Origin: Nitrospirota bacterium
Lineage (GTDB): Bacteria; Nitrospirota; Nitrospiria; Nitrospirales; NS-4
Assembly: GCA_963788195.1 (NCBI GenBank)
Contig: CAWBGA010000011.1
Location: 33,206-57,205, forward strand
Length of the DNA stretch: 24,000 nt
Direction: 5' to 3'
Numbering within the stretch: the first letter of the stretch is position 1; every line of letters starts with the position of its first letter. Shown piece after piece: positions 1-24,000 of this stretch. Made by a program: the position numbers and the translations under genes. The notes beneath the pieces are model-generated. The model had not been told where the DNA came from. It was given only the letters and a program-made list of their open reading frames with translations, and searched no databases.

Positions 1-95
1 CGGAGGAGTCTTTGTCAAGGCGTCCTATCGGGAAGATCCGCTCCGGGTAATCGATCGCCTGGACGATGTTTCCTGGTACGTCAAGTTCGGTGGTA
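1..95 (-). CDS. Pseudouridine synthase (RsuA/RluB/RluF family) catalytic-domain fragment. It continues ORF 81-332 after a 1-nt frame change and runs off the window edge.
   Basis: The reverse strand, read one base out of frame from ORF 81-332, gives (T)TELDVPGNIVQAIDYPERIFPIGRLDKDSS. This is the RLDxxS catalytic-Asp motif of this synthase family. Confidence 0.7.
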
Positions 96-320
96 CGAGA
101 TGACTCCTACAGGTTTGTGATAAGCCAAATAGACTGTTTCGGTGGCTCGCTCCAGAAGCCGACCATCAACGCTGACCACATCGTCATCCGCCACATGGTC
201 TCCGAGCACTGCTTTCCGACCATTCACTAAGACCCGCCCCTCTTCGATCAGGCGGTCCGCGGCCCGCCGCGAGCAATATCCCCGCTCCGTGAAGAACTTA
301 TTGATACGCACTGACTTCAT
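81..320 (-). CDS. S4 RNA-binding domain, N-terminal fragment of the same pseudouridine synthase
   Basis: MKSVRINKFFTERGYCSRRAADRLIEEGRVLVNGRKA... is a typical S4-domain N-terminus of RluF/RsuA-like enzymes. The ORF stops at 81-83 right after KPVGVIS, where family members continue. ATG at 320 is the likely start; GTG at 332 is also in frame. Confidence 0.85.
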   Translation of the reverse strand: MKSVRINKFFTERGYCSRRAADRLIEEGRVLVNGRKAVLGDHVADDDVVSVDGRLLERATETVYLAYHKPVGVISYHRT

Positions 321-341
321 TCCGTAGCTCACCTTGACAGG

Positions 342-968
342 TCAATCAGACGCGGTTCGACAAGCGCCCGACTCAGCCGGCTCATCGTTGAGTTCTTCAT
401 GAACTCCACGCAGCGCTTGGGCTTCTCGTGCAGCCTCCTCACATAAATCCGGTGCCCGCTCGCGAATGAATTCGATCCACCGGTCGAGCTTAATATAAAA
501 GAAGTCATAGGCTTCCTGAGCAGCGCAAGTCCCGCGAAACCAGAATTCGACAAAGTCATCGTGACTGATTCCTCGATCCTTCAATGCGCCGCAAATCTTT
601 GGGAAGAGCTCTTCAAGGTCGCCTCCCCAGTGCAGCAGTTCGTTCGGGAGGTACTCTTCGATGTACTGTCCTAGTCCCTCGCGGTCCAGTTGCGCAGACA
701 ACGGTTCAAGCAGGCTCTCCTGCACAGCCTCTTGTCCCGTGAGCACCCGGGCATATGTTCCGTACAGAGCGCATAACTGTTCAGGGGGCGCCGGCACCGT
801 TGTGCGAAGCGCCCGAATCGTGGGCTCCGGATGGGTACCTCCTACAGACGCCGGCAGTTTAAAATCCTGTTGGAGGCGACCGAATTCTTCCACAATCAAG
901 GGGATGGCCTTAGTATCGACCTCGAGGGCGATGCCTTTTAGCGAGCTCAGTCCCGGATGATCCAACAC
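342..968 (-). CDS. End of the DUF692/MNIO barrel plus a ~160-aa C-terminal extension of unknown function. It reads as a separate ORF but most likely continues 1018-1794.
   Basis: This frame stays open upstream of the GTG at 968 and reads CWIDAHSAPVPGVLWELLRRVLDHPGLSSLKGIALEVDTKAIPLIVEEF. That matches the xIDxH...VWxL...IExD C-terminal signature of DUF692 proteins. No ATG start is available. The remaining ~160 aa match no family I recognise. Confidence 0.6.
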   Translation of the reverse strand: MLDHPGLSSLKGIALEVDTKAIPLIVEEFGRLQQDFKLPASVGGTHPEPTIRALRTTVPAPPEQLCALYGTYARVLTGQEAVQESLLEPLSAQLDREGLGQYIEEYLPNELLHWGGDLEELFPKICGALKDRGISHDDFVEFWFRGTCAAQEAYDFFYIKLDRWIEFIRERAPDLCEEAAREAQALRGVHEELNDEPAESGACRTASD

Positions 969-1017
969 GCGACGCAGCAGCTCCCAAAGAACACCTGGAA
1001 CCGGCGCGCTGTGCGCA

Positions 1018-1794
1018 TCAATCCAACAGGCTCTGGATCCGCACTGCGGCCATGTCGTCCGAGCCCAGGCCGGCCAAATGAATTTGGATCACGCGATGCA
1101 GAGGGAACTCGTCCAGAAACGCGTCCGTAAAGGATTCGATGCTGTCAAAACGACTGTGCTCGCGATACCGCCATACCGTCCACAGATGTCCTATATCGAG
1201 GACAAATCCGCACGGCGCCGCCTCGGCAATGTACGCAAAAAATGCGGCGGGCGACAAGTCCCCGAAAGCTACATAGGTGAGCGGCGGGAGCTCAAGCAGC
1301 AGCAGCGGAGCGTCGTCAAACCCTGGCCTGCCTGTGGATTGTTGCAAGACCTCCTGGCACGCCGCCGCATTCGCGGCCGTCGCTTCGGCAGCCGCAATCG
1401 TGAAGAGCGGCGGCAGATAGGTTCCAAACGAGTATCCTGCGAACTGTTTGCTGGCGCATTCATGATTCACCCACGCGGCACCGATGATCTGTGCATGCCG
1501 CGCCATGCGGCGAGTTTGCTCAATCCACGGATAGCGCGTCCGCATTTCTGGATCGATGAGCCACACGCCTTCCGCATGATAGGCCATGGCGGCTTCTGGA
1601 AGGGCTCGACGAATACGAGCCAGCTCGGTGGACGGCGCCTTGAAGATTTCCAGATATTCTGGTGTGAGACCCGCGTGCCCCAGAACGCCGCACAGCTCCA
1701 CCAGGTCAGGGCTGTAGACATCGACGGAAAGACCGATACCATGCACTGGAACGCGCGCGGCCCGGGCGTAAAACTGGCGATCCCGCTGTTGCAT
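1018..1794 (-). CDS. DUF692 / MbnB-TglH-like multinuclear non-haem iron oxidase (MNIO), first ~258 aa
   Basis: Ordered landmarks of the DUF692 TIM barrel are present: VHGIGLSVD, AYHAEG, WVNHECA, LLLELPP, CGFVLDIGH and IQIHLAG. The ORF ends 15 aa after HLAG, where family members continue with the DxH motif; that motif is found in the adjacent frame. Confidence 0.75.
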   Translation of the reverse strand: MQQRDRQFYARAARVPVHGIGLSVDVYSPDLVELCGVLGHAGLTPEYLEIFKAPSTELARIRRALPEAAMAYHAEGVWLIDPEMRTRYPWIEQTRRMARHAQIIGAAWVNHECASKQFAGYSFGTYLPPLFTIAAAEATAANAAACQEVLQQSTGRPGFDDAPLLLLELPPLTYVAFGDLSPAAFFAYIAEAAPCGFVLDIGHLWTVWRYREHSRFDSIESFTDAFLDEFPLHRVIQIHLAGLGSDDMAAVRIQSLLD

Positions 1795-1800
1795 GGATGA

Positions 1801-1956
1801 TTAGGTGAAGAGCAGCTCGCTGAACTCCGACATAAAACCGTAATACAGGGGCGCAAACACTTTCAGGCTCTCGGGACTCGTCTCCTTAAGCTTCTTGAAG
1901 AACGTCACCTGTTGGCGCGGATCCAGCTGCTCCAGGAGCTTTGACAGATTAGCCAT
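1801..1956 (-). CDS. Small ORF B, 51 aa, not in the ORF track; candidate precursor or leader peptide for the MNIO
   Basis: ATG at 1956-1954, TAA at 1803-1801. Translation: MANLSKLLEQLDPRQQVTFFKKLKETSPESLKVFAPLYYGFMSEFSELLFT. Third codon positions are strongly G/C-biased, like neighbouring genes. It ends 6 nt before the MNIO ATG, and its start overlaps the stop of ORF A (ATGGCTAA). Confidence 0.5.
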   Translation of the reverse strand: MANLSKLLEQLDPRQQVTFFKKLKETSPESLKVFAPLYYGFMSEFSELLFT

Positions 1957-2131
1957 GGAGTAACGCGCCTGAAGGAATGCTCAAAACGTAATGCACCAAG
2001 CGTTCAGTGAACTGTTCAGCCACGTAGGGACTGCTGATGAGGCCCTCGGGGATTTTTCCCGAGGCCAACATTTCATGAAAAGGAATCGCTTGAGCTGCAA
2101 ATGGAGTGGAGGCGAGATGCGAGTCCGACAT
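1949..2131 (-). CDS. Small ORF A, 60 aa, hypothetical; first gene of the small-ORF/MNIO cassette
   Basis: Tracked ORF MSDSHLASTPFAAQAIPFHEMLASGKIPEGLISSPYVAEQFTERLVHYVLSIPSGALLHG. Its composition is protein-like, whereas the overlapping frame (tail of ORF 1981-2496) is R/S/P/C/W-rich. There is no obvious SD sequence; the nearest GGAGG lies ~27 nt upstream. Confidence 0.4.
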   Translation of the reverse strand: MSDSHLASTPFAAQAIPFHEMLASGKIPEGLISSPYVAEQFTERLVHYVLSIPSGALLHG

Positions 2132-2496
2132 GCTGTTTTTGGATTGGATCGAGAGGCCTCCTTCCGTAATCTACAAGAGGGGTCGTCTACAGTCAAGGAT
2201 TCAGTCGCGCCTTCACGTGCCGCAATAGCAGCCCCGATGACGCCGGCATTGCCGCCAAGGCCGGCAAGCGCAATACGGATAGGCGCGAGCTCAGTCGTAT
2301 AGACGTATTCATTGGCGGCCGCTTCCACCAATTTCAAATACGGCTTGCCCAGCGATTCCGAGACACCTCCCCCGAGCACAAAAAGCTCGGGGCTGAGAAT
2401 ATTAAAGAGATTGGCGACCGCGATGCCGAGGTACCAGGCGGAATGTCGCACGGCCTTGATGGCTAGCTTGTCACCGCTGCTCAAAGGCCTTGGCAA
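1981..2496 (-). CDS. ROK-family sugar kinase, C-terminal fragment
   Basis: GDKLAIKAVRHSAWYLGIAVANLFNILSPELFVLGGGVSE...LGGNAGVIGAAIAAREG is the C-terminal half of ROK kinases. Only ~2209-2480 looks family-like. The ~75 codons down to 1981 look non-coding and overlap ORF A, so the true stop is uncertain. Confidence 0.8.
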   Translation of the reverse strand: MPRPLSSGDKLAIKAVRHSAWYLGIAVANLFNILSPELFVLGGGVSESLGKPYLKLVEAAANEYVYTTELAPIRIALAGLGGNAGVIGAAIAAREGATESLTVDDPSCRLRKEASRSNPKTACRTRISPPLHLQLKRFLFMKCWPREKSPRASSAVPTWLNSSLNAWCITF

Positions 2497-3178
2497 GATC
2501 TGAGCTGTTCAGACGTTGGATATTTCCGCCGCGGCTCTTCTGCAAAGACGTTTTATGTCCTTCCTTTGTCCATTTTGCAAGAAGACGTTGGATAGCCGTT
2601 TTGCTCGCCTCTAATTCCAATGTGCCGCGGCGGGGGCGCTTTTCCCGAATCGTCGCATCGAGAATAATATGGCCTATCTCACCGGCATTGCGATTAGCGC
2701 CGATCACGACTTTGCCATCCACGATCACACACCCACCGATACCTGTGCCGACCCACAGGCCGATGACGCTCTGGGCGCGCTGGGCCGCACCGGCCTTGAA
2801 CTCCCCGAAGCAGGCCATGTGCACATCATTATCGACCAGCACCGGCACCCGGTAAGCAGCCTTCAGAATAGAACCCAACGGGTAATTTTTGACGGCGAGA
2901 TTGGCTGTCCGCAGGAGAACCCCTGCGGATGGATCCAAAGGACCAGGGGCGCCCACCCCGATAGCCTTGAGGGCAGATTCAGGAATTCCGGCCTCGGCTA
3001 TCGCCTCCTTGGTGGTCGCCAAAAGCTCCTCGGTCAGCCGGGCATGGCCCGCCTTGAAGGGCGTCGGCCGTTTGCCATGGCCGATGACATTGTTTTTCGC
3101 ATCCACGACAGCTGAGAGGATCTTCGTTCCTCCGATGTCGATGCCCAAAACCAGCGGTCCCTGATAGCCGTGCGCCAT
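2471..3178 (-). CDS. ROK-family sugar kinase (glucokinase-like), N-terminal fragment
   Basis: Motifs present: LVLGIDIGGTKI (DxGGT phosphate-1), VDNDVHMACFGE, GLWVGTGIGGCVIVDGKV and NAGEIGH. The likely start is ATG at 3178 (MAHGYQGPLVLGIDIGG); the tracked ORF extends to 3295. The frame breaks at ~2476 (AKAFEQ | GDKLAIKAV). Confidence 0.85.
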   Translation of the reverse strand: MAHGYQGPLVLGIDIGGTKILSAVVDAKNNVIGHGKRPTPFKAGHARLTEELLATTKEAIAEAGIPESALKAIGVGAPGPLDPSAGVLLRTANLAVKNYPLGSILKAAYRVPVLVDNDVHMACFGEFKAGAAQRAQSVIGLWVGTGIGGCVIVDGKVVIGANRNAGEIGHIILDATIREKRPRRGTLELEASKTAIQRLLAKWTKEGHKTSLQKSRGGNIQRLNSSDLAKAFEQR

Positions 3179-3315
3179 GCGGGTGTCCTTGAAATCGAAT
3201 GTGGCTCTGACGATAGCACAGCCAGTACGAGCCATCAAACCATTGGCATTCGCGTTATTCGTTGTGTAAAATGCCGCGGCCGTTGTCCCGGACACAAAAT
3301 TTCGATGGGAGAACT

Positions 3316-4224
3316 ATGGACGGTTGTGTATTGAAGGTGCTGCTGCTGGTTCTCGCTTTGCTCAGTCCTGCCGCCGCACATGCCGCGGACTCACCGATCG
3401 CGGCGGATAATGTGGTCCTGATCGTCGTGGACGGCTTCAGGCCTGACGCGATCAGGCAGGCAAAGCTTCCGAACATCCAGGGTTTCATCAAAAGCGGCTG
3501 CTCGACGATGAAAGCGCAAACCGTCGTGCCCAGTCTCACTCTCCCCGCTGTCACCTCCATGTTGACGGGGCTTCCGGTCGAGCAGCACGGCATCACTTGG
3601 AATGAGTACGAACCGATGCGAGGCTTTCTCAAGGCCCCCACTGTCTTTGAAATCGCATCATTTGCTGTTGGAAAATTGGGGGCTGTGTTTCTCAACAAGG
3701 AAAAGCTGCTGCACGTGGCAAAGCCCGACCGCGGGCTGCTGGTGCAGGTCTGCAGCGTCACTGATCCCGCATGTAACGCTCAGAAGATCGCAGGCGATGT
3801 GATTACGGCGTACAAGACATCGACCGAAGGAAAGCCATCCATGTTTCTCATCCATCTCGCTGATCCAGACTCGGCAGGTCATGAGAAAGGTTGGATGAGC
3901 CGATCGTATCTGCAGGCGCTTGAATCCACCGACCGAGCGATCGGGACGATTGTGAAAGGCTTCCACGAGCTTGGTCTCTACAAGCGGACAGCTTTCATTA
4001 TCACCTCCGACCACGGCGGCCACGATAAGACCCACGGGACCACAAGTCATGAGGACATGACGATTCCGTGGATCGCCGCCGGACCCGGCATCAAGAGCGG
4101 CTGCGAGATAAAAAGCGCCGTGTCTCTCATGGACACAGCGGCCACGGTCATGCGCGTGCTCGGCGTGAAGGAATATTATGTGGAATGGAGCAGTCGACCT
4201 ATCGCGGAGATCTTTACGGACTGA
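3316..4224 (+). CDS. Secreted type I phosphodiesterase / nucleotide pyrophosphatase (alkaline-phosphatase superfamily, ENPP-like)
   Basis: Signal peptide MDGCVLKVLLLVLALLSPAAAHA follows GGGAGA at 3307-3312. Family motifs: VVLIVVDGFRPD, PSLTLPAVTSMLTGLPVEQHGI, DPDSAGHEKG and ITSDHGGH. Confidence 0.8.
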   Translation: MDGCVLKVLLLVLALLSPAAAHAADSPIAADNVVLIVVDGFRPDAIRQAKLPNIQGFIKSGCSTMKAQTVVPSLTLPAVTSMLTGLPVEQHGITWNEYEPMRGFLKAPTVFEIASFAVGKLGAVFLNKEKLLHVAKPDRGLLVQVCSVTDPACNAQKIAGDVITAYKTSTEGKPSMFLIHLADPDSAGHEKGWMSRSYLQALESTDRAIGTIVKGFHELGLYKRTAFIITSDHGGHDKTHGTTSHEDMTIPWIAAGPGIKSGCEIKSAVSLMDTAATVMRVLGVKEYYVEWSSRPIAEIFTD

Positions 4225-4238
4225 TGCAGCGGAAGGAT

Positions 4239-5132
4239 TTAGTCGATGATGAACTTGAGAGGGTCCATGCCGGCGCCGCGATGTTCGACTTCATAATGGA
4301 GATGCGGACCGGTAGACAGACCGGTGCTACCAACCCAGCCGATCACATCACCACGTTTGACCGTTTGCCCGTCCTTCACCTTCAACTTCGCCAGATGACC
4401 GTAGGTCGTTTTGATGCCGTATCCGTGGGACACAATGATGGCATTTCCGAGCCCCGCTTCAAACTGAGCGAGGACCACAGTGCCGGCAGCGGAGGCTATA
4501 ACCGGTGTGTGCATCGGGGCTGAGATATCGATGCCGCCGTGCATCGTGTCCCTGCCGGTAAATGGAGAGATCCTGCGACCAAACCTCGAGGAAATCCAGC
4601 CGTGAACAGGCCAGATCGAAGGCGTGGCGGCCCACTGGGCCCGCCGGGTGTCGACAATCCCGGATAATTCCTGCATGTTCCGTTCTTGATCAACCGCCTC
4701 CAGACTGAGCCATGCAAGTTTCTCGAGTTGCCGGTCCTCCTCCTTGACAACTGCCTCGCCCTGCGGTGCAGACGAAGGGTCCGCGGCTTGCGATTCTTCT
4801 TTTCCGCCGAGTCCAGGGGGCAAGTGCCCGGATTTCGGGGGATCAAGACCCAACATCATACGGAGGCGGACATTGATTTCCTGCATCGACGAAAGCTTCT
4901 TATGAATATCCTCCATGCCGTTAGACAACGCCGTCGCCTGCGCGCGGTGTTCAATCGCTTCGGCCCGAAGGCTTTGCAACTCCCACAGCTCCGTACTACG
5001 AATGACGTACTGTACAAGGAAGCCCAATTCCAGAACAGCAGCGACGAGGCTCGAAAGCAACAAGATCGTGACCGTCCGGCGCTTGATGGAAAAACGCCGC
5101 GGCGCTGGAGCTGACGCTCGGGAAGACGACAA
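4239..5132 (-). CDS. Membrane-anchored M23 (LytM-type) peptidoglycan endopeptidase with coiled-coil region
   Basis: N-terminal basic stretch plus TM segment (RRTVTILLLSSLVAAVLELGFLV). C-terminal M23 motifs HGGIDISAP...GNAIIVSHGYGIKTTYGHL...GSTGLSTGPHLHYEV. The start is TTG at 5132 with no clear SD, so the N-terminus is uncertain. Confidence 0.85.
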   Translation of the reverse strand: MSSSRASAPAPRRFSIKRRTVTILLLSSLVAAVLELGFLVQYVIRSTELWELQSLRAEAIEHRAQATALSNGMEDIHKKLSSMQEINVRLRMMLGLDPPKSGHLPPGLGGKEESQAADPSSAPQGEAVVKEEDRQLEKLAWLSLEAVDQERNMQELSGIVDTRRAQWAATPSIWPVHGWISSRFGRRISPFTGRDTMHGGIDISAPMHTPVIASAAGTVVLAQFEAGLGNAIIVSHGYGIKTTYGHLAKLKVKDGQTVKRGDVIGWVGSTGLSTGPHLHYEVEHRGAGMDPLKFIID

Positions 5133-5258
5133 TATGATATTCGGGTTGGTTCATGGGGAGGATACCGTCATTAGGAAAGTTACTACAGTATCGGACTTGA
5201 TGTCAATAATGTTTAGGTGAAATACACTAACACATTGAGAAGTCTGATGATAAGAGGC

Positions 5259-5627
5259 TCATAAACTCGTAGACTCTTCGATCCATTGAATATAGCTTGC
5301 GGAGCCTTCGACAATAGGAAGGGCGATGATCTCCGGCACGCTGTAACTGTGCAGGGCCTTCACTCGGAGAGCCAGGGCGCCAAACCTTGACCGCCGGGTC
5401 TTCACAATCAAAAGAACCTCCTCCTCTTCGGAAACTTTGTTCTCCCACCAGAACAAAGAACGCACCTGCGGCACGATGTTGACACAGGCCGCCAGTCGGT
5501 CTTCAACCAGCTTACGCGCAATCTCATCCGCCTCCTCCCGCGACGCGCTGGTGATGAGCACGAGAAGAGCTTCTCCCCCGCTGCCGACGCCTGCTTGCTC
5601 TTTCGCTGGAAACTCGTTCGGCTCCAC
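5259..5627 (-). CDS. cutA: Divalent-cation tolerance protein CutA
   Basis: ...ADEIARKLVEDRLAACVNIVPQVRSLFWWENKVSEEEEVLLIVKT...HSYSVPEIIALPIVEGSASYIQW matches the CutA1 family pattern. GTG start at 5627, preceded by GGTGGGGGA. Confidence 0.85.
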   Translation of the reverse strand: MEPNEFPAKEQAGVGSGGEALLVLITSASREEADEIARKLVEDRLAACVNIVPQVRSLFWWENKVSEEEEVLLIVKTRRSRFGALALRVKALHSYSVPEIIALPIVEGSASYIQWIEESTSL

Positions 5628-5654
5628 CTAATCCCCCACCTGTTTTTCACGCCG

Positions 5655-5684
5655 TTGACAGCCCGAAGAAAGCGGGCTTACTAT
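5655..5684 (+). promoter_or_regulatory. Sigma70-type promoter for the rhodanese gene
   Basis: TTGACA at 5655-5660, an 18-nt spacer, TACTAT at 5679-5684. AAGGAGG at 5693-5699 lies 10 nt before the ATG at 5710. Confidence 0.55.
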
Positions 5685-5709
5685 GGTATGAGAAGGAGGC
5701 ACGCTGGTT

Positions 5710-6030
5710 ATGGGCTTTACAATCACTGTCCAGGAATTAAAACAGAAATTGGATCGAAGCGAAACGCTGACTCTGATCGATGTCCGTGAGCCATGGGAGT
5801 ATAACATCGCCAAGATCGACAGCTCTCAGCTTATTCCGCTCGGTAGTTTAGGGACAGAATACAAGAAGCTGGATCCGAACGCAGAGATCGTGGTCCTCTG
5901 CCACATGGGAATGCGCAGTATGGACGCCACGCAGTTTCTGCATCAGCAAGGTTTTAAGAATGTCAAGAACCTCACCGGCGGCATCAATGCCTGGTCCATG
6001 TTGATTGACCCATCGGTGCCGAAGTATTGA
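5710..6030 (+). CDS. Single-domain rhodanese-like sulfurtransferase
   Basis: LIDVREPWEYN...VVLCHMGMRS...NLTGGINAW, with the active-site loop CHMGMRS (C-X5-R). Confidence 0.85.
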   Translation: MGFTITVQELKQKLDRSETLTLIDVREPWEYNIAKIDSSQLIPLGSLGTEYKKLDPNAEIVVLCHMGMRSMDATQFLHQQGFKNVKNLTGGINAWSMLIDPSVPKY

Positions 6031-6034
6031 CTCC

Positions 6035-6965
6035 TTAAAGGGCCTCGGTTTTCTGGCGGTAATACTCTACCGTCCGCGCTAATCCGTCTTCGCAGCGAAA
6101 CCTTGCTCTCCCAGTCAAATTCTCGATGAAGCCGGCTGGAATCCAGAGCAATCCGTAATTGTTCCCCTTTTTTTGCCGGTCCATGAACTTCCCGCACTTT
6201 GGGGTTGATCATTTTCGCAAGTATGCGGAAAAGCTCGTTGACGCTTGTCTCCTGGCCTGTCCCAACGTTGTAGATCCCGCGGGCGGTTTTGGTGAGGGCT
6301 GCCAAGTTGGCCTCTACCACGTCATCAACGTTCACAAAATCGCGCGTCTGCCGTCCGTTGCCATTGATAATTGGCTGATCGCCGGTCAGCATCTTCTGCG
6401 TAAAGATGCCAACCACGCCTGCCTCGCCGTTTGGATCCTGGCGCGGGCCGTACACATTCGCATACCGAAGACTCACATACTGCAGGCCGGCCGAGCTCGA
6501 AAAATAGCGTAAGTACTCATCGCCTACCGCCTTAGTAATGCCGTAGGGGGAGGTCGGCTTGAGCGGATGCGATTCCGCAACCGGTATCTTTTCCGGTTCG
6601 CCGTAGACAGCTCCTCCTGAAGAGGCAAAAATCACTTTACGGACCCCATATTTCACAGAGTTTTGCAGGACGTTGAGCATGCCCAGGATGTTGATCTCGG
6701 CATCAACCATGGGGTCAGTCACCGAGCGGCGAACATTGATCTGCGCGGCGTGGTGACTGACGAGCGCGGGTCGCTCACGGCGAAACACGCGCTCGAGCCA
6801 GCGCCCACGAATGTCGGCCTTGTAGAATCGCGCCCCTCGGTTCAGATTCTTGCGGCTCCCCGTAGACAAGTCATCGACGACGATCACCTCATAGCCTTCT
6901 AACAATAGACGATCAACGATATGCGATCCGATAAAACCGGCGCCCCCGGTCACGAGAATTTTCAT
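6035..6965 (-). CDS. NAD-dependent sugar-nucleotide epimerase/dehydratase (GalE-like). The 3' end is reconstructed across a 1-nt frame change at ~6082.
   Basis: MKILVTGGAGFIGSH (Rossmann fold) and YGITKAVGDEY (YxxxK). As read, the ORF runs to 5943 and overlaps the rhodanese gene. Skipping C6082 gives KVSL-EDGLARTVEYYRQKTEAL*, a canonical family C-terminus with TAA at 6037-6035. Confidence 0.85.
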
Positions 6966-7735
6966 AGCGAGTGGTTTCCTATGGGAAGCGCTCGGCGTAG
7001 CCTGATAAAATATTCAATATTCCCTTTCTGCCCCGCGATCGGCGACGTCATCTCCTCCAGCCACAGCCATCCCTGCGCTTCAAGATCCCGCCGGACCCGC
7101 GCCACGGTGTCCAACCGGACCTGCTGATCTCGAATGACCCCTCCTCTGCCGAGTTTTCCTTTGCCGATTTCGAATTGCGGCTTGAGAAGGGCAAGCACAA
7201 ACCCGGCCCCATCCAAGACTCGAGCCACGGCGGGGAGAATTAGAGCCAGCGAGATAAATGAGACATCGATCGTCGCTATGTCTACCTTCTCGGGAACCAT
7301 CGTTCGGTCCAGGTATCGGGCATTGCAGCGTTCGATAACGACCACCCGAGGGTCCTGGCGAAGCCGCCAGGCAAGTTGCCCATAGCCCACATCCACGGCG
7401 TACACCTTGGCCGCTCCGCCCTGGATCAAGCAATCGGTAAATCCGCCGGTGGACGCCCCGATGTCCAGGGCCGTCAGGCCAGCCGGGGCAATTGAAAACC
7501 GTTCCAGGGCTGCGGCGAGTTTGAGGCCACCACGACCCACGAAAGGATGCGCGGGGCCGCGAACAGAGATTTCAGTGTCATGAGCAATGCGATGCGAGTT
7601 GTGAGCCACGGGTACGCCCGAGACTGCGACCAAACCCGCGAGAATCATTCCCTGCGCGCGCTCCCGGCTCTCCGCAAGGCCACGCCGGACCATTGCGACA
7701 TCAAGACGCTCTTCCTGGATCATCTCTTTGGTCAC
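6962..7735 (-). CDS. tlyA: TlyA-family rRNA 2'-O-methyltransferase (S4 + FtsJ-like domains)
   Basis: RLDVAMVRRGLAESRERAQ..., FVGRGGLKLAAAL, LDIGASTGGFTDCL, VYAVDVGYGQL and LLKPQFE. Its stop overlaps the epimerase start by 4 nt. Confidence 0.85.
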   Translation of the reverse strand: MTKEMIQEERLDVAMVRRGLAESRERAQGMILAGLVAVSGVPVAHNSHRIAHDTEISVRGPAHPFVGRGGLKLAAALERFSIAPAGLTALDIGASTGGFTDCLIQGGAAKVYAVDVGYGQLAWRLRQDPRVVVIERCNARYLDRTMVPEKVDIATIDVSFISLALILPAVARVLDGAGFVLALLKPQFEIGKGKLGRGGVIRDQQVRLDTVARVRRDLEAQGWLWLEEMTSPIAGQKGNIEYFIRLRRALPIGNHSL

Positions 7736-8025
7736 GTTGTCGGGGGGCTTTCAGTATCCAAATCATTCCTGTCGCCGTTGTCCACCTCGGACCCGGGTAT
7801 CATCTCCAGCTCAAATGGTCGGGTTCGTTTGCTGCCATCCTTATCCTTAAGAAGAATTTCAACCTTGCGCTCTGCATCCTCGAGCATTTTAAGGCAGGTC
7901 TTTGACAGCTTCATGCCTTCCTCAAAGATCCGCATCGAATCGTCAAGGGGAAGCTGGCCACGCTCAAGCTCGTTCACGATCGCCTCGAGTCGTGCGAGCG
8001 CCTCTTCAAATTTTACGGTCGCCAC
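7732..8025 (-). CDS. xseB: Exodeoxyribonuclease VII small subunit
   Basis: FEEALARLEAIVNELERGQLPLDDSMRIFEEGMKLSKTCLKMLEDAERKVEIL is the XseB helical hairpin signature. There is a 4-nt overlap with tlyA. Confidence 0.9.
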   Translation of the reverse strand: MATVKFEEALARLEAIVNELERGQLPLDDSMRIFEEGMKLSKTCLKMLEDAERKVEILLKDKDGSKRTRPFELEMIPGSEVDNGDRNDLDTESPPTT

Positions 8026-8549
8026 AACACCCTCTCAGTTATTGACACCCATTCCACCCGCCCGCCCCGCGCTGCCAAGACAGCCGCTTTTCCCGTGGCA
8101 CCCGCCAACAAGCTTCCATTACACCCAGCCCCCCCGAGCTGCCAAGACGAGCTCCTTATCCGTGGTCCTTTATTTAACCACCGGGATGGTTTATCCGCTC
8201 CAGTAGGATTCCCCGGCTGCAATTCCTCGCCGAGTTGCCTGACTTCACAGACGATGTCACCGGAGGCCAATCGGATATGCACGGCATCGCCAGGCGCCAC
8301 ATCATCGGCCTTTCGTAAGAGCTGCATCTGCGGCCAACGACGCGTGATACTGTAGCCGCGCGCGAGAATAGCTAATGGACTCAGCGCATGAAGCGCTCCA
8401 GCGTTTTGCTGCAAGGACTGTCCCCAGCCCGTCAGGATCGCGCGTACCCGCTGTTCAAGCCGCGTTCGGAGCTGCGGTATCATCGCCAGCCCTTGTTCAA
8501 CCCGGCGGATAGGGCTTCTGAAGAAGGAGTTCCTGGCGTAGGCTGTCAA
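8013..8549 (-). CDS. xseA: Exodeoxyribonuclease VII large subunit, C-terminal fragment
   Basis: ...LHALSPLAILARGYSITR...APGDAVHIRLASGDIVCEV is the XseA C-terminal region. The last ~70 codons (8230-8013) run through a repeat element and look non-coding, so the true stop is uncertain. Confidence 0.75.
   Translation of the reverse strand: MTAYARNSFFRSPIRRVEQGLAMIPQLRTRLEQRVRAILTGWGQSLQQNAGALHALSPLAILARGYSITRRWPQMQLLRKADDVAPGDAVHIRLASGDIVCEVRQLGEELQPGNPTGADKPSRWLNKGPRIRSSSWQLGGAGCNGSLLAGATGKAAVLAARGGRVEWVSITERVLWRP
8050..8165. repeat. Two tandem, imperfect ~49-nt repeat units with a 67-nt period and a CTGCCAAGAC core
   Basis: Unit 1 at 8050-8098 and unit 2 at 8117-8165 match at 37 of 49 positions by my hand alignment. 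The motif order is CATTxCACCC...GCTGCCAAGAC...CCGTGG. The two units fall in different reading frames of ORF 8013-8549. Confidence 0.7.
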
Positions 8550-9567
8550 TCACGCGGCGCGCCCGTAGCATTCGACTGCTCTCAGCCAGGCAGAGACGCA
8601 TTTCCAATTCATCGCGGCGTTGCATGTTCCGTTGCACCATGGCCGCCGGATCCAGCAGCGCGCGGCGTTCGGTATCTACGCACGCCCGCCTGTCGCGCAA
8701 CCCACTCCGGGTCGCTTGGACCACCCGCTGCCCATAGCTCGTCAGTCGCTTCGTGATCTCCAATTGGTCAGGCAAAATCAGCTCCACAGCCGCAGAAGGA
8801 GTCGGCGCACGCAAATCCGCAACAAAGTCGACGATGGTGTAATCGATCTCATGGCCCACGGCCGAAACGACGGGAATGCGGGAGGCGGCAATCGCCCGCA
8901 CGACAACCTCTTCGTTGAAGGCCCACAGGTCCTCAAGGGAGCCGCCACCGCGTCCCACGATGAGAACATCGAGCCCGCCAAGTTCGTTCATTTCCCCGAT
9001 GGCCTGGGCGATCTCGACAGCAGCGCCGATCCCCTGTACGCCGACGGGATTCAGCACCAGCTCGATGTTTGGCCAGCGCCGATGGGCGACCTGGATCATG
9101 TCTCGGATCGCCGCACCGGTCGGTGACGTGACGATTCCGATCCGCCTGGGAAACACTGGCAGCGGTCGCTTACGGCCCGCATCGAACAGGCCTTCAGCGG
9201 CCAGCCGCTGTTTCAGCTGCTCGAACGCAACCTGAAGAGCGCCGATTCCTTTGGGCTCGGCGTAGTCGACCAGCATCTGGTAATCGCCTTTTGGCTCATA
9301 CACTGTCAGGCGTCCTCGGCAGATGACGCACATTCCGTCCTTGAGTTGAAATCGCATGAAACGCCCCACCGACCGGAACATGACCGCCCGCATCTGACTT
9401 GAGGCATCTTTCAGCGTGAAGTATGCGTGACCGGAGGACGGCATGCGCAGATTGGAGATCTCACCTTCGAGCCAGACATCCGCGAATCCCGCTTCCACAT
9501 GGGTGCGCAGCAGAGCGGTCAGCGCCGAGACTGAGAGAATAACACGAGGAATCTGCGGCAATCGCAT
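8497..9567 (-). CDS. xseA: Exodeoxyribonuclease VII large subunit, N-terminal fragment (OB fold + catalytic domain)
   Basis: LSVSALTALLRTHVE..VWLEGEISNL...SGHAYFTLKD, IGIVTSPTGAAIRD, LIVGRGGGSLEDLWAFNEE and SAVGHEIDYTI. The frame breaks around 8509-8549 (RQELLLQK | PIRRVEQGL). Confidence 0.9.
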   Translation of the reverse strand: MRLPQIPRVILSVSALTALLRTHVEAGFADVWLEGEISNLRMPSSGHAYFTLKDASSQMRAVMFRSVGRFMRFQLKDGMCVICRGRLTVYEPKGDYQMLVDYAEPKGIGALQVAFEQLKQRLAAEGLFDAGRKRPLPVFPRRIGIVTSPTGAAIRDMIQVAHRRWPNIELVLNPVGVQGIGAAVEIAQAIGEMNELGGLDVLIVGRGGGSLEDLWAFNEEVVVRAIAASRIPVVSAVGHEIDYTIVDFVADLRAPTPSAAVELILPDQLEITKRLTSYGQRVVQATRSGLRDRRACVDTERRALLDPAAMVQRNMQRRDELEMRLCLAESSRMLRARRVIDSLRQELLLQKPYPPG

Positions 9568-9572
9568 CTCGA

Positions 9573-10367
9573 TCAGTCCTGCAGACGAATCCGCTCGATC
9601 GACACGGCTTTTCCGAGAGCGACATCGACTTCAAAGAGTACTGCGGAGAAAATACACGGGCCGGCCGCCACCTCGAAACGTCGCGGCATCTGGGTCAGAA
9701 ATTTCTCAATCGCGAGTTCTTTCTTTACTCCTATCACAGATTCGGATGGCCCCGTCATACCGGTTTCCGTCAAATACGCGGTCCCCTTCGGCAGGATTCG
9801 TTCGTCCGCGGTCTGGACATGTGTGTGCGTCCCGAACACGCCGCTGACGGTCCCGTCCAAATACCAGCCCATCGCCATCTTCTCAGAGGTGGCTTCTGCG
9901 TGCATATCGACGACAATGCAGGAGACCTCTCTGCGGAGCCGATCCACCTCTTCACGGCCGACCCGGAACGGACAATCCAAAGTCGGCATCGACACGCGGC
10001 CCATCAATTGCAGAACCCCGATCTTTTCGCCGCTGGACGTCATCGTGACGACGCTGCCGCACCCTGGGACCCCCTTCGGATAGTTCGCAGGCCGGAGCAA
10101 TCTAGGCTCATCGTCTATGTATTCAATGATCTCTTTTTTGTCCCAGATGTGGTTTCCGCTCGTAATGACATGGACTCCAGCCTTGAATAATTCCTTGGCA
10201 ATATCGGGAGTGATCCCGAACCCTCCCGCGGCGTTCTCCCCGTTGGCGATGACGAAGTCGACTCCCCGCTCGCCGACAAACCTCGGCACCTGCCGGGCAA
10301 CCGTTTTACGGCCCGGCTCCCCGAAGATATCGCCAATGAATAGAATTCTCCGCATCTTTGCCGTCAC
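9573..10367 (-). CDS. ymdB: YmdB-family metallophosphoesterase (2',3'-cyclic-nucleotide phosphodiesterase, TIGR00282-like)
   Basis: RILFIGDIFGEPGR, VIANGENAAGGFGIT, ITSGNHIWDKKE, VDMHAEATSEK and VFGTHTHVQTADERIL. GTG at 10367 overlaps the rny stop (GTGA); ATG at 10355 is an alternative start. Confidence 0.9.
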   Translation of the reverse strand: MTAKMRRILFIGDIFGEPGRKTVARQVPRFVGERGVDFVIANGENAAGGFGITPDIAKELFKAGVHVITSGNHIWDKKEIIEYIDDEPRLLRPANYPKGVPGCGSVVTMTSSGEKIGVLQLMGRVSMPTLDCPFRVGREEVDRLRREVSCIVVDMHAEATSEKMAMGWYLDGTVSGVFGTHTHVQTADERILPKGTAYLTETGMTGPSESVIGVKKELAIEKFLTQMPRRFEVAAGPCIFSAVLFEVDVALGKAVSIERIRLQD

Positions 10368-11953
10368 TTCGCGACGTCCACGTACCGGCTTTCTCGAATC
10401 ACCGTCACCTTGATCTGGCCGGGGTAAGTCAGTTCCTGCTCGATCTTGCGCGCCAGGTCACGGGATAACTGGGCGCACTCGGCATCGGCGATGGAATCCT
10501 GTTTGACAATGACCCGGATTTCTCGCCCGGCTTGAATGGCGTAGGCTTTGTCCACCCCTTTGTAATCGACGGCGAGCTTTTCCAGTTTTTCAAGCCGCTT
10601 AATGTACGCCTCCACGGTTTCTCTTCGAGCGCCCGGGCGAGCGGCGGATAGCGATTCCGCGGCCGCGACGAGGACGGTTTCGGCGCAGATCGGGTCGACT
10701 TGCTCATGATGGGCAGCGATCGCATTGACGACTCTGGGTTCTTCCCCGTATTTCTTTGCAAAATCGCCTCCAATGATCGCGTGGGGACCTTCCTCTTCCT
10801 GACTCAGAGCCTTGCCCATATCATGCATGAGCGCCCCGCGGCGGGCCAATCGAATATCCAGTTCCAACTCGGCCGCCATGATGCCGCAGATAAAAGCCGC
10901 CTCCCGAGCATGGTACAGATTATTTTGACCGTAGCTTGTGCGGAACTTCAAACGACCGAGGAGCTTGACAATTTCGGAATGCACGCCCGGAATGCCGAGT
11001 TCGAAAAGGATTTTCTCTGCCTCCTCAATCATCAGCTTATCGATGTCTTTTTTGACCCGCTCCACCACTTCCTCTATCCGAGTCGGATGGATCCTGCCAT
11101 CGGCCATCAAGCGCTCCAGAGACACCTTGGCAATTTCCCGGCGAAGTGGATCAAATCCGGATATCATCACCGCCTCGGGTGTCTCGTCCACGACAAGGTC
11201 CACCCCCGTCGCCGCCTCTAACGCGCGAATATTGCGGCCTTCCCGGCCAATGATCCGGCCTTTCATGCCGTCATTCGGAATCGCCACCACTGAGATCGTT
11301 GATTCCGCGACATAATCACGGGTGATCCGCTGAATCGATCGGGTGATGATCTCCTTCGCCTCCCGGTCGGCTGTTTCTTTAGCTTCGTCTTGAATACGCT
11401 TGACCATTTTGGCCGCATCGAATTTTGCTTCTTTTTCAATCTCAAGCATGATCGCCGTCTTGGCCTGATCGGCCGTCATTCCCGACGCATGCTCAAGAGC
11501 TGCGATACGTTCGCGCGTTAAACCCTCAACCGCGATTTCCTTATCCTGGACGGCTTTTTCGCGAAGCCCCACCGCTCGCTCTTTAGCCTGAAGGTCCTCT
11601 TCCCGTCGCTCATATTGCGAAGCCTTGCGGTCAAGAGTCTCTTCCTTCTGAAGCAAACGCTTCTCAAGGGCGAGGATTTCGGCCCGGTGTGTCTGGATCT
11701 CCTTCTCCAGATCGGTCTTCGCCTGGACGATAAGATCCTTGGCCTCGAGCTTGGCCTCTCGCGCTCGTGTGTCAGCATCTTTCTCGGCAGCACGAATAAT
11801 TTGCGCGGCGCGATCCTCTGCAAGTCTAAACCGGGACGATACGACCCACCCCTGGATGATCCAGAACATCCCGGCCCCGACCGCGGTCCCCCCCGCGACT
11901 GCCACAATGATCATCGCTATATCTGTAATGGTAGCCTCCCCACTATTTAGCAA
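10364..11953 (-). CDS. rny: Ribonuclease Y (N-terminal TM helix, coiled coil, KH and HD domains)
   Basis: KH domain: GRIIGREGRNIRALE. HD domain: LMHDMGKA...AIAAHH. A long E/K/A-rich coiled coil and the rny-ymdB pairing also fit. The start is ambiguous between TTG at 11953 and ATG at 11914. Confidence 0.92.
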   Translation of the reverse strand: MLNSGEATITDIAMIIVAVAGGTAVGAGMFWIIQGWVVSSRFRLAEDRAAQIIRAAEKDADTRAREAKLEAKDLIVQAKTDLEKEIQTHRAEILALEKRLLQKEETLDRKASQYERREEDLQAKERAVGLREKAVQDKEIAVEGLTRERIAALEHASGMTADQAKTAIMLEIEKEAKFDAAKMVKRIQDEAKETADREAKEIITRSIQRITRDYVAESTISVVAIPNDGMKGRIIGREGRNIRALEAATGVDLVVDETPEAVMISGFDPLRREIAKVSLERLMADGRIHPTRIEEVVERVKKDIDKLMIEEAEKILFELGIPGVHSEIVKLLGRLKFRTSYGQNNLYHAREAAFICGIMAAELELDIRLARRGALMHDMGKALSQEEEGPHAIIGGDFAKKYGEEPRVVNAIAAHHEQVDPICAETVLVAAAESLSAARPGARRETVEAYIKRLEKLEKLAVDYKGVDKAYAIQAGREIRVIVKQDSIADAECAQLSRDLARKIEQELTYPGQIKVTVIRESRYVDVAK

Positions 11954-11991
11954 GGCCAGGGCGGCCTCACTCGGCTGCGTCGCCGAATTTT

Positions 11992-12303
11992 CAGTGGAAG
12001 AGAGCGAACGTGAAGGAGCTAGACAGGAACGTTGACCAGCGAGATCACACCCATGGGCCGCGCTGAGTTAAACCTTGCAGAACTTCCATCAAAAGCGCCG
12101 CGGTCGCCTCGATGGATAGAGAGAGCTTTCATTCTTCCCGAACCGCTTACCTCTCCGGCGCTGCTGATGCGCCGGTTCAACCCGCTCTTCTTTGGGGTGT
12201 GATGGCATGGCACTGAGTTCCGACTGTGAAAATTTATGATCCTTCAGTTTCGCGCCCCGCGGCAACCGGGCATAAACCCGTCCGCGAACTTCTCCCAACT
12301 GGT
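11992..12303 (-). ncRNA. Candidate structured untranslated RNA between zapA and rny; either a stand-alone sRNA such as 6S, or the rny 5' leader
   Basis: It starts ~6-8 nt downstream of a near-consensus promoter and contains no credible ORF. Long-range complementarity seen by eye: 12301-12289 (CAGUUGGGAGAAG) with 12004-11992 (CUCUCUUCCACUG), and 12203-12195 (AUCACACCC) with 12052-12044 (GGGUGUGAU). A local hairpin lies at 12174-12154 (CCGGCGC-AUCAGCA-GCGCCGG). The ends are not defined. Confidence 0.3.
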
Positions 12304-12308
12304 GTTTT

Positions 12309-12337
12309 ATTGTAGCAAGGTTCCCCCAAACCATCAA
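12309..12337 (-). promoter_or_regulatory. Near-consensus sigma70-type promoter immediately downstream of zapA
   Basis: On the minus strand: TTGATG (12337-12332), a 17-nt spacer, TACAAT (12314-12309). It begins 11 nt after the zapA stop codon. Confidence 0.6.
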
Positions 12338-12347
12338 TAAAAAAAGT

Positions 12348-12638
12348 CTATTTGCTGCCTCCCATAGTCTCTTGAATTGACTCGATCAGACCCGTCGCTC
12401 GACGATCCAGTTCATCTGCATGCGCCTGTTGCTGCTTAATGGCTTGGTACAGCTCATCGGCCAGATTAATGGCTGTCAAGACCGCCAATTGCATGGGCGT
12501 GGCATTCCTCATCTTGGTCGCCAGCGTGTGCATCTGCTTATCAACCTGCCGGCCGAGCTCCCGGACATAGCTTTCTTCCGCATCGCCACGAATCGTGTAC
12601 CGGCACCCGTACACCTCAATCTCGAAGGCTTGGCTCAC
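12348..12638 (-). CDS. zapA: Cell division protein ZapA
   Basis: FEIEVYGCRYTIRGDAEESYVRELGRQVDKQMHTLATKM...QLAVLTAINLADELY matches the ZapA pattern. The likely start is GTG at 12638, 12 nt after GGAGG. The tracked ORF extends to 12671 and overlaps zapB. Confidence 0.8.
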   Translation of the reverse strand: MSQAFEIEVYGCRYTIRGDAEESYVRELGRQVDKQMHTLATKMRNATPMQLAVLTAINLADELYQAIKQQQAHADELDRRATGLIESIQETMGGSK

Positions 12639-12870
12639 TAAATTCAATGGCCTCCAAGTCTCCCAAAACATTGCCTAACTTTGCGCGTAACCAGCCTCGT
12701 TCCTTTTCCCACCGTCTGAGCGTCGCATTCTGGGAGGTCAGTCTTCCATCAATCTCGCGGAGACGCTCTTCCAAATGCGCGTTGCGCCCTTTTAGTTCCT
12801 GGAGGTGGGTGATCAAGTTCTTTACCTGCGCTTCCAGGTCCGCAAGTTTATTCGACGAGATCCCCGCCAC
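12616..12870 (-). CDS. zapB: ZapB-like coiled-coil cell-division protein
   Basis: 84-aa all-helical heptad-rich protein (LADLEAQVKNLITHLQELKGRNAHLEERLREIDGRL...) encoded directly upstream of zapA. Confidence 0.5.
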   Translation of the reverse strand: MAGISSNKLADLEAQVKNLITHLQELKGRNAHLEERLREIDGRLTSQNATLRRWEKERGWLRAKLGNVLGDLEAIEFSEPSLRD

Positions 12871-14497
12871 GGCAGCGAACTATACCTCGCTCGCTTAACC
12901 TTGTCAATGTCGACGGATCGGCTTGGGGCGGATAGATTCTTTTGTATTCGCCGTAACTTCGGAGCACTTTCTTCACGTAATTTCTTGTTTCTGTGTAAGG
13001 AATCGACTCTATGAATTCGTCTTGCTCTTTATCCCCTCTTAGTTGCACCCATTTCGAAACGACCTCCGGTCCGGCATTGTATGCGGCAATGACGTAGACC
13101 AAATTATTGGGGAACTTTTCAGCGAGATGCCGGAGGTACCAACTCCCGAGGCGGATGTTGTAGCAGGGTTCAAACAATCGATCTCGGCGAAAAAGTTGCT
13201 GCGAGTCCAATTGCTCTGCAATTTTCTGCCCGGTTTGCGGCATGACCTGCATCAAACCTAGCGCACCGGCGGAAGAGATGGCACTGGGATTGTACGCGCT
13301 CTCCTCTCGAATGATCGCGGTGATTAAATGGGTATCGACTCGCTGGGTCTCGGGGAGCGCCCGGATAATCGAAAAGTATCCACCGGGATAGGCTAGTTCC
13401 CAAAACGTTTTGCCGATACCCGGCCCACCGCGTTCGACAGCCTCCGCGAAAAATGTCCGAACTAACGAAAGCGCGCGGTGATATTCGCCGGCGGAGCCTA
13501 AAAGACTTGCGAGCCAAAGTGCGGTCCCTCGGTCTTGGCCGAGCCGGGGAGTCAGGGTCAACAACTCTTCGGCAGCCTCGCGCTGCCATCCAAGAAGCTG
13601 AAGCTCTTCGGCGCGTTGGTAATGGGCGTCCGTCATGAGATTATTGGCCTGCGAAGCGGACGCGTCAGGCAATGTTATCTGGCTGCCGCTGGTGAGCTCC
13701 CCGCTGCCTTGGTCTACACGCCCGTTGCGCGCCTGTCCTATTTGACAATAATAGGAACGAGGTGCCTCAGTACAAACCAATTGAATCGTATCGAATGCCT
13801 TCTGACGGTCCCCGAGTTTTTCAAGAGTTCGCGCTTTCCAGTAGAGCGCCTGAGCGGCACTCGATCCTGAGGCCTGTGCGGCTCGGGTTTCTTCAAAAGC
13901 AAGAAGGCTTTGGGCATAACGCTTTTCGTTATAATGCAGCCATCCGATCTGCCACAGCGCTTCTGCGGCAGTGGGAGTTGTTGCCGCGGCATCCGCCGCC
14001 TGACGGTAGGTGCTGATGGCCTCCTCGGGCCGGCCGCGATCCAGATACCCTGCAGCCAGCAGTAAGAGAAATTTCGCCTTCAATTCTCCTGAGAGCAGAC
14101 CTGTATTCACGTCCCGAGCCAGAGCATCGAACGGCTCGTCCGCGCGTTGCCGCAAGTACACTCGGGCCAACCAGAGCACCGCCTCCTGTGAGACCGCGCC
14201 AGCACGAGTCCGGATGAGCTCCGCGAAGATCGGCCGGGCTTCAATGTATTGTTTTAGCCGGAACCTGGCGATGCCCAGAGTCAGGAGAGCTTGGGGGCGA
14301 TCCGGCAGAGTGGGACCTTTGAGAGCTTCTTGCAGGACTGGCACCGCAAAGACGTATTGTCCAGCGTCAAAAAACCCCTTTGCCCGCATCCACAGATCCT
14401 TAGAACTGACCTCGGGAATCGTGACGCCTTTGTCCTTCATGGCTTGCAGCCGAAACGCCGCCTCCCCCCCTGCAGTGTCGGAGCTGAATGAATCCAA
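12848..14497 (-). CDS. slt: Soluble lytic murein transglycosylase (Slt70-like), C-terminal fragment: superhelical repeats + SLT domain
   Basis: The SLT catalytic region is IIREESAYNPSAISSAGALGLMQVMPQTG...AAYNAGPEVV. TPR-like repeats lie upstream of it. Confidence 0.88.
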   Translation of the reverse strand: MDSFSSDTAGGEAAFRLQAMKDKGVTIPEVSSKDLWMRAKGFFDAGQYVFAVPVLQEALKGPTLPDRPQALLTLGIARFRLKQYIEARPIFAELIRTRAGAVSQEAVLWLARVYLRQRADEPFDALARDVNTGLLSGELKAKFLLLLAAGYLDRGRPEEAISTYRQAADAAATTPTAAEALWQIGWLHYNEKRYAQSLLAFEETRAAQASGSSAAQALYWKARTLEKLGDRQKAFDTIQLVCTEAPRSYYCQIGQARNGRVDQGSGELTSGSQITLPDASASQANNLMTDAHYQRAEELQLLGWQREAAEELLTLTPRLGQDRGTALWLASLLGSAGEYHRALSLVRTFFAEAVERGGPGIGKTFWELAYPGGYFSIIRALPETQRVDTHLITAIIREESAYNPSAISSAGALGLMQVMPQTGQKIAEQLDSQQLFRRDRLFEPCYNIRLGSWYLRHLAEKFPNNLVYVIAAYNAGPEVVSKWVQLRGDKEQDEFIESIPYTETRNYVKKVLRSYGEYKRIYPPQADPSTLTRLSERGIVRCRGGDLVE

Positions 14498-15111
14498 ATC
14501 CTGCGATAAGTGGCGATCGCTGTCGCTTTATCTCCGGCTTTTTGATAGCAGTCGCCCTGTCTCAACAGAATTGCTGGCGCCAAAGCATGCCTTGGATAGG
14601 CCGACAGGAATGCTGCGTGCCGCTCGTTGGCTCTTCGGCAGTCCTCTGCCTGAAACCAGGCTTCTGCGGACCGATAGAGCGCCTGAGGCCGTAAGAGGCT
14701 GTCGGGATATCGGGCGCTGAGTAGATCAAAGGCGCTGGCCGAACCATTCCATTGTGAAAACCCAAAGAGCGCTTCGCCTAGATAATAATAACCGTAGTCG
14801 CCTAGGAGCGGGAGCTGCCGCTGTGCGGCCAGAAGATACACGACTGCCTGGGGATCACGTTTCTCTTGATAGTAGCGCCCGAGCACCAAAGATGCCCGAC
14901 CCGACCAGACGCTGTTCGGGAAGTCCTGGATGATCTGGAGGAGCAGTGCGTGTGCAGACGGGACTGCGCCTCGATCCAGGGCGCGCATGGCCTCGGTAAA
15001 ACATTCAGCCTCAACTGCGCAGCGAAGGGCCGATGAGTCCCCGCGCACATCGTCGCTGCCGATGGTTGTGACAAGCGCCGCCATCGTAAGTAGGAGGCAT
15101 AATTTCTTCAT
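14437..15111 (-). CDS. slt: Soluble lytic murein transglycosylase, N-terminal fragment (signal peptide + TPR-like repeats)
   Basis: MKKLCLLLTMAALVTTIGS signal peptide from ATG at 15111, then helical repeats (YYLGEALF, YRSAEAWF, LRQGDCYQKAGD). The reading must pass into the 12848-14497 frame between 14525 and 14437 (TYRRIW | DSFSSDTAGGEAAF). Confidence 0.8.
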   Translation of the reverse strand: MKKLCLLLTMAALVTTIGSDDVRGDSSALRCAVEAECFTEAMRALDRGAVPSAHALLLQIIQDFPNSVWSGRASLVLGRYYQEKRDPQAVVYLLAAQRQLPLLGDYGYYYLGEALFGFSQWNGSASAFDLLSARYPDSLLRPQALYRSAEAWFQAEDCRRANERHAAFLSAYPRHALAPAILLRQGDCYQKAGDKATAIATYRRIWIHSAPTLQGGRRRFGCKP

Positions 15112-15123
15112 AGATGTTCTAAT

Positions 15124-15180
15124 CTGCCAAGACAGATTTCTTTTTCCCCATTGCACCCGCCCGCCAAACAAAGCTTGCTC
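15124..15180. repeat. Copy of the CTGCCAAGACAG repeat family (distal half of the element)
   Basis: CTGCCAAGACAGATTTCTTTTTCCCCATTGCACCCGCCCGCCAAACAAAGCTTGC parallels 8072-8115 (CTGCCAAGACAGCCGCTTTTCCCGTGGCACCCGCCAACAAGCTTCC). It lies just upstream of the slt start. Confidence 0.65.
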
Positions 15181-15249
15181 GACCCGAAGGCCTGATGATT
15201 ATTTAAGGCCGCCGGGATAGTTTCTCTGCTCTTGATCTTTAGGAGATGC

Positions 15250-15310
15250 CATTTCACCCACCCACCCACCCCAAGCCTGCCGAGACAGGCTTTTGTCCCG
15301 TGGGACAAAC
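15250..15310. repeat. Copy of the same repeat family (proximal half) with (CACC)4 and two hairpins
   Basis: CATTTCACCCACCCACCCACCCCAAGCCTGCCGAGACAGGCTTTTGTCCCGTGGGAC parallels 8050-8100. Hairpins: GCCTG(15275-79)/CAGGC(15286-90) and TTTGTCC(15292-98)/GGACAAA(15303-09). Confidence 0.65.
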
Positions 15311-15389
15311 TCCTTTTCCCCGGCGGCAGTATATCACGCAGTGACCTCTTTTTAGAGGGTTGCCGCGTATCTCATGCTATGTTACTCTC

Positions 15390-16496
15390 ATGCCTGACAT
15401 GCGTGAATCGGTCGATCTTCTGACTCTCTCCACTGCAGAACTTGAAGGCTTATTAAAGTCCTCTGGAGCCCCTCCGTACCGTACCGATCAGATATTACGC
15501 TGGCTCTATCAGAGACGGGTCACGGACGTGGAGTCCATGACCGACGTGCCGAAGCGGGAGCGAATGTGGCTTGCCGAGCGCGCTTCTATTTCCTTCCTCA
15601 AGATCGGCGGGATTCGTGAGGCGGTCGACGGTACACGAAAATTCGTGTTTTCGCTCGCCGACGGCCTGGCGGTTGAAAGCGTTGCGATCCCGGATGAGGG
15701 CCGCTTAACCTTGTGCCTTTCGACTCAGGTAGGCTGCACGCTCGATTGCGCTTTTTGTCTGACCGGCAGAATGGGATTGCTCCGCAATCTGAGATTTCAT
15801 GAAATCATCGGGCAGGTCCTTGCGGTGCAACGGCAACTAGGCCGGCAAGCGCTGACGAACATCGTGCTCATGGGAATGGGAGAGCCCCTCGCTAATCTCG
15901 ATGCGGTGGAAGAGGCCGTTAGTCGTCTGACGAATCGACGCTGGGGGCTTGGCTTTTCCCCGCGCCGCATCACACTCTCGACGGCTGGGCTTGCGCCGCG
16001 CCTCAAACGTGTCGCAGACATGGGTGTCAACCTTGCGGTTTCGTTGAACGCGAGCAGTGAGACTCAACGCAGTCGCCTGATGCCGGCCGCCAATCACACC
16101 TATTCTTTGAAGTCGCTCGTGGACGCCTGCAAGAAATATCCGTTAAAACCTCACCGCCGTCTCACGTTCGAATACGTCTTGCTGCGAGGCGAGAATGACA
16201 GCGTGGAAGACGCCGAGCGGGTTGCCGATCTTGTTCGGGGTATTCGCTGCAAAATCAATTTGATTCCATTTAATGAGTTCCCCGAAAGTCCATTCAGGCG
16301 TCCCTCCGACGCCTCAGTCTTGCGCTTTCAGAAAATCCTGACAGACCGTGGATTTGATGTCTTCATTCGCAAGAGCAAGGGAGAGGACGTGCTCGGGGCG
16401 TGCGGACAACTGGGCTCGCTCGAGCCCTCGCTTCTTGAACCACAGCGCAAGCGAGGCAAGCACGCTATGCCCCCACCTGCGCTTGTCTCCTCATAA
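15390..16496 (+). CDS. rlmN: Radical SAM 23S rRNA/tRNA adenine-C2 methyltransferase RlmN
   Basis: PPYRTDQILRWLYQ, the radical SAM motif GCTLDCAFCLTG, GMGEPLAN, LTFEYVLLRGENDS, INLIPFN and ACGQL. ATG at 15390; the tracked ORF starts at TTG 15360. Confidence 0.92.
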   Translation: MPDMRESVDLLTLSTAELEGLLKSSGAPPYRTDQILRWLYQRRVTDVESMTDVPKRERMWLAERASISFLKIGGIREAVDGTRKFVFSLADGLAVESVAIPDEGRLTLCLSTQVGCTLDCAFCLTGRMGLLRNLRFHEIIGQVLAVQRQLGRQALTNIVLMGMGEPLANLDAVEEAVSRLTNRRWGLGFSPRRITLSTAGLAPRLKRVADMGVNLAVSLNASSETQRSRLMPAANHTYSLKSLVDACKKYPLKPHRRLTFEYVLLRGENDSVEDAERVADLVRGIRCKINLIPFNEFPESPFRRPSDASVLRFQKILTDRGFDVFIRKSKGEDVLGACGQLGSLEPSLLEPQRKRGKHAMPPPALVSS

Positions 16497-16498
16497 GA

Positions 16499-17854
16499 AT
16501 GCTGTCCAATAGCAACAGTACCATCGGTGCCAAGAGGCTTTGTCTGTTCGCGGCGATGATGTTCTTTCTTCTGTCATCGCTCGCCGCCGCCGAAGGTCCC
16601 CGGGTACAAGAACATATACTCGCGAACGGCATGAAAGTGTTGATCGTCGAGGAGCCGAAAGCGCCTGTCATTACCGTGCAGATCTGGTACAAAGTCGGAT
16701 CGCGCAACGAGGTCATGGGCCGAGCCGGCTTGTCACATATGCTCGAGCACATGATGTTCAAGGGGACGAAGAAATACGGCAAAGGCGAATTCTCAAAGAC
16801 CATCAAGAAAAACGGCGGTAACGACAACGCCTTCACAAGCCAGGACTATACGGCCTATTTCGAAAACCTTGCCGCCGACAAGCTGGCCCTCGCCCTGGAA
16901 CTCGAATCCGACCGGCTACAAGGTCTGCTGCTCGACGACAAGGAGTTTCAGCTCGAGCGGGAAGTCGTCAAGGAAGAGCGCCGGCTTCGGACCGAAGACA
17001 ATCCCCAGGCGTACATGGTGGAGCAGATGTTCGCCCAGGCCTTCATGGAGCATCCCTATCACTGGCCGATTATCGGCTGGTTTCCTGATTTGAACGCCAT
17101 GACCCGCGAAGATCTTCAGCGACACTACGAGCAGTATTATGTTCCGAACAATGCCACGATAGTGATTGTGGGGGACGTAAAGGCAGAGACCGCCCTGCCC
17201 ATCATCAAGCAATACTTCGAAGGACTTCCGAAAGGCAGTCCTCCGCCGTTACAACAAATTGTGGATCCACCCCAGACTGGGGAACGGCGCATTGTCGTCA
17301 AGCGTGAGGCGCAGTTGCCTTTTATCTACCTCGGCTACAAAGTCCCGAATTTCAAGAGTCCGGACGTGCATGCCCTGGCCGTGCTCGAAAATATTCTCTC
17401 TTCCGGCAAAAGTTCCCGGCTGCACGACGCGCTTGTCTATCGGAAGAAGCTCGCGCTGGGGGTGGGGACAAGCTATAGCGAACTATCAGCAGATCCTGAG
17501 CTGTATACCGTATACGCCGTGGTGAGACCGGGAGCAAAGATCGAAGAGGTCGAGAAAGCCCTCTTGACGGAGATCGAACGTTTCAAGAAACAGGGCCCTA
17601 CCGCACAAGAGATGCAGAAAGCCAAAAATCAGGTAGAAGCCAGACATATCTTTGAGCAGGATTCCGTCTTCCGGCAAGCGATGCTGTTGGGTACGGCTGA
17701 AACGGTGGGCGCAGGGTGGCAGTACGTTGAGAACTATCTGGAGAATCTCCGCAAGGTGACCGAGCAGGATGTACTACGGGTCGCCCGGCAATATTTGGTT
17801 CCCGATGGGCTCACGACCGGCATTCTGGTGCCTACGGAACCCGCATCCCGATGA
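16499..17854 (+). CDS. Secreted M16 (pitrilysin-family) zinc peptidase, catalytic-type subunit
   Basis: Signal peptide (LCLFAAMMFFLLSSLAAAEG) and the inverted zinc motif HMLEHMMFKGT (HxxEH). The ORF starts 2 nt after the rlmN stop. Confidence 0.88.
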   Translation: MLSNSNSTIGAKRLCLFAAMMFFLLSSLAAAEGPRVQEHILANGMKVLIVEEPKAPVITVQIWYKVGSRNEVMGRAGLSHMLEHMMFKGTKKYGKGEFSKTIKKNGGNDNAFTSQDYTAYFENLAADKLALALELESDRLQGLLLDDKEFQLEREVVKEERRLRTEDNPQAYMVEQMFAQAFMEHPYHWPIIGWFPDLNAMTREDLQRHYEQYYVPNNATIVIVGDVKAETALPIIKQYFEGLPKGSPPPLQQIVDPPQTGERRIVVKREAQLPFIYLGYKVPNFKSPDVHALAVLENILSSGKSSRLHDALVYRKKLALGVGTSYSELSADPELYTVYAVVRPGAKIEEVEKALLTEIERFKKQGPTAQEMQKAKNQVEARHIFEQDSVFRQAMLLGTAETVGAGWQYVENYLENLRKVTEQDVLRVARQYLVPDGLTTGILVPTEPASR

Positions 17855-17991
17855 TTTCACGCGAGGCTTGTAAAGCGGGTGCCGTTTACGTCTTCTCGGT
17901 TTTTATAGCAGTCTCCTCGGCACGGGCATCGCCAAGAACAGCGAGGCGGCAGAGATCAAGCCTTCGCGCACGCTCATGCCGAATGGCTTGA
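17851..17991 (+). CDS. Signal-peptide-encoding 5' fragment of the second M16 peptidase gene
   Basis: ATG at 17851 overlaps the upstream stop (ATGA) and reads MISREACKAGAVYVFSVFIAVSSARA... The frame carrying the mature protein (..EAAEIKPSRTLMPNGL) is open from 17874 but has no start codon before 17976. Confidence 0.55.
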   Translation: MISREACKAGAVYVFSVFIAVSSARASPRTARRQRSSLRARSCRMA

Positions 17992-19223
17992 CGGTCTTGA
18001 TCCTGGACCAGCCCTTCCTCCCGATGGTGACGATCAACATCCTCGTAAAGGCGGGTGCCGTCAAGGACCCGGAGCGACTCGGGGGAGTGTCCTCGATGGT
18101 CGCAGAAATGCTGGACGAAGGCACAAAGACACGGAGTGCGACTGGGATTGCCCAGCAGATCGAGTTCATCGGAGGCGAGATGAGGTTTAGTGGGGGTGCC
18201 GATTTCAGCACCGGAACGCTCCGCGTCCTTAAGAAAGACATGGACCTGGGCATCACGCTTCTCGCGGATGCCCTTATGAATCCCGTGTTTCCCGAAAGGG
18301 AGGTGGAGCGCGTGCGCAGCGAGGTGTTAGGCGAGCTTCAAGGAGAAGGCGATCAGCCCGCTATCCTGGCCGACAAAGCCTTTGATGCGCTCGTGTTCGG
18401 GAGCCACCCCTACGCTCGGCCTGCGAATGGCACGCCGAAAAGCGTCTCTCAGATCACGCGAAAGCATCTCCTTGAATTCCACCGCACCCACTATCATCCC
18501 GACAACACGATTATTGCGGTCGTCGGCGACATCCGCGACACTGAAGCCCTGGATCTCATCAAGAAACATTTTGGCGCATGGGCCAAACGAAACTCTCCTC
18601 CCGACAAGGTCCCTCCGCCTCCGACATTGTCAAAGCCGGTGGTCAAGGTCATCGACAAAAACCTCACCCAGGCGAATATTGTCGTCGGCCATATAGGAAT
18701 CGAGCGGGCAAACCCTGATTTTTATGCCGTGTCGGTCATGAATTATATTCTGGGGGGTGGCGGATTTTCCTCCCGTCTAGTTAACCGGATTCGGGATCAG
18801 CTGGGCCTGGCCTACGACGTAGACAGCGGATTTCAGGCAAACGTGATGCCCGGTCCGTTTACCGTGCGCCTCCAAACTCGGAACGTCACCGCCAAGCAGG
18901 CCATCAGGAGTGTGATCGAAGAGATCAAGCGCATCCGCACCGAACCTATCAGTGATCAAGAACTTGCCGACGCGAAAGCATATTTGATCGGCAGCTTCCC
19001 CTTACGGCTCGACACCACTGTGAAGCTCTCCGCTTTGCTCGCGTTGATCGAGCTTCACGGGCTTGGTCTGAGCTATTTTGAGGATTATCCCAAGGCTATC
19101 GCCGCCGTGACGATAGAGGACGTTCTTCGGGTGGCGCAGAAGTATCTGCATCCCGAAGGGGTCGTGGTGTTAGCCGTCGCCAGGCAGGCCGAGGCGCAGA
19201 TCAGCCCAGAGATTGTCCAGTGA
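17976..19223 (+). CDS. M16-family peptidase, non-catalytic-type subunit (no HxxEH)
   Basis: It has the M16 fold pattern (LPNGLTVLILDQP..., two-domain length), but the zinc motif position reads VAEMLDEGT. It is paired with the HxxEH-bearing gene upstream. The true start is probably 17851, via a frame change near 17925-17945. Confidence 0.8.
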   Translation: MPNGLTVLILDQPFLPMVTINILVKAGAVKDPERLGGVSSMVAEMLDEGTKTRSATGIAQQIEFIGGEMRFSGGADFSTGTLRVLKKDMDLGITLLADALMNPVFPEREVERVRSEVLGELQGEGDQPAILADKAFDALVFGSHPYARPANGTPKSVSQITRKHLLEFHRTHYHPDNTIIAVVGDIRDTEALDLIKKHFGAWAKRNSPPDKVPPPPTLSKPVVKVIDKNLTQANIVVGHIGIERANPDFYAVSVMNYILGGGGFSSRLVNRIRDQLGLAYDVDSGFQANVMPGPFTVRLQTRNVTAKQAIRSVIEEIKRIRTEPISDQELADAKAYLIGSFPLRLDTTVKLSALLALIELHGLGLSYFEDYPKAIAAVTIEDVLRVAQKYLHPEGVVVLAVARQAEAQISPEIVQ

Positions 19224-20044
19224 ACTTCGCCGGCTCTCAGAATAATGACACACTGGGCCGGCTCAGGGGGATCATGTCCGATCTTGGCTCTGCCCTGATT
19301 GCTTTCTCTGGAGGCATTGACAGCACGGTGGTGTTAAAGCTGGCGCATGACGCCTTAGGAGACCGTGCCCTAGCCGTCACCGCTGTGTCCCCTACATATC
19401 CGGCATTGGAGCTCGACCTGGCAAGCCGACTCTGCCGGACCATCGGTGTGCGTCACGTGATTCACAACACGGACCAGTTACGCGATGCCGAATTCGTTCG
19501 AAACACGGCCTCCCGATGCTATCGATGCAAGACAGACCTGTATTCGGCGCTCGTACCCCTTGCCGAACGCATGGGGTTCGCACACGTCTGCGACGGTGCG
19601 CAGATGGATGATCTCGGAGATGATCGACCGGGAATGAAAGCCGCGCACGAGTACCGCGTGCGAAGCCCCTTACTCGAAGCCGGCCTCGGCAAGGAGGCCG
19701 TCCGGACTGCAGGGCGACTCCTTGGTTTGCCGAACTGGGACAAGCCCGCAGCCGCCTGTCTTTCTTCCCGCATTGCGCGCGGTGAGCTGATCACGCTCGA
19801 TCGATTGAAACGCGTCGAAGAGGCTGAAGCCTATCTGCTTCACGAGGGGTTTCGTCAGGTCCGCGTGCGGGACTACTCCGGCAGGGCGCGCGTGGAGGTA
19901 GGCCAGGATGAGTTGGACCGGCTGTTCGAGCCCCTGCTGCGAAATCGCGTGATGGTCACGCTCGAGGTGCTTGGATTTATACAGGTGACCTTGGACCCCG
20001 CGGGTTACCGGCAGGGCGGCACAAACCCGACTGCCGGGACCTAG
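19220..20044 (+). CDS. larE: LarE-like PP-loop ATP pyrophosphatase / sulfur transferase (TIGR00268 family)
   Basis: PP-loop AFSGGIDSTVV, CYRCK, and DKPAAACLSSRI (the position of the LarE sulfur-donor Cys). The GTG start overlaps the upstream stop (GTGA). Confidence 0.75.
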   Translation: MNFAGSQNNDTLGRLRGIMSDLGSALIAFSGGIDSTVVLKLAHDALGDRALAVTAVSPTYPALELDLASRLCRTIGVRHVIHNTDQLRDAEFVRNTASRCYRCKTDLYSALVPLAERMGFAHVCDGAQMDDLGDDRPGMKAAHEYRVRSPLLEAGLGKEAVRTAGRLLGLPNWDKPAAACLSSRIARGELITLDRLKRVEEAEAYLLHEGFRQVRVRDYSGRARVEVGQDELDRLFEPLLRNRVMVTLEVLGFIQVTLDPAGYRQGGTNPTAGT

Positions 20045-20158
20045 CGCCGGACATTTCATCTCGCCATGTATCCCGCTTCACCCTCTCTCTTAAGTCCAGT
20101 TGCAATTCCCCAAGGCGTCTAGATTAGAATACGTTCCAAAGCTTTTATGCGTAAACAC

Positions 20159-20180
20159 GCCCGGGCCTCCCGGGCTTCTT
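20159..20180 (+). terminator. GC-rich hairpin followed by UUCUU; a possible weak intrinsic terminator after larE, or a 5'-UTR element of the GYD gene
   Basis: GCCCGGG (20159-65), loop CCT, CCCGGGC (20169-75), then TTCTT. The SD sequence AGAGGTG and the ATG at 20196 follow directly. Confidence 0.35.
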
Positions 20181-20195
20181 AGAAAGAGGTGATCT

Positions 20196-20510
20196 ATGCC
20201 CGTCTATGTAAGTCTGGTAAAGTTTACACGCGATGGCATTATGACCATGAAGGACCAAGGTGTATCACGGTCCGATGCCGTCAAGCACAATGCCGAGGAG
20301 CTCGGGGGCAAACTCTTAAATGCGTACTACTGCCTTGGGGAATATGACGTCGTGGCGATCTGGGAGTTTCCAGACAACAAAACGGCCATGAAGGCTGCGG
20401 TCAAGAACGCGGCGATTGGGCACATTCAGATCAGCACGATGCCGGCCGTTGCGCGCGATGAATGGGCCGGTCTCCTCGGCGAAGTCTTTGGAGGTCAAAA
20501 AAAGAAGTAA
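20196..20510 (+). CDS. GYD domain-containing protein
   Basis: ~100-aa protein with VSLVKFT...GGKLLNAYYCLGEYDVVAIWEFPDNKTAMKAA, which is the GYD-family signature. Confidence 0.8.
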   Translation: MPVYVSLVKFTRDGIMTMKDQGVSRSDAVKHNAEELGGKLLNAYYCLGEYDVVAIWEFPDNKTAMKAAVKNAAIGHIQISTMPAVARDEWAGLLGEVFGGQKKK

Positions 20511-20513
20511 GGC

Positions 20514-21026
20514 TCAGGACTTGCCGTCATAGTCCCGGGCAACGGCGGAGAGCGCTTCTTCCGCCAGGCGCTTGTGGTCGGCATCCGTAAGGGTTCGCTC
20601 TACCAGCTTCTCTGCAACCCGAAGCGCGAGATCGGTGGCATAGCCACGCACGTCTTCAAGCGCGCGTCGCCGCTCCTGATCGATCTCGCGTGCCGTGCTC
20701 GTTCGGATTCGCTCCGCCTCCTGAGTGAGGCGTCGCTCATTTTCTTCCAAAAGATGCTGCGCCCGGTGTTTCGCCTGCTCGACCAGCGCCTCAGCTTCTT
20801 TGTGCGCCCCCTTCATTTTGATCTCATACTCGGCCAGCCGGCGCTCGGCTTCGGCCCTCTGCTGTTCGGCGGCCTCAATGCTGTCCCGGATTTTACGCTC
20901 ACGCGCCTCGAGCGCCTCGAGGAGCGGCGGGAAGGCGTACTTAGCCAGGACGAATAACAGAATCGCGAAGGAGACGATCTCCCAGAAAATAAGCGAGGAA
21001 AAAAAGTGAGTTTCAAACTGCGGCAT
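20514..21026 (-). CDS. atpF: F-type ATP synthase Fo subunit b
   Basis: One N-terminal TM helix (LIFWEIVSFAILLFVLAKYAFPPL) followed by a long E/R/A-rich helix. It sits directly downstream of atpE. Confidence 0.88.
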   Translation of the reverse strand: MPQFETHFFSSLIFWEIVSFAILLFVLAKYAFPPLLEALEARERKIRDSIEAAEQQRAEAERRLAEYEIKMKGAHKEAEALVEQAKHRAQHLLEENERRLTQEAERIRTSTAREIDQERRRALEDVRGYATDLALRVAEKLVERTLTDADHKRLAEEALSAVARDYDGKS

Positions 21027-21041
21027 ACATCGAGACCTTCC

Positions 21042-21278
21042 TTAAGCTTTACCTCGAAGACCCATGATGATAAACGCGATCACCAATCCGTAGAGCGCGA
21101 TCGCCTCGACAAGCGCGAATCCGATCCACATGTACTTGGCCACCCGGGCCTCTGCCTCAGGCTGTCGCGCTACCGCCTCGATCATCTTGCCGAAAATATA
21201 ACCGATCCCGACGCCCGCGCCCGCAAAGCCGGCGGCCGCCAGTCCCATCCCCAAAAACGCAGCAGCTACACTATCCAT
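21042..21278 (-). CDS. atpE: F-type ATP synthase Fo subunit c
   Basis: 78-aa hairpin with the ARQPE loop and the carboxylate in FALVEAIALYGLV. Confidence 0.93.
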   Translation of the reverse strand: MDSVAAAFLGMGLAAAGFAGAGVGIGYIFGKMIEAVARQPEAEARVAKYMWIGFALVEAIALYGLVIAFIIMGLRGKA

Positions 21279-21304
21279 TCACAATTCTCCTTTCGAGGCC
21301 TTAC

Positions 21305-22054
21305 CTAGTGCGCTTCTTCCGTATGACCATGTAGATTAATGGCATCTCCGAAGTACACACACGTCAAAATCGTAAAGATGTACGCCTGTATAAATGCAAT
21401 ACCGACTTCCAACACATAGATGGCTACCGTAAAGGCGAACGGCAGCCAGCCGAGCAGCAATGGCAAAGAGAGCGCCATCCCAAAGAGGACCGCGAGGATG
21501 GTATGGCCTGCTGTCATATTCGCAAAAAGGCGGACGGCCAGGGCGAAGGGGCGAGCTAGCTGGCTGATCAGTTCAATCGGCATCATCAACGGGAGCAACA
21601 GCGGCGGGGTTCCCGGGGGGATCAGGATCTGAAGGAACTTAATACCGTGGTAGGCGAAGCCGACCACAATACTCATCGCGTAGACAAAGAAGGCGAAGGC
21701 GGCGGTGACGACTATCTGGCTGGTGACAGTATAGGATCCCGGAACAAGGCCCAAAAGATTCGAAAAGAGGATGAAGATGAACAGACTCGCGATGAAGGGG
21801 AAAAAGACCATGCCGCGTTTGCCCATCGTATCGAGAATCATCCCTTGCAGAAACTCCACCAGCATCTCAGCAATACTCTGCATGTGGCCAGGAATCAGGC
21901 GCCGCTGCCGGCCGGCGGCGATCAGAAACCACGCTGCGAGCGCGATCACGATCCACATCATGATAACAGCCTTGTTTAGCGAGATATCCAGACCGAACAG
22001 TGAGATGGGTCCGTAGGAGTGGAGTTCAAACGTATGGAGCGGACTTTCCTGCAT
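21305..22054 (-). CDS. atpB: F-type ATP synthase Fo subunit a
   Basis: Multi-TM protein with the conserved Arg region (LALAVRLFANMTAGH). The likely start is ATG at 22054 (MQESPLHTFE), which overlaps the stop of the upstream atpZ-like gene (TGATG). The tracked ORF extends to 22153. Confidence 0.9.
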   Translation of the reverse strand: MQESPLHTFELHSYGPISLFGLDISLNKAVIMMWIVIALAAWFLIAAGRQRRLIPGHMQSIAEMLVEFLQGMILDTMGKRGMVFFPFIASLFIFILFSNLLGLVPGSYTVTSQIVVTAAFAFFVYAMSIVVGFAYHGIKFLQILIPPGTPPLLLPLMMPIELISQLARPFALAVRLFANMTAGHTILAVLFGMALSLPLLLGWLPFAFTVAIYVLEVGIAFIQAYIFTILTCVYFGDAINLHGHTEEAH

Positions 22055-22353
22055 CAGAGACGCGACGCCATTCGGTAGATGTTCAGAAGACCCGCGGACA
22101 TTCCGAGGAAGAGGCCAATGACGGTCAACCAGGGACTCATCCCGAAATACCAATCACCCAGGTATCCCAGGCCACCCCCGACAATCAAAGCCGCGACTAG
22201 CTCGACCCCAACCCGTGCGGCAAGTGAAAGGCCCTTCCGGAAATCATTTGGCTGCTCGTTCAGGGTACTGTTGTCCGAAAATCGCGCGACATTCAAACAG
22301 AATCGCCACGAGATGTCAAGATGACGGGCCTGGCGGTGTCTGCGTGTTCCCAC
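22054..22353 (-). CDS. AtpZ/AtpI-family small membrane protein preceding the Fo genes
   Basis: Two TM helices matching the family pattern (LAARVGVELVAALIVGGGLGYLGDWYFGMSPWLTVIGLFLGMSAGLLNIY). The start is uncertain: ATG at 22353 or TTG at 22296. Confidence 0.7.
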   Translation of the reverse strand: MGTRRHRQARHLDISWRFCLNVARFSDNSTLNEQPNDFRKGLSLAARVGVELVAALIVGGGLGYLGDWYFGMSPWLTVIGLFLGMSAGLLNIYRMASRL

Positions 22354-22382
22354 TGTTGCCTGGCAGGGTTCCGTGCGTTAAG

Positions 22383-23852
22383 ATGCGCTCACCGATGTCT
22401 CTCCTGTCCAAGGAGGCCTTTCTTGGGGCCCCTTCCCCGACGCCTTTGGCGACCGTCCTCACACTGCCCGCCTGTTCGACATATGACCTGTATGAGCGGC
22501 TCGTCGGAAACGACGCCTGTCCGGTCCTTTTGGAAAGCGGCGGTCGAGACCCTCAAGGATACTCGATCATCGCCTCATCGCCTTCGCGCATTTTTCGCGC
22601 AACCGGCTCCCGGCTCGAATACCTCGAGTCCTCCGGCCGGTCTTCCATCATTCAGCGCGATCCATTCGCGGCGCTGCGGGATCTTATCCTGGACATGGCA
22701 CTGCCTCGTCCGTTGGGATTTCCACCATTTTTCGGCGGCGCCATCGGGTACTTCGGGTACGATTTCGTTCACTGGTTCGAGCGTCTTCCCCGATGTACTC
22801 CCGACGACCTCGGCCTGCCGGAGGTTGAACTTGCCTGTTTCGAGCTTGTGGCTGTCATCGATCATTCACAGGAGCGATTGTGGCTGATCTTTACGCCGTT
22901 CAAGGAGCGGTTTCTTAAAGAACCGCGGGACGCCTTGTACGAAGAAGGTCTCGCCCGCCTGAGCATGCTTCAATCGCGTCTGATCACTCCACCTCGGCAG
23001 TCGGCCCTGCGGGCACACGCGCCAGTTCCACGCATTACGGCCGGGCAAACCCAGGAAGAATATGCGTGCCGTGTGCGCCGTTGTCTCGACTATATCGGCG
23101 CCGGCGATATTTACCAGGCCAATCTCTCGCACCGATTCGAGCTGCAGCTGGGCCAGCGGGCTCCGCGGTCGATCTATCGCAGGTTGCGAGAGATTAACCC
23201 CTCCCCCTTCGCGGCCCTGTTGGAGTTCCCTGCTGTCACGCTCGTCGGCTGCTCACCGGAACGGCTCGTAAGACTGCAAGGCTCGGATGTTGACACACGG
23301 CCTATCGCCGGCACGCGACCGCGAGGCAAAACCGGCGAGGAGGATGAACGGCTGGCAGAGGATCTGCTGTTGAATGACAAGGAGCGGGCCGAGCATCTGA
23401 TGCTCGTGGACCTTGAACGAAACGATCTGGGCCGTGTGTGCGCCTTCGGCAGCGTCCATGTCAATGACTTCATGACCCTGGAGCGCTATTCGCACGTCAT
23501 TCATATTGTCTCGAATATTCGAGGTCGCTTGGCGTCCGGGCGCGATGCGATGGATCTCATCCAGGCGGTCTTCCCAGGCGGCACTGTCACAGGGGTGCCG
23601 AAGATTCGCTGCATGGAGATCTTGGACGAATTGGAGCCGGTGCGGCGGGGACCTTATACCGGGTCTGTCGGGTATATCAGTGCCAATGGCGATCTAGATC
23701 TCAATATTATCATCCGAACCTTAGTGATCAAAGAGGACCGCGGGTACCTGCATGTCGGAGCCGGCATTGTCGCTGATTCAGACCCGTCTCGCGAATACCA
23801 GGAAACGCTATTCAAGGCCGAAGCCTTGCTCGACGCCGTGCGACATACATGA
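22383..23852 (+). CDS. pabB: Chorismate-binding enzyme, aminodeoxychorismate synthase component I (PabB-like; TrpE not excluded)
   Basis: GDIYQANLSHRF, SPERLV, RPIAGTRPRG, KERAEHLMLVDLERNDLGRV, FPGGTVTGVPKIR and RGPYTGSVGY. Its stop overlaps the start of a class-IV aminotransferase gene. The start is ATG at 22383 or 22395; the tracked ORF begins at 22215. Confidence 0.8.
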   Translation: MRSPMSLLSKEAFLGAPSPTPLATVLTLPACSTYDLYERLVGNDACPVLLESGGRDPQGYSIIASSPSRIFRATGSRLEYLESSGRSSIIQRDPFAALRDLILDMALPRPLGFPPFFGGAIGYFGYDFVHWFERLPRCTPDDLGLPEVELACFELVAVIDHSQERLWLIFTPFKERFLKEPRDALYEEGLARLSMLQSRLITPPRQSALRAHAPVPRITAGQTQEEYACRVRRCLDYIGAGDIYQANLSHRFELQLGQRAPRSIYRRLREINPSPFAALLEFPAVTLVGCSPERLVRLQGSDVDTRPIAGTRPRGKTGEEDERLAEDLLLNDKERAEHLMLVDLERNDLGRVCAFGSVHVNDFMTLERYSHVIHIVSNIRGRLASGRDAMDLIQAVFPGGTVTGVPKIRCMEILDELEPVRRGPYTGSVGYISANGDLDLNIIIRTLVIKEDRGYLHVGAGIVADSDPSREYQETLFKAEALLDAVRHT

Positions 23853-24000
23853 CGTGGATTTACCTGAACGACCGGTTTGTCCCGCACGAGGAGGCCGTGG
23901 TGTCCGTCTTCGATCACGGCTTTCTTTATGGAGACGGCGTCTTTGAGACTCTGCGTGCCTCTCGTGGTCGTATCCTCATGCTCGCCGAGCACCTTGCGCG
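23849..24000 (+). CDS. Class-IV aminotransferase-fold protein (aminodeoxychorismate lyase PabC-like / IlvE-like), 5' part only
   Basis: ATG at 23849 (ATGA overlap with the pabB stop). Translation: MTWIYLNDRFVPHEEAVVSVFDHGFLYGDGVFETLRASRGRILMLAEHLA, the typical class-IV N-terminus. The ORF is open to the window end and is absent from the ORF track. Confidence 0.75.
   Translation, partial: MTWIYLNDRFVPHEEAVVSVFDHGFLYGDGVFETLRASRGRILMLAEHLA

Follow-up and report, generated by a model that had tools for sequence, protein, structure and literature searches.

Enzymes of the MNIO (DUF692) family are known for producing peptide metallophores and natural products that are secreted and, for the most part, derived from cysteine. 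The substrates of characterised MNIOs are all peptides or proteins, the usual gene order places the substrate gene first, and the partner genes usually lie downstream of the MNIO gene (PMC12452194). Chemistry at residues other than cysteine has been described for ApyH (Asp), MovX (Asn), and PbsC (Phe), and partners of PME-type 2 are short (115 aa) and helical (PMC12452194). HvfA is an MNIO substrate of ~95 aa (PMC11252979). A literature search returned nothing joining Nitrospira with MNIO or DUF692. The locus described here, taken from a stretch of 24,000 nt of Nitrospirota DNA that was analyzed as a whole (the window), is almost certainly a conserved Nitrospirales operon, in a copy damaged during assembly, that contains one p109 gene and one MNIO gene.

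Organization of the locus

The features of the region are as follows.

1 to 332, minus strand: 5' part of an rluF/RluB-like (RsuA-family) pseudouridine synthase gene, with an S4 domain, found by tblastn in two frames
345 to 800, minus strand: helical C-terminal domain of the MNIO, ~150 aa, family-specific (predicted)
801 to 859, minus strand: variable linker from the MNIO barrel to the C-terminal domain, with a low-confidence stretch at ~801-845
860 to 1794, minus strand: MNIO (DUF692) TIM-barrel portion of a ~480-aa protein, PF05114, frameshift at ~1021-1080
1801 to 2131, minus strand: p109 gene, 109 codons, in which a 1-nt insertion near 1967 leaves ORFs of 60 aa and 51 aa
2168 to 2196, minus strand: putative sigma-70-type promoter of p109, TTGACT-17 nt-TAGATT, 9/12 in a consensus scan
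2209 to 3181, minus strand: ROK-family sugar kinase, upstream, Pfam ROK over two ORFs, frameshift near 2485

An earlier sequence-only reading had interpreted the region as a compact cassette of two small peptides and an MNIO. Minus-strand ORFs are present at 1018-1794, 342-968, 1801-1956, and 1949-2131; the 258-aa ORF contains the six barrel motifs in the described order, and the enzyme continues in the next frame, where WIDAH, VLWELL, and IALEVD were found. The ATGGCTAA overlap of the small ORFs and the 6-nt gap to the enzyme ATG are likewise present, both small ORFs are free of Cys, and the flanks are the ROK kinase and the S4/pseudouridine synthase, as had been described.

Frameshifts affect at least seven genes of the window, namely the rluF-like gene (~97), the MNIO (~1047), p109 (~1967), the ROK kinase (~2485, two frames by tblastn), an epimerase (~6090), xseA (~8520), and a TPR/SLT gene (~14470). 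The split products are also present in the deposited 71,364-nt source contig. In relatives, the DNA of the two small ORFs is a single 330-nt gene encoding a 109-aa protein (p109), which is intact in loci L001, L002, and L004. DNA alignment placed an extra base near position 1967 of the window, which reads TCAGGCGCGTTACTCC where the relatives have TCAGG-GTCATACTCC, and deletion of one base restored a 109-aa protein identical to that of L001 at 101 of 109 positions. The dN/dS of p109 (0.03-0.2) indicates strong purifying selection over its whole length in one frame, and the 47 aligned sequences are conserved from end to end. The AF2 model has five helices and a mean pLDDT of 82.8; p109 is predicted to be a single folded helical protein.

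The proposal that the 60-aa and 51-aa ORFs are separate genes, each for a precursor or leader peptide in a compact RiPP cassette, retains practically no credibility. Although the literal ORFs and their overlap exist in the window, they are the halves of one protein, predicted to be folded and conserved over its full length: the 109-codon gene is uninterrupted in all relatives, the junction in the window is the 1-nt insertion, and frameshifts similar to it occur throughout the window. The comparative data, with purifying selection along the entire length in a single frame, thus refute the two-peptide reading. Where assemblies are rich in indels, frameshift artefacts can mimic small-ORF "cassettes", and caution is warranted.

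It was also considered that the frameshifts might be real, marking a decay of the ROK, p109, MNIO, and rluF genes in the source organism. Such decay would agree with the density of the lesions, as four consecutive genes within 3.3 kb have one frameshift each compared with three in ~20 kb elsewhere, and with the position of the indels outside homopolymer runs. However, the unrelated housekeeping genes xseA, epimerase, and SLT are broken too, each gene has a single indel without stops or deletions, and selection on the p109 of the window is not visibly relaxed (pN 0.044 against pS 0.39 in comparison with L001), and we consider decay quite improbable.

The operon order is promoter, p109, MNIO-480 (the repaired ~480-aa enzyme), and the rluF-like pseudouridine synthase, followed in relatives by 6-phosphogluconolactonase (6PGL). 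The rluF-like gene, next in the operon after the MNIO, extends beyond the window end, and its L001 orthologue scored 265 bits against RluF (cutoff 318). The ROK kinase is missing from L002 and L003 and therefore lies outside the p109-MNIO module. No structured RNA was found upstream by Rfam over positions 1-3400 at E<=0.1.

A divergent MNIO with a fused helical domain

The DUF692 identity that had been proposed from the motifs was confirmed with PF05114, which scored 54.5 bits on the frame-repaired protein (E 1.3e-14, cutoff 25), 34 bits on the N-fragment alone, and 46-51 bits on the homologues P0001 and P0074. The homologues are uninterrupted proteins of 470-520 aa, and both DNA alignment and tblastn placed an extra base near position 1047 in the MNIO gene of the window. 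Judged by its sequence, the enzyme is a genuine, divergent member of the MNIO family and one protein of ~480 aa.

Metal-binding positions were compared with the ligands of VcMbnB, which are His55, His91, Glu135, Asp165, Asn168, His194, Asp209/His211, and Glu238 (PMC8888699). The Asp of LDIGH aligned to Asp165, and the His at D+3 of the same motif occupies the position that is Asn in 3bww (LDVNN) and Asn168 in the VcMbnB ligand list. IHLAG and WIDAH aligned to IHIAG and LVDTH of 3bww and to TglH. Across the family, the motifs AYH, NHE, LLE, and ALEVD vary little or not at all and stand in the correct order, the first three ligand positions (equivalents of His55, His91, and Glu135) being assigned from motif order only. 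The D..H, HLAG, DxH, and ExD motifs are family-invariant, and with them the iron-ligand set was found. The named NCBIfam equivalogs scored below their cutoffs on P0001 (BufB 38/310, ApyH 30/400, HvfB 23/360, and ChrH 13/600).

The MNIO-480 subfamily comprises more than 1,000 sequence clusters. The names on matches of the p109 and MNIO families are all those of Nitrospir* taxa, most matches being without a name; both families are uncharacterised and appear restricted to Nitrospirales. As far as the organism names on matches show, the MNIO-480 subfamily is conserved across many Nitrospira-related lineages, which are the main nitrite oxidisers.

The long extra C-terminal region of the enzyme, and the lack of a separate partner gene, protease, or exporter nearby, agreed with the earlier description. 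In the structural model, the C-terminal domain is all-helical with a pLDDT of 86-98 over most of its length; residues 61-75 of the C-fragment model (pLDDT <50) correspond to the linker, the columns of which are unconserved. Twenty columns of the domain are invariant, including YLPxExLxWGGDLxELFP and YDFFxxKL. Against the PDB, no sequence-profile match was obtained and the best Foldseek E-value was 3. DUF2063 (PF09836) gave no match on the repaired protein at E<=10 and matched at E=0.1 in one of 21 isolated C-terminal domains. Similarity of the domain to DUF2063, TglI, or MbnC was thus not detected by Pfam, PDB profile, or Foldseek, and the suggestion that it stands in place of these proteins found no homology support. 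By analogy with systems that have a separate MNIO partner, it is possible that the domain replaces one; no partner gene was found in the MNIO neighbourhood.

p109 as an orphan protein family

No family match to p109 was found in Pfam or NCBIfam. Foldseek against the PDB gave nothing significant (best E 0.7), the matches being unspecific helical repeats. A p109 profile searched against 1.84 billion representatives yielded 37 matches, of which the majority were fragments from a single cluster; beyond one tight family, relatives of p109 are all but absent. Identity across matches was 72-97% for p109 and 43-82% for the MNIO. None of the 47 aligned sequences has a conserved Cys, a few having Cys at one variable position, and no signal peptide was recognisable on inspection. 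Two candidate relationships were discarded: p109 as a paralogue of the MNIO C-terminal domain had an hhalign probability of 0.3%, and a 405-aa "fusion" in the cluster of the 51-aa fragment was an IS110-like transposase, a clustering artefact. The sequence TTGAC[T/G]-N17-TAGA[T/G]T was found ~40-60 nt upstream of p109 in 18/18 relatives inspected, in both genomic settings.

Genomic contexts of p109 and the MNIO

Absence or loss of synteny of the small ORFs in relatives with the enzyme, which the earlier reading had named as grounds against itself, was observed in part. p109 is conserved and, in clade A, which includes the window, lies immediately 5' of the MNIO gene on the same strand in 17/17 distinct loci (those with upstream DNA); in clade B, with enzymes 36-46% identical to P0001, p109 is near the MNIO in none of 52 loci. 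In clade A, 6-83 nt separate the two genes at 16 of the 17 loci, over MNIO identities of 51-100%, and in L032 a Sel1-repeat gene on the opposite strand lies between p109 and the MNIO. The clade-B loci have ~100 nt to an upstream divergent gene and dus abutting downstream, which leaves no room for another small ORF. Adjacency in clade A is not stronger than the synteny of the surrounding housekeeping genes, and the association between the two families is a loose one.

In one setting, the genes conserved nearby encode CutA1, an M23 peptidase, a phosphodiesterase, ROK, the pseudouridine synthase, and 6PGL; in the other they are LOG-like, Dus, and Maf genes. No leader protease or exporter was found in the conserved neighbourhoods, and p122 and p94 were not found in clade-A loci. 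B12-radical-SAM and LOG-like genes were considered as a third shared link and rejected, since identities of only 23% and 40%, respectively, mark them as paralogues. The notion of a classical RiPP cassette accordingly found no support: the locus has no short leader-core precursor, no constant adjacency, no conserved Cys, and no protease or exporter.

In Nitrospira-type genomes, p109 was found downstream of an NxrAB-like gene pair in six independent contexts, with no MNIO within 6-9 kb of p109. The pair, a type-II DMSO-reductase alpha (1145 aa) and beta (429 aa) subunit, precedes p109 in L090, L092/93, L094-97, L098/99, and L102, and in L103/104 a contig break falls at its position. Its best scores are to type-II DMSO reductase subunits; going by size and organism, it is putatively NXR. 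The spacing between p109 and nxrB varies from >240 nt to 2 kb, as do the inserted genes, and p109 is therefore no integral member of the nxr operon. No nxr-type genes occur within 24 kb in the window or within 6 kb in clade A, and a search of the literature on genes after nxrB found nothing. Taxon names suggest that p109 and MNIO-480 may both occur within one Nitrospira genome.

These contexts bear on whether p109 and MNIO-480 are neighbours without a functional relationship, with the clade-A adjacency being inherited synteny. p109 would then be a highly expressed, Nitrospirales-specific protein tied to nitrite oxidoreductase/energy metabolism, or a general regulator, and the substrate of MNIO-480 would be encoded elsewhere. 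The position of p109 behind the alpha/beta pair, its own promoter in every context, its absence from the clade-B loci, the gene inserted in L032, and the synteny of the entire clade-A neighbourhood all argue for such independence. Weighing against it, a 6-7 nt gap is retained down to 51% MNIO identity, the named matches of both families come from one order, and the nxr operon does not include p109 as an integral part. We regard the lack of any relationship as a real possibility, though well short of probable; some functional p109-MNIO link has a substantial chance of existing, if somewhat below an even one.

One form of link would be that p109 is an MNIO partner or adaptor in the role of MbnC, TglI, or PME-type 2 proteins, the true substrate being encoded elsewhere. 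p109 is small and, in its model, all-helical, like the 115-aa helical PME-type 2 partners on record (PMC12452194), and its high conservation is compatible with a protein-protein interface. However, known partner genes are usually 3' of the MNIO gene and p109 is 5' (PMC12452194), clade B shows no linkage between p109 and the MNIO, and the MNIO already carries an extra domain. Nor was there a significant Foldseek match against the PDB, TglI, MbnC, and 3dee not being among the 50 matches listed. A partner role is accordingly unlikely, and distinctly so.

Downstream, the MNIO is directly followed by an RNA-modification gene in 75/75 loci. Its stop abuts or overlaps the RluF/RluB-like pseudouridine synthase in all 23 clade-A loci, and in clade B the abutting gene is DusB-like, with maf coming next (52/52). 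This constancy, together with a weak secondary match of MNIO-480 to the AP_endonuc_2/xylose-isomerase TIM barrel, could point to RNA or translation biology, in which MNIO-480, invariably transcribed together with uridine-modifying enzymes, would act on a protein of the ribosome or of RNA modification, or on a substrate that is not a peptide. The argument comes from gene order only, in two vertically inherited syntenic blocks, which amount to effectively two independent observations, and peptides or proteins are the substrates of all characterised MNIOs (PMC12452194). We consider this role to have a slim chance.

Proposed function and comparison with known systems

In the mechanism that we favour, MNIO-480 would act as an O2-dependent multi-iron oxidase, with a protein instead of a leader-core peptide as the target of modification. 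The fused C-terminal domain may recruit the substrate, by analogy with the separate partner of other MNIO systems. p109 would be the likeliest substrate, modified at a non-Cys residue and, as there is no protease or exporter, retained in the cell; two candidate sites are its aromatic tail, which is invariant (PLYYGFMxEFxxLLFT), and a conserved segment at the N-terminus (PFAAQAxPF). In favour of this reading stand the clade-A adjacency, the shared distribution of the named matches, the usual order of substrate gene and MNIO gene, the precedents for non-Cys chemistry and for a substrate of ~95 aa, and the lack of room for another small ORF in the clade-B loci. Being predicted to be folded and more conserved than the MNIO, p109 is unlike leader-core precursors, which counts against the substrate reading, as do the lack of a conserved Cys, the separation from the MNIO in clade B and in the Nitrospira-type contexts, the gene inserted in L032, and the equally strong synteny of the clade-A surroundings; we hold it only tentatively, as rather unlikely. 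That MNIO-480 adds a new non-Cys modification to p109, and that modified p109 serves nitrite oxidoreductase/energy metabolism in Nitrospira, is improbable as a combined proposal. If it were true, a housekeeping protein would be matured by a family of enzymes that has hitherto been met only in the making of secreted peptide natural products. Were the p109-MNIO link true, MNIO chemistry would reach into the maturation of proteins inside the cell, and a conserved part of nitrifier physiology that has been overlooked would be indicated; if the link is false, there is still one well-defined uncharacterised enzyme subfamily and an orphan protein family.

Among the characterised systems, MbnB/MbnC and TglH/TglI have the barrel family in common with MNIO-480, with equivalents of Asp165, His194, and Asp209/His211 and the E-x-D motif aligned (PMC8888699). 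The similarity is remote (E 1e-3 to 1 against PDB chains), the Asn168 position of MbnB is His in MNIO-480, and, unlike these systems, the locus has no MbnC or TglI homologue and no Cys substrate.

PbsC/PbsD (biphenomycin-like) and ApyH/ApyI target Phe or Asp and not Cys (PMC12452194; PMC12257519), so that Cys-free MNIO substrates are possible. Their substrates are short leader-core peptides of ~45 aa, whereas p109 has 109 aa, and these enzymes have separate PME-type 2 partners plus further tailoring enzymes.

HvfB/HvfC/HvfA (oxazolin) and BufB/BufC/BufA resemble the locus in having a protein-sized product of ~95 aa with its gene before that of the enzyme (PMC11252979; PMC12452194). HvfA and BufA, however, have a Sec signal peptide and repeated Cys motifs, whereas p109 has neither a signal peptide nor a conserved Cys, and the Hvf and Buf enzymes require a DUF2063-RRE partner, while the MNIO-480 locus is without a DUF2063 partner.

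MovX, the MNIO of a methanobactin-like cluster in Vibrio, differs from MNIO-480 in its extra domain, which is a winged helix-turn-helix as opposed to ~150 helical residues without a detectable relative, and in its setting, a RiPP cluster with a short precursor as opposed to a housekeeping operon in which the candidate substrate is a 109-aa protein predicted to be folded. Like MNIO-480, MovX combines an extra fused domain with the lack of a separate partner, and its target residue, a C-terminal Asn, is other than Cys, as is proposed for MNIO-480 (PMC12452194).

Joining of the two small reading frames

All four open reading frames (ORFs) of the sequence-only reading were found on the minus strand:

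342-968, minus strand: continuation of the gene for the DUF692-barrel enzyme (MNIO), 208 aa
1018-1794, minus strand: N-terminal part of the MNIO gene, 258 aa
1801-1956, minus strand: 3' part of the p109 gene, 51 aa
1949-2131, minus strand: 5' part of the p109 gene, 60 aa

The barrel motifs quoted for the enzyme were located in the window translation, as were the ATGGCTAA overlap between the 60-aa and 51-aa ORFs, the 6-nt spacer between the latter and the enzyme gene, and the flanking genes, a ROK kinase and an S4/pseudouridine synthase. In the contigs of enzyme homologues, a single 109-aa ORF without a Pfam family lies directly upstream of the enzyme gene, and its translation equals the 60-aa ORF joined to the 51-aa ORF. 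DNA alignment with relatives placed an extra base near position 1967, and removing one base gave a 109-aa protein, p109, identical at 101 of 109 positions to that of the related locus L001. Although the literal ORF observation was right, the two separate ORFs of the proposed compact small-ORF cassette are a frameshift artefact. Another extra base, near 1047, lies inside a variable loop of the MNIO. The remaining frameshifts were placed as follows:

about 97: rluF-like gene
about 2485: ROK gene
about 6090: NAD-epimerase gene
about 8520: xseA
about 14470: TPR/SLT transglycosylase gene

At least seven window genes (rluF-like, MNIO, p109, ROK, epimerase, xseA, and TPR/SLT) are each broken by a single frameshift, and the indels lie outside homopolymer runs. 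These very split products are recorded for a single 71,364-nt NCBI/ENA contig; the errors therefore belong to the deposited assembly. We read the frameshifts as assembly indels, although four of the seven strike genes that follow one another within the first 3.3 kb. In clustering at 90%, the 51-aa fragment (1801-1956; cluster of proteins P0388/P0390) falls together with 405-aa IS110-like transposases; a fragment/transposase fusion was rejected as a clustering artefact.

Properties of the MNIO enzyme

The Pfam profile PF05114 (MbnB_TglH_ChrH) matched the 258-aa piece with 34 bits and the next-frame continuation weakly; the frame-repaired 483-aa protein reached 54.5 bits (E 1.3e-14, cutoff 25), bearing out the DUF692 identity. 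Homologues (more than 1,000 matches, the best 82% identical) are each encoded as one protein, about 470-520 aa long, and all matches bearing organism names belong to Nitrospir* taxa. In the family alignment, invariant or near-invariant residues span the MNIO ligand motifs: alignment with VcMbnB (ligand list from PMC8888699), 3bww, and TglH places LDIGH, IHLAG, and WIDAH at VcMbnB Asp165, His194, and Asp209/His211, and ALEVD retains the Glu and the catalytic Asp. Scores against the NCBIfam equivalogs BufB, ApyH, HvfB, and ChrH were far under cutoff. The enzyme, MNIO-480, belongs to the MNIO superfamily but to none of its characterised subfamilies.

After a variable linker follows an all-helical C-terminal domain of about 150 aa (pLDDT 86-98) with 20 invariant positions. 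In the repaired protein this domain matched no Pfam family at E<=10, including PF09836 (DUF2063), which had been put forward for checking there. Isolated C-terminal domains gave scattered single-member Pfam matches (E>=0.02), PF09836 once at E=0.1. Neither profile nor Foldseek searches of the PDB gave a match, and no similarity to p109 was found. Given these results, the idea that it may be a fused partner is one of analogy with MovX only (PMC12452194).

Conservation, predicted fold, and promoter of p109

Homologues of p109 numbered 544; the best 120 of these shared 71-97% identity with the repaired protein of the window and were almost all exactly 109 aa long. This conservation is far above that of the MNIO (43-82%), and p109 also exceeded its neighbours within the same loci, where identities were 77-94% for p109, 51-62% for the MNIO, 63-83% for the pseudouridine synthase, and 51-67% for 6PGL. 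Synonymous sites were saturated (pS 0.4-0.98; pN 0.04-0.24), and dN/dS, where computable, was 0.03-0.2. When 1.84 billion representative proteins were searched with a profile, 37 matched: a single full-length cluster at 50%, fragments, and some divergent members such as P0339, P0342, and P0348. The last of these (176 aa; L100:2898-3428, GCA_022599525.1) is extended at its N-terminus and has no YYGFM..LLFT tail; two uncharacterised genes lie upstream of it, and no MNIO starts within 400 nt downstream.

AlphaFold2 predicted, with confidence, a fold of five helices (mean pLDDT 82.8, pTM 0.75), for which Foldseek found nothing significant in the PDB. The aromatic/acidic tail noted for the 51-aa ORF makes up the last helix of this predicted fold. 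As had been stated for the small ORFs, p109 has no conserved Cys and, by inspection, no signal peptide.

A near-consensus sigma-70-type promoter, TTGAC[T/G]-N17-TAGA[T/G]T, lies 40-60 nt upstream of p109 (window copy 2196-2168, minus strand, TTGACT-N17-TAGATT), and the same promoter was present in 18/18 relatives inspected, whichever genes stand upstream. In the window it overlaps an open frame continuing from the broken ROK gene.

Gene neighbourhoods in relatives

A context survey of 80 metagenome loci and others split the family into two clades, with MNIO identities measured against the homologue P0001. Clade A, which includes the window (49% or more; 23 distinct loci), has the order p109, MNIO, RluF/RluB-like pseudouridine synthase, 6PGL; clade B, without the window (36-46%; 52 distinct loci), has a LOG-like gene on the opposite strand, then MNIO, DusB-like, Maf. 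In all 17 clade-A loci with upstream DNA, p109 precedes the MNIO, at 6-83 nt in 16 loci and at 929 nt in L032. There, an opposite-strand gene (L032:2513-3151), whose 212-aa product has Sel1-like repeats and a hydrophobic stretch at its N-terminus, stands between them. None of the 52 clade-B loci has p109 upstream of the MNIO, where only about 100 nt of intergenic space is left; the obligatory adjacency put forward for checking did not hold.

An RNA-modification gene starts at most about 45 nt past the MNIO stop, or overlaps it, in 75/75 loci. In clade A this abutting uridine modifier (window 1-345; L001-L089) is a RluF/RluB-like pseudouridine synthase; in clade B it is a DusB-like dihydrouridine synthase, with Maf next. 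An RNA- or translation-related role of the enzyme seems very improbable. The gene for an RlmN-like radical-SAM methyltransferase and, after it, those for two M16 (insulinase-type) peptidases and a PP-loop ATPase (15360-20044, plus strand) lie outside the conserved MNIO neighbourhood.

In Nitrospira-type genomes, p109 follows a gene pair for the alpha (1145 aa) and beta (429 aa) subunits of a type-II DMSO reductase, which, from size and organism, we take to be NxrA/NxrB (L090:210-6776 of Nitrospira sp. Kam-Ns4a, 3.9 Mb; L092/93; L094-97; L098/99; L102, a 2.5-Mb contig). It is the next conserved gene past this pair, with variable inserts between nxrB and p109 (either a 4HB_MCP protein or a B12-radical-SAM enzyme, where there is an insert at all); downstream lie first the orphan proteins p122 (122-128 aa) and p94 (about 94 aa), then Trm112 on the opposite strand, DUF502, and a GNAT acetyltransferase. 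The divergent relative P0339 (160 aa; L102:8001-8483), with a C-terminal extension, still follows the NxrAB-like pair. No MNIO was found within 6-9 kb of p109 in these contexts; organism names of the matches suggest that Nitrospira genomes with p109 also carry a clade-B MNIO.

Relationship between p109 and the MNIO, and comparison with known systems

p109 and MNIO-480 are a real, uncharacterised pair of families, apparently Nitrospirales-specific. Functional coupling of any kind is a tentative reading, somewhat short of an even chance, for which the case is moderate: tight adjacency is kept through a deep clade, both families apparently have an equally restricted taxonomic range, a substrate gene ahead of the enzyme gene is the canonical order, no other small ORF lies near the enzyme in clade A or B, and precedents exist for MNIOs that work without a partner and for substrates that lack Cys or have the size of a protein (PMC11252979, PMC12452194). 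The case against is also substantial, since p109 is predicted to be fully folded and is conserved end to end, is unlinked from the MNIO in the larger clade, being syntenic there with nxrAB-like genes, and in clade A adjoins it inside generally conserved synteny. That the two are unrelated neighbours is only slightly less probable than a coupling, and that p109 is the MNIO substrate a little less again; that it is the partner is highly unlikely.

Several of the features that define a RiPP cassette are missing at the locus: it has no short precursor, no obligatory precursor-enzyme adjacency, no recognisable partner, no conserved Cys target in p109, and no protease or exporter in the neighbourhood. 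In the literature searched, no paper connected Nitrospira with MNIO or DUF692; the 2025 MNIO landscape survey (PMC12452194) does not mention Nitrospira, and the groups in the sections covered do not match MNIO-480. The closest analogues are MovX, which, according to that survey, has a fused domain and no partner and acts on a non-Cys residue, and HvfABC, whose substrate of about 95 aa is protein-sized like p109 (PMC11252979).

Follow-up and report, generated by a model that had tools for sequence, protein, structure and literature searches.

A Nitrospirota gene for a DUF692/MNIO enzyme with a fused C-terminal helical domain, a putative partner module, is divided over two frames by a probable assembly indel

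In the closest described systems, MbnB-MbnC, TglH-TglI, BufB-BufC and HvfB-HvfC, a catalytic TIM barrel of the DUF692 family (multinuclear non-haem iron oxidases, MNIO) forms a heterodimer with a separate partner protein. MovX, encoded in a methanobactin-like operon in Vibrio, is an MNIO with an extra C-terminal domain, described as a winged helix-turn-helix, and has no separate partner gene (PMC12452194). The same study defined a group of partner proteins, PME-type 2, by their likeness to NGO1945 (3dee) or TglI in HHpred or structural comparisons (PMC12452194). These partners, of 115-276 aa, are encoded right after MNIO genes, are rich in alpha-helices and do not carry the DUF2063 signature of Pfam, and many of them are too short for an RRE domain (PMC12452194, Microb Genom 2025). 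The string "Nitrospir" has 0 occurrences in that paper, and neither the fused form nor the Nitrospirota family described here is mentioned in it.

The gene analyzed here is located on the minus strand of a 24,000-nucleotide stretch of a draft Nitrospirota MAG, hereafter the window, and shares the catalytic DUF692/MNIO TIM barrel with these systems. The N-terminal part of the barrel (1057 to 1794) is encoded in one frame, referred to as frame A, while its end (863 to 1046), with the WIDAH and ALEVD motifs and the last helix, is encoded in frame B. The Pfam profile PF05114 covered profile positions 27-203 in frame A with 34 bits (cut-off 25) and continued at positions 206-244 in frame B; the two frames thus encode successive segments of a single PF05114 domain, and the match is not due to chance. 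In a genome search of the MAG, the profile reached 31.9 bits, again above the cut-off. An intact orthologue of 480 aa from a genome of the same genus (G002), which is 81-86% identical to the window gene, was used as a stand-in for the broken copy in the modelling and in the fold and domain searches. Its full-length model, which also provided the secondary structure used to delimit the barrel end, had a pLDDT of 89.9 and a pTM of 0.91, and the top Foldseek matches were MbnB (7fc0, 7dz9, 7tcr), TglH (8hci) and 3bww, with E-values of 8.6e-12 to 5.4e-9 and target TM-scores of 0.70-0.80. Both the family HMM and the fold predicted for the G002 orthologue place the product in the MNIO (DUF692, PF05114) family.

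An alignment of 59 sequences showed that H73, E112, E168, D200, H203, H239, D259, H261 and E291 are invariant and that H111 is nearly so. We take these His, Asp and Glu columns to correspond to the ligands of the two or three irons in MbnB. The motifs that hold them were all kept across the two frames of the window, as seen by eye from the translation, with D259 and H261 located in WIDAH and E291 in ALEVD. The barrel differs from BufB, ApyH and HvfB in that it scored far below the NCBIfam equivalog cut-offs for these proteins (310, 400 and 360 bits), with 37.9, 29.9 and 22.9 bits for the G002 orthologue and 27.9, 17.4 and 16 bits for frame A of the window. Taken together, the product of the gene is probably a multinuclear non-haem iron oxidase of the cytoplasm, about 480 aa long and with a fused helical domain, for which we infer an iron chemistry.

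The frame A ORF extends from an ATG at 1794-1792 to 1018 (258 aa) and ends with HLAG, another 16 residues and a TGA at 1020-1018. Its match to the orthologues ends after HLAGLGSD, though the frame runs on to the TGA. The first-pass annotation, which was made from the sequence of the window, had located this stop correctly but counted 15 residues after HLAG. It had also placed the continuation in the +1 frame, open from about 1070 and without an ATG, and the frame change between 1068 and 1026, both of which agree with the ORF translation and the alignments. Frame B is open from 1070 to a stop at 344-342 and contains WIDAHSAPVPGVLWELLRRVLDHPGLSSLKGIALEVD. An alignment with the G002 orthologue narrowed the break to approximately 1044-1056, and a blastn comparison with the same genome revealed one extra base in the window at 1047, within a linker of low conservation.

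The gene was identified as a single ORF of 482-635 aa in 17 relatives among 40 genomes, and the ORF was uninterrupted in every matching relative, with the exception of one TGA in G004. A database search retrieved 1,150 homologues, and those listed were mostly 470-557 aa long. The fused family is conserved across the Nitrospirota, including cultured nitrite oxidizers. These comparisons support the suggestion of the first-pass annotation that the native product would be one enzyme-plus-domain fusion, with a size of about 480 aa for the intact product rather than the 465 aa that had been estimated. Nor do the close relatives, all of which are fused, encode the two parts as separate genes with their own starts, an arrangement that the annotation had named as evidence to the contrary.

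Split pairs of MNIO and partner genes do exist in other lineages, and the window could in principle hold two natural genes of this kind, with a separately translated partner. In the known pairs, the MNIO gene encodes the whole barrel (314-333 aa), the separation falls at the linker and the partner starts with an ATG of its own, whereas the break observed here interrupts the barrel itself, past HLAG and ahead of WIDAH. No ATG occurs in frame B anywhere from 1070 to its stop, no start codon is present at 1044-1056, and the earliest start listed for this frame, a GTG at 968, is downstream of the DxH motif. Considering also the fusion in all close relatives, two natural genes are highly improbable. 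Just as implausible is a programmed +1 ribosomal frameshift or transcriptional slippage that would yield the full-length protein without any correction of the sequence. Past the break, the frame is open throughout and conserved, and the complete protein would be regained with a +1 shift, but the frame break was found in no orthologue, and there is thus no conserved recoding site. Moreover, no slippery motif, in-frame stop at the shift site or upstream Shine-Dalgarno-like stimulator was seen by eye at 1044-1056, and similar breaks hit unrelated genes throughout the genome.

The barrel is followed by a linker of about 25 residues (792 to 862) and a C-terminal, all-helical domain of 149 aa (345 to 791). 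The first-pass annotation had noted some 160 residues after the barrel; the extension is real, but it is composed of this linker and a helical domain of 146-149 aa. Linker residues 320-340 in the orthologue model had pLDDT values of only 52-64, and the segment is poorly conserved and of variable length among the relatives. The domain itself is characterized by the motifs Y..YA, YLPxE..WGGDL..FP, FWF and YDFF..K and has 14 invariant columns among 61 sequences. With a mean identity of 46%, as compared to 53% for the barrel, the extension is conserved almost equally. The model of the C-terminal domain (pLDDT 88) contains eight helices and no strands, and DSSP assignments for the full-length and domain models likewise identified only helices and no beta-strands after residue 311.

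Stand-alone homologues of the C-terminal domain were identified in other lineages, on seven sequenced contigs that represent four gene pairs of distinct sequence. They are 141-147 aa long and start with their own ATG, in a 4-nt overlap with the stop codon of an MNIO gene of 314-333 aa. For one split pair of MNIO and partner, the predicted complex scored 0.89, whereas the highest of three controls scored 0.01; the score is the model's own confidence, and 55 of 80 solved complexes and 3 of 110 mismatched pairs likewise reached 0.89. Since the domain occurs on its own beside MNIO genes and is predicted to bind the enzyme, the results support the interpretation that the C-terminal domain acts as a fused MNIO partner module. 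It would then belong to the class of MNIO partners, which adjoin or are fused to an MNIO and bind it, with the binding in this case predicted from the models.

The relationship of this module to the known partners is a different matter. The first-pass annotation had suggested a divergent partner of the MbnC, DUF2063 or TglI type, of which the partner-type function is supported by the split pairs, while homology of the domain to DUF2063, MbnC or TglI is not demonstrated. There was no Pfam match at E <= 10 to residues 300-480 of the orthologue, and hence no DUF2063, and PF09836 had no match in the MAG (G000). The PF09836 signature of DUF2063 and the PME-type 1 partners (HvfC/BufC) is thus absent from the domain. 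Profile searches of PDB and NCBIfam with the C-terminal domain found nothing. The annotation had proposed a structure prediction and a Foldseek search of the residues after the barrel, and the comparison of the domain with PDB gave no match to MbnC, TglI or NGO1945 (E >= 2.6). An hhalign comparison with the DUF2063 profile gave a probability of 0.8% and an E-value of 0.074, with a colinear alignment over DUF2063 positions 5-117, both input alignments being of low diversity. Among the named clusters of the ESM Atlas, the closest were MbnC-like, SCO6045_C and DUF2063, which serve as leads only.

Compared to the described heterodimers, the locus is similar in that a helical accessory module directly follows the barrel or is fused to it and in that the split pair is predicted to bind, but differs in that the partner is joined to the C-terminus of the enzyme by a linker and in that the short module of about 146 aa consists of helices throughout and lacks an RRE-like beta-sheet. 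As in MovX, a barrel and an extra C-terminal domain are combined in one polypeptide with no separate partner, but the eight helices without strands do not fit a winged helix-turn-helix or RRE-like domain. The stand-alone homologues of 141-147 aa fit the description of the PME-type 2 partners, although the likeness to NGO1945 or TglI by which that type is defined was not reproduced for the C-terminal domain, either with Foldseek or with hhalign against DUF2063.

We propose that the flexible linker connects the barrel to a helical domain of about 146 aa, which would fill the role that separate subunits have in the MbnC, TglI and BufC systems. In the modelled complex of the split pair, the conserved Tyr, Trp and FWF motifs are predicted to pack onto two loops that are conserved in the subfamily, KQxGYSFGTYLPP and ELPPLTY. 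The invariant E168, which we read as a metal ligand, is part of the ELPPLTY loop; on this basis, the two loops would lie on the catalytic side of the barrel, and from there the helical domain probably helps to build the substrate site. The existence of one domain in fused and split forms provides clean genetic evidence for a short all-helical module outside the Pfam families as an MNIO partner, and the fused form shows that enzyme and partner can be arranged as one polypeptide.

The first-pass annotation had concluded that, if the indel is real, the enzyme is inactive and the cassette is decaying, which our results do not bear out. We compared the window to the G002 genome and found single extra bases also at 97, 1967, 2209 and 2477. 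Additional frame breaks are located at 8518, 14469 and 21043, and at least 7 genes are split in the window but intact in G002. The four extra bases are located in the same 3 kb as the MNIO break. Downstream, the gene for an RluF-type pseudouridine synthase (1 to 332, minus strand; S4 and PseudoU_synth_2 domains, as identified by Pfam in the intact G002 orthologue), which runs off the window edge, likewise carries one extra base, at about 97, that breaks its frame. Upstream, the gene for a conserved Nitrospirota protein of 109 aa (1801 to 2131, minus strand) contains one extra base at about 1961-1967, which divides it into two ORFs of 60 and 51 aa. The next gene, for a ROK-family kinase (2209 to 3295, minus strand; from the comparison with G002), is broken at about 2477 and carries another extra base at about 2209, through which its stop codon is replaced by a spurious tail that extends to 1981. 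With the MNIO break included, these 3 kb contain five single-base insertions, more than the genome-wide level of approximately 0.2 per kb would predict; either the assembly is of poor quality at this locus, or something else is involved.

In a sample of 345 kb from genome G003, 35 of the 175 long ORFs changed frame in the MAG (49 changes in 220 kb), as compared to 9 of 182 ORFs (11 changes) in the reverse control, where a number above zero indicates that there is some noise in the method. In-frame stops were symmetric in the two directions (70 versus 63); these counts are confounded by spurious antisense ORFs and are usable only as a test of symmetry, and they were therefore dropped as a signal of pseudogenes. 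The genes for RpoB and RpoC were sought as long test genes for frameshifts, but neither was found in this incomplete MAG. Relative to G002, dN/dS was 0.17 for the part ahead of the break and 0.26 for the part that follows, with no stop in the 233 codons that follow and all invariant residues kept. Judging from these values, the sequence past the break is still under purifying selection.

Independent assemblies point in the same direction. The extra base at 1961/1962 was absent from X2 and X4, which are near-identical short-read contigs from two other runs and samples, and the loose end of X2 at the MNIO break has one base fewer and reads through in frame. No near-identical contig spanned positions 1040-1056, with at most 30% of the words in the region present in the best public runs, and the extra base in the MNIO gene is thus not directly refuted.

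A real and recent mutation would have created a pseudogene, with the barrel truncated before the metal-ligand motifs WIDAH and ALEVD and the partner domain untranslated. The break is present in the assembly as given, at a site without contradicting reads, and the family seems dispensable in part of the lineage, the MNIO not being found with this query in 11 of 20 genomes from the same family. Against this stand the additional insertions in the RluF-type, 109-aa and ROK kinase genes, the broken genes elsewhere in the window, an excess that is genome-wide and confined to indels, the lack of one neighboring insertion in near-identical contigs from other samples and the selective constraint past the break. 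On balance, a mutation is unlikely, and the break is most probably an assembly error; we infer that the extra base is an error. As in other draft MAGs with uncorrected indels, many single-base indels split conserved genes with no matching excess of nonsense changes, and the MAG consists of 18 contigs with a depressed completeness estimate of 82.8%; it differs in that several of the insertions are outside homopolymers. One spurious base at about 1047 would be sufficient to give the gene its two-frame appearance and, if it is such an uncorrected indel, the organism most likely produces the intact fused enzyme. About 1 in 5 long genes in this draft genome carries an indel, and findings based on reading frames in it need support from reads.

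The gene neighborhood further weakens the notion of a decaying cassette, as the small ORF upstream is no dedicated member of a cassette. The 109-aa protein was considered as a substrate or precursor for the MNIO and rejected, since its distribution is independent of the enzyme: it was present in 35 of 41 genomes, including genomes in which the MNIO was not found, and in G038 the gene is located 3.6 Mb away from the MNIO gene. The predicted complex of the two proteins scored 0.00, which is uninformative. The protein is thus probably not a dedicated MNIO substrate. No conserved small ORF and no Cys-rich or other precursor peptide was found near the MNIO gene in the species loci compared, and the linked, co-varying precursor gene that marks a RiPP cassette was lacking across these loci. 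In this respect the locus differs from the described heterodimers and from MovX, which resides in a RiPP cluster with the precursor MovA. The genes after two divergent fused homologues (L063 and L064) were also inspected as candidates for a second partner or a precursor and were an unrelated lipoprotein and a membrane protein.

Endonuclease IV, a trinuclear-metal enzyme that acts on nucleic acids, belongs to the same fold class as the MNIO enzymes. Genes for Dus and Maf adjoined the MNIO gene in 70 of 80 species loci; in the Nitrospiraceae, the neighbors are dus, for the conversion of U to D, and maf, while in the family to which the window belongs the neighbor is rluF, for the conversion of U to pseudouridine. 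One of the split systems is flanked by a divergently transcribed gene for a tRNA U5-methyltransferase, followed by a NUDIX gene, and another by genes for ribosomal protein S21 and a DEAD-box helicase. Since the neighbors share this theme, though they differ by lineage, the Nitrospirota enzyme with its partner might be a housekeeping oxidase that acts on RNA, in uridine-related modification of tRNA or rRNA, or on some part of the translation machinery, rather than a RiPP maturase, a reading to which we assign a low probability. Located in housekeeping operons with genes for RNA-uridine modification and without a precursor peptide, the family offers a tractable case for examining whether MNIO enzymes also have substrates that are not RiPP precursors. 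As for the 109-aa protein, its gene follows NxrAB-like genes in G025.

The gene for the DUF692 multinuclear non-haem iron oxidase (MNIO) occupies two frames of the minus strand, as the first-pass annotation had claimed. Frame A starts with an ATG at 1794, terminates with a TGA at 1020-1018 and encodes 258 amino acids from the start of the barrel, ending with HLAG and 16 further residues, not 15 as counted earlier. Frame B, shifted by +1, stays open from 1070 until a stop at 344-342 and covers the end of the barrel and a C-terminal extension; its translation reads WIDAHSAPVPGV...GIALEVD, followed by about 190 more residues. The Pfam family PF05114 (MbnB_TglH_ChrH) matched frame A over profile positions 27-203 (34 bits, cut-off 25) and frame B over positions 206-244, and the two frames are thus consecutive parts of a single MNIO barrel. 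The break is not a natural split into two genes, since it interrupts the barrel itself and frame B contains no ATG.

When 40 related genomes were searched in six frames, the frame-B piece was matched in 17, each time within a single open frame of 482-635 amino acids; the match in one relative, G004, contains a TGA. The orthologue in the same-genus genome G002 is an uninterrupted ORF of 480 amino acids with a DNA identity of 85% to the window gene, and as a database query it retrieved 1,150 homologues, which among the matches listed were mostly 470-557 amino acids long, named DUF692 or MNIO, and from Nitrospirota. The idea of one enzyme-plus-domain gene is thereby supported; the intact product would have about 480 rather than 465 amino acids. 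Alignment to the G002 DNA placed one surplus base in the window at 1047, in the variable loop from HLAG to WIDAH, and because frame B agrees with the G002 orthologue from ...QxGSRxxW on, the break is confined to approximately 1044-1056.

The source MAG (18 contigs, 3.26 Mb) has an estimated completeness of 82.8% and contamination of 5.65%, and the family models for rpoB and rpoC had no match in it. At least seven window genes shift frame while being unbroken in G002. Single-base indels relative to G002 were located at 97 in the gene for an RluF-type pseudouridine synthase, at 1967 in the gene for a 109-aa protein, at 2209 and 2477 in the ROK kinase gene, and in three genes that are unbroken in G002, at 8518 (500 aa, 9705-8208), 14469 (763 aa, 15126-12851) and 21043 (215 aa, 21150-20520). 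When ORFs of at least 250 amino acids from a 345-kb portion of G003, a further genome of the genus, were placed on the MAG, 35 of 175 showed frame shifts (49 shifts across 220 kb and at least five contigs), as compared to 9 of 182 (11 shifts) in the reverse control. In-frame stops were about equal in the two directions (70 versus 63), so that the surplus in the MAG concerns indels only.

In two soil runs, contigs sharing about 99% identity with the window have one base fewer at 1961/1962; when this base is absent, the two small ORFs merge into the conserved 109-aa ORF. None of the near-identical contigs from other samples spans the MNIO break site; a more divergent contig, X2, has one base fewer and reads through the break in frame, according to our reading of its loose end. 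One contig from the X1 run joins 1431 to 1636, dropping 204 nt within the barrel, and probably represents another organism or a chimeric unitig, its shorter side being only 21 letters.

The dN/dS ratio between the window and G002 was 0.17 upstream and 0.26 downstream of the break, and by eye the motifs holding the family's invariant His/Asp/Glu columns are kept. Together with the genome-wide indel surplus, these results do not bear out the suggestion of an inactive enzyme in a decaying cassette. Programmed frameshifting, which would restore the full-length protein, is very unlikely, since there is no slippery sequence at the break and the break is found in no relative. From these sequence comparisons the extra base is probably an assembly error; the sequence as it stands does contain the two-frame reading, which is most likely an assembly artefact.

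The extension that had been described behind the barrel consists of a linker of about 25 residues and a domain of about 146 residues. Its mean identity to the G002 protein is 46%, as compared to 53% for the barrel, and among its invariant motifs are Y..YA, YLPxE..WGG, FP, W, YD..K and F. AlphaFold modelled the intact orthologue with confidence (pLDDT 89.9, pTM 0.91): the barrel (residues 1-311) is followed by a low-confidence linker and eight helices (337-479), with no strands in the extension. The top matches in a structure search with the barrel were MbnB, TglH and 3bww, a DUF692 structure, with endonuclease IV ranked behind them. Searched alone, the extension matched no family in Pfam or NCBIfam, no relative among PDB sequences and nothing below E 2.6 in Foldseek, and its profile retrieved only 86 clusters from 1.84 billion representatives.

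These clusters include stand-alone proteins of 133-161 amino acids. DNA was retrieved for four, and in each case a gene for 141-147 amino acids with its own ATG has a 4-nt overlap with the stop of a gene for an MNIO of 314-333 amino acids; the four pairs are distinct in sequence and come from seven sequenced contigs. Judged by sequence, the fused and split forms are a classic fusion/fission pair, with the linker as the natural split point. Complex prediction for one split pair gave 0.89, whereas the highest of three controls gave 0.01. The mark of the split pair was attained in 55 of 80 solved complexes and in 3 of 110 mismatched pairs. In the predicted complex, the partner's conserved helices lie on MNIO residues 83-88, 120-140 and 166-172, which we read as the conserved subfamily loops KQxGYSFGTYLPP and ELPPLTY. 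The gene pairs and the predicted binding suggest that the extension acts like an MNIO partner subunit fused to its enzyme. The fusion is real and conserved, and is best read as an MNIO with a fused partner, which would be a new architectural variant of the known two-component system.

The proposal of a divergent MbnC/DUF2063/TglI-type partner is thus supported for the role, but not for membership of those families. PF09836 (DUF2063) did not match the extension, and Foldseek gave no support. A Nitrospira BufC/HvfC-like protein served to build a DUF2063 profile, to which hhalign assigned a probability of 0.8%, the alignment being colinear with the DUF2063 N-domain. The nearest named clusters in an ESM Atlas feature search, MbnC-like, SCO6045_C and DUF2063 (0.88 to 0.77), are leads only. 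PME-type 2 partners are helical proteins of 115-276 amino acids, encoded after MNIO genes and without a DUF2063 signature (PMC12452194). The stand-alone forms agree with this description, but PME-type 2 is structurally defined by likeness to 3dee or TglI, which Foldseek did not detect in the extension. MovX, too, is an MNIO with a fused extra domain (PMC12452194); in MovX this is a winged helix-turn-helix, whereas the extension has no strands. Classical MNIO and DUF2063 pairs resembling HvfBC/BufBC were identified in two Nitrospira genomes (L067:267-2259 in G040, and L066 in G129), so that both the fused family and ordinary two-gene MNIO systems occur within the phylum.

Among 80 species-level Nitrospirota loci, the MNIO fusion is followed by a same-strand Dus gene in 70, of which 66 also contain Maf, while 9 of the 80 have the order 109-aa gene, MNIO fusion, RluF. 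For the majority of these 70 loci, the MNIO stop and the dus start overlap or nearly touch, and the order MNIO fusion-dus-maf is kept in most species loci of the Nitrospiraceae (L053-L056 and L077-L147). A gene for a secreted protein of about 215 amino acids follows in L053-L056, and three of these four loci have a divergently transcribed CBS/PilZ gene upstream. One split system adjoins a divergently transcribed tRNA U5-methyltransferase gene and has a NUDIX gene after it; another is flanked by hemE/hemH on one side and by ribosomal protein S21 and a DEAD-box helicase on the other.

The window's family has the gene order ROK kinase, 109-aa protein, MNIO fusion, RluF and 6-phosphogluconolactonase (the last named by eye). 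The 109-aa gene (1801-2131 in the window, and also L149:4637-4966 and L148:4551-4880) encodes a protein that is 70-90% conserved and almost invariably exactly 109 amino acids long, and that in this family carries ...YYGFMSEFS[ED]LLFT as a conserved C-terminal tail. It belongs to a Nitrospirota-specific family of at least 548 clusters that matches no Pfam family. The gene occurs in 35 of the 41 related genomes, among them the genera and the family for which no MNIO was detected; G038 has it at a distance of 3.6 Mb from the MNIO, and in G025 it comes directly after molybdopterin and 4Fe-4S oxidoreductase genes, which we read as NxrAB-like. This distribution and context make a dedicated precursor unlikely; the protein may be a nitrite oxidoreductase accessory protein. 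Complex prediction with the enzyme gave 0.00, a score that says nothing either way. In both G025 and G038, the 109-aa gene is followed by a gene for a conserved protein of about 122 amino acids.

No conserved small ORF was found beside the enzyme in the loci examined, which, with the 109-aa gene unlikely to be dedicated, leaves the RiPP reading without its defining precursor. The uridine-modifying RNA enzymes that recur among the neighbours hint at a substrate other than a RiPP, a reading that we consider improbable. The literature searched contained no paper linking MNIO or DUF692 with Nitrospira or dihydrouridine synthase. Elsewhere in the window, at 8048-8165 and 15121-15321, there is a dispersed repeat of about 50-100 nt, with dozens of copies of 72-100% identity in G002 and G003, which looks like an intergenic repeat element family.
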